Below are positions 1 through 64,000 of a stretch of DNA of 64,000 nucleotides, one piece after another. The stretch lies in contig OX597820.1 of assembly GCA_951406725.2 (NCBI GenBank), positions 33,728,001-33,792,000 on the forward strand, given 5' to 3'. The notes beneath the pieces are model-generated. The model was not told where the DNA came from. It was given only the letters and a program-made list of their open reading frames with translations, and did no database searches. Positions within the stretch are counted from its first letter, which is position 1. The number at the start of each line of letters is the position of its first letter. The position numbers and the translations under genes are program-made. The DNA is from Octopus vulgaris. Lineage: Eukaryota.

Positions 1-548
1 GCATCTCCTAAATATAACATCATCATCATCATTTAACGTCCGCTTTCCATGCTATAGCTGGATAGATATTTTTAAGGACTAAACGACTAAAGGGTTTATT
101 AATTAAGTGACTTAACAATATTACATGGAATCTTGCATTTTAGGCATTTTGTCAGATGGAGTCTTGCATTTGAAGCAATTTGTCAGATATCATAGATTTT
201 AAACATAATTTTAGCGATAATGACTACAATTTGGTAATATGTTGGTATGGTTATATATAGAAGAGGATATGTGAGGATTCAGAGAAGGAATTTTAGGCGT
301 AATTTTAACGATTAACGACAACATGATGAGACGATATATACGGCATATATTTTATTTCATAAATTTTATCGCCACATGTGCAAGTAGCACTTGTGTATAA
401 ACAGTTAATGCAGAGTGACTTTCTACATGTCCCTCTCCACTATGGAGAGCACTTCATTCAGCTTTGAACCCAACAATGATACTTCATGCATTGAGTACAT
501 ATTAAATTTTATTAAACTTGAACAATATTTTTCAAACAATTAACAATA

Positions 549-710
549 GGCACAGGAGCAGCTGTGTGGTAAGTAGCTTGCTTACCAACCACATGGTTCC
601 GGGTTCAGTCCCACTGCATAGCAACTTGGGCAAGTGTCTTCTACTATAGCCTCAGGCCGACCGAAGCCTTGTGAGTAGATTTGGTAGATGGAAACTGAAT
701 GAAGCCCGTC

Positions 711-747
<37 letters not shown>

Positions 748-974
748 TGTGTGTATATGTTTGTGTGTGTGAGTCCCCCCAACATCGCTTGACAACCGAT
801 GCTGGTGTGTTTACGTCCCCGTAACTTAGCGGTTTGGCAAAAGAGATCAATAGAATAAGTACTAGACTTATAAAGAATAAGTCCTGGGGTCGATTTGCTC
901 GACTAAAGGCAGTACTCCAGCATGGCTGCAGTCAAAATGACTGAAACAAGTAAATGAGTAATGAATAAAGAGAG
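549..974 (+). mobile_element. tRNA-derived SINE (octopus OR-like family) with internal (TA)n
   Basis: tRNA-like head with A-box-like TGTGTGGTAAG and B-box-like GGTTCAGTCCC, internal (TA)n, GAGTAA-type tail. Near-identical copies at 31026-31407, 46510-46913, 55083-55360 and 22380-22678. Confidence 0.85.
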
Positions 975-1013
975 TTTTCATCAAAATAATGATATAATTT
1001 GTCTATTTGGAAG

Positions 1014-2690
1014 TTATTGCAAAGCTTCATGATAAACAACATTTTTGGTCTTCCCATTCGGGGTCAGTACAAACAGCTTATTTCCATTTCTAACCCTTGA
1101 ACAACCAGCATAGAGCTGGCCGTGAGAAAAGCAGAGTTCTATCAGATGAAGCCCTGTTACTGTTAATGATTGTCCTTGGGACTTATTGACTGACATTGCA
1201 TAGCCCACTCTCACTGGAAACTGAAGTCTTTTGAGCTCAAAACGAAGATCTGGAGAAATTAAGGGGATTCTTGGAATTAAATCTCTTTCCTCTTTTCTTA
1301 GACCAGTAAGGATCTCTACTTCCAAGAGATGACGAAGCATCTTCTTGACAATTAACCTTGTTCTGTTACAAAACTTTGGAGAATCCAGATTTCTTAATGA
1401 CATAACTGGTACATTTTCTTTTAGTTCCAGGTTGTGTGATGGCATTCCAGTAGGATTCAATGAGTTCAGGAACTCTGTTGATAATTCACTGCGTGCTCTT
1501 GTTCAGCCACAGTGTCAATGAAAATGTACTTCATGCTTTCTTTTGGAATTTCTTGGAGAGGTTTCCAGTTGATGCTATCCACAGTTTTATTCTTCATAGC
1601 TAATATGGCCGAATCCAAAAAATGATGTTTAATGTTTGGATAAACATGGTTAATCAAGTCTTGTCTACTTGAGATTGAAACTTGAGATTTGGGAGTGAAA
1701 TATCTCCATTTTGGTCCATCTTGATGGTTCCATTGCCAAGTTGCAACAACAAAGCAGCAAATCTTCATGTTTCAAGGTTACCCGTGATTCTAGCTTTCAT
1801 GTTTGTTTTCAGGCTGAGTGTTTGAACATTCTCCAGATGTAAGAATTATTCAGGCAAGCATTGGTTTCATCAACTGGAGTTCCTCTTGCAAAGACTTGTA
1901 ATGTTTGTCTAAGATCACCAGAGAATAGCATAGTGATACCTCCCATGATTTGTGAATTTTGTCTAATATCTTGGAGTATTTTGTCCAGAGTCTCAAATGC
2001 TCACTTCTTCCCAGACAATGAAGCTTGTCTCCTCCAGTAGCTTAGCCAAGTTGGTTCCTCTCTTGATATTGCAAATAGGGGTTCCATTGTAGTGCAAATC
2101 CAATGGAAGTTTGAAGGCACTGTGTGCTGTACGCCCTCCAGGCAAGAGAGTAGCAGCAATTCCAGATGATGCAACTGCTAGTGCTACTTTTCTTTGGAGT
2201 CTCACTGTAGATCAAAGAAGGTTAGTTATAAAATTTTTACCAGTAGTTCCAGGTGCATCCAAGAAGGCAATCCACCATTGTTGTTGTTGGTGTCATCAAG
2301 GACCTTCTGATACACTTGCTGTTGGTCTTGGTTCAACAGGAGCTCATTGTTTTAAACACACTGATGCAGTTCTTCCATGTTGTAGCCTATTTCTCTCAAA
2401 ATTTCTCTGTTGATTTGTCCAGTTACTCTGTTTTGCTTTAGCACACTAAAATTACCAAGATCTCTTTAAGCCAGGTTCATCACTTTGTCTTCAATTTCAC
2501 AGAGAACTAAATTTGCAGTCTGAGGATTCAATTCCAATCCTGGATGAGCAAGTCTCATTTAATGAAGAATATCTTCACTGAAAGCCTCCCAAAGAGTAAC
2601 TGGGTTGGAAAGTTTGCAGGTGGCAATCTTTACTGCAAACAGGTCCCTGACTTGTTTTGGAGAATTTGTTCCTCCAGAGTCATATTCCAA
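1014..2690 (-). mobile_element. Helitron Rep/Hel relic (PIF1-type helicase domain, frameshifted)
   Basis: Minus-strand ORF pieces carry PIF1 motifs: LDAPGTTGK-like Walker A, ASSGIAATLLPGGRTAHSAFKLP, RLQFPVRVGYAMSVNKSQGQSL, FSHGQLYAGCSRV, TKNVVYHEAL. Confidence 0.9.
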
Positions 2691-2955
2691 TAATGATCAT
2701 ATTCGTTGCAAAAAAATCACCTAAAAAAGTCGCCAAAATTAATCACTGGATTTCGCAATTAATTTTGATTATTCTCAAAATTTATTTCCAAGTTATAAAA
2801 ATTGTTATCGTACAAAAACATTCGTCACAAAAAAAGAATCATGTAAAAAATATTGCTAAAATCAATCGCAGTATTGAAAACTTGGGAATCAAACATTTCA
2901 GGATTGGGTCCAGATTCAGCCTGAAATGTTTTTAATTTACTCACAGAGTCGGCCT

Positions 2956-3202
2956 AATAGTAAGTTAGTAAGGCGGTGAGCTGGCAGAAACGTTAGCATG
3001 CCAGGCGAAATGCTTAGCGATATTTCGTCTGCCGTTACGTTCTGAGTTCAAATTCTGCCGAGATCGACTTTGCCTTTCATCCTTTAGGTGTCGATAAATT
3101 AAGTACCAGTTACGCACTGGGGTCGATGTAATCAACTTAATCCCTTTGTCTGTCCTTGTTTGTTCCCTCTATGTTTAGCCCCATGTGGGCAATAAAAACA
3201 TA
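2956..3202 (+). mobile_element. tRNA-derived SINE (second family) with 11-bp TSD
   Basis: Head AAGGCGGTGAGCTGGCAGAA...GAGTTCAAATTC and AATAAA near the end. Flanking direct repeat AGAGTCGGCCT at 2945-2955 and 3203-3213. Confidence 0.8.
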
Positions 3203-3417
3203 AGAGTCGGCCTGATTCCAAAATGGTATGATATGTTGGGCTATGGCCTCCAACAGTAAAGTTTAAAAAGTGTGACACACAGACATTCGCATTTATTATA
3301 ATAGAAGACACAACAATGACCTTCATAAGAATGTATTTTAAATGAAAGAATAAAAAGAAAATACATGTCTCATGAGAATTGGTTGGTAAGTGATACCTTG
3401 TGATCAACTGTGAAAAA

Positions 3418-4040
3418 AAGTGAATTCCAAAAGGTTTGAAATTTTCCAGGAGAGACATTTATTAATTTCAAAAAAGTACAAAGCTCTAAATCCCTCCAAA
3501 GTAGGATCCTCTGACTTCAATGCACATGTTGCAGCATTCCAGCCACTTCGTGAAAACCCCATGAAGATCTTCCGAAACGAAAGTGTCCAGAACCTTTGTC
3601 ACAACCTCCCTCATCTTCAAAACGACTGACCATGAGACTCTCCTTGAGCTTGGGGAACAATCAAAAGTCACAGGGAGCAGTTTTGATGCCCATCCCTATC
3701 AAGTACTTGGTTACCAGGGATGGAATTGTGGACTGGTACATTGTCCTGGTGCAAGTGTTACCAACCTGGATAGAAGAGCTCTGGCCTTTTGCAAAGAAAT
3801 CTCTTCCTGCACACCCTCAAAACCTCCACAAAATACACTTTGTTGACCATCTGACCAGAGGAAACCTGGTGGATGTCAATGATACCCTTATTGTTGAAAA
3901 AGGGGATCATTGTGCGCTTTTGGGTGGATTTAGTTTGCTTGGCTTTCTTGAGTCTGGGTGGTAGTGGGGGGTTGCCAGGATACTTCTATTAGGCAATCTG
4001 TCTCTTGGTTTCTGTATCATAACAGTAGACCCAGCATACT
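3418..4040 (-). mobile_element. Mariner transposase 3' relic
   Basis: C-terminal mariner-like peptide EVVTKVLDTFVSEDLHGVFTKWLECCNMCIEVRGSYF. Related copy at about 36295-36960. Confidence 0.75.
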
Positions 4041-4324
4041 CATGGACTGGATGTAATGGGCTCAACCATCTCCTTGCTGTTACCAACACGTCCTTCTTTT
4101 GCTCGTTCATGGATCAAGCAGTACAGTTTACTATCCAGTGTACAGGGTGGAATCCTCTTAAGAGTTGCTTTACTCGATCGGTAATGTAAACAACAACAAT
4201 CACAAGACATGACACATGAATGAGTGCATCCTTTTACAGTCATTTGAGCTGCTAGAAATAGCAGCCAAACCCTGTCAAGTCGCAATTTACACTGACAATA
4301 ACAACAAGGAGGAGGAGGAGGAGT

Positions 4325-4560
4325 TAATAATGTTTTCTTTATTGGCCGCAAGGGCCAAACACAAAGCAAAAAGGGGCAATACAACACAAGGGACAAGTGG
4401 GGTGTGGAACAATGTCGAGTATACAACAAATAACAATTAACAATAAAATTAAACAATGAAATTCCCTAAAAGGGGGGAGTCCTCACAGGGACAACAGAGA
4501 AGCCCCACACATCCTGCTTACCCTGACCGCCGGGTGCATCTCTCCTTCTCAACACCTCAA
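4325..4560 (-). mobile_element. 3' end of a non-LTR retroelement (tail related to the U2-inserted element)
   Basis: Minus strand ends CCCCACTTGTCCCTTGTGTTGTATTGCCCCT...GGCCCTTGCGGCCAATAAAGA, resembling the 3' end at 9425-9490. Confidence 0.45.
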
Positions 4561-4572
4561 GTTTACAAGCGA

Positions 4573-5070
4573 ATCATCATCATTATCATCATCATCGTTT
4601 AGTGTCCGTTTTATATGCTGGCATGGGTTGGACGGTTTGAATGGGGGCCGGCAAGCCAGTAGGCTGCACCAGGCTCCAATCTGATCTGGCAAGGTTTCTA
4701 CAGCTGGATGCCCTTCCTAACGCCGACCACTCCGAGGGAGTAGTGGGTGTTTTTTTACGTACCACCAGCATAGAAGCCAGTCTGGCGGCACTGGCATCGA
4801 CCACGTTCAAATGGTGTTTTTTATGTGCCATTAGCACAGGAGCCAGTCGGGGAGACTATCATCGGCCACGTTCGCAGAGTTTTCTACGTGTCACTGGCAC
4901 AGGGAGACAATCAGGCGGCACTGGCATCGACCCACGCTTGAATGATGCTTATTACGTGCCACCAACACAGGTGTCAGTCAGGTGGCTCTGGCATCGACCA
5001 CAATTACAATTTCGATTTTGGATTTTCATTCGATTTTTGATTGATTTTACTTGACTCAATAGGTCTTCTC
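4573..5070 (-). mobile_element. RTE LINE 3' UTR fragment with (GAT)n tail and ~65-bp internal tandem units
   Basis: Similar to the 3' UTR of the RTE at 62425-64000. (CAT)n on the plus strand is its tail. Other pieces at about 18-55, 37945-38188 and 40213-40410. Confidence 0.7.
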
Positions 5071-5544
5071 AGAGTAAACCAATTCATACGGACCATCCTC
5101 ACTACTCACCCTCCTTTCAAGAAAAATACCGGGTGAGGAGGTGCGTAGGATTTCCCCCTCTCTTACTCTCCTTTTCAAGCGAAACTTTAAAAAGTCGAAG
5201 AACGAATTAAATAATACACGTTATAAATTTTATCGCAACACGTTGACGTCCCTTGTATATAAGTTTATGCAGAGTAGCCTCCCCTGTCACCCCATTTTCA
5301 AATTTAACTTTATTCATGCCACATTAAATAAGGCAGTAACCGACTGGAAATTTTTAAAACAGAGATAAAAGCTATTATTAGGAATATATATATATTGGTA
5401 AAAACGGTAAGAAAACAAAAGAAAGAAAGAGACATCAATATTATGTAAATAGAGGAAATTTATCTGTAAAATATGTGACAATTATTCAATAGCCAAGATA
5501 AAACTCTGGATGCCGAGGTGGAAATCCACAACACCATCACTCTT

Positions 5545-5571
5545 TATATAATATATATATAAATATATATG

Positions 5572-5611
<40 letters not shown>

Positions 5612-5850
5612 CATACATATATACATACATACATATATATATGTATATATACATATATATATGTATATATATACATATATATACATACATACATATATAT
5701 ATGTATATATACATATATATATGTATATATATACATATATATATGTATATATATACATATATATATGTATATATATACATATATATATATGTATACATAT
5801 ACATATATATATGTATACATATACATATATATATATGTATATATATATAA
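5545..5850. repeat. (TA)/(TACA)/(TATG) compound microsatellite
   Basis: Seen directly. It is the source of the spurious YIYI ORFs here. Confidence 0.95.
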
Positions 5851-5949
5851 ATGGAGTTGAACGAAGATGTTAACAAAATTCCTTTACTCTCGACATATGT
5901 TTCGAAAACAACATGGTTTTATTCCAAAGAAATAAACGGTGTAAGATGC

Positions 5950-6635
5950 AATCTTTATAAATATATTACTAAATTATTTTTTTTAGTTATCTTAAATATC
6001 ATAAGTTGTATCGGAAACAGTTTCTTGCTTTTCTGAAACATTTTATAATTAAAAAATAAACTGTGTCCTTGTGATATGAAAAGCGAAGCGTCCTCTGTTT
6101 TTAGAAAATATGAAAATAGAATTTTACTTTGAGTCAACACTATACTAAAAGTAGCAGTCAAATCTGCATTGTTTTTTTAAAAAAGGGGGAAGGACACATT
6201 AAATAATATGATCCTAATGGAAACATTTTTGCTCGTAGATCTGCTTTCTCAGGACTGGATCCCAATTATTAAATATAAGAAACGGTGAAGATGTATATTT
6301 TGAGTGCCAAAAGAGTTGTCTCTGTGTTTATTGGTTTTTAGACAAACAGCTAGTAATTTCGCTTAGGCCTGTATCATTTAGAAAGTAAAAGAAACAGTAA
6401 CATGGTGTTAAAGGCATAACAGTTCAGTGCTTCACCCTGACTATTTTCTTTATGTGTTTCTTAATAATACATATTTTTTTAATGAAACCTTGTAACGACG
6501 CCTTTTCAAAGGTGAAGATGACAATTCTCAGCTTTCACATGAGGCAGCCCGTGTTCGATTCGCAGCATGGAAACTTATTTATAGGTACAGCATGATTAAA
6601 CAGTTAAGAAGCTCATTTTGCAAATCTGAGAAGAA
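5950..6635. repeat. Diverged third copy of the U2 far-upstream region
   Basis: Collinear direct similarity to about 11288-11980 and inverted similarity to about 42500-43200. No U2 body next to it. Confidence 0.8.
6520..6573 (+). pseudogene. tRNA-Glu(TTC)-like relic (3' two-thirds)
   Basis: ATTCTCAGCTTTCACATGAGGCAGCCCGTGTTCGATTCGCAGCATGGAAA resembles the anticodon arm, T arm and 3' acceptor strand of animal tRNA-Glu (CTTTCAC loop, GTTCGATTC). The D-arm is not recognisable. Confidence 0.55.
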
Positions 6636-7399
6636 TTTTGGATCGCCTTCTTGCTCATCCTCTCAGCGATTATTACAACCAATTTTCACTTTTGGACTTT
6701 TGGAAAACGCATTTCCGCAAAATACCATTTAAAATTATGCCGTTCAAAGACAGCTACGAAGAAAGAAAGTTGGTAGAGAGTGGGAATGAATGGTCAGAAT
6801 TTCATTCAAAAGCAATATTTTTTAAATCTCAGTTTAATCGTAATCAATTCTCTCAAAAATATATCTCTGAAAAATTGTATGAAAAAGAAACATACATTCC
6901 TCAGAAAGTTATCTAGAAACAAATTCTATTGAAACATTAAACCAAAAGAAAACATTGAGTAGACTCCTAACAATAATACCGAACTAGTCAACCATTGAAG
7001 GATGCATTCACAAAAGATCAGCTACTCCCAACTCAGTCATAGACCAACTTCCTGTCATAAAGTGATAACAAAGCTGATAGAAAATAAGTTAAAGTGGTAC
7101 TCCACCATGGCTGCAGTCCTATGACTGAAACCTCCCAATTACATGGTTCTGGGTTCAGTCCCGCTGCATAACACCTTCGGGTCAAGCAAAGCCATCTCAG
7201 TGAATTTGGTAGAGAGAAATGAAGCCCTAAGATATGATACTTTTGCTCGATATCTGAAATGTGAAAGATCTTGTACATTCAGTATTATAATAGAGTTGAG
7301 TTTGTGGGTTAATGGCAGCAATGGTATAGTTATGCACTGGGATAATAGGAGTGGTTGGTGCTGTGTGAGAGCTAGAAGTATTTGGCAGACACCCATAAA

Positions 7400-7780
7400 A
7401 TTATGAACCATCTTACAAACAATAACTCAGAGCACCTTTTCAAACTCCACCTGTCTAACACCCATAGACATGTTTACAAAGTCAGAAAGCAGCACAGCTC
7501 CCATGACTTTCAGAAACATTTTTTCACGCTAAGAGTTGCTGAAGTATGGAACAAACTGCCAGCATCAGTTGTTAGTTGTCGGAGCACTGCATCCTCCAAA
7601 ACTTCCTGAGATTCGCCAACACTACACTTGATTTTCTCCCCTCCATACACACGCAAGCATGTATCTGACTCATACACTGTTCACTTTCCAGACATTTGTA
7701 CATTACTGCATATGCTTTATACGCACTTTTGACAAGTTGTGGTGCACCTGAGCACTGTATACAATAATTTCATTATTATT
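7400..7780 (+). mobile_element. CR1/L2-clade LINE 3' fragment
   Basis: HVYKVRKQHSSHDFQKHFFTLRVAEVWNKLPASVV, then a 3' UTR ending GGTGCACCTGAGCACTGTATACAATAATTTCATTATT. Confidence 0.85.
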
Positions 7781-9233
7781 TTACTATTTTTTTTGCCCGA
7801 TTCATAATGACCAAAACAGAATTCTTTTGTTTTGGGAGGGGTTGTTGTCTGGAGTTGATAGGGTTGCACTGTTGAATATGGCATTAGTATATGATTTGCG
7901 GCTGTTGATTTTATAGTAGATATCTGGTTGACTTCTGAGTTTTGATGAAAGTCTGAACCAACACTGCCACTATAAGAGATGTCTTTCCTGTGGATCTGGT
8001 GGTGGTTTGAAGCCGTGATTTTACTAGTGCATCGAGTCCCTGGAGGATGAGTAAATGGGAATAGGAAAAAGTTTAGGATTCCGGGTTACATGTGCAGAAG
8101 TTATTAAGTGTGATTTAACATTTAATAGTGGTGTTGTTAAGCTGTGTGGTTTGACATTGGCTGGTATTGTTTGTATGAATTGTGCATCTTGTCCGAAGTA
8201 AATGGGTGAAGCTACAGTCACTGCACATGCATGGTCTCTCATGTTGAGAATAGCGGCATATTTGGGGTTCATAATTTTACTTTATTTAAAGTTAGCAAAT
8301 TTATCGTAGAGTGGACAGGTATAGATTCAGATTGAGGTGGATAGTGGTGGGGGTGTGGTTCTTCACTAATTGGAGTAGTAGCAGTAGAATAAGATGACAA
8401 TGGTGCTGATAGATCTCTTGTGTTATTCTGAGAAGAATTTGAATGGCCTGACAGTAGAGAAGAGCTAGAGATTGTGCTGTTTAATAATAGGTCATCAATT
8501 GTTCTAGTATTGAAGAATGACTGCCAATACTGATCTTATTGTTTAGTTGTGGTAAGGGTAATAGCAGTAGAACATAATGACAACGATGGATCACTTGTGG
8601 TATTTCAAGGAAATGAGAAAGTGGATAACTACACAGTGAAGGGCTCTTGATTGTGGAGTTTAATAGTTTATCAATTGTGGTAGTATTGAGGAGTGGCCGT
8701 GGTTGTTATATTATAATTCAATTTTTTTATGTTGAGGATGCTTTAGTTCAGTAATATATATTTGTAGGGATTTTCTTTTGAATTTATTTTTTCTAAGCCT
8801 GGGAAAGGTAAGTAGGGGGTTCAATACTGAAATTTGTACCCCACAAAATTTCAAGAGGTGCATCACTTGTTCCTGAGCCCTTGTGTGTGACACGTTTTGG
8901 CCATTATTTCTAGGAATTGAGTGACCATATTATAGTTGTTTTGTAATTTTGCATGTTAATCTATGCACCAAATCTCCATCTTAAATGTTTCTGAGCAGCA
9001 TAAGCTGGGTTAGAGAGTAGAGGCCAGTAGTAAACTGGCACTTTACAATAATGACCCCGAAAATATGAGAAGTAAAGTTCCCCCTCATTGATATTTGAAT
9101 GAAAACTCGTCATAGTCAGGTTATTTGACATGATAGTCACCAAACACAAAATTGTGAGTCTGTAAATAAACCCCTCAGAGAAGAGAGGTAATCAATTGTC
9201 TGTTTTTGGATTAATTTTATCTCCCTAGTGGGA

Positions 9234-9421
9234 GATGGGGTTGAATCCTGGAAGTACTGCTATACCAGGCCAACCCGTGGCAAAGGCGGAGCAAGCCCCT
9301 AACTCTTCGCCTCGTTCTAAAAATCAGTTTAATATCGATGGTCCCAAATAGGGACCATATCAGATATTAAGCTAAGAACATATACTACACTTTGATCTTA
9401 GCCAAAAGGCCGAGAAGCGAT
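9234..9421 (-). pseudogene. U2: U2 snRNA copy, damaged and cut off from its promoter by an insertion
   Basis: Reverse complement begins ATCGCTTCTCGGCCTTTTGGCTAAGATCAAAGTGTAGTA. Versus 43499-43688 it has a C>A just after the branch-site pairing region, a 3-nt deletion in stem IIa and 3'-end changes. Confidence 0.9.
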
Positions 9422-9424
9422 AAC

Positions 9425-11000
9425 GAAATCTTTATTATAGGCACGATGGCCCAAAAAATAGAGGGGACGATACAAAAACGGGACGTGGGGTACATAGAAT
9501 AAAATAAAATATGCATAATGAATTATATGGAATGTTTACAAGGCCCCCAAAACTCGTAAAATCATTTAAAATACAGTTCTGTTATACTGGGCGTTCATCT
9601 GTAATGTAATCTAATATTTCTTCCTGCTCTATTATTGCAGGCAAACCGTCATATCGAACATATTGCATTATACAAACAGTTGAAAAAACACTTTTCAATT
9701 TTAAAAATGTCTCTTTTTCTATTATCGCCGACTTTACTTTATCATCAAATATTTCTGGGTTTAGCCTAACTCTTATTAACCCTTTCTTACCTGCCAGTCT
9801 TTTTTCTATTTCTTTATCTTTCATGTATAAAATTACTACCTTGAGATTATTTCCTACTGGTCTTCTTCCTTCTTTACATGCTTTTAACTTCTCTGACACT
9901 TTCCTTTTCCATTTTTGGTCTATCGATGAATGTTCCGGTTCTATCTCTATCTCTTTTATTCTCTTATCTTCGTACATACTATCATCCTTTTCCTCTATAG
10001 TCTTATTTTTCGTTTTTTGAGCTGTAGTTGGTGATTCCACCCTCGCTCTTTTTCTATATTCTTTTCCATCTGTTTTTTTCTTTTTCTTTATCCAACTCTT
10101 CACCACTTTCTGTGTTTACACATTCTACCTTTTCCGTTTGCACTATATCTGTCTTGTTCAATGTTCTAGTCGGACATGCATCTTTCATGTGACCTCTTAT
10201 TTTGCACTTGTAGCACACTGGTGGTCTCCCCTCCACCATGACTCTCAGTAGAGTCTCATCGGGGAAAACTAACTCCTCTGGGATTTTATACAGATCAGGT
10301 ATGGTTATATGAATCAATACCTGCACTGCATAACCCCACCATTGTACATCTTTGGATTTTTTAACATTTAAAATTTCTACATTTTCTTTGCAGTTAAAAA
10401 CAACTGCTGCTAATATTCTTTCCATTTTTAGTTCTGGTGAAATTTTACTAATTCTTATTCTAACTGCTCTTTTCCCACGATAACTAGGTAATAATATCCA
10501 TTTTTCTGATTTTAATATTTGCATAGCGTTCTTCGCTTTTAAAATGGACGACAACTGTTGCATATTTTCTACCTCTGTTATAGAAGGTAGGTTCTCCTTC
10601 AAGTTTCTGCAGACAACATTCAATCTCCGCAATTTCTGCCAATTCTATTTTCTTTGAATGTACCTTCCATGTTCGGTATGTTATTATACGTTCAGCTTCT
10701 TTAGCTTCTTCTTCAGGTGGTGTAATCCTTACACAATCACCTTCTCTTTTTAAGCTGTCGAAGTAATTCTTTAAAATATCATTTTCTATTGTGACGTCTT
10801 CCAACTGTATTTCGTTTGTAGTTAATTCCTTGCTTGCCGCTCTTGCGTATGTTTGGGTTTGCATTTTGTGAAGAAGAAAAATTCCTCAACACCGCAAACA
10901 CTTCCAATAAATCATTCGAACTCTCACCACCGCCACTCAATATTAACGTAATCAATTCTCCGACACCAAAATAAGCAAAGCAAGGCCGGAAACACGTGCT
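9425..11000 (-). mobile_element. ORF1-only (HAL1-like) L1/Tx1-type non-LTR retroelement inserted at the U2 start
   Basis: Absent from the paralogous locus at 43483-43495. About 135-nt 5' UTR, a frameshifted ORF1 with a CX2CX4HX4C knuckle, a short 3' UTR with AATAAA, and no endonuclease or RT motifs. Confidence 0.75.
9582..10864 (-). pseudogene. Gag-like/ORF1 protein with CCHC zinc knuckle (two frameshifts)
   Basis: ORFs 10484-10864, 10054-10632 and 9582-10106 join into about 430 aa: N-terminal TYARAA motif, RVMVEGRPPVCYKCKIRGHMKDACP, then a basic/acidic linker, as in L1/Tx1 ORF1. Confidence 0.7.
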
Positions 11001-11867
11001 CATAGAGGTATCTATACACACTTCACTTTTGTACACTGACTGATTTAGCATTAATATTATTCGTATATATTTAATTAGTTCTTCTATGTATTGTAATATC
11101 CTTTATTTTATTTCACATTAGCTGTTTTATTTAATCCTTTCACTCTGAGAGTTTTACTATTTCTATTTTTTCTTATGATATTATCCTAAACGTAATCTGT
11201 AATTATGTTAATTTGATAATAAAGGTGAATGGAAAATACGAATTACGACGGTCAGGTGCGTAATGTCCACGTGACTATTCTCACCACTCTTTATAAAAAT
11301 TTTACTAAATTAATTATTTTTTTAGTTATCATAAATCTCATAAGTCGTATCGGAAACATTTTCTTGCTTTTCTGATATATTTTATAATTAAAAAAAATAA
11401 TAAACTTCGCCCTTGTGATATGAAAAATGAAGCATTCTCTTTCCTTACGGAGTTGTCACTCCTAATTGTGAGTCAATACTATGTGGTTATTCAAACCGCT
11501 AAAAGTAGCAGTCAAATCTGCATTGTGTTAAAGAAAAGAAAAAAAGGATACATTAAATAATCTGATCCTAATAGAAACATTTTTGCTCGTAGATCAGCTT
11601 TCACAGGACTGGCATTAAATGTAAGAAACGTTGAAGACGTATATTTTGAGTACCAAAAGAGTTCTCTCTGTGTTTATTGGTTTTTAAACAAACAGCTAGT
11701 AATTTCGCATAGGCTTATATCATTTAGAAAGTAAAAGAAATAATAACATGGAGTTAAAGGCATCACAACAGTTCAGTGCTTCACCTCGACTTAGTTTCGT
11801 CTTGTGTTTCTCAGTATATATTTTTTAATGAAATCTTGTAACGACACGTTTTCAAAGGAACAAATGA

Positions 11868-11919
11868 AGGTTCATGGCTTTCTCACGAGGCGGTCCGTGC
11901 TCGATTCGTAGCATGAAAA
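11868..11919 (+). pseudogene. tRNA-Glu-like relic (copy 2)
   Basis: AGGTTCATGGCTTTCTCACGAGGCGGTCCGTGCTCGATTCGTAGCATGAAAA; paralog of 6520-6573. Confidence 0.45.
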
Positions 11920-12183
11920 CTTGTTTATAATAGGTTCAGTGTGATCAAACTGTTAAGAAGGTCGTTTCGTAAACCTGAGAACTCAGTTTCAATTTCGCTA
12001 CATCGTTGCTTGAGCAAGTATCATTGTTGGTACAACTTTCTAGAAAATGCTTATATTTCTGGGACAAACGTTCCCCCACCCCATCCCCGCTCTAACAACC
12101 CGTTTTAAATTTTTTTTTCGACACAACCACTCTCCCTCCCTCACTTTCGGCTTCGGGCAATACAAATCCGTAAAAAAATTGGC

Positions 12184-12420
12184 GGTTCTTTACCTTTTGA
12201 CCGACAGATTTAAAAAATATTTTTTGTAACTAAATACTTTCAAACTTCGTATACTTGTAGAATCTGTCACATAAAACATATTTTACTCTTGGCGTTGTTC
12301 AGAAAATTCTGTCTTTTGGAAGTTATTTTTTGTAAAATTTGTTGTTGACAAACAACTGCAGTAATTTTATTCAGCTGAATACACATCATTGATCGGTTGA
12401 AATTACCGAAATACGACAAC
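12184..12420. mobile_element. Single-arm fragment of the long-TIR MITE family seen at 27558-28139
   Basis: Starts GGTTCTTTACCTTTTGACCGACAGATTTAAAAAA, matching the TIR at 27558. Confidence 0.65.
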
Positions 12421-12649
12421 TTTATATATATATATATATATATATACCTATGCATATATGTGTATATATATATGTTAATATAAATGTATATATATATGTG
12501 CACATATATTTGTATACATACAGTTATATATATTTATGTTTGTATTTGTATGTATATATGTATGTACATAAATATATGTATATTTATGTCTATGTATATA
12601 TATATGTTTATATATACTTTATTTTAAGCAGCAGAAAATTCAACAAAAT

Positions 12650-12687
12650 CTGTTACTCTGAGTTTCTCGTTGCCGTTCATCAGACAG
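12650..12687 (-). ncRNA. Minimal type I hammerhead ribozyme motif (Penelope-like element end)
   Basis: Minus strand CTGT-CTGATGA-ACGGCAACGA-GAAA-CTCAGAG-TA-ACAG: conserved core, stem I CTGT/ACAG and short palindromic stem III. Confidence 0.6.
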
Positions 12688-13756
12688 TTTTTGCTAGAAT
12701 GGAACCGATATATCAATTCAATCTAGACTCTTACAAACGCTACACCTTTAAAAAGAAATGGACTTGTTTGATTGGCCCTTTAGAAAAAACGGTCAATCTT
12801 CGAGCGATAAACAAAAAGGTCAAAAATATATGTATATATATATATAAAAAACTTATAAAAATTATAAAATCCGAGGAAAAAAACCTTACATTGAATAAAA
12901 TACATATTGACTTTAATGAAGAAAGTATAAATTAATGCATAGAAATTAAACCTGTTATAAATATTACACTGCAATACATATTTATATTAAAATGTACATA
13001 TATATATATCAACATACACAAAAGGATGCGCGCAAACGCCATACATATACAGACGTATGAATCTAAATCTAAATATACACATAAATGCATGTGTACATAT
13101 ATTCACACAAAACATCTCGCACGCAAGTTAAAAATCATCTATGTAGCGATTCTCATATACTGAGTAAGGGGGGGGGGAACGAAAGAAAGGAAAGAGAGAA
13201 AAAGGAACGAAGGAGGGGTGGGGAAAAAAACGAAATAAGAAAAAATTATGTATACAAGCTGTGTAACGGCATTATTGGCATATATGGAGACAAGTATACA
13301 AACACAAATTCGAATGGATACATATACATACAGTCGTGTATATGTGTGCTTAAGCACAAACATACTCTCACTTACACATACACAGATACGCATGCTTACA
13401 AATACATATCCTTGGCTATACACATACTTATATCAACATTCTAATTTTGACAACATTGCTTTTTTTTTAAAAATGGGTGCATTAATAAAAATATATACGA
13501 AAGACATATAAAATAAAATATAACACCCTATTTTGGATCATTTATAAATAATCAAGGTAATATAAATAATCAAGGTAATCCTATACAATACAATAACATG
13601 AAAACAAGGTCGAAGGTTTTTCCTAATGTATATGTGGAAACATAAGACTTTGCTATACGGATTAAGATCCGCATAGCTTGGAAACAAAATCCATCGTAGC
13701 GCTCATATATATATATATATATGTCTACATATATATATGTGTATATCTATATGTAT

Positions 13757-14165
13757 GAAGGTGTATGGCTTAGTGGTTAGGGGCATTCGGCTCGTGATCG
13801 TAAGGTCGTAAGTTCAATTCCCAGACTCGCGTTGTGTCCTTGACACTTTATTTCATGTTGCTCCATGTTAACCAATCAATTGCCTCTAGTGAGCTAAAAT
13901 CATTTGCTGCGTCTAAAACTGAGACAACATCCTGTCACTAACCCTAACCCTCACCCTCACCCTAAATTTTAGTATTTCGAGTAGTACCTGTATTTCAAAG
14001 GGCCAGCCTTGTCACGCACTGTCTTATGCTGAATTTCCCCAAGAACTACGTTAAGGGTACACGTTTTTGTGGAGTGCTCAGCCACTTGCACGTTAATTTC
14101 ATGAGCAAGCTGTTCCATTGATTGGATCAGCTGGGACCCTCTGTCATAGCAACTGACAGAGTGTT
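13757..14165 (+). mobile_element. tRNA-derived SINE (composite/diverged)
   Basis: TGGCTTAGTGGTTAGGG...AGTTCAATTCCC A/B boxes followed by GTGTCCTTGA. A short CCCTAA-like run lies at about 13939-13965. Confidence 0.6.
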
Positions 14166-14229
14166 CCTATATCTATATGTATATATATATATATAATATA
14201 TATATATCCTCTGTCTTCCCTTCTCCTTT

Positions 14230-14264
14230 GTTTCCGATGAAGACCTCCGCTCGAAACGTTAAAC
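14230..14264 (+). ncRNA. Degenerate minimal hammerhead motif (PLE-type)
   Basis: GTTT-CCGATGA-AGACCTCCGCTC-GAAA-CGT-TA-AAC. One core mismatch (CCGATGA) and an imperfect stem II. Confidence 0.45.
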
Positions 14265-14361
14265 CCTCCTTCCCTTCTTTCCTGAGCGTCAAATAATACT
14301 TTAATTGTTCCACGTCCTCGCGTTGCTGTGTTTTTTTCTGTGTTTTCTTGTTTGGATTAAC

Positions 14362-14424
<63 letters not shown>

Positions 14425-14492
14425 CTATATGCATATATAGATATGTGTGTGCGTGTGTGTGTGTATATATGTGCATATATATATATGTTTTG

Positions 14493-14535
<43 letters not shown>

Positions 14536-14659
14536 GTTTATGTGTATTATGTATATGTGTGTGTAGATATGCATATGTATATATATATGTACGTATATGT
14601 ATACATATATATATGTATATATACATATATGTGTGTATATATATATACGAGTGTGTACC

Positions 14660-17000
14660 CCACAACATAGACTGATAGTTAGTGACTTTAGGATCAGGAC
14701 TAAGAGGACGACTAGAAGATGACCAACATGGAGAAGAAGGGTCTGGAAGCTTAAAGATCCTGCGAATGGACAGAGATTTAGAGACATGTTACTTGAAGCC
14801 TTTGACAAAATAGAAGGGGGTATAGCTACACATAGGGTAGAAGACAACTGGACGCTTCTAAGGGACAACCTGCTGAAAGCCACTGACCAGATCTGTGGCT
14901 GGTGCAAAGTCCCCTCAAGACCCAAAATAACATGGTGGTGGAACAATATTGTTGACAGGGCTATTAGACAAAAGAAACAGGCTTGGAAGGACTGGAAGAA
15001 CGGTGGTAGCAGGGAAGTGTACCAGACTACCAGAAGGGAAGCTAGGAGGCAGGTGTATTTAGCCAGAGGGGAAGCAGATAAGAAAAAATTTGCCAATGTT
15101 CTGCGCCGTGAGGATTAAAGACTTGAGGTATTTCGTGTTGCAAGACAGTGTGTGAGAGAGAATCGTGACTTGGTAGGAGAGAAATGTTTTCACAAGGATG
15201 ACGGTTCACTTGCGCTAAATGAGGATGCAAACAGAGAGGTTTGGAGACGCCACTATGAAAGGTTGCTGAATGAGGAAAATGAATGGGATAAAGAGAGTCT
15301 GCCGAATGTCGACCCAACAGAGGGACCAGCAATCCAAGTTGATAGTTCCTTAAGGGAAAGCCCCAGGCCCATCAGGAATTACTGCAGAGATGCTCAAAAT
15401 ATCTGGTAGTGTAGGCTATAGCCTAGTCACCCGTATAGTTAACCAGGTGATACACGAAGGAGTCATTCCCAATGACTGGTGTAGCAGCATAATAGTCAAC
15501 TGCTACAAAGGTAAAGGTGACGCCCTAGATACAAATAACTACAGGGGTATCAAGCTACTGGATCAGGTAATGAAGGTTACGGAGAGGGTTATAGCCCAAC
15601 TAATTAGAGAGAGAGTTAGCTTAGATGAGATGCAGTTTGGGTTCGTGCCAGGGAAAAGTACTACTGATGCTATATTCCTGGTAAGACGGCTGCAGGAGAA
15701 ATACCTAGCCAAAGATAAGCCCCTGTACCTGGCTTTTGTTGGCATGGAGAAAGCCTTGGTCAATGAGGAAACTAGGGATAGATGAATGGTTAGTGAGAGC
15801 TGTGCGAGTCATGTACAGAGATGCTGCTAGTAAGGTGAGGGTTGGCAACGAGTACAGTGAAGAATTCCGGGTAGAGGTTGGGGTCCACCAAGGTTCAGTC
15901 CTCAGTCCCCTCCTATTTATCATAGTCCTCCAGGCAATAATGGAGGAATTCAAGACAGGATGCCCCTGGGAGCTCCTCTATGCTGATGACCTTGCTCTAA
16001 TTACTGAGTCACTATCAGAACTGGAGGAGAAGTTTCAGGTGTGGAAACAAGGATTAGAATCGAAGGGCCTTAGAGTCAATCTAGCTAAAACCAAAGTCGT
16101 AATCAGTAGGAAGGTAGACAAATCACAAACGCCTTCAGGTAGATGGCCCTGCTCGATCTGTAGAAAAGGTGTAGGTAGAAACTCTATAAGGTGCACCAAG
16201 TGAAAGCTATGGACACATAAGAGGTGCAGCAATGTCAAAGGAAGGCTAACTAGGAAAATAGTTTTTGTCTGCGGCAGATGCTCAGGAGCAATAAACACTG
16301 AAAATGTGCAGAGACCAACTTCTACCACGTTCCAGGGAGAAAAACTAGAAGTAGTTGATAGCTTCCGCTACCTAGGTGACCAAGTCAGTAGCAGGGGTGG
16401 GTGTGCTGAAAGTGTAACTGCTAGAGTAAGAATAGCCTGGGCAAAGTTCAGAGAGTTCTTACCCCTGCTGGTGATAAAAGGCCTCTCGCTCAGAGTAAAA
16501 GGCAGACTGTATGATGCATGTGTACGAACAGCCATGCTACATGGTAGTGAAACATGGGCTGTGACTGCTGAGGATATGCGTAAGCTCGCAAGAAATGAAG
16601 CCAGTATGCTCCGATGGATGTGTAATGTCAGTGTTCATAATCGACAGAGTATAAGTGCCTTGAGAGAAAAGTTGGACCTAAGAAGCATCAGTTGTGGTGT
16701 GCAAGAGAGACGTTTGCGCTGGTATGGTCATGTGACGAGAATGGCTGAAGATAGTTGTGTGCAAAAGTGCCACACCCTAGCGGTTGAGGGAACCTGTGGA
16801 AGAGGTAGACCTAGGAAAACTTGGGACGAGGTGGTGAAGCACGGCCTTCGAACTTTAGGTCTCACCAAGGAAATGACTAGAGACCGAGACCTATGGAAGT
16901 ATGCTGTGCATGAAAAGACCCGGCAAGACTAGTGAGACCATAACCCGTGGCCTCTACCTGGTATGTAGCCAGTCGACTTATACATACCTTTCCTTCTTGG
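14660..17000 (+). mobile_element. RTE-clade LINE, 5'-truncated, frameshifted RT
   Basis: NYRGIKLL, QFGFVPGKSTTDAIF, GVHQGSVLSPLLF, LLYADDL, FRYLGD, RRLRWYGHV, GRGRPRKTW. Confidence 0.95.
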
Positions 17001-17116
17001 GACACAAAACTCCACTTGTGAAGATCCGTTGAGGCAAGTGAAAATCAAAATCAAAACAAATCAGATATCAGAAAGCAGAACCAAAATCGAAGTCGATCAA
17101 CATCAATATAAATCGG

Positions 17117-17420
17117 GGGACCCTGTCAAAGGCTTTCTCCAAGTCCACGAAAGCTATGTAGAGGGGTTTATCTTCAGCTAGGTATTTCTCCTGCAGTTGT
17201 CAAACAAGGAATATGACATCAGTGGTGCTTCTACCTGGCACAAAACCGAACTGCATCTCATCTAAGCAGACTCTCTCCCTAATGAGATAGGCTATGACCC
17301 TCTCTGTGACCTTCATCACCTGATCCAACAGTTTAATACCCCTGTAGTTATTTCTATCTAGAGCATCACCTTTACCCTTGTAGCAGTTGACTATGGTGCT
17401 GCTATGCCAGTCATTGGGTA
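17117..17420 (-). mobile_element. RTE RT fragment (diverged, inverted)
   Basis: Reverse complement encodes an IVNCYKGKGDALDRNNYRGIKLL...EKAFDRVP-like segment. Confidence 0.8.
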
Positions 17421-17760
17421 TATGTATAAATATTCATATATGCCTATATGTATATATATATGTATGAATATATATGTGTGGATATTTATACATATATGTG
17501 TATATATATATATATATAAATATATATGTGTGGATATTTATACATATATGTGTATATATATATATATATAAATATATATGTGTGGATATTTATACATATA
17601 TGTGTATATATATATATATATATAAATATATATGTGTGGATATTTATACATATATGTGTATATATATATATATATAAATATATATGTGTGGATATTTATA
17701 CATATATGTGTGTATATATATATATATATAAATATATATGTGTGGATATTTATACATATA

Positions 17761-17815
<55 letters not shown>

Positions 17816-17821
17816 CATATA

Positions 17822-17865
<44 letters not shown>

Positions 17866-17891
17866 GATATTTATACATATATGTGTGTGTG

Positions 17892-17934
<43 letters not shown>

Positions 17935-18090
17935 ATATCTGTGTATATGTATATGTGTGTGTGTGTGTATATATGTGTGTGTGTGTATATATGTGTATGT
18001 ATATGTATATATATGTGTGTATATATGTATGTATATATATATGTGTGTATATATGTATATTTATACATATGTATTAGTATGTATGTATGT
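17420..18090. repeat. Microsatellite with ~52-54-bp minisatellite unit (ATATGTGTGGATATTTATACATATATGTG(TA)n)
   Basis: The unit GTGTGGATATTTATACATAT recurs about seven times, then grades into (TG)/(TA). Confidence 0.9.
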
Positions 18091-18804
18091 GGTAATGTGA
18101 AGCACTTGTGGCTGTGTCACGTAAATGAGCTGGTGTGGCACCGCATAGAAGTGCACACAAAAGAGCCCATGCATTGCCATGCTTTTAAATTCATTTCATT
18201 TAAAGTAATTATGTAATTATGCATTTAATGGTGTTCATCTCAATGTAACACTTGTTCAGTACTATAACTGTTAGTGTAAAACTGTATTTTTTATATTGAA
18301 TTTTTACAATGTGTCACACTGGCAGAATTGTTTGCATGCTTAGCAGCAATTTATCTGTCTTAATGGGTCTGAGTTAAAATTTCGCCATGGTCAACATTGC
18401 CTTTTATCTTTTCAGGGTCAATAAAATAAGAACCTGTTGATGACTATAGTCTATGTAATTGACTTACCCTATCCCTGAAATTGCTGGCCCTGTACCAAAA
18501 ATTTGAAATGGATATTACGTTTGATAATTTTTAGTTTTGTTTATATGGATTCTTATTTTTCTTTGTTTTAGTTTTTGTTTGTTTGTTTTTTTAACAAGAA
18601 ATGAAAATATTTAATATTTAATAGCAATAATAAACTACCATGAAACAAAATTGAAACAACATCACAACAGAATTCTTTTATTCTGTGAGCTTGTCTCATA
18701 CATAAAATGATTAAAAAAAATTGGTTGGAGTCCTTAATATATGATATATATTTTCAAAATCAGAGCATTTTTACTAAAGAAAACATACTAAAATAAAATA
18801 AAAA

Positions 18805-19490
18805 TTGTATTTAAATATTGGCAATTGGAATGTCAGAACAATGTATGTGATCAGGAAAACTGCTGAAAAGGACACTGAAGATGTGGATGAGTTCACCTAT
18901 CTAGGTACAATTGTTAGTAAAGAAGGTGGTGGACGGGAAGATATAAGCAGAATCAATAGAGCCAGAAGTGTGTTTATCAAATTGGACGAAGTACGGTGAT
19001 CAAAATAGTTGGGAAGGGATACAAAAATCAAACTCTACAAAATGCTGGTAAGACCTATACTTCTTTATGATTGTGAAACATGGAAAATAAAGAATAGTTA
19101 TGAGAGAAAACTGGATTCTTTTCGGTACAAAGACTTGAAGAAAATGGAGCAGATAGGGTAGCCAAACAGCATATCAATGGATGAACTCAACAAAATAACC
19201 CAAGTCCCCAGGATAAGCCAAAAAGTAAAAAAGGGAAAGATGGAATTGGATTGGACATGTATTGAGAAAGGAACCCAATTATCATTGCATGATTGCTTTG
19301 ACTTGGCAACCTGAGGGGGAGAGAAAAGTTGGTAGACTAAAAACTACATGGGGAAGGATAGTGGAAAAGGAAAGGAATCAAGTTGGATGGTCATCATGGA
19401 ATGCAGCAAGAAAACTTTCAAAACAGTGAGATAAATGGAAAATGAGCATGGAGACCTTATGTGCCAGCTGGCACGAAGAGGATAGATAGA
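18805..19490 (+). mobile_element. Internally deleted (bipartite) RTE element
   Basis: APE N-terminus IGNWNVRTM is fused almost directly to post-RT EDVDEFTYLG, followed by a WIGHVLRK-type C-terminus and a GATA-repeat tail. Confidence 0.7.
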
Positions 19491-19515
19491 TATACACACA
19501 CACACACACACATTC

Positions 19516-19561
<46 letters not shown>

Positions 19562-20073
19562 TATTTGTTTATTCAATTTACTTGCATTATAAATTTTTTG
19601 GTGGTATATGTATATATATATAGGCGTGGCTGTGTGGTAAGAAGCTTGCTTCCAAACTATATGGTTCTGGGTTTAGTCCCACTGTATGGCACTTTGTGGC
19701 CTTGGGCCAAGCAAAGTCTTATGAATGGATCTGGTAGATGGAAACTGAAAGAAGCGTGTTGTGTGTGTATGTGTCTGTGTGTGTGTGTAAAGATTCAGGT
19801 GAATAAGGCACTTAAATGGTAACGGTTGAGTCAGAAATAAAATGTATAAACAGCAACTATAGATGAATACAAATACTGGTACTGAGGTACAGGAAGAAAG
19901 ATATTCAGGTTATGCATACTGTTAATTGAACCCAACTGAGTATATCATCAGCCCTTGGACTAATTCAGAAACATACATTATATTAAATATACAGTCCTTA
20001 ATATACTTTGGAACATGCTACAAGCACATTCTGAGAGAGCTGAAGCATAAATAAAAAAAAATAACAAATAATG

Positions 20074-20182
20074 GATAGGTGTCAATTCATCACAGCTGTT
20101 TCCAATGAATTTATATTTATTAATATACTCATTAATCAATTAATAAATTTGTTGGAAACAGCTGTAATGAATTGACACCTAT
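20074..20182. repeat. Inverted repeat (PLE-terminus-like) abutting the Penelope ORF
   Basis: GATAGGTGTCAATTCATCACAGCTGTTTCCAA ... TTGGAAACAGCTGTAATGAATTGACACCTATC. Confidence 0.8.
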
Positions 20183-21900
20183 CTCAAGGGGGCAGCCATC
20201 GGCGTTAGTATTGCCGGTGATGTGGCAACCTTTTCAGGGTATGGTGGGATAGAAGGCTTAAGGAACACCTGACACAGAACTCCATACTCGTGAACATGTA
20301 CTCTCGCTATGTTGATATCAACATAGTGATAAAGGCACCCCCACAAGGGAGTACTCTTGAAACTAATACTATAGAGAGCATTCAGCAAATAGCTAACTCC
20401 ATCCACCAGAGTATTAAGGTCACGGTAGACTACCCTACTAAACACCTTAACCATAGACTACCAGTAATAGATACAGAACTCTGGCTGGAAACTGAGAATA
20501 ATAAAACTTGAATCCTTCATTCACACTATGCCAAACCTATGGCCTCCAAATACTTGATCCACTGGAACTCAGTTATCGTAGACAATGCCAAATTCAATAT
20601 TTTGATGGCAGACCTCGTCAGAATAATGCAAAATTTGTCCCACATGTGCGACCCAACAGAGTCAAAGAGACACATACATTTCATTCACCGCATGCAGTTC
20701 TCAGGTTACAGCCATAAAGAAAGGATCAGAGTATACAAAGAAGCCACGAAGAAATTTGATACTATCATATGTAATGATAGGAATGGGATTTGCCCACTCT
20801 ATAGGAGCAAGTCATGGAACACTATTGAAAGGACTAAGAAGAAAATAGGGAAGGCCAACTCTTGGTATGATAGCCACAAATACCAGAGTGTCATGTTCAT
20901 CGACACCACCCCTAGAGGCGAACTGGCATACTGCTTTAGAAGGGCCCTAGACAAACTTAAGCTAGGATTAAGGTTGTTGAAAGGCCAGGCAACCCTATCA
21001 AATCCCTAATCGGTAGAACCTACCCTTTTAGTAGAACCCTCTGTACAGATAGGAACTGTACTGTGTGTAGATTTAGCCCACAAACAAACTGTAAAGCCAG
21101 AAATGTAGTCTATAGTATGAGATGTACAGAGGGACGATGCAGCAACAAGACAATGACATACGTAGGGGAAACGGCACGGAGCATAGGAGAGCGGGTAAAT
21201 GAACATTGAAGAGAACTTAAGGAATAAAAGAGCTCATCGGTTCTGTGCCAGCATGCCGAGCAGGAACACGGGGGCTCACTCAACAACATAGAAGTTAAAA
21301 TCTTGTTCACAGATAGAACAGATGCAACAATTAGACAAATTACAGAAGCTACACACATAATAGAAGATAAACCTAGCCTGAATAGGAAACTGGAATGGAA
21401 CACTAACACACCCCCAACACACCACAACATATGACAGAATAAGATCCCCATAAACTGATAACAATATAAACAAAACTAAAAACATAACAAAATACACAGA
21501 TAAATAAATGGAATTAAATAACTATATACATTAACAAAATTTTTTAAAAATTTAATTAAATAAAAAAACAAAAAAATAATAAGTAGGCATAAACACATGG
21601 ACAAAATAAACAAAAACAAATTACACAAACGTGTATAAACAAGAGATACAAATATTACAGGCCCTTTCCCCTCCACACACACACACTAACTAAACATAGA
21701 CACACATAGGGGTATATGCATGTGCAAATAAAGACACATACAACAGGAATACAAAATACAAAATGGCTGACCGTTAGTAAGGAGAGACACACAAATAAGA
21801 AAGCAGAAAGCAAAGGACCACTGATGAGGTCATAGAAGTATGACGAAAGAACTCTGGCTGAAATAAGATTAAGATTAATGTAAAAAATAAATAAAGCTGA
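20183..21900 (+). mobile_element. Penelope-like element relic (RT core, C-terminal GIY-YIG, 3' hammerhead)
   Basis: GAAIGVSIAGDVA, YSRYVD, LPVIDTELW, HYAKPMASKYLIH, YVGETARSIGERVNEH, IRQITEATHI..KPSLNRK across broken frames. Confidence 0.85.
21818..21857 (+). ncRNA. Minimal type I hammerhead ribozyme at the PLE 3' region
   Basis: CCA-CTGATGA-G-GTCATA(GAAG)TATGAC-GAAA-GAAC-TC-TGG: intact core, 6-bp stem II, stem I CCA/TGG. Confidence 0.7.
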
Positions 21901-22311
21901 AGCAAATTAACACCAAATATCTAGTGCATGTGTTTTTATTGGCTAAACTGGTAACATGACCATTCCTAAATACAACATCTGTTTCAACACACGATTTCAC
22001 ATCAAGAATCTTGCAAAACAAATATATAAACATAACAATGTTTGATAACAATTATTCGAAAATTTGAAAACAATTATTTGAAAAACAGTTATTCAAAATA
22101 AATATCATTTGTGTACTTGATTTTTAATGTTATCATTTTTGTTAAAATAAAATAAAGAATTTTAGAATTATTAACATTTCATATAACTCTCCTTTTGAAT
22201 AATTTTCATTCACACAATTTTCCATTTGAATAAATGCTTTTTGAATAATTGTTTTCGAACAATTATTTTTGTACAATGTTCACATAATTCACCTATCCAT
22301 CGTTTGCTGTA

Positions 22312-23347
22312 CAGTGATCCCTTGCTACTTCGCGGTTCAACTACCATGGATTCACGACTTCACAGATTTTTAAAACATATATATATATGTATATATATGT
22401 ATGTATATATAAACATATATATATATGTATATATATGTATGTATATATATGTATGTGCGTGTGTGTTTGTGTGTCTGTGTTTGTCCCCCTAGCATTGCTT
22501 AACAACCGATGCTGGTGTGTTTACGTCCCCGTCACTTAGCGGTTCGGCAAAAGAGACTGATAGAATAAGTACTGGGCTTACAAAGAATAAGTCCCGGGGT
22601 TGAGTTGCTCGACTAAAGGCGGTGCTCCAGCATGGCTGCAGTCAAATGACTGAAACAATTAAAAGAGTAAAAGAGTTTATATGAACACCTAAAATTTTTC
22701 ATTAAATCCAAAGAAGAAATGCAGCAAGAAACAGAAGTTGTCGACCAAATTGGCTTGTCTTTGGAACGGCTGGCCAAGCTCTGCAACCTGGCTAAAGAAT
22801 TGAAAGAGGGGTCACAGGAATGGGATGACGATATGGTTCGTTTTGCAACAAGGTCGACGAAGTCGTGAATCCCTACAAGATGCTCTGTGAATGGAAGAAG
22901 AAGCAGCGGCAGCAACTTCCTATCACAATGTTTTTGCAACCTCGCAAAAAATAAAGCCAGTTCCTTCTGCTACTACTACGGCTGCACCTTCGGAAGAAGT
23001 GGAAGAGGTGTCCCAGGAAAGGGCACCGCTGTCAGCTTCATCATCATCATCATTTCTACTGCACAGTAAATTCATCACCATCATCATTCAAATTTTACTT
23101 CAACTTCTATCGTGTTGAGTACAGTAACAATCTTTATTTTTTTAAATCTAAAGTGTTATTGCTTAACAGTTGTCCTTGTTATTAATAGACAACTGTAATA
23201 GGTGGGTTGTTAACAGTATAGGGAGAGTTTTAAAAGTCCAAATACACGTTAAATAAATACTGTAAATATGGTGTCCCTACTTCGTGGAAATTCAGATATC
23301 GCGGCCGGTCTTGGAACCAATATACCACGATAAATGAGGGATCACTG
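22312..23347 (+). mobile_element. pogo/Tigger-like DNA transposon, internally deleted, with nested SINE (22380-22678)
   Basis: Termini CAGTGATCCCT...AGGGATCACTG with TA at the left. C-terminal transposase-like peptide ...LERLAKLCNLAKELKE..EWDDDMVR...KKKQRQQLPITMF. Confidence 0.75.
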
Positions 23348-23774
23348 AATATATATATATATTTATGTATGTGTGTGTGTCTCTGTTCATCCTCCCCACC
23401 ACCACTTGACAACCACTGTTAGTTTGTTCATGTCCCTAACACTTAGCAGTTCAGCAAAAAGAGACTGACAGAACAAGTGCTGGGGTCAATTCATTTTACT
23501 AAAAGTTCTTCCCAGCATGGCCACAGTCTATCATACACGTGTGTGTGTGTGAGGATGGAGGAGGTGAATAGCAGAGCAGTGAGGGTGTTATTCATAAGAT
23601 TGTGGATTCAATTCCTGGACTATGCAGTGCATTTTGTGCTTGACTAAACCACTTCATTTCACACTCCTCCAGTCCACTCAGCTGGCGAAAAAGAATAATC
23701 CTGTGACAGACTGTCTTTATTTATTGCGACATCAATAAATTATTATTTAAATAAGCAAAAGATAAAATATATAT

Positions 23775-24005
23775 TTATAATAAATGCGCCCTTTTAAAGC
23801 CTAGCCAGGCTCATAGGCCCGGTTTCCATAGCGTATGTATTCCCCAGCTGGACGGGACGCCAGTTCATCGCAGCGTTACTCATTTTTTTTTTTGCCAGCT
23901 GAGTGGACTGGAGCAACGTGAACACAGCGCGCCGCCCGATCCAGGATTCGAAACCACAATCTTATGATCATGATGCTGACACCCTAACCACTAAGCCACG
24001 CACTT
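23775..24005 (-). mobile_element. tRNA-derived SINE with V-domain-like core
   Basis: Minus strand GTGGCTTAGTGGTTAGGG...GGTTTCGAATCC, core GCGATGAACTGGCGTCCCGTCCAG. Tail shared with 56128-56430. Confidence 0.7.
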
Positions 24006-24122
24006 CACACACACACACACACACATACATATATATATATATTTATATATACCGGAGTAAACACATAAATGTGATACAAGGTGGAAAAAAGAGTACTCAA
24101 ATACCAGTGGTAGAGTAATATG

Positions 24123-24245
24123 CTTTATTTAAAGCAGCAGAAAATTCAACAAAACCTGTTACTCTGAGTTTCACGTTCCCGACGTACGGGAACGTGAAAC
24201 TCAGAGTAACAGGTTTTGTTGAATTTTCTGCTGCTTTAAATAAAG
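24123..24245. repeat. Perfect 59-bp-arm palindrome with 5-nt loop
   Basis: CTTTATTTAAAGCAGCAG...GTTCCCG-ACGTA-CGGGAAC...CTGCTGCTTTAAATAAAG. The arm matches the PLE/hammerhead end at about 12617-12670. Confidence 0.92.
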
Positions 24246-24685
24246 TGTGTATGTGTATGTATGTATATATATATATCTTGCTTGTTTCAGTCATTGTACG
24301 ATGGTCATGCTAGAGCAATGCTTTGAAGAGTTCAGTTGAAAAAAATCAACCCAAGTAACCATTTTTTTTTAAAGCTTGCCACTTATTCTATCGCTTTCTT
24401 GTGCTGGAACACTATATTATGGGGACGCAAACAAACCAACACCGTTTGTGAAGAGGTGGTAGCGGGCTCTGAAAATGAATTTTCAATTTGTAGAAATATG
24501 TACCTAAAAACCAAAAGAACACCGATAAAACAAGTTTGATGTCGCAATAAATAAAGATTAGTGGCAAACTGATTTTTAAAAAATAAAAGAAAACTTCGTC
24601 AATTACAAAGCAGTTAGAGTTGTCGCCTATCAACTTAGAAGCGCAACAGGTTTATAGTGTCCAGCCCTCAAATTAGGTCATTCAA

Positions 24686-25249
24686 AACTTTCTGAAAATG
24701 CATATTATTTATTTAAATTTTGCAGCGATACGTTTTGAAGGATGTAGATTACAATTATGCCAATAAAATTTAGATACAGTTAATTTGTGGGAAGAAATTT
24801 TCCTTTCCCCATTGCCCTCATTTTCTGTGGTTTTAACAATTTTTACTCACTCAGCCCCACAAATTTCCGGGTTTCAAACATCAACAGGACATAAATTTAC
24901 CGTAAAAAGTCGGAGGTTGGCAGAAAAAGCTACCTAAAGTTACTTTTAAAATAATTTTTTTTCTAACCATAATGTTATGAACGTAATCGTTTATATACAC
25001 AACAGAAGCCGTAATTCCAGCAACACTTCTTTAAACATGCATTTTACAGAAAATTACGTAGAAAGACGGTCACTGAGATCACCAATCTCTAGCTTTGTCG
25101 AACTTTCTTATGAAGTGGAAAAAAGCCGGATAAAAAAAAAAGAAAGAAAAAAAAGTACACTTAGTAACAAAATATACAATAGTACAGGAATATTTTTCAT
25201 GCATGTGTATTTAAACGTGTGTATATTATATATATATATATATATGGTG
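24686..25249. repeat. Direct duplication partner of 29147-30674
   Basis: Near-identical to 29147-29450 and similar to about 30206-30250 and 30465-30674. Provides the empty site of the 29451 MITE. Confidence 0.85.
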
Positions 25250-25452
25250 ACCCAAAAGTAGGTTTACTGTTGTCACGTAAGCACTTTACATTCCTTTTAA
25301 AACATTTTATTACATTTAATTTTCTATCTACAATGAACTAAATCATCATAGAATAATGGTTTCATATTTGTTTATAATTAAGATCTAAACTGTTGATATA
25401 AGAATGTGAAAGAGATAGTTGAATAACTGTAAACCTACTTTTAGGCCACTCC
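25246..25452. mobile_element. Tc1/mariner-type MITE
   Basis: TIRs GGTGACCCAAAAGTAGGTTTACTGTT / AACTGTAAACCTACTTTTAGGCCACT in TA/TG-repeat context. Confidence 0.65.
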
Positions 25453-25645
25453 GTGTGTGTGTATATATATATATATATATAAAATATTACATTATATAAT
25501 TAATTACTTTGCCACATACTGAACTTAGTAGAAATAGCAGCCAAAAAAATTTTTTTAGCTGTTTCTACTACTTTCTTTAAGTAGTAGAAACAGCTAAAAA
25601 AAATTCACTTGGTGAAATTGATTAATTAATTTTACCCTCAATTGT

Positions 25646-25678
<33 letters not shown>

Positions 25679-25777
25679 TGCAGCAGAAAAAACTCCCGTG
25701 TGTTTTCGGCAGTGTCCTTGCCAGGAGTAATAACGGTGTACCGATGTAATTAATGTTTTACTTTTTTTATGTTCTTT

Positions 25778-26578
25778 TCAGTTAGCTACACGACCGCTCT
25801 GTTGTCCGATCGCTTTCTCCACCAACACTTCCTTCGTTTTTATTTCTGAATTTTTCCAGTTGAAATATTTGTCGTGTATTTTTTTCGCATATCGAGTCGA
25901 ACCAATTTCATTAAATGCAACACATATCACTTCGTAATTCATATTATCGACGTAAGAATATTCTTTCCAATAGCAGAGCAGTTCGAAAACTCTCTCAAAA
26001 ATATCTACTTTACATTCCTCGGCAGTCCCACACACGTCCAAACCTCGACACTTAGCCAAAAAGATATGGTCAACACTTTCCGGTAGGAATTCCAAACGTC
26101 TACGAATATCTGCTACATCAGTTGGAACTAAAAAAAATCTCGGGTTCCATTCGGTGAAGTACCTACAGTGAAGCATTGTTATAAAATATGTAATCTGCGA
26201 AGATTTCTCAATAAGCTCAAAGGCCATCTCTATGATGAGTTCGTAAGAGGGGAAGGTGTTTACAATTTCACGCTTTTCGAAATCCGACTCCGCCACTGTA
26301 AAATTTTTATAGTCATCATATGATGGGAGCATAAATTTCTTTTTCATCTTCTTTTCTACGTCTTCAAGCTTACCGATGAAGCTTTTTATGCCATAGTTAG
26401 CGACATATCCTTCCATAAAGGTCTTCGACATTTCAACGAGTTCTGGATATTTTTCGGTGTTCACACGGTTGATACAATTTTTACTATAACCCAAATATAC
26501 AGCCAAAGACTTCACTTCACCTATGTCGTTGAAATACTGGGCAATTTTAGTAAAAAAGGCATCCTTTTCTAAAGCCAT
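25778..26578 (-). CDS. Intronless 266-aa protein with two death-domain-like regions
   Basis: Open frame from ATG 26578 (MALEKDAFF...). N-terminal KIAQYFNDIGEVKSLAVYLGYSKNCINRV..KYPELVEMS and C-terminal DIFERVFELLCYWKE...YEVICVAFNEIGSTRYAKKI follow death-domain helix patterns (by eye). Paralog at 31402-32952. Confidence 0.65.
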   Translation of the reverse strand: MALEKDAFFTKIAQYFNDIGEVKSLAVYLGYSKNCINRVNTEKYPELVEMSKTFMEGYVANYGIKSFIGKLEDVEKKMKKKFMLPSYDDYKNFTVAESDFEKREIVNTFPSYELIIEMAFELIEKSSQITYFITMLHCRYFTEWNPRFFLVPTDVADIRRRLEFLPESVDHIFLAKCRGLDVCGTAEECKVDIFERVFELLCYWKEYSYVDNMNYEVICVAFNEIGSTRYAKKIHDKYFNWKNSEIKTKEVLVEKAIGQQSGRVAN

Positions 26579-26630
26579 ATTATGGTTGTAGGAGACACAA
26601 GCATAAGATGTCAATGTCTGTTTGTAAAAT

Positions 26631-26638
26631 CCGGAAGT
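26631..26638. promoter_or_regulatory. ETS/GABP-type motif CCGGAAGT upstream of the death-domain-like ORF
   Basis: Exact consensus about 55 nt upstream of the ATG. An 8-mer could be chance. Confidence 0.25.
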
Positions 26639-26899
26639 ATAACGAATAAGTGAAAAACAAAATCAAATGAAGTACATAAGCTTTTTGATTCGCTCAGGCC
26701 GGCCTCGCGGTATGTTAGTTCCCTTTGACCTATTAAATTTACGTTATTTTTATTTCGATAATGCTCAATAGTTTTACAAAATTAAATTAGAAAATTGGAC
26801 AAAATAGAAAACACAAGCGAAAAAGTTTAAAAAGAGAAAAAACTCAAAACAATTCACCACCTTCGGTGGAAAAGTTGGGGTTGCTGGGGAAACCTCTCT

Positions 26900-27545
26900 A
26901 ATGGCTATTGAGGCACGCTTGCAGCATTGCCACGGGTGATGGCGAGGCTGATGTGATTGAACAGCTAAGTGCCCTCACGAGCATCACCAGTTACCTCTGC
27001 TAGGCGAGTTGCCAGTGAAGACAGGAATCTCGCAGTCAGTGGCCCGACTCCACCAAACGTCTCGAACGCCACAGGATGGGAAATGTAGTTGGCTGACAGA
27101 TTGCAGTATTTCAGGATTTTGTTCCGCTTAGCCACAGAAGCTGTGGATCTCGCCCTGACCGCAGCAGCCAGGATGTGAGAAGAAGCAAAGGAGTCGCTGT
27201 GACAGCCAAGACAAGGCATCTGCCTTATGACCAGGAGCACAGGGTGAAACCGTCAGGTCTTTTCCCATCACATCTGGACAATCCAGATGGTTCCAAGATT
27301 GAGGGGATGTTTTCCCCAGGCAAGCTCCTTTTGAGTATCGGGTTCAACTCTGTATGATGCACGAAGTGACCATCATTCAGGCGGCAAGAAATACCATGGA
27401 GGCCTGTGGAGTCGAGGAGTCTGTCACAACGACAGATCAAATCCATGCATATGTCAACTCCAACTCTGAGGGCAATGGAGACACGAAATTCGTCCAAGCT
27501 GAGTAGGCCACCAACATTAGCCATAAGGATGGCATCAATCTTGTC
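26900..27545 (-). mobile_element. CRE-clade (RLE-type) non-LTR retrotransposon 3' fragment
   Basis: FRVSIALRVG..C.C...D..GLHGISC, EPSGLSRCDGKRPDG, HPVAFETFGGVG, TGDARE, then a ISLAITRGNAAS-like terminus: the typical CRE restriction-like endonuclease C-terminus. Confidence 0.85.
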
Positions 27546-27557
27546 ACCTGAGTATTG

Positions 27558-28139
27558 GGACCTTTACCTTTTGATCTACAGATTTAAAAACTAATTTTTT
27601 TGTAACTAAACACTTTCAAACTTCGGACACTGGTAGAATGTGTCATATAAAACATCTTTTACTCTTAGCATTTTCGAGAAAAACTTATATTTACGAAGTA
27701 ATTTCACGTCAAAGTTGTCCTATTTCGGTAATTTCAACCAATCAATGACATGTATTCAGCTGAATAAAATTACTGCCGTTGTTTGTCAACAACAACTACT
27801 GGCAGTGTATTTTTTGTTTGTCACTGTTATTTATGACATCATTTGTGCATTTGTACTGGTTTTAGGGTTAGAGTTTTAGGGTTAGGGTGTTAGGGTTAAG
27901 GTTTTAGGGTTAGGGTTAAGATTGTCATAAATAACAGTGACAAACAAAAAATACACCGCCTGAAGTTCTTGTTGACAAACAACGGCAGTAATTTTATTCA
28001 GTTGAATACACATCATTGATTGGTTGAAATTACCGAAATAGGACTACTTTGACGTGAGATTACTTCGTAAATATCAGTTTTTCTCAAAAATGCTAAGAGT
28101 AAAAGATGCTTTATATGACACGTCAAAAGGTAAAGATCT
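27558..28139. mobile_element. Long-TIR MITE (Merlin-like) with central (TTAGGG)n-like tract
   Basis: Ends GGACCTTTACCTTTTGA / TCAAAAGGTAAAGATCT, flanks GAGTATTG / GAGTATTT (7 of 8 match), long inverted arms, TTAGGG units at about 27860-27920. Confidence 0.75.
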
Positions 28140-29450
28140 GAGTATTTGGCACTAGCAGAAATATTTGAGCTTAGGGCAAGATAGTTTTTTTTATAACCCT
28201 TGGTAAATAAGCTCTGGTCGAATAGGCCTATGATCAATGGCACTCCAGCCATGGCCATTCCATCTTTTTGCAATGTAACACGGACTACTTTATATTCAAG
28301 TTTACTGTAGCAGTGGCAAATTGCATGTGATTTGGTTGCTACATCTAGCAGATTTTGTGTAGTAATAAACAAGGGTATTGGTGCAGTTGAAGGCAAATAT
28401 CAGTATAGAGAGATGTAAGTGGCTCAGGAAGAATGGTTCAGAAGGGGTGGGTGAGGTGTGGAAGTGGTGAGGAGGGAGATCTAGAATACATAAGGGTGTA
28501 CATAAAGTGAGTGGGACATGGTGGGGGATATGAGAGAGGTGGTGAGAAAAATAGTAGATATGTGAGATGTTAAAATGGAGGATGGTAAAGGGGGGATATA
28601 ACTGAAGGCACAAAAAGGAGGTAGTTCATGAAAATGATGTGGATGAGAAAGGGAGGATAATGGGGAGAAGGGATTGAAGTAAGTCAGGGGGGAGTGGGTG
28701 AGATAACTGGAGGTTCTAAGCAAGGGATAGTAGTAATATGTGTTGATAATGCCCTCAACTGATTACAGCTGCCAAGAAGTGCCATAGATAGAGGAATTAT
28801 GGAGGGATAGGTGTTAGAGAAATAGAATGCGGAGGGGAATGCTTGACAGAGCAGAAGGGGTACAAGCATAAATAGAATGTTTTTAGGACATCATTTTTAC
28901 TGTTATGGACAGGTCAAATCCTTTGAAGATCTTTATCAGGTCCTTCTTAAATTTTTCCATAGTGTAGCCATTCATATGGTTTGAGATTGCCAGACCATTG
29001 TCCCTCTAAAGAGCCAACATGTATGAGTGTGCAATTCTAGAGGGTGTCCAAGATAAATAATTTGACAAGGTCAGCGATCTCAGCCCAGTTGTAATTACAT
29101 CACCATGGAAATGTCAAACAGTGAAATGCCTTCTTTCTTACCCCAGAACTTTCTGAAAATGCATATTATTTATTTGAATTTTGCAGCGATACGTTTTGAA
29201 GGATGTAGATTACAATTATGCCAATAAAATTTAGATACAGTTAATTTGTGGTAAGAAATTTTCCTTTCCCCATTGCCCTCATTTTCTGTGGTTTTAGCAA
29301 TTTTTACTCACTCAGCCCCACAAATTTCCGGGTTTCAAACATCAACAGGACATAAATTTACCGTAAAAAGTTGGAGGTTGGCAGAAAAAGCTACCTGAAG
29401 TTACTTTTAAAATAATTTTTTTTCTAACCATAATGTTATGAACGTAATCG

Positions 29451-30205
29451 GGATCTTTTCGCTTTGACCGGCAGATTTTTAAAATAATTTCTATGTAACT
29501 AAACACTTTTAAACTTTGTATACTGGTAGAATGTGTTTATAAAACATCTTTTTCTCTTGGCTTTCTTGAGAAAATTCTGTAGTTTTTAAGATATTTGTTG
29601 TTTAATTTCTTGCATTTCGGCAATTTCAACCAATCAATGACGTCTATTGAAGTGAATTCAATTTCTGCCGTAAAATTTTATGGCGGCGTCATGTGAAAAT
29701 GTCCCTTTACATATTATATATTCGTTTAAGAAACAGATTGGGTTTATTTACATTTCTATAGAAAAAAAGATACCCTCCCCCCACCCCAAACCCTAACTCT
29801 AACCCTAAAACAGATTGAAATGCAATAGATCGATACTACGGTCATAATTATGGGTAGACACTAAAGAGGGAACGGTTTTGTTATCCAGCTCTGTTTACGA
29901 GTGACCCCTCAGTTTATGGCCACAGGGTATCTTTTTTCTCATAAAAAACAGGGACATTTTCATATGATGCCGCCAGAAAATGTTACAGCAGAAATTGTTT
30001 TCACTTCAATAGACGTCATTGATTGGTTGAAATTGCCGAAATGCAAGAAATTAAACAACAAGTATCTTACAAATTACAGAATTTTCTCAAGAAAGCTAAG
30101 AGAAAAAGATGTTTTACAAACATATTCTACCAGTATACAAAGTTTAAAATTTTTTAGTTACATAGAAATTATTTTAAAAATCTGTCGGTCAAAGCGAAAA
30201 GATCC
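29451..30205. mobile_element. Long-TIR MITE (Merlin-like), 8-bp TSD CGTAATCG
   Basis: GGATCTTTTCGCTTTGACC...GGTCAAAGCGAAAAGATCC with arms of about 260 bp. TSD at 29443-29450 and 30206-30213; single-copy empty site at about 24982-24989. CCCTAA units inside. Confidence 0.9.
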
Positions 30206-30674
30206 CGTAATCGTTATCTGCACAACAGAAGTCGTATTCCAGCAACACTTTCCTTTCGTTACTGTATTTATTTTGAGATGCTCTCTGTTTCTTTCAATTA
30301 ATTTTAAATATAACAAATAATTTAGTAAAATAACTTAGTTATCATTCAGCTAGTATAAGGAATATAAATTGCTACTAAGGTTTAGTGGTATATTTTGATG
30401 CAAAACTTATGAAAACAAGACATTTGTACTACAGAGCCAGAGCCGGGTTGGTAACAAAAGGGTTACATGCGTTTTACAGAAAATTACGTAGAAAGATGGT
30501 CACTGAGATGTCAAACTTTCTTATGAAGTGGAAAAAAGCCGAATAAAAAAAAGAAGAAAGTACACTTAACAACAAACTGTACAATAGCACAGGAATATTT
30601 TTTATGAACATGTGCATTTAAACGTGTGCGTGTGTGTGTATATGTCTGTGTGTATATTATATATATACACGGTG

Positions 30675-31025
30675 GCAGACATTTGGTGGGGTCAGACTAC
30701 TCACTGCGAGATTCCTGTCTTCTCTAGCAACTTGTGAGGTTTGTGAGGACCATAGACAACGCTGCAAGCGTGCCTCAACAGCCTTTAGAGAGGTTTCCCA
30801 GCATCCCTGACTTTTCAACCTCAGGTGGTGAATTGTTTTAGTTCTTTTCTCTTTTTTTCTTTCTCTTTAATTTTTCAATTTTTTCAATCGTGTTCTCTAT
30901 TTTGTCCAATTTTCGAATTTAATTTTGTAAAACTATTGAGCATTGTCGAAATAAAAATAATGTGAATTTCATAGGTCAAAGGGAACTAACATACTGCGAG
31001 GCTGACCTGAGCGTATCAAAAAGCT
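30675..31025 (+). repeat. Inverted copy of the CRE 3' end and spacer upstream of the death-domain-like ORF
   Basis: Reverse complement of about 26678-27065, with an internal deletion. Confidence 0.85.
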
Positions 31026-31243
31026 TACTCTTTTACTCTTTTACTTGTTTCAGTCATTTGACTGCGGCCATGCTGGAGCACCACCTTTAATCGAGCAACT
31101 CGACCCCGGGACTTATTCTTTGTAAGTCCAGTACTTATTCTATCGGTCTCTTTTGCCGAACCGCTAAGTGACGGGGACATAAACACACCAGCATCGGTTG
31201 TCAAGCAATACTAGGGGGACAAGCACAGACACACAAACACACT

Positions 31244-31321
<78 letters not shown>

Positions 31322-31407
31322 TACGACAGGCTTCTTTCAGTTTCCGTCTACCAAATCCACTCACAAGGCTTTGGTCGGCCCGAGGCTATAGCAGAAGACA
31401 CTTGCCC
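31026..31407 (-). mobile_element. OR-like SINE, 5'-truncated
   Basis: Reverse complement of part of 549-974. ACTCTTTT tail units at the left end. Confidence 0.88.
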
Positions 31408-32952
31408 AGTATTTCAACGACATAGGTGAAGTGAAGTCTTTGGCTATATATTTGGGTTACAATAAAATCTGTATCAACCGTGTGAACATGGCCAAATATC
31501 CAGATCTCCTTGAAATGTCGAAGATCTTCATGAAAGGATATGTCGCTAACTATGGCATAATAAGCTTCGTCGATAAGCTTAAAAAGGTAGAAAAGAAGAT
31601 GAAAAAGATATTTATGCTCCCATCATGTAATTACTATGAAAAATTTACAGTGGCGGAGTTGGCTTTCAAAAATCGTGAATTTGAAACTACCTTCCCCTCT
31701 TACGAACTCATCATAGAGATGGCCTTCAAGCTTATTAAGAAACCTTCGCAGATTATAGATTTTTTTAACAAGTCTTCACTGTAGGTACTTCCACGAATGG
31801 AATCCAAGATTTTATCTCGTTCCAACTGATGTTGAAGATGTAGCATTTGGTGAAGCATATCTTCTCTCTCGGACATAAATAATACAAATAACGTCATGGC
31901 AGATAGCAGCCATCCTTCGGTTGCTTAGGCTATGTTGCGTCCACTGCCCTGATTGGTTGGTTTGGGTGCAGTTTTATTTTGTGCCAATGTATAAACCAAC
32001 CAATTGCAACCTTCAGTTAAGGCCACGTGACACTGTTTTTCTTATGCATTGTTTGAACCAACTAAACCCTTTAAAATGGCTAGATCGACAGACCATTTCA
32101 TCTTTGGTCTTAGACCATTGACCACAGAGTATCCAGTGACAGACCAGCCATGTTCCAGTGACTCAACCAGTTCCAGCGACGACACCAACACCTTTTCCAT
32201 CACCGTTGCCTTAAGCTTATCGACATCACCAACATGTCTACGTACACACCAACCAACATTGTTCCAGGTTTAACTTCACGCTGTTGTGAATACTCACCAA
32301 TGTTAACAGCTGCAGTCTACCTGCGAGAACTTTCTGTACCAAAGTAACTCGGCACATCATCGAGGCCACAACTTCTACACACGTAGTAATCGGCTCTGCA
32401 CTTGTGACCACCAACCTAACTGTGGTGTGTCTTACACCAAACTAGTATTTATCAACATCTTGTCCGAACATTCATCTAGCGATTCTTTTATAGACTCTTT
32501 CTATGCTCTGTATTGTATTGGCTCACACTTATCGCACACTCTACATGCACGTACACATTTTTCTATGCACGACGGCCTGTCTATTGGTTTATTATTATGT
32601 ACGTACTTTTATCGCACACACAGACACACTCTGCTAGCACACAGACATGCACTTATATCGCATGCACGTACACAATTACACACTGTTGTCGCACTCACGA
32701 ACACATCTGTAATAAAGTCTTTTCTCTTATACATTATACAGTTGTGTTTTTCTCTTTATTCTTTACTGGCATTCTTTATTCTTTTATTCCATGGATTTTG
32801 GCTTCTTTTGTAGACGACCGTGCGGTGTTTAAAAGGAGACATTTCGTTACCATCTCCTTTACGTACGGTCATCTCTACAAAGATATTCGTAGACGTTTGG
32901 AATTCCCACCAGAATTTTAGCTAAGTGTCGAGGTTCAGACATGTGTGGAACT
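31402..32952 (+). pseudogene. Disrupted paralog of the death-domain-like ORF
   Basis: KSLAIYLGYNKICINRVN...FPSYELIIEMAF aligns with 25778-26578. 5' end lost, frameshift, solo-LTR insertion, 3' truncation. Confidence 0.85.
31839..32879. mobile_element. Solo LTR (1041 bp), 4-bp TSD AAGA
   Basis: TGTAG...CTACA termini, AAGA at 31835-31838 and 32880-32883, internal AATAAA near 32710. Removing it restores collinearity with the intact paralog. Confidence 0.8.
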
Positions 32953-32964
32953 ATGAGTATCTTC

Positions 32965-33320
32965 TTTATTATTGGTATGACTATGAATTCATAGCCTGGA
33001 TATAAAAGCTAGAGAGGATCCGAAGCAGTTGTCCATAGATATCCTCATTTTCTTTGATTTTCAAAGAGATATTTATATCTGAAGGGCAGCTGACCTCTAC
33101 GATGGAACATACCTTTGCCCCTGTGTCCCAAACAACAACATTTGGCTTGTTATATTTACATTTAACAGAGGTTTTGATGGGATTATTCTACCAGTATTCC
33201 TTGAGTTGGCGTTTATGAATGTATTCCATAACGGGGATTTTCTAAGTTTATTTCAGGACAGTCGTTTTCGCAGATGGCATTGTAAATTGTTTTAGCAATA
33301 ACATTGTGCTACATAATAAT
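32965..33320 (-). mobile_element. R4/Dong-like RLE non-LTR fragment
   Basis: Minus strand reads HNVIAKTIYNAI...KEYW*NNPIKTSVKCKYNKPNVVVWD..KVCSIVEVSCP, a PD-(D/E)xK RLE region. Confidence 0.65.
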
Positions 33321-33851
33321 GTATATCTATCTGTCTGTTAGTCAGTCAGTCAGTCAGTCACCATTGTCTGTAACATAATACAAGATTTGTAAAAATATAT
33401 TGCTTTCAAAATTTGGTACAGGGTCAGCTGGTACTTATTTTATTGATCCCAAAAGGATGAAAGGCAAAGTTGACCTTGGTGTAATTGGAACTCATAACAT
33501 GAAGACGGATGAAATGCCACCAAGCATTTTGCCTGGTTTGCTTATGATTCTGCCAGGACACTGCCTTAAGAGTTGTAAAAAATATATCAAAATATATTTT
33601 ACATAGTGCAAACATCATCTGATATAGAAGTCAATATGTTAGTTAAGGGATGGAGTTAGATATATTTATTGTATCAAAAGTTGACTGCCTCCTTTGTGCT
33701 TCACCCCAGAATAGACTGCTCATGAAATTCCAAGTAGTCAACTTTTGATATGGTACACATATCTATCCATTCTCAGCCAATATGTTAAGTTCTGAGGTCG
33801 ACTTTGCCTTTTGTCCTTTTGGGGTTGATGAATTAAGTGCCAGTTGAGTAC

Positions 33852-46913: not shown

Positions 46914-47269
46914 TAGTCAATCATTTAGATATATGCATACATACATATATATATACATACATACATACATACATAGTGCATACATACATTTGTATATAGA
47001 TACACACAAACAAACTTACATAACATGGATTCATAAACGGACAAGAACAAAACAGGCACATAAACACATATATAAAGATAACAGAACTACAGATAAATGC
47101 ACTTATGGTCAACTGCATGTGCAAACACATCTTACATGCATAAGCAAACATACGTGAATGTGTGTAAGTGCATACATGAATATACATAAATGTAAACTAC
47201 TACCCCATAAAGCAATAAATACATAAACATATATATATACTGAAACACATACGCACACAAACATATAAT

Positions 47270-47645
47270 AATAATAATAATAATGAAATTATTGTATATA
47301 GTGCTCAGGTGCACCACAACTTGTCAGAAAGTGCATATAAAGCATATGCAGTAATGTACAAATGTCTGGAAAGCGAACAATGTATGAGTCAGATACATGC
47401 TTGCGTGTGTATGGAGGGGAGGAAATCAGGTGTAGTATTGGCGAATCTCAGGAAGCATGGAAGGTTTGAAGGATGCAGTGCTCCAGCAACTAACGACCAA
47501 TGCCGTCAGTTTGTTCCATGCTTCAGCAACTCTCAGCGTGAAAAAATGTTTCCTAAAGTCATGGGAGCTGTGCTGTTTTCTGACTTTGTAAATATGTCCA
47601 TGGGTGGAGTTTGAAAAGGTGCTCAGAGTTATTGTTTGTAAGTGA
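47270..47645 (-). mobile_element. CR1/L2 LINE 3' fragment
   Basis: HGHIYKVRKQHSSHDFRKHFFTLRVAEAWNKL with an (ATT)n tail. Confidence 0.85.
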
Positions 47646-48098
47646 TGTATATACATACATACATTGACATGCGCATAAACAAACCCCTCCAAACCAGCAA
47701 ACATACATATACACATGCGTGTTCATGCATGCACACGCACATACAAATACTCGTACACTCACACACATATGAACAAAAATAACCCTTGAAACAATAAATA
47801 TACAAATACAAACACATATATGGGTACACACACATACGCTCGCACGTACATGCAAATGCAAATATGAGTGCATTTGATCAAACACTAATGTACAAAGATA
47901 CACACATGCACACACACACACCAACAAATACGCATAAACAATGTGCCTATACCCATACAATATATGTGTGGGTACTGGAGCAGGCGTTGCTGTGTAGTAT
48001 GAAGTTTATTTCCAAACCACATGGTTCCATGTTCTTGGGCATTTTCTACTATAGCTTTGGGCAAACCAAGGCCTTATGAGTGGATTATGTGTTTGTGC

Positions 48099-48129
<31 letters not shown>

Positions 48130-49355
48130 TATGTGTATGTGTTAGTGTGTGTGTTTGTATGTGAGTGCCTGTCCTCCAACTTACCACTTATAACTGGTGT
48201 TGTTTACGTCCCCATAACCTAGCAGTTTGGCAAAAGATGTAGATACAATAAGTACCAGGCTTTTAACATGGTACTGGAGTCGATTCGTTCATCAGGGTCT
48301 GTCTGTAGCAGAAGTGATTTACACTGTTGTTATGTGTGAGATGTATTTGTTTTGATTCATCTAGGCTTAAGTACTCCACAAGCCCTATTCGTTCTAGCAG
48401 GTCACATGACCTGGTGATTAACTGAACCTCTTGTTTGTATTGGTCGGTTTCCAGCTGTCCAATTGTGTTGGCACAACAGTTCATTTTTCCTTACCCAGGA
48501 AATTAATCACCAGCTCCAGGGAGCCTACTGATCTCTATAAGAATGGGAGTTCTCAACTGCTATAGGTCTTTGGCATGCACCACTGACCTCATGCAACTTG
48601 TCTTGGACAACAGGACAAAGATGTATCTGACACCAGCCATTCTCTGCTTTCATCTATGCCAGACACCTGCCTACATTGTTGTTGTATGAAGACCAAATGA
48701 CCAACAGACCAATGGCTGCCTGTACACACCACCAAACAGTATGTCAATAGTACATCTACTGGATCAAGCATGAAGTCCCTCACACATCTTAGTTGTAACT
48801 TGTTATGTTAATTCATGCATGGCAATCATTGTATTTTATAACAGAGAATAAATCGTTGCTCACCAGTTCATTTCCATTTCAAGTTATATATCACTTTCCC
48901 ATTTTCCTCATTTAATCATGCCCATTATATGTTCATTTGGTTTTCTTTGAAGTGAACTGGCTGAAGTAAATTTTTGTTAGTTAGTGTTCTGTGTGAGGTA
49001 GGAAGTGTTGTTATTTATACCTATGTGCTGCTGACCTTGATTTCACCCCAGTCATTGTCTGAAATTCCTGTGTGCATAATTTTTAATTCTGAGTGCAGTG
49101 TTAGTACTGAAGTGTTTTTGTTTGTTTAAATTCATTGAATACTGATCATTGTGGTCAGTATATTAATCTGAAACCCAACTGAGAGCTAACACAGGATGTG
49201 GTTTTCAAAGCTCTGGCCAGTCAGTAGCCAAAGAAACAGATCTCAACTCAACTCAGAATAGATATAATTTTCTTCATTTCCAGTCTCAAAACCTCCAAAA
49301 TTTACAATTTTATAATCACTTTGCAATCATTGGAAGATACAGTTCACTCAATGGA

Positions 49356-50006
49356 TTAAAAGTCAGTTTCAATCTTGCTTGCTTGCTTGTAATGTTACTC
49401 AGCAAAACTGCCACATAATGGAAAAATATCATGAATTAAGTTTAACCTTAAATGTTAATACGAATCGAATGAAACAAGTTTTGCATAAACTGGTAAAGAA
49501 GTTTTCAAGATATTAGACATTTTCATGTTATAAATAATGGGAAAATATTCTGAAAATAATCTTCAGCCTGAAAGGGAAGAAACTCTTATCTTTCTATTAG
49601 ACAGTGAGTTGACAATGAAAAAAAAAGGTGATTTTTTTTTTATTACAATTTCTATCGTAGCGTTTGTTAAACACAATATTTTAATCATATAGAAATATTT
49701 CTAAGTGAATGTGATTTCAAAAATGTAAGCTGTTTGTACAGTATGTATATTTTAGCTTTCTTTAAACAGGCAATATTTAGATGTTTTTAAAAATTATATT
49801 CAAGTGAATACCATTACAAAAATTTTTTTGGCATATTTAAAAAATGTTTTAAAGTGAAAATGACTTTAAAAATACAGTAGATATTTTGTAAAAGACCTGT
49901 TTGTAACCTCAGTGTGAAATAGTTTTTCCCAAGTGCATTCAACGTATCTCCCCTCCAAAGATTTCGCTGCTACTTCTAGCATGCCCTGCTACCATGTAAC
50001 AGCTAT
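49356..50006. repeat. Left arm of ~650-bp diverged inverted repeat
   Basis: Reverse-complement similarity to 53499-54123, e.g. CCTGAAAGGGAAGAAACTCTTATCTTTCTATTAGACA. Confidence 0.8.
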
Positions 50007-50397
50007 TTGCAATAAAGGTCCCAAAATACTTGTTACGTGGTAGCAGGGCGTGCTAGAAATAGCAGCCAAATCTTTCCAACCCATGAAACAAAACTCTGTT
50101 GCTGGGAAACTCATATATACCCACACACTTTTATTTTTTGCATATATCAACAATAAACTTTCTTACAGCACATACACGATTATATATTAGATCCTTTAAT
50201 AATGTTCCTCTACTGAACATGGCCAGCAACATTCTAATACTCCACTGGACACAAGATGAAATTGGTACTCTGATTAACAGATGGTACACTCATCATAATG
50301 ATGGTGAAACATCTAACATTTACTACAAAATTGCCGACAAATTAACTTTGCAGTCCTTTCATAGAATAGAAAGGCAAATTGGAAAATAAAATCTGAA

Positions 50398-51358
50398 AAG
50401 TTGACTTCTGGTGTACCACAGGGATCCGTTCATGGACCCCTACTGTTTATAGTATATATCAATGACATAGATGCCAACCTGAGGAATGTTACAGCGCTGA
50501 AATATGCAGATGATGGTAAGCCATGCCTCAAAATAAAAAGAACAGATCCTATGCACTATAAATCTTTATAGCAATAAGACCTGGATACAATGTAGTAATG
50601 GATCTCTGACTGAGAAGTGCGTCACCATGTATTTTGGGAGGAAAAACGAAACCTTTACATATTCTCTCAGCAATACCAATTTCAAGAAGTTTTCTAGTGA
50701 ATGTGATCTGGGTATTATTGTAAGCAGCATTCTGCGTTGGACAAACCACATCTCTAAGATTGTCGAGAAGACTGAAGGTGTGCTAGGATCACTCAGTAAG
50801 ACCTTTGTTAGCTGCTCTCCAGTCATCTGTTTAGAATTGTATATGGCAACGGTACGACCACACTTAGAATTTGCAACACCAGTTTGACACCCCTATCTTG
50901 CTCACCATATAAATCTCCTGGAAACTGTTCAGAAATGTGCAGCAAAACGAATACCCACTGTCAGTCATTTGCCATACTCTGAACATTTTGCTTCCCCAGG
51001 CATGGACACATTGAAGTGCAGATATCTGGCAACTGACTTGGTAAGACACCCACAAGATTATCAACCATCTTTCCAACAACAATCTTTGCCACCTTTTTGA
51101 ACTCCACATGTCAAACATTCTCGGACATGCTCACAAAATCAAAAAACAACACAGTACCCATGACTTTCGGAAACATTTATTCACACTTAGAATTGTTGAA
51201 GCATGGAATAAACTACCCGCATCAGTTGTTAGCTGTCGAAACACTACATCCTTCAAAATTTCCATGCTTCTTGAAATCTGCCAAAGGTACACCTGGTGAC
51301 CTTCTCTCTCTCTCTCTCTCCTTAGTTGTAGTGCACCTGAGCACTATATACAACAATT
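50398..51358 (+). mobile_element. CR1/L2 LINE, 5'-truncated, decayed
   Basis: SGVPQGSV.GPLLF, KYADD, MVRPHLEFA-like and RIVEAWNKLP motifs. Confidence 0.88.
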
Positions 51359-52539
51359 TCTTTCTTTCATTATATACCTTCCAAACTCACACACACACAC
51401 ATAAAACCACTGGCATGTCTGTGTGGTAAGAAATTTGATTCTTAACAGCGCTTGGTTCTGGATTCAGATTTATTGAGTGGGTTGCCCCAGTAACATAGGT
51501 GTTTGGCATAAGATAGAATAAGGGCTCTTTTCTGCTTGGCTGTCAATTTTTAATCTCTTCAATTTCTGTTTGAATTGATTTTATGTTCAGTGTAATGATA
51601 TAGTTTTATATGCTAACCACTGCTGTGAAATTCATTTTCCCTATAAATCAATAGGTAAAGAGTTAATTGTTTCTAAAGTTTGTGAATCTTTAAACCAATC
51701 ATAAGTCACAGATGCATTTATCCTTGTTTCCATAGTAACAATCTAAACATAAGAACTCTTTTGTCTATGAGATAGCACATGTGGACAAATATATTCAACT
51801 CACTGAAGTGGTGTGCTAAAAATAACAGCTAAATAGGCCTTAAATTACGCACCCCCCAATTTATTTTTTGGTTTTTGCATAATCGCATGAAGTTCCATGG
51901 CAATAAGAAATATAAGTTCAGCTATGCGGTGAATATTGCAGCAAGTGCTATTGGTGTGCATAGCTGTCAAGATCCAGCCACGTGGTGAATATTGCAGTGA
52001 AAGAAAGAATGTGAAAAGCAGAGGAAAAGTCATGATTGCCACAGCAAGTCACAAACGGAATTCAAATTACTCACTAGTAATTTAAATGCAAGTCTCCAAC
52101 ATTGGGTTCACCACTTTAGTGAGAATTAATGTGTACATGTTTGGTCGATAATGTGATGATTAGATGTGGGCTGCATGTAAATGAGAATAAACACTCCCTA
52201 AATATACTAGAACAATTTTTATTTCGGTGAAGATTCCTTGCAAGATGTACAAAAGGTGGAGTAATGTTGGAGTGATGTTACGGAGAGCTGAGTTGAAGGA
52301 CCTACTGGAAGGTAGAATGGTTCATCATGGCTTGGTAGAATAGGTAGCAAGCTCTGTGTTAGCAGGGCATGGAGCTTTTAGTCGTCAGGTTAGCTCCTGA
52401 TGCCGTGAAGTTCTGAGAGCTGTAGTGACCAAAGGAGAGAACTTCCCAACTCGTTTTTTTGTCTGGAACCCTCCAGACTCAACTCAACTCACCAACCATT
52501 CCTAAATGTTTTTAAATTTTGCAAATTTTGAGTAATTTA

Positions 52540-53090
52540 AGTCAATGCCTCCATTCATCTTCACACACATTTTCAGATTCAACACAGAGGTCTACATCAA
52601 GTGTCTGGAGGAGATAGTGCTGCCCTGAGTCAAGAGGGTGGTGAGACCCCATGTCTGGCAACAGGACTCTGCACCATGCCACACAAGCAGAAAAACCAAG
52701 TTATGGCTATCAGACGATTTCTGCGACCACATCACCCCTAATATCTGGCCACCAAACTCCCCAGACTGTAACCCTCATGATTATTATGTGTAGGGTGCAG
52801 TTGAACAAGAGACCAACAAAACTCCTTGTAACACCAAAAATGAACTGAAGGCAAGGATTATGGCAGCATTCACCAACTTAAACAAGAAGATCATCCAGAA
52901 GTGTTGCAGGAGATTCTGAAGTCATCAGGAGGCCATGGTTGAAGCCAATGGCGATTGTATTGAATAAATTTACTCTTTAGTATTTCAAGATATTTTTATG
53001 TAATTTTGGTAACTATATCTGTTAAAATGAGATGTCAGTGTTATTTTCATTTTTGTGTACTTTAGATGATGGTTTATTCACCACACCCTA
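52540..53090 (+). mobile_element. Tc1/mariner (maT/DD37D-like) 3' relic
   Basis: WQQDSAPCH and WPPNSPDCNP motifs. 3' TIR TTTATTCACCACACCCTA. Same family as 61550-62396. Confidence 0.8.
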
Positions 53091-53279
53091 TATATACTTC
53101 TCACATGCATTCTTACTATAGGAAAGAAATAGAATAATAAGGTAAAAAAAAAAATATATATATATATATATTGGCCTGCTCGCTTAGCCAGCGGGGTGGC
53201 GTCACTTGAAGGCTAAAACAATGCGAAGCTCATTGTGACCAGCGATGTGTAGCAACATCTGATAGCCTGGCCGGTCACA

Positions 53280-53319
<40 letters not shown>

Positions 53320-53498
53320 TATCTTAGACTATCCGTAGCCTGTTGGGTCACCGGGAAACTGAGTTTTGTTTCGTGTTTTTTTTTCTTTTCCAGGTTATTT
53401 TGCATGCTTTCAACGAATGTGACACCAAAATCATGCCTAAACAGCCCCTTTGCATGCCCTGCTACCACGTGACAGGTATTTCGGGTCCGTTAGTGCAT

Positions 53499-54123
53499 AT
53501 AGCTGTTACGTGGTAGCAGGGCGTGCTAGAAATAGCAGCCAAATCTTTGGAGGTGAGGTACGTTGAATGCACTCGAAAAAACCTGTTATGAACGGGTCTT
53601 TTACAAAATATTTATCGTATATTTAAAGTCATTTTCACTTTAAAGTATTTTTAAAATATGCTAAAAAAATGTTTTTGTAATGGTATTCACTTGAAAATAA
53701 TTTTAAAAAAGCATTAAAATATTGTCTGTTTAAAGAAAGCTATAATATAAATACTTACTGTACAAGTACCTTACATTTTTGAAATCACATTCATTTAATA
53801 ATATTTCTAAATGATAAAAATATTGTGTTTAACAAAAATGAAAATAGAAACATATACTGTTCAAAACTTGTATTTTTTTTGTTGTCAAGTCATTGTGTCT
53901 AATAGAAAGATAAGAGTTTCTTCCCTTTCAGGATGAAAATTATTTTCGGAATATTTTCACATTATGCTCCATTTTGGGTGTTTATACCCAAAAAGCTCTA
54001 ATATCTTTTAAAGCTACTTTTCTGATTTAAGCAAAACTTGTTTTATTCCATTCGTATTAACATTTTAGGGTAAACTTAATTGGGTAACTTTACAAGCAGG
54101 CATGATTCAAACTGACTTTTAAT
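53499..54123. repeat. Right arm of ~650-bp diverged inverted repeat
   Basis: See 49356-50006. Confidence 0.8.
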
Positions 54124-54124
54124 A

Positions 54125-55070
54125 ATAATAATAATAATAATAATACTTGTGTACAGTGCTCAGGTGCACTACAACTCATCTAAAGTGTATATATAATCAG
54201 GTGTAGTTTCGACGGATTTCGGGAAGCATGAGGGCCTTAAAGGATGCAGTGTCATGGCAGTCAACAACTGATGCAGGCAGTTTATTCCACGCTTCAGCAA
54301 CCCTGAGCGTGAAAAAATGTTTCCGAAAGTCATGGGAGCTGTGCTGTTTTCTGACTTTGTAGGCATGTCCACGTGTGTTAGACACATGGAGATCAAAAAG
54401 GTATTCAGTGTTGTTGTTGGTGAGGTGGTTGATAACCTTGTGGGTGTTTACCAAGTCCGTCGCCAGATGCCGGAGCTTCAGTGAATCCATGCCCAGGGAA
54501 ACAAGGCGCTCAGAATATGGTAGGTGTCTGATGGAGGGTATGCGTTTGGTTGCACGTCTCTGGACAGATTCCAGGAGGTCAATGTTCTGAGCAAGATAGG
54601 GATTCCAAACTGATGATGCGAATTCCAAGTGTGGTCGTACCATAGCTGTATACAGTTTTAAATAGATGGCTGGAGAGCGGCTAACAAAAGTCTTGCTGAG
54701 TGATGCCAAGACACCCTCGGCCTTCTTGACAATTTTAGAGATATGCTTTGTCCAACGCAAATCACTGCTGACAGTGATGCCTAGGTCACGCTCGCAAGAG
54801 GATTTCTTGATATCAGTGTTGTGGAGGGAGTATGTTGACGCAGGGTTTTTTCTCCCAAAATGCATGGTGGTACACTTGTCCACAGCCAGTTTCAGTTGCC
54901 AGTCTGTGATCCATTGCTGCATTGTGTCTAGGTCTGATTGCAGGAAAGAGTTGTAGACATCAGGATCAGTCCTCTTGATTTCAAGGTACAGCTTGATGTC
55001 GTCTGCATATTTCAATACTGTGGAATTCTTTAAATTGGCATCTATGTCATTAATGTATGCCACAAACAGG
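54125..55070 (-). mobile_element. CR1/L2 LINE 3' part with open 288-aa RT C-terminal frame
   Basis: ORF 54197-55063: YINDID, KYADDIKLY, ERDLGI, VRPHLEFASSVWNPY, ESVQRRATK. Ends in an (ATT)n tail. Confidence 0.93.
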
Positions 55071-55073
55071 CAT

Positions 55074-55082
<9 letters not shown>

Positions 55083-55104
<22 letters not shown>

Positions 55105-55360
55105 CTTTTATTTGTTTCAGTCATTTGACTGTGGCCATGCTGGAGCACCGCCTTCAGTCGAGCAAATCGACCCCAGGACTTATTCTATCGGTCTCTCTTG
55201 CCGAACCGCTAAGTGACGGGGACGTAAACACACACACACACACACATATGTACGACGGGCTTTTTTCAGTTTCCGTCTACCAAATCCACTCACAAGGCTT
55301 TGATTGGAAGCATGTGGTTGCTAAGCAAGCTACTTGCCACACAGCCACTCCTGCGCCTAT
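55083..55360 (-). mobile_element. OR-like SINE with internal deletions
   Basis: Reverse complement of 549-974 with gaps. Confidence 0.8.
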
Positions 55361-56127
55361 AATATATATATATATATATAAACTCCCAGGCCAAAGCTAA
55401 AATTCCTGAGGTGTAAAAAATCCAAGTTTCACAATGATCACACCGTAAAGTGGGTTTGGTGAAAAGTAGATAATCCAAATGGACAAAGAAAATTCCATAT
55501 GACATCTTTGATGATCCATTACAATTGTTTCTGTACCCACTCTAACTGTAATGACAGTTTAAGCAAAAACTCAAAGTGAAAATTTACATAATGTTTGCGT
55601 TATTCTTCTCCTTCACTTTCTTCTTCTTCTGCTTGTTTTTCTTCCTCGTCCTCCTCCTTATTCTTCTTCGTATTTTTCTTCTAGCCCCCCCCCCTCCTAC
55701 CACATAATCTCTACCCTGCTTACTCATTCCATAACTGCACTTTTTTTTTTTTAGCTCCCACCAGTTATAAGCCAAAAACAAAAATGGTCTGGAAAATGCA
55801 CAGTATAACTGCAGACCTTTGATGTAAGTCTGAAGAAGCGCCTCTCTAATATCTAAAACTGCAAGCATTACATAAATTTTCATTTTGAATTTTTGCATAA
55901 ACTCGCATTGCAAACAGAGTTGATACAGAGATTGCAAGATCTTGGGAATGTATTATGCAAATATACATTTTTTATTACCACCCATGTGATGTTCTATTGC
56001 ACTTTTTCTTCCTTGAGTTTCCAGATCGGGTCAGCAAGTGATATACAGTATCTCTTATTAATGTTTTTTCTTTAAAAAAAAATGCAATATGGTTCTGATC
56101 TTGATTTTTGAGGCAATCAGTAGTTGC

Positions 56128-56430
56128 AATGGCCCAGTGGTTAGGGCAGTGGACTTGCAGACAGAGGATCGCGGTTTCGATTCCCAGACCGGGCGTTGTG
56201 TGTGTTTATTGAGCGAAAACACCTAAAGCTCCACGAGGCTCCGGCAAGGGGTGGTAGTGACCCCTGTTGTACTCTTTCGCCCCAACTTTCTCTCACTCTT
56301 TCTTCCTGTTTCTTGAGTAACACTGCAATTGACTGGCATCCTGTCCAGCTGGGGGGGGGACACATACGCCATAGAAACCAGGCCCACGAGCCTGGCTAGG
56401 CTTGAAAAGGGCGCATAAATAAAATAAAAA
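56128..56430 (+). mobile_element. tRNA-derived SINE with V-domain-like core
   Basis: TGGCCCAGTGGTTAGGG...GGTTTCGATTCCC, core GACTGGCATCCTGTCCAG, tail AAAAGGGCGCATAAATAAAATAAAA. Confidence 0.75.
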
Positions 56431-58508
56431 AGTAGTTGCATCAGTATATACAAGTGCATTTGCTACTGTTCTCACTGTACATTTATATATTATCTTCTTA
56501 CAATGGTATTCATTTTCCAGAGCATGTGTGTTCCTGTCCTTACAACTACAATTCTTTACCACATTGTCTTCCAATCAATCACAACCAGTCTTTCTTCCAC
56601 TTCTAACTTTTCCTTTATTGTTTTTGTGGTTATTATTAGTGCTCTTAGTATACTCTTCTTTGTTGCTGTTTCCATTACTACTATCACCAAGATTTTCAGC
56701 ATTTCAGTTATTACTCATATTATTTTTACCATCGTCTATTTCTATTAGAATTATTTGGAGTGCTTGATTTCTTTCTGCTTTACTTCTGCAATCCTTATCA
56801 GAAGGATTATTTTTATTTTTACCCCCACTAATGGCGTTAGTGATCTCCTAGTTTATCTTTCTATTTTCAGTTTATGAATATGATATTCTAAGTTATTAGA
56901 TGCTGCCTAATATAATTTCAATGTATGTTCATTAAAAATCTTGTGGTATTTATTAGATTTAGGAGAGCGCCTATCCAGCAAAGCAAAGAAGTCCTGGCAA
57001 TCTTGATAGTGAGCAGGCAGAACTATTAAGCACAACGGACAAAATACTTAACAGTTCTTTACATTCTGAGTTCAAATCTCATTGAGGTCAACTTTACCTT
57101 TGATCCTTTCAGGTTGATAAAAAATAAAGTACCAGTGAAGTAATGTTGTCCCATCTCCTCAAAATTGATGGCCTTGAGCCAAAATGAGAGAATCATTAAA
57201 CTGGTATTTGGAACATAAATTATCTGGAAATTTTGATGGAATGTTTTAATTTAGATCATTTTAAAGCATAAAATTGTTATCATAGACACAAAGGTAACCT
57301 CAGGAGAGTTGGTATCAAAAGGGTTAAATAAATATGACACTTGTTTATCACTGGTGTGAAGGTGTGTGGCCAACTGTTGGGCTCAGAATGATAAGATTGT
57401 AGGGCTCCTTCATCAGCTAGTCTAAGGTGAAGTTTATGTAAAAAGAAAAAGTGTTCACCTTGAGCCTACAGGTTCATGAAGCTTGTAGATTCAAGGTGGA
57501 TTTTCAAAGTGTTTAGGCTGAGCTTTTGATTTGAGACAAAGGGAGAAGACAGCCAACATAGTCAAGTGTCTTCTATCTTAGTCGCCAAATCATAATCTTG
57601 TGAGTGAAGTTACATCAACAAAAGCTATGCAGAAGTCTATTAGATGGGCTGTGCCTGTTTTAGAGTTCTATATGTAATCTGTTGCTTAGTTATTAAACAT
57701 CAGCAACTGTGAACATTTAGCAGAGTCCACTCTGTTGCATTCAAAGCAGATTTCTAGTCTAAGGATATCCTGTTCAAAATGAACATTTCTACTGTCAGCT
57801 TCAAACCAGCTGAAAAATAAGTGTCAATTTCATCAAGAGTTTACAAAGAGTGCTGGTTGTAAACAAATTGTGTTACAAATAACTCATTGTTATCTATGAC
57901 ATGAGAACATCATTTGGCAGATGAACCTGACTTAAAGCCACAGTTCTTTCCCATTTAGTTTGAGACTGGTTTCATAAATGTTTCTCATTAGTTTATAATA
58001 TTAGAATTACATATGAATTTGCTCTGTACTCTTTATATTGAGTGCTCTATATTTTCTTATTGATACTTGTTCAAAATGGGATGCCAGATGACACTAAGAA
58101 TCATTTTTGCATAATTTAGATGACAGTTTATTCACCACGCCCTGTATATATATATTTATATACATATATAAACTCCAGATGACACTAAGAATCACTTTCA
58201 GCTAAGTGTATTGGAGTAATGCAAAGGGAAAGACCTTACTTAAGGACATGTGCCATCTGGTTTGAGAAATGAACCCATGATCTAATTATCATGATAATGG
58301 TTACTACTGTAACTATTAGGTCTTCATCAGTTAACTAATATCAAAAAAACATTAAGTTGCTACAAACTTAGGTGTAGTCAGTTTTTCTCTACTTATGTAG
58401 TTAGTATTTGCATTTTGATTCAAAAGTCTAACTTCCCATGGAGGTGGGGCAAACTTTCCTGTACTTTAGCTATCATATATATATATATATAGATATATAT
58501 AGATATAG

Positions 58509-58543
<35 letters not shown>

Positions 58544-58544
58544 T

Positions 58545-60110
58545 TAGGGAGTATATCCAAACTTACAGGGAAAAATTAGATTTAGGATTAAATCAAATTT
58601 CACAGTATAAAAATAAATTAAATTAGAGATAAAACAACTATTATTATATTAATGTAATATTGTATATTACATTAATTATATTTATTTATTGTTTTTTTAA
58701 TGTTTTCGTTAATGTCTATCACTGTTTAAGTTGCCTGATAGTGGTTTTATCTCTAATTTAATTTATATATATATACTTTATTAGAGATAAAACCACTATT
58801 AGGCAAATCAAACAGTGAAAAACATAAGCCAATACATAAAATTAATTTAAAAATATAAAAGTTAAAAATAAAAAATTATTTAAATAATTTAAACTAATAA
58901 ATTTTATATATATATATACAAGTATGTATGTATATTTTTATATTTATATATTATTTTATTTATTAATTAATTTATTTATTTTTTAATTTTTTTTTTTTTA
59001 AATATCAAAAGTATTAAAAGTTTAATATAAGATAAAGAGTAAAACACTACGATCATTTCATGGCTGTACCAATTCGAATAACAATAATTTAAATTCAGTT
59101 AATAATTCTAATTATGGTTACAGTCAATCTTCAGGTTAATTGAGATATTTTAAAAATAATCAGAAATATTTAAACAATATTTTTAAGATATAAATAATAT
59201 AATAATTTTACTTATAATAAGCTCTATTATCAAACTAGAAACTTAAAACTTAACAATTATGATTATATCAAAATCGATTATAATGTTAAATATTAATTTT
59301 AATTTATAAGGTAAGAAACCCACCAATAATCTAATATCGGTAATAGTCTATATCTAATTACGTAAATATATTTTTTTTAAATGACTATTATATATAAATT
59401 ACCAATGAAAATATATGAATGTATATAAATATTATAATTAAGATCTAAAATAATCTCTATAAATAAATATATATGCACATATAATAAAGACCTAATAAAT
59501 TAATTTTTCATATTTAAAGATGAAATAGCTAATTTCAAAAATACATACAAACAAACTTAAACAAACTTTCGGAAATCTTATTTAAAATACTTATAGAAAT
59601 AATCAATTCGTAGTTATATAGTATCGAATAAATACTATAAATATAATTATCAATGGGAATAACTAGCGAATATCAATTTAAAAAGACAATAACTAAGTTA
59701 TGCTATTAAGTTAGACATGGCCTGGACCAATCTTTAGTCGAAACATATCTAAGTTTATCAAAGTTTATCTAATTTTAATTATAAGAAATTTAAAACTACA
59801 ATTAATACTATTAATACATGTATATACAAAAGCCTAACTTTAGACACCTCGTATACTTGCTATCAAACAACAAATCTATCGCTAAGTAATATCTTACGAA
59901 TAAACTTAAATTTAATATCTAATAATATAGAAAATTACGATAATTAGATCATTACATAAACAACGATATTTACATAAGGAAAATATTATTACACCAAAGA
60001 CTTATAAAATATTAAAATTTACAATTTAAAGATCTTAAATATAAATAAATACTTATCTTAGCGAGGTTTTGTAATGATTTGCTTAATAGTGGTTTTATCT
60101 CTAATTTAAT
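58545..60110. repeat. Extremely AT-rich decayed PLE-like terminal repeats with inverted copies
   Basis: TTAGAGATAAAACCACTATT recurs in both orientations (about 58622, 58740, 58781, 60085). A degenerate minus-strand CTGAAGA...GAAA hammerhead-like frame lies at about 59045-59137. Confidence 0.5.
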
Positions 60111-60119
60111 ATAATATAA

Positions 60120-61490
60120 TAAACTGCGTGGTCTCGGCATTGGTGGAAAACTTGGAGAGTGGCTGCACAACTTCCTAAAAGACAGAAAACAGGCAGTTGT
60201 GAGCAATGGAGCCACCTCCAAGGAAACACAAATAACAAGCGGTGTCCCACAGGGCACTGTCTTGGGGCCACTGATGTTCATAGTGGCCCTTTCAGACATA
60301 CCTTCAGTTGCTACGATGACCACCCTTGCTAGCTATGCAGATGACACAAAAGTCTCCCATGCAATACAAAACCCTGAAAATATTGCGCATCTGCAACAGG
60401 AGTTGGACACAATATACAGGTGGGCTGAGGACAACAACATGCAGTTTAATGCAGGTAAGTTCCAGGCCCTGCGCTACTGGCACACAAAGGTAAACGACGT
60501 GCAGACTGGATACACTGGCCCAGGAAGAATTGCAATCCCTGAGTCAAAATCAGTACATGACCTGGGCATTGACATGAGCAATGATGCATCTTTCCAAGTG
60601 CATATTGCTAATCTGGTGATAAAATGCAGACGGCTAGCTGGATGGATTCTCCGAACTTTCAGAACAAGAGAGAAGGAGACACTGATGGTCCTATGGAAAA
60701 CATTCGTCCTCAGCCGCTTGGACTACTGCTCCTAACTGTGGTCACCACACAATATAAAACTAACAGCAGAACTCGAAGCAATTCAGAGAAGCTACACAAA
60801 GAAAATTGTCTCAATGCAAAATATCAGCTACCAGGAAAGACTGAAGGTATTAAACCTCTACTCCCTAGAGCGGAGGCGGGAGAGATATGCGGTGATATAC
60901 ATCTGGAAAATCCTGGAGGGTCTTGTCCCAAACTTTGGCATTCAAAGTTACCCCAACCGCAGAACAGGGCGCCACTGCATGGTGCCAAAGATTCCAACAT
61001 CACCATCAAAATACAGGTCCAGATACTGCAACAGCTTGGGTTTCAGAGGACCACAGTGTCGTGAGTGTGCGATTTGAATATAGAGGCACCTACCTTCTCT
61101 TCGTAGTGACGGAGATCCTCCAGAGATGACTAGTCCTTCCTCACAGCCCCGACCCGAACACTAACGATAGCAGCTGCTAGCCCAAACCCTTAGCGACGTT
61201 CTGGCACGTCTTGTCACACACAGCTCTTTAACATCCTCCCTAAATGCCTGAGAAACTTACATGGTGTGGATGTGGGTTTCTTTAAAACTAAACTGGATCT
61301 CTTCTTGTCGGGAGTCCCAGATGAACCTACCTCACGACAGGAGACACTGATGCGGGCAGCAGCATTGAACTCCCTTGTTGATCAAGTGCCACGTATCAGA
61401 GGTGGATTCACAAATTAGTGTAGCTCATTCAGCGGTGGTGCCCCAGCATTGCTGTGGCCTTCGGGCTAAAACATTTTTAAGGATTTAACG
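60120..61490 (+). mobile_element. CR1-group LINE, 5'-truncated
   Basis: SGVPQGTVLGPLMF, YADDTKV, SRLDYCS, LYSLERRRER, GFRGPQ|LFN (split by a small LTR). Confidence 0.92.
61057..61218. mobile_element. Small solo LTR-like insert (162 bp), 5-bp TSD CACAG
   Basis: TGT...ACA termini, CACAG at 61052-61056 and 61219-61223. Removal restores the LINE peptide RGPQLFN. Confidence 0.8.
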
Positions 61491-61549
61491 ATTATATATA
61501 TATATATATTTATTTACACACGATTATATATATATATATATTTATTTAC

Positions 61550-62396
61550 ACACGGGGGTGCAACGGGTAAATTGCCATTTTATATTTTTGATTTTGTGCA
61601 TTCTCGTTGTTTGATTTTGTCAACTACACATTATAGTAGGGTCAGTTCGGCACTGTCTGTGAGAACAACAGCACCATGATGCAATTCACTCTGCCAGAAA
61701 TTTGGAAATGACATGCTGTACTGTTTGGTATTTGTGCCAGAAGCTCCAATACAAACATTTCAGAGTGTTTAAGTGTCAATTTGAGGACATGTACTGAGAG
61801 TGATAAAAATCAAACATCCAGTCAACATCATGGTGTTTGGAGTGATCACTAGTAATGGCAACACCTCCATTCATCTTCCCATACAGCCTCAGATTCATCA
61901 AGTGTCTGGAGGAAGTAGTGCTCCCTTGGGTCATGCGGGTGGCTACTTGAAGACCCCATGTCTGGCAACAGGACTCTGCACCATGCCACACAAGCAGGAG
62001 AACCCAGTAATGGCTATCAGATAATTTCTGCGACCACATCACCCCTAATATCTGGATGCCTAATTCCCCAGACTGCAACCCCCTTGATTATTATGTGTGG
62101 GGTGCAGTTGAGCAAGAGACCAACAAATCTCCTTATAACACCAAAGATGAACTGAAGGCAAGGATTATGGCAGCATTCATGAACTTAAACAAGATCATCC
62201 AGAAGAGTTGCAGAAGATTCCAAAGTTGTCAGGAGGCTATGGTTGAAGCCAATGGCGATTTTATTGAATAAATTTACTCTTTAGTATTTCAAGATATTTT
62301 CATGTAATTTTTGTAAATATATCTGTTAAAATGAGACGACGGTGTTATTTTCATTTTTGCATAATTTAGATGACAGTTTATTCACCACGCCCTGTA
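61550..62396 (+). mobile_element. Tc1/mariner (maT/DD37D-like) transposon, internally deleted
   Basis: KHPVNIMVFGVITSNG, WQQDSAPCH, PNSPDCNPLDYYVWGAVE. Ends TTCACCACGCCCTG-TA. A lone end fragment is at about 58100-58146. Confidence 0.85.
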
Positions 62397-62424
62397 TATA
62401 TATATATATATATATACACATATA

Positions 62425-64000
62425 TATCATCATCATCATCATTTAACGTATGCGTTCCATGTTGGCGTAGGTTGGATAATTTGACTGAGGACTGGCAAAC
62501 CAGGCTCCTACATGATCTGGCAGAGTTTCTACAGGTGGGTGCCCTTCCTAAGCCAACCACTCCGAGAGTGTAGTGGGTGCTTTTATGTGCCACTGGCACA
62601 AGGGCCAGTCAGGCAGTACTGGCAACGGCCACACTCAAATGGTGTTTTCTACGTGCCACCTGCACAGGAGCTAGCCCAGCGGCATGGCAACGACCTTGCT
62701 CAAATGCTGTTTTTTATGTGCCAGTAAGGCATCGCTGGTAATGATCATGCTTGAATGGTGGTTTTTACGTGCAGCCATCATGGGAGCCTGTCTGCAGCCC
62801 TGGCAAAGATCACACTCGGATGGTGCTCTTAGCATTCCACTAGCACGGATGTCAGTCATGCAGTGCTGTCATTGGCCATGTCAGTGAATCTGATTTCAAT
62901 TTCACTTGCTTCAACAAGTCTTCACAAACAGAGTTTAGTGCCCAGTGAAAGAAAGGTACGCATAAGTGGGCTGGTTACACCACTGGCATGGGCCACAGGT
63001 TATGGTCTCTCTTGGCTTGCTGGGTCTTCTCAAGCACAGCATATTTCCAAAGGTCTCGGTCACTAGTCATTGCCTTGGTGAGGCCTAATGTTTGAAAGTC
63101 ATGCTTCACTACCTCATCCCAGGTCTTCTTGGGTCAACCTCTTCCACAGGTTCCCTCAACTGCTAGGGTGTGACACTTTTTCACACAGCTATCTTCATCC
63201 ATTCACACCACATGACCATACCAGCACAGTCGTCTCTCTTGCACACCACATCTGATGCTTCTTAGGTCCAACTTTTCTCTCAAGGCACTTACACTCTGTC
63301 GTGTATGCACACTGACATTACACATCCAGTGGAGCATACTGGATTCATTCCTTGCAAGCTTACACATGTCCTCAGCAGTCACAGCTATGTAGCATGGCTG
63401 TTTGTACACATGCCTCATACAGTCTACCTTTTACTCTGAGCGAGAGGCCCTTTTCACCAGCAGAGGTAGGAACTCTCTGAACTTTGCCCAGGCTATTCTT
63501 ATTCTAGCAGCTACACTATCAGATCATCCACCCCTGCTACTGACTTGGTCACCTAGGTAATGGAACCTGCCAACTACTTGTAGTTTTTCTCCCTGGAATG
63601 TGGCAGTTGTTCTCTGCACATTTTCAGTGTTTATTGCTCCGGAGCATTGGCCACATACAAAAACTATCTTCCCAGTTAGCCTTCTTTTGATATTGCTGCA
63701 CCTCACCTCTTATGGGTACATCTTATAGAGTTTTTACCTACGCCTTTTCTACAGATCGAGCAGGGCCATCTACTTGAATGGATTTGTGGTTTGTCTGCCC
63801 TCCTACTTATTAAGACTTTGGTGTTAGCTAGGTTGACTCTAAGGCCCTTCAATTCTTATCCTTGTTTCCACATCTGAAACTTCTCTAGTTCTGATAGTGA
63901 CTCAGCAATTAGAGCAAGGTCATCAGCATAAAGGAGCTCCTAGGGGCATCCTGTCTTAAATTCTTCTGTTATTGCCTGGAAGACTATGATAAACAGGAGG
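62425..64000 (-). mobile_element. RTE LINE 3' part (runs off the window)
   Basis: Homologous to 15915-16930: LLYADDL-like, FHYLGDQVSSRGG, RRLCWYGHV. 3' UTR with tandem units and a (GAT)n tail. Confidence 0.92.

Follow-up and report, generated by a model that had tools for sequence, protein, structure and literature searches.

The window, a 64,000-nt stretch of the Octopus vulgaris genome, contains two U2 snRNA genes, which were located with Rfam at 9231-9421 on the reverse strand (RF00004, 158.5 bits) and at 43499-43692 on the forward strand (184.7 bits). The latter is an intact paralog. Both genes reside in an inverted duplication (about 6.9-12.2 kb vs 42.3-45.8 kb), in which the flanks of the two U2 loci share 93–97% identity and the match breaks at 9425-11000. 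Beyond the break lies a U2 promoter region (11001..11300, reverse strand), which is 94% identical to the region upstream of the intact paralog and carries a PSE-like motif (11044-11039, reverse strand); the gene at 9231-9421 is split from this promoter, its own. Additionally, the distal U2 promoter region recurs at 5949-6632 (79% identity), in a third copy that lacks the proximal part and the gene, and a TA microsatellite occupies 5540-5850.

The break is filled by an insert co-oriented with U2, whose 3' junction corresponds to U2 position -3. A sequence-only reading of this DNA had recognised the insert, its orientation and this junction correctly, but not its 5' boundary. An empty U2 locus (L039/L236) matched the promoter side at 94% identity over 1.3–1.5 kb and the match continued through 10995, indicating that the six bases at 10995..11000 (reverse strand), found at the same position there, are host DNA. 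The earlier proposal that the insert had replaced 13 nt was based on the wrong empty paralog, L039/L236 being the better match. The reported absence of a target-site duplication is also doubtful for this copy, as the segment at 10984..10992 (reverse strand) matches U2 +6..+14 at 7 of 9 bases and is likely a partly deleted, decayed upstream copy of such a duplication. The element proper thus measures ~1.56 kb (10983-9425). If the start lay as far from the PSE as in the paralog (-60), transcription would begin near 10984.

Reading along the reverse strand, we identified a T-rich 5' UTR (10865..10983) that can be aligned to the 5' ends of further family copies, an ORF1 (9582..10864; ATG at 10864, stop at 9582), and a 3' UTR of 157 nt (9425..9581) with AATAAA at 9436 and no poly(A). 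The ORF1, which reaches ~430 aa in intact copies, encodes a CX2CX4HX4C zinc knuckle (10171..10218), which matched Pfam PF00098 (zf-CCHC) below the cut-off (E 0.0015). The 3' UTR terminates in ATAATAAAGA (9438-9429), a 10-mer common to the autonomous partner described below, followed by a 4-nt spacer. The frame of the window copy is broken twice, by the loss of 14 nt near 10534 and by a shift of one base near 10085-10098. A 1453-nt contig from an independent run (X9) covers both sites with only in-frame indels, and this agreement indicates that the frameshifts are not assembly errors. No APE or RT frame was found across the three forward translations of the insert. The sequence-only description of a ~430-aa ORF1-like frame with two frameshifts and a CCHC motif, a 3' UTR of ~155 nt with AATAAA, and no APE or RT was therefore accurate.

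Relative to its paralog, the window U2 gene (9231-9421) has a 3-nt deletion and six substitutions. None of the 30 listed U2 loci carries an indel, and their substitutions range from 0 to 9. The window copy has probably silenced its U2 gene and is itself probably a dead end. Three presumed RNA runs, each of a different study, yielded contigs only in 9507-10959, which ended at 10959, 10931 (an adapter end), and 10709; the same runs gave no contig over 10960-11800, where one DNA run continued. Given the differing ends and the guessed RNA status, we give these contigs no weight as evidence of expression. The expression look-up listed no RNA record as holder of the sequence. The window copy would have been transcribed from the U2 promoter. 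Elsewhere in the genome, a 29-bp insertion with a 17-bp duplication (L203, G000:C1:45503536) is identical to the 3' end of the window copy and shares the next five bases of its junction, so that the window copy or an allele of it may be the donor. Within the window, open frames of 242–294 aa at 16204-16929 (forward strand) and 55072-54200 (reverse strand) resemble fragments of other LINEs, and a further frame at 26662-25781 (reverse strand) falls in the same length range.

We searched the genome (2.8 Gb in 227 contigs) for related copies. The insert DNA gave 57 matches from 40 scored candidates (64–92% identity), a 24-nt pattern of the 3' end gave 67 exact matches (control, 0), and the C-terminal ORF1 domain gave 150 scored matches among 976 candidates. 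Full-length copies measure ~1.6–1.7 kb between their duplications, with a spacing of 1.6–1.9 kb in tandems, and ORF2 was absent from them. Seven ORF1s, spanning 392–463 aa, are intact. The median dN/dS among these (21 pairs) was 0.12 in the N-terminal part, 0.49 in the linker, and 0.28 in the C-terminal part, with dS near saturation (0.6–2.5 in the pairs printed). By these substitution ratios, purifying selection acts on ORF1. The 3' ends, the protein matches, and dN/dS together describe an independent multi-copy family with a functional ORF1, as in HAL1-type elements, and bear out the earlier notion of a non-autonomous ORF1-only family.

The ORF1 is predicted to comprise two RRM-like domains, a CCHC knuckle, a low-complexity linker, and a conserved C-terminal α/β domain. 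Its AlphaFold model (pLDDT 57.6) weakly matched tandem RRM proteins (best E 0.003), and a PDB sequence search returned weak zinc-knuckle matches alone. In the ESM Atlas, the N-terminal part fell with CCHC and ZCCHC3-RBD clusters at 0.88–0.92, which serves as a lead only, and nothing matched the C-terminal part. The model of the C-terminal domain (pLDDT 69.7) showed weak ferredoxin-like matches (E 0.06 or worse), and BLASTP found no match between this domain and the partner ORF1. No homolog of ORF1 was found at E 0.001 among 8000 candidates of 243–776 aa, no Rfam family matched 20 family loci at the gathering score, and Pfam Transposase_22 did not match at E up to 1. The proposed likeness to HAL1 consequently holds for the ORF1-only, multi-copy organization but not for the protein, which shows zf-CCHC only and is not an L1-type ORF1. 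We also observed long head-to-tail stacks of distinct ORF1-only families at L265, L266, L267, L274, and L275 (e.g., G000:C4:26043001-26053000), each unit ~1.75 kb and 28–58% identical to the window ORF1. The stacks at L267 and L274 end in an autonomous APE-RT LINE, 51–57% identical to the partner at U2.

The 67 exact 3' ends revealed where the family inserts. Forty-eight adjoin the start of a hammerhead repeat, which we describe as retrozyme-like; one, the window copy, adjoins U2; and 18 lie elsewhere, 14 of these in truncated copies. A full hammerhead core was present at 31 of the 48 sites and a decayed one at 6, and the remaining 11 have the head followed by another element. Controls gave the core pattern only 3 times in 3350 shuffles and 3 times in 1800 genomic windows. 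In 12 chosen heads, stems I and II covary, with double changes in 13 of 13 pairs, 91.7% paired (0 of 500 shuffles), and the targets thus display the type I hammerhead with covarying stems by which retrozymes are recognised. Rfam HH9 was detected at one of eight loci (L156), below the cut-off (E 1.3e-5). When four retrozyme heads were folded as single strands, three gave folds no stronger than those of shuffles. A duplication, mostly of 13–20 bp, was called in 28 of the 48 copies, so the absence of duplications is not a rule of the family. Eleven copies marked as 5'-truncated by BLAST coverage also stand at retrozyme starts (e.g., L139, 116 bp with a 17-bp duplication), and the pattern therefore does not merely reflect the survival of expressed copies.

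A pattern joining the 3' end to the U2 start matched six places genome-wide, namely the window copy and five insertions of a different element. This element is a 5.6-kb APE-RT LINE, the autonomous partner with a common end for which a search had been proposed. Four of the five U2-start copies are 5.57-kb LINEs, and the duplication around the partner at U2 is clean and extends to U2 +14. The suggestion that insertion occurs at the U2 start and not in the gene body was thus supported by both the window junction and the reuse of the site by five partner insertions. These are very young copies, nested among retrozyme-site copies that are 97–99% identical. A truncated relative of the partner (88%) lies at a U1 start, and a second one lies at a U1-like head in the same cluster. 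In U2 tandem clusters at G000:C3:20770001-20840000 and C23:43300001-43330000, the partner occupies the start of five units, and two of these form a tandem pair. In a separate setting, more than ten partner-type 3' ends adjoin another recurring sequence that starts with T- and A-runs (e.g., G000:C29:19860304, C18:66949479, C28:3624361).

The partner ORF2 contains RVT_1, Exo_endo_phos, and zf-RVT domains (Pfam). With a CCHC ORF1, an ORF2 carrying APE, RT, and a C-terminal zinc motif, and a preference for particular targets, the partner has the features of the Tx1 clade. We take it to be Tx1-like from this architecture and general knowledge of the clade rather than from a tree with named elements. 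The 120 RT homologs listed bear no clade names, and the nearest named match was in Argonauta hians (64%). The partner and family ORF1s are 27–31% identical over the N-terminal 250 aa, and no DNA similarity was found between the two elements beyond the shared 10-nt 3' end, which rules out a single internal deletion of the present partner as the origin of the family. A 15-nt end of the partner matched 184 times (control, 16). Partner and ORF1-only copies also form tandem pairs at retrozyme starts (L077, L078, L079, L085), resembling the tandem arrays of HeT-A and TART. The shared 3' 10-mer, the shared sites, and the tandem pairs suggest that the partner likely mobilises the ORF1-only family in trans.

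We then weighed the original proposal, that the ORF1-only family is specific for the U2 start. The window copy and the five partner insertions agree with it, as does the copy L002, which lies in a microsatellite but bears an 11-nt U2 head and shares a 100/100 clade with the window copy; L002 likely derives from an earlier U2-resident master. However, U2 accounts for one of 67 family ends, retrozyme starts are the main target, and of the other four members of the window copy's clade, one stands at a retrozyme, one in a microsatellite, and two at sites unrelated to these. Among the 150 C-terminal-domain matches, a single one was adjacent to U1 or U2, by place tables of the listed genes. The proposal is largely refuted, and we give it very little credence. 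The expectation of recurrent junctions at snRNA starts was partly realised, since start-site junctions recur and the partner occurs at U1 and U2, but U2 is rare for the ORF1-only family.

The targets share a geometry. A PSE-like motif was found at -57..-61 in 27 of 30 U2 loci and at -56..-59 in all 30 U1 loci (57 of 60 together). At retrozymes, where +1 was placed by spacing, we examined 22 non-tandem sites with upstream DNA, dropping five tandem sites and one without flank. The best PSE-profile match fell at -53..-60 of the duplication in 20 of these 22 sites (12% for a random position), which stem from ~8 related subfamilies and are not independent. The profile scores at retrozymes (-0.5 to 12) were mostly below those of U1/U2 (11–18). 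An snRNA-type promoter has been reported for newt satellite 2. That insertions keep a fixed distance from the PSE whether at retrozymes, U1, or U2, and that they occur at both U1 and U2 starts, could reflect tethering to SNAPc, in which the particle binds the snRNA-promoter complex and inserts ~57 bp downstream. Ty3 uses TFIIIB in a comparable manner. We consider this improbable, because related subfamilies insert below TATA boxes without a PSE match (L029, L243, L245, L254), hardly any of the U1 and U2 loci examined are occupied (0 of 30 and 2 of 30, respectively), and tethering leaves the fidelity of subfamilies unexplained.

A TATA pattern at -36..-20 was present at 11 of 23 retrozyme sites. 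Among full-length non-retrozyme sites with a called duplication it occurred in 7 of 9, compared with 209 of 3000 random sites and 0 of 5 truncated off-target copies; five promoter families are represented, one of them doubtful, and the duplication of L242 is unreliable. A TATA match was absent at L018 and L011. Twenty further C-terminal-domain matches were examined, some lying at retrozymes and others 26–36 bp below a TATA without a PSE match. At L248, L249, and L251, the stack begins ~30 bp below a TATAAA within decayed ORF1-like sequence, and this TATA class may be incidental, being inside decayed coding sequence. The TATA-linked targets include an LTR-like repeat of ~1.1 kb with CCAAT boxes and a TATA, which is entered at four loci ~31 bp below the TATA (L246/L258, L254/L261, L257/L269, L244/L270/L271; related, L029/L260). 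The L258 copy of this repeat lies inside a Ty3/gypsy-type element, recognised by Pfam RVT_1, RNase H, and protease.

A target head of foreign origin separates the duplication from the element in three copies or groups, namely L207, L002, and the partner insertions at U2 (random 45-mers, 1 of 150). L207 bears the head of another retrozyme, and the partner copies at U2 bear a retrozyme head. Such foreign heads are as predicted by transcription from the host +1. At the 3' side, L025 and L150 each follow a partner copy whose 4-nt tail they duplicate, and the same tail is found in L028 at a place where the host has different bases, which suggests read-through. Subfamilies are also faithful to their targets: the nearest relative lies in the matching target cluster in 33 of 44 cases (15% expected), the clusters being of similar age (91–97% within). 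As kin share labels, a particular partner or ORF1 with which each subfamily pairs could account for this fidelity. Inheritance of the donor flank at off-target junctions gave a borderline result, with a mean of 2.8 vs 2.2 nt (n=15, p 0.055). A long junction in common with the top relative was seen in only one of six cases (L029, 7 nt), and the window copy shared 3 nt only.

The nearest retrozyme-site relatives of the window copy (L003/L200, 89%) and of the partner (L218-L220, 97–99%) occupy one common retrozyme subfamily. Among 48 heads compared with U2 -3..+16, that of this subfamily shares the top rank (11/19, run of 6). An alternative explanation is ordinary Tx1-type specificity, in which each partner endonuclease reads a short retrozyme-head sequence that U1 and U2 happen to resemble, and the use of promoters is a side effect. 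In keeping with it, the U2 insertions come from the most U2-like head, an A at position 5 is kept in 10 of 15 off-target junctions, partner subfamilies are likewise sorted by target, and in known cases the endonuclease mainly sets target choice, as described in sections of PMC4494074. Against it, the duplicated heads vary widely (9 clusters), unrelated TATA promoters are entered at an equal offset, and very young partner copies (97–99% identical) lie on three different heads. We regard this explanation as rather unlikely, though less so than tethering.

Instead, we favor, as the probable reading, an ORF1-only LINE family that is likely trans-mobilised by the end-sharing 5.6-kb APE-RT LINE, both inserting co-oriented at the predicted starts of multi-copy host or parasitic units, likely because neither has a promoter of its own. 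The host promoter would start the RNA at the host +1, and the transcript would open with the duplicated head and run past the 3' end of the element into the target. The partner ORF2 would nick the template strand 0–7 bp upstream of +1, favoring open start sites, and the read-through tail might pair with the nicked strand, holding each subfamily to its own target. U2 would have been reached from the lineage in the retrozyme subfamily with the most U2-like head, and selection may keep ORF1 because it packages its own RNA. Counting against this reading are the 18 of 67 ends found elsewhere, the lower PSE-profile scores at retrozymes, the borderline flank result, and the rarity of shared long junctions. 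A broader version, which is possible but which we advance only tentatively, is that this promoterless lineage, autonomous and ORF1-only alike, recognises the RNA polymerase II start site itself, be it set by a PSE or a TATA box, and chooses among such sites by its read-through RNA tail, a switchable target memory. Precedents for flank dependence and flank transcription are described in sections of the literature, in that R1Bm requires downstream target sequence (PMC7265360) and R2 is co-transcribed with its own target (PMC4494074).

Several known systems share parts of this arrangement. HAL1, HeT-A, and Ag-Sponge, from the L1, Jockey, and CR1 clades, are non-autonomous LINEs that encode only ORF1 (PMC5786205, PMC5753468), and the examples given in the sections available of these two articles include no Tx1-derived case. 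Like them, the octopus family has only ORF1, its own subfamilies, selection on ORF1, and a probable dependence on an autonomous LINE. Unlike them, it has an RRM and CCHC ORF1 (type I in the scheme outlined in PMC4120745), a Tx1-like partner, no poly(A) in the main subfamilies, and start-site specificity; L1-clade descent and an L1-type ORF1, which define HAL1 strictly, were not found. Keno (Tx1 clade) and Utopia (RLE) are U2-specific, autonomous, and cut 37 nt inside U2 (PMC4640811, PMC6136364, in the parts consulted). The co-oriented and sometimes tandem insertion in U2 genes is similar, whereas the junction lies at -3 in the window and at about -7 to -1 for the partner, U2 is a minor target, and the insert lacks Keno's U2 specificity, a junction 37 nt inside U2, and its own endonuclease and RT.

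The closest system appears to be Tx1L, which inserts in Tx1D, and Tx1-Mar, which inserts in Mariner-N4 with the passenger SINEU, for which flank-driven transcription has been proposed (sections of PMC4494074). There, too, a Tx1-type LINE targets another repeat and a non-autonomous passenger uses the common target. The differences are that the octopus targets are predicted starts of hammerhead repeats, snRNA genes, and TATA promoters, and that the passenger codes for protein. Metazoan non-LTR retrozymes consist of short units, arranged in tandem or dispersed, that contain a type I hammerhead (PMC7229834, in part), and neither Tx1 nor octopus nor an snRNA promoter came up in a term search of the main text of that article. 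Here, the retrozymes are the landing site and no part of the element; self-cleavage and circular RNA are traits of known retrozymes, to which the octopus repeats are likened by sequence. In the literature accessible to us in part, we found no LINE at snRNA or retrozyme start sites and no ORF1-only Tx1 derivative, and Repbase, subscription papers, and supplements (e.g., the repeat library of PMC13282606) could include the family.

Known target-specific LINEs cut within the bodies of rRNA genes, snRNA genes, or repeats. Insertion at +1 would hand a promoterless element a strong promoter, at a cost to the host, whose U1 and U2 genes are severed from their promoters. It would also explain how RNA-gene heads are added to retroelements, a matter related to the open question of SINEU transcription (PMC4494074, in part). 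Two aspects appear new: TATA promoters without a PSE are among the targets, and the subfamilies of an element without an endonuclease stay true to their targets. Because the ORF1-only element has no endonuclease, this fidelity offers a natural experiment on the contribution of RNA flanks, as opposed to the enzyme alone, to LINE targeting. If start-site recognition with an RNA-set memory is true, the lineage would represent a retargetable system that places cargo at the +1 of a chosen promoter.

Follow-up and report, generated by a model that had tools for sequence, protein, structure and literature searches.

The window, which is the whole stretch of 64,000 nucleotides analysed here (Octopus vulgaris, contig OX597820.1), is overall repeat-rich animal DNA. 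The open reading frame (ORF) under study, P0001, is read from the minus strand and is placed between the decayed end of a retrotransposon and a (TA)n tract. The components of the locus, in the direction of reading, are:

27557..28138 (no strand), MITE with terminal inverted repeats and an 8-bp target duplication (TGAGTATT), bounding the detectable endonuclease remnant on its 5' side
26905..27554 (minus strand), decayed C-terminus with a zinc knuckle and a restriction-like endonuclease (RLE), the end of an RT-RLE non-LTR retrotransposon
26579..26904 (minus strand), T-rich spacer of 326 nt
25778..26578 (minus strand), P0001 ORF of 266 aa, intact, with a single coding exon and predicted tandem death domains
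25648..25676 (no strand), (TA)n tract, 101 nt past the ORF stop

The ATG of P0001 is at 26578, its codons extend from 26578 to 25781 and the stop occupies 25780-25778. The coding sequence is one uninterrupted ORF, collinear along its full length with those of two homologues, P0002 and P0003. An earlier, sequence-only reading of this DNA had called the gene intronless, which holds for the coding sequence of P0001 and is claimed here for the coding sequence alone. The CpG observed/expected ratio is 1.28 in the ORF, 1.10 in the spacer, 0.51 in the RLE piece and 0.49 in the whole window, and 3 of 158 segments of 800 nt reach 1.28. The intact and CpG-rich ORF of 266 aa that had been reported is therefore present as described. 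The claim that it is the sole long intact ORF of the window outside the transposable elements (TE) agrees with a Pfam scan of sixteen other ORFs: Pfam matched four to RT, one to Pif1 and one to a zinc knuckle and left ten without a match, and by eye the others are low-complexity or TE fragments, except for a fragment of the second copy of the locus.

The ORF starts 326 nt past the first RLE stop (26907-26905), on the same strand, and ends 101 nt before the (TA)n tract, in agreement with the earlier estimates of about 320 and about 100 nt. The tract itself carries little weight as evidence, since the window contains 41 tracts of (TA)6 or longer, and for 6% of its positions such a tract is no more than 110 nt away in that direction. 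In the spacer, the last CAG follows a pyrimidine tract about 40 nt upstream of the ATG. This CAG is a possible splice acceptor, which would place the RLE remnant in an intron. A retroposed immune gene, which the earlier reading had also suggested, is a possible origin. Of the signs of a retrogene, the intronless coding sequence is present, whereas no AATAAA, ATTAAA or A tail occurs in the 141 nt past the last codon. Part of 25700-27560 is contained in 20 of the 24 sequencing runs listed, from 10 studies and four organisms; 11 of those runs were guessed to be RNA (share 0.48-0.53) and none is listed as RNA on record.

The protein encoded by P0001 is predicted to consist of two death domains (DD) without an effector domain. 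In the predicted models these domains cover residues 3-242 of 266, as follows:

26294..26572 (minus strand), death domain 1, residues 3-95, pLDDT mostly 70-90
25853..26263 (minus strand), death domain 2, residues about 106-242, from the separately folded half 105-245
26006..26164 (minus strand), low-confidence stretch within death domain 2, residues 139-191, which includes about 45 residues beyond a standard DD

The AlphaFold model, built with three sequences, has a mean pLDDT of 56.5; its confidence is good up to about residue 100, from about residue 4, and poor in the remainder. The C-terminal 142 residues folded alone reach a mean pLDDT of 58.6. The halves were compared structurally with 48,161 chains, and the 50 best matches of each were listed. 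The model of the N-terminal half is best matched by the DD of ankyrin-G (4o6x, Z 9.4, rmsd 2.5, 91 aligned residues); its best seven matches are all DDs and its best DED match is at most Z 6.2. For the C-terminal half the best match is the DD of FADD (3ezq_B, Z 9.4, rmsd 3.2, 96 aligned residues), followed by 2of5_H (Z 9.3). The viral MC159 vFLIP is third for this half, with a Z of 8.5 that ties with the best DD matches, and the weak Pfam match to Death favours a DD. Death-fold titles make up 46 of the 50 best matches of the N-terminal half and 47 of the 50 of the C-terminal half, a count that includes some titles which we take to be death-fold proteins from their domain content.

The Pfam Death match lies at residues 186-236 of P0001 (17.1 bits, E 0.006), below the PF00531 cut-off of 22.6, and no such match was found in P0002 or P0003. 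Foldseek gave no match with E below 0.001 in PDB or BFVD; its PDB ranking has DDs at or near the top, with E about 1. For helical bundles, a Z of about 9 is a moderate score. Given this Z and the Foldseek E, the assignment to the death fold depends on how consistent the match lists are and on the independent, weak Pfam match. The tandem death-domain call of the earlier reading is supported by the two halves, each folded separately as a predicted model. In sequence the halves are not similar to one another, since 282 of 500 shuffles reach an equally good score. Residues H137, C138, C183 and C189 are invariant in all three sequences, and one may guess at a metal site there.

An exhaustive phmmer search of 1.84 billion representatives returned two relatives of P0001. 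P0002 has 262 aa, is 76-77% identical to P0001 and comes from Logan without a name. P0003 has 264 aa, is 44% identical to P0001 and is entered as ‘hypothetical protein Ahia01_001097300’ of Argonauta hians (GAB1608131.1). The three proteins align end to end, all start in the same Met region and form clusters of one member each; NCBI and UniRef already list P0001 among their predicted sequences. Argonauta, the paper nautilus, is an octopod, and on present finds the family of P0001 and its two relatives is likely restricted to octopods. Word-index searches with P0001 and with a three-row profile gave no further relative of similar length. Longer forms of P0001 were absent from the 7843 candidates of a word-index search among longer proteins, which is weak evidence. 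No related loci were found in viral or metagenome contigs, and searches of PDB sequences gave nothing below E 0.1. The ESM Atlas matches are all under 0.9 and some carry Death families; they serve as leads only. The octopod DD-DD protein family is real and apparently undescribed, with no earlier description in the partial texts of the literature searched, which omits most subscription journals.

A second copy of the locus lies some distance away in the window, next to a duplicate of the sequence that flanks the first copy:

24683..25246 (plus strand), flank A, found past copy 1 in the 3' direction (its far side), with a direct duplicate at 29144-30668
29144..30668 (plus strand), flank A', matching A over three parts (98%, 92% and 92% identity), containing a MITE at 29451-30205 and abutting copy 2
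30668..32952 (plus strand), copy 2, inverted and broken duplicate of the RLE end, the spacer and the ORF

At the DNA level copy 2 is 88% identical to copy 1 in the ORF part and 90% in the RLE end and spacer. It keeps about 130 nt of the RLE end and stops near codon 185. A SINE at 31028-31401 replaces 132 nt of it, including the ATG, so that the first 11 codons are lost. A frameshift is present near 31760, and the copy is split by an insertion of 1041 nt (31839-32879), which is bounded by TGTAG...CTACA and accompanied by a 4-bp duplication of AAGA. This insertion, single in the window, is likely a solo LTR. The join to the RLE lies at a 5-nt overlap, GTGGC, which is common to the RLE and to the start of the MITE end present at that point in copy 1. 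The order of RLE end, spacer and ORF reported for the second copy is thus confirmed; the copy is, however, on the opposite strand and broken by the SINE, the frameshift and the LTR-like insertion.

From its sequence context, copy 2 is likely a local inverted duplication at the DNA level that broke later, and not an independent insertion, since an independent retrotransposition would hardly be expected to insert, in inverted orientation, next to a duplicate of the flank of its own donor. A template switch, or a tandem duplication with an inversion, would fit as the route. Because copy 2 abuts the duplicated flank, it is uninformative about mobility. The window holds another inverted duplication, with 93-97% identity.

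The first part of the two flanks (24683-24989 and 29144-29450) is 98% identical over 307 nt and the adjoining part 92%, with the step at the MITE insertion; a gene-conversion tract might account for it. The two MITEs of the region, at 27557-28138 and 29451-30205, are related and have long inverted arms and 8-bp duplications (TGAGTATT and CGTAATCG). Both are presumably hAT-like, judging from the length of the target duplication. Further pieces of the same MITEs lie near 12184-12423.

Over 632 nt the RLE piece is disrupted three times, whereas the 798 nt of the ORF are free of disruptions (P 0.02 at equal rates). Under neutral substitution, indels aside, the ORF stays free of stops in 9% of the runs at 6% divergence and in 1% at 12%. 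Between the two copies, a comparison that the earlier reading had proposed, the dN/dS is 1.04 over 140 codons (10 synonymous and 39 non-synonymous changes), which leaves no net purifying signal. Private changes at constrained sites number three in copy 1 and four in copy 2. Of the 65 positions at which P0002 and P0003 are identical, 9 differ between the copies, as do 25 of the other 73 (Fisher p 0.006, a value that is biased if P0002 nests between the copies). At 16 of 138 positions all three close sequences differ from one another, whereas neutral star simulations give about 6 such positions (P at most 0.001). These numbers are best explained by a constrained core together with hypervariable sites, a pattern that copy 2 would have shared until it broke. 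A recent relaxation of the ORF is the less likely reading of them.

The sequence upstream of the spacer aligns from 27554 to 26923 with residues 735-946 of an RT-bearing ORF from the metagenome locus L018 (tblastn, 40% and 38% identity, E 1e-35). It carries two in-frame stops and one frameshift, and the sequence on the upstream side of the MITE (27557-28138) gives no alignment. Judged by this alignment, by the stops and the frameshift and by the lack of any match beyond the MITE, the piece is a true but dead C-terminal remnant, about 0.65 kb long, of an RT-RLE element. Like the RLE non-LTR retrotransposons, it has a C-terminal zinc knuckle and a PD..D endonuclease and aligns to the ends of RT ORFs; unlike them, the window copy is a dead end of 0.65 kb without RT. 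Its assignment to the CRE clade is our assumption from the shape of the motifs. A CCHC knuckle and an RLE at the end of the RT ORF are common to all RLE clades, and among proteins of solved structure those of R2 come closest to L018 (E 2e-6). Five such clades, CRE, R2, R4, NeSL and HERO, are distinguished in passages of PMC4640811. A fusion of the death domains with the RLE was also considered and is rejected, since the open frame begins at 26662 and the protein start is the same in the two homologues.

Relatives of the element were represented by 121 of about 3900 metagenome loci, fetched by a degenerate endonuclease-motif pattern. None of them is known as octopod, so that they inform on the wider family and not on the local lineage. 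The RLE fragment of the window matches 111 of the 121, and two loci carry long ORFs with RVT_1. The same pattern gave no matches in viral contigs. A terminal hairpin of 7 bp is present in 18 of the 43 loci with at least 560 nt past the motif, at a median of 438 nt after DGKRPDG, and is followed by an A/AAT tail in 17 of these 18 and by (TA)n in none. The hairpin consensus is CCCTCGG, an 11-nt loop and CCGAGGG, right before the A/AAT tail (L001, L002, L015, L073 and 14 more).

The ends were aligned in 17 rows, namely the 18 hairpin loci minus L037 (arms unmatched) and L066 (a near-copy of L026), plus L018. A covariance model (CM) of these ends found nothing significant in the window, with no match below E 0.6. 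A matrix for the right hairpin arm and the tail points to one site behind the ORF:

25622..25639 (minus strand), 18-nt site resembling the right hairpin arm and the tail, 139 nt past the ORF stop, which may be due to chance

The site at 25639 is the second best of the window for this matrix, with a P of about 0.005 per 300-nt stretch that is post hoc, six region-matrix pairs having been tried after the fact. The best site is at 56826, far from any RLE, and the fifth, at 28201, has a P of 0.01. Counted as a pattern, the right arm with its tail occurs twice, against 1.24 expected. Another candidate for the element end, the spacer motif GGGA-n7-TACYG at 26708-26723, is not borne out (3 matches against 1.86 expected, matrix P 0.23); it is kept in copy 2 too, its folding z is about +0.8 to +1.1 and the covariance model of the ends gives nothing significant there.

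These results bear on the suggestion, made from the sequence alone, that the ORF is a cargo of the retrotransposon. P0001 would then have been carried by an octopod CRE-like element, either as a second 3' ORF or by 3' transduction, and afterwards kept by the host. We regard this as unlikely. The co-orientation of the ORF, its position 326 nt past the RLE stop and its intronless coding sequence are consistent with carriage, as are the dN/dS of about 1 between the copies and the fact that the terminal hairpin of the relatives, about 440 nt after DGKRPDG, is absent at the matching place in the window. The tail-like site at 25622..25639 is the best, albeit weak, indication in the sequence of such an origin, but its matrix also scores 28201 and, best of all, 56826. 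The (TA)n tract, moreover, is not the tail type of the RLE relatives. Death-domain profiles were found behind none of the 121 metagenome RLE loci, 22 of which have at least 1.4 kb downstream, where the longest same-strand ORF is 144 aa. The family has three members in protein collections, and copy 2 does not count as an independent insertion, with the flank of copy 1 common to both copies within the window. The suggestion is therefore weakly supported: copy 2 is best explained as a local duplication, decay is seen in the RLE but not in the ORF, and none of the 121 loci carries the ORF. The opposite case, that adjacency was only preserved by local duplication, had been named beforehand and is the best explanation of copy 2.

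A more specific version, in which an octopod CRE-like lineage carries or carried the DD-DD ORF between its endonuclease and its 3' tail, where the protein would dampen the cell-death or immune responses of the host, and in which the host kept one copy, seems quite unlikely. The tail-like site 139 nt past the stop would in that case be the true end of the element. If carriage were true in either version, the locus would document a LINE-type element with a death-domain gene. No RLE element with death-domain cargo is described in the literature searched, which is without the Repbase reports, and the part of PMC2887409 consulted adds none.

That the ORF is recently relaxed and dying, or is a dead TE passenger left open by luck, is improbable. 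The dN/dS of 1.04, together with private changes at constrained sites almost as numerous in copy 1 as in the broken copy 2 (3 and 4), would agree with decay; on the other hand, an ORF of this kind survives neutral change free of stops in 1-9% of runs, indels aside, its changes avoid the constrained sites and the neighbouring RLE has three disruptions. That the gene is a death-fold decoy captured from a large DNA virus, in the manner of vFLIP or the poxviral POPs, is very improbable: an intronless and CpG-rich ORF without relatives outside octopods would suit such an origin, as would the third place of MC159 vFLIP for the C-terminal half, but the viral search gave no support, with no viral relative by sequence, viral contigs included, no BFVD match below E 1 in the fold search and no virus-like gene recognised among the window ORFs scanned, although the absence of a viral relative weighs little since mollusc viruses are poorly sampled.

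The reading preferred here, which we hold probable, is an octopod host gene that lies beside a dead retrotransposon piece and was duplicated locally. The homologues have nearly the same length as P0001, the ORF is intact next to a decayed RLE and the rates of change are uneven among its sites. The dead RLE piece would be an old neighbour of the gene and not its carrier.

Death domains act through homotypic contacts, and a pair of DDs without an enzyme either bridges two DD partners or caps or competes in a DD assembly. As the product of a host gene, the P0001 protein would join death-domain signalling complexes through homotypic DD-DD contacts. There it may serve as a decoy in receptor or apoptotic DD complexes, or modulate them, and so tune cell-death or immune signalling, the role to which we incline by analogy. 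A second role within the host-gene reading, that of an adaptor bridging two DD partners, is proposed tentatively and is the less probable. The decoy or modulator is favoured because the lineage restriction, the single coding exon, the fast change and the birth-and-death duplication resemble those of the POP and COP proteins. With death domains alone and no effector, the protein is likely to be a tuner of cell-death or immune signalling.

Two proteins with a comparable layout, cFLIP-S and the viral vFLIP MC159 (2f1s, 2bbz), function as tandem-DED decoys. They share with the octopod protein two tandem death-fold domains and the lack of a catalytic domain. Their domains are DEDs, whereas the octopod N-terminal half is closer to DD (Z 9.4) than to DED (at most 6.2), and no sequence similarity of P0001 to cFLIP-S or MC159 was found. 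The primate PYD-only and CARD-only proteins are proposed as competitive inhibitors of signalling complexes (PMC3775265 and PMC3056782, both in part), and the POP2 gene has a single exon and is likely of retrogene origin (PMC3056782, in part). POP1, POP2, COP, INCA and ICEBERG resemble the octopod protein in having death-fold domains only and in being lineage-restricted and recent (sections of PMC3775265). They differ in having a solitary PYD or CARD, whereas the octopod protein has two domains that are best matched to DD, an insertion of about 45 residues in the second one and a mollusc host.

FADD, CRADD/RAIDD and TRADD are, like the octopod protein, small two-domain death-fold proteins, and the DDs of FADD, RAIDD and TRADD are among the structural matches; these adaptors, however, combine their DD with a domain of another kind, such as a DED or a CARD. 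Bipartite DD adaptors are conserved across molluscs (PMC11463336, in part), whereas the octopod DD-DD protein evolves fast and has no relative found outside octopods. Within the same portion of that source, molluscs including a cephalopod have FADD and CRADD, and TRADD and PIDD were not detected in lophotrochozoans. FADD and CRADD are possible partners of the octopod protein. If the host-gene reading is true, octopods have a death-domain-only family of their own that goes uncalled by Pfam. The family would combine a DD-DD layout, which is unusual, with an insertion that bears Cys and His, and would turn over rapidly by duplication. Such a family would be a mollusc parallel to the primate POP and COP proteins and a candidate for the study of cephalopod immunity and cell death.

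Other features of the window were recorded along with the locus. Past the stop of P0001, at 25686-25732 on the minus strand, a decayed minimal hammerhead ribozyme was considered by eye and rejected; Rfam has no hammerhead match there at E up to 10, and the folding z of the hammerhead-like 3' flank is -0.7 to -2.0 (-2.0 for 25686-25732). A near-perfect palindrome of 53 nt lies at 25550-25602, where sub-threshold Rfam miRNA matches reflect the hairpin only.

Two U2 snRNA genes score above the Rfam cut-off, at 9231-9421 on the minus strand (158.5 bits) and at 43499-43692 on the plus strand (184.7 bits). Both are inside an inverted segmental duplication, at about 5.9-12.2 kb and 42.3-45.8 kb, the main blocks of which are 93-97% identical. 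Directly 5' of the first U2 gene, about 1.6 kb (9425-11000, minus strand) are absent from the second copy of the duplication. This segment holds broken ORFs, one of them with a weak zinc knuckle (E 0.0015), and resembles a LINE ORF1 remnant. Elements associated with U2 are known, namely Utopia (PMC4640811, in part). At the start of the window, a fragment of the 2B domain of a Pif1 helicase (1014-1502, minus strand, E 1e-12) is likely the remnant of a Helitron.
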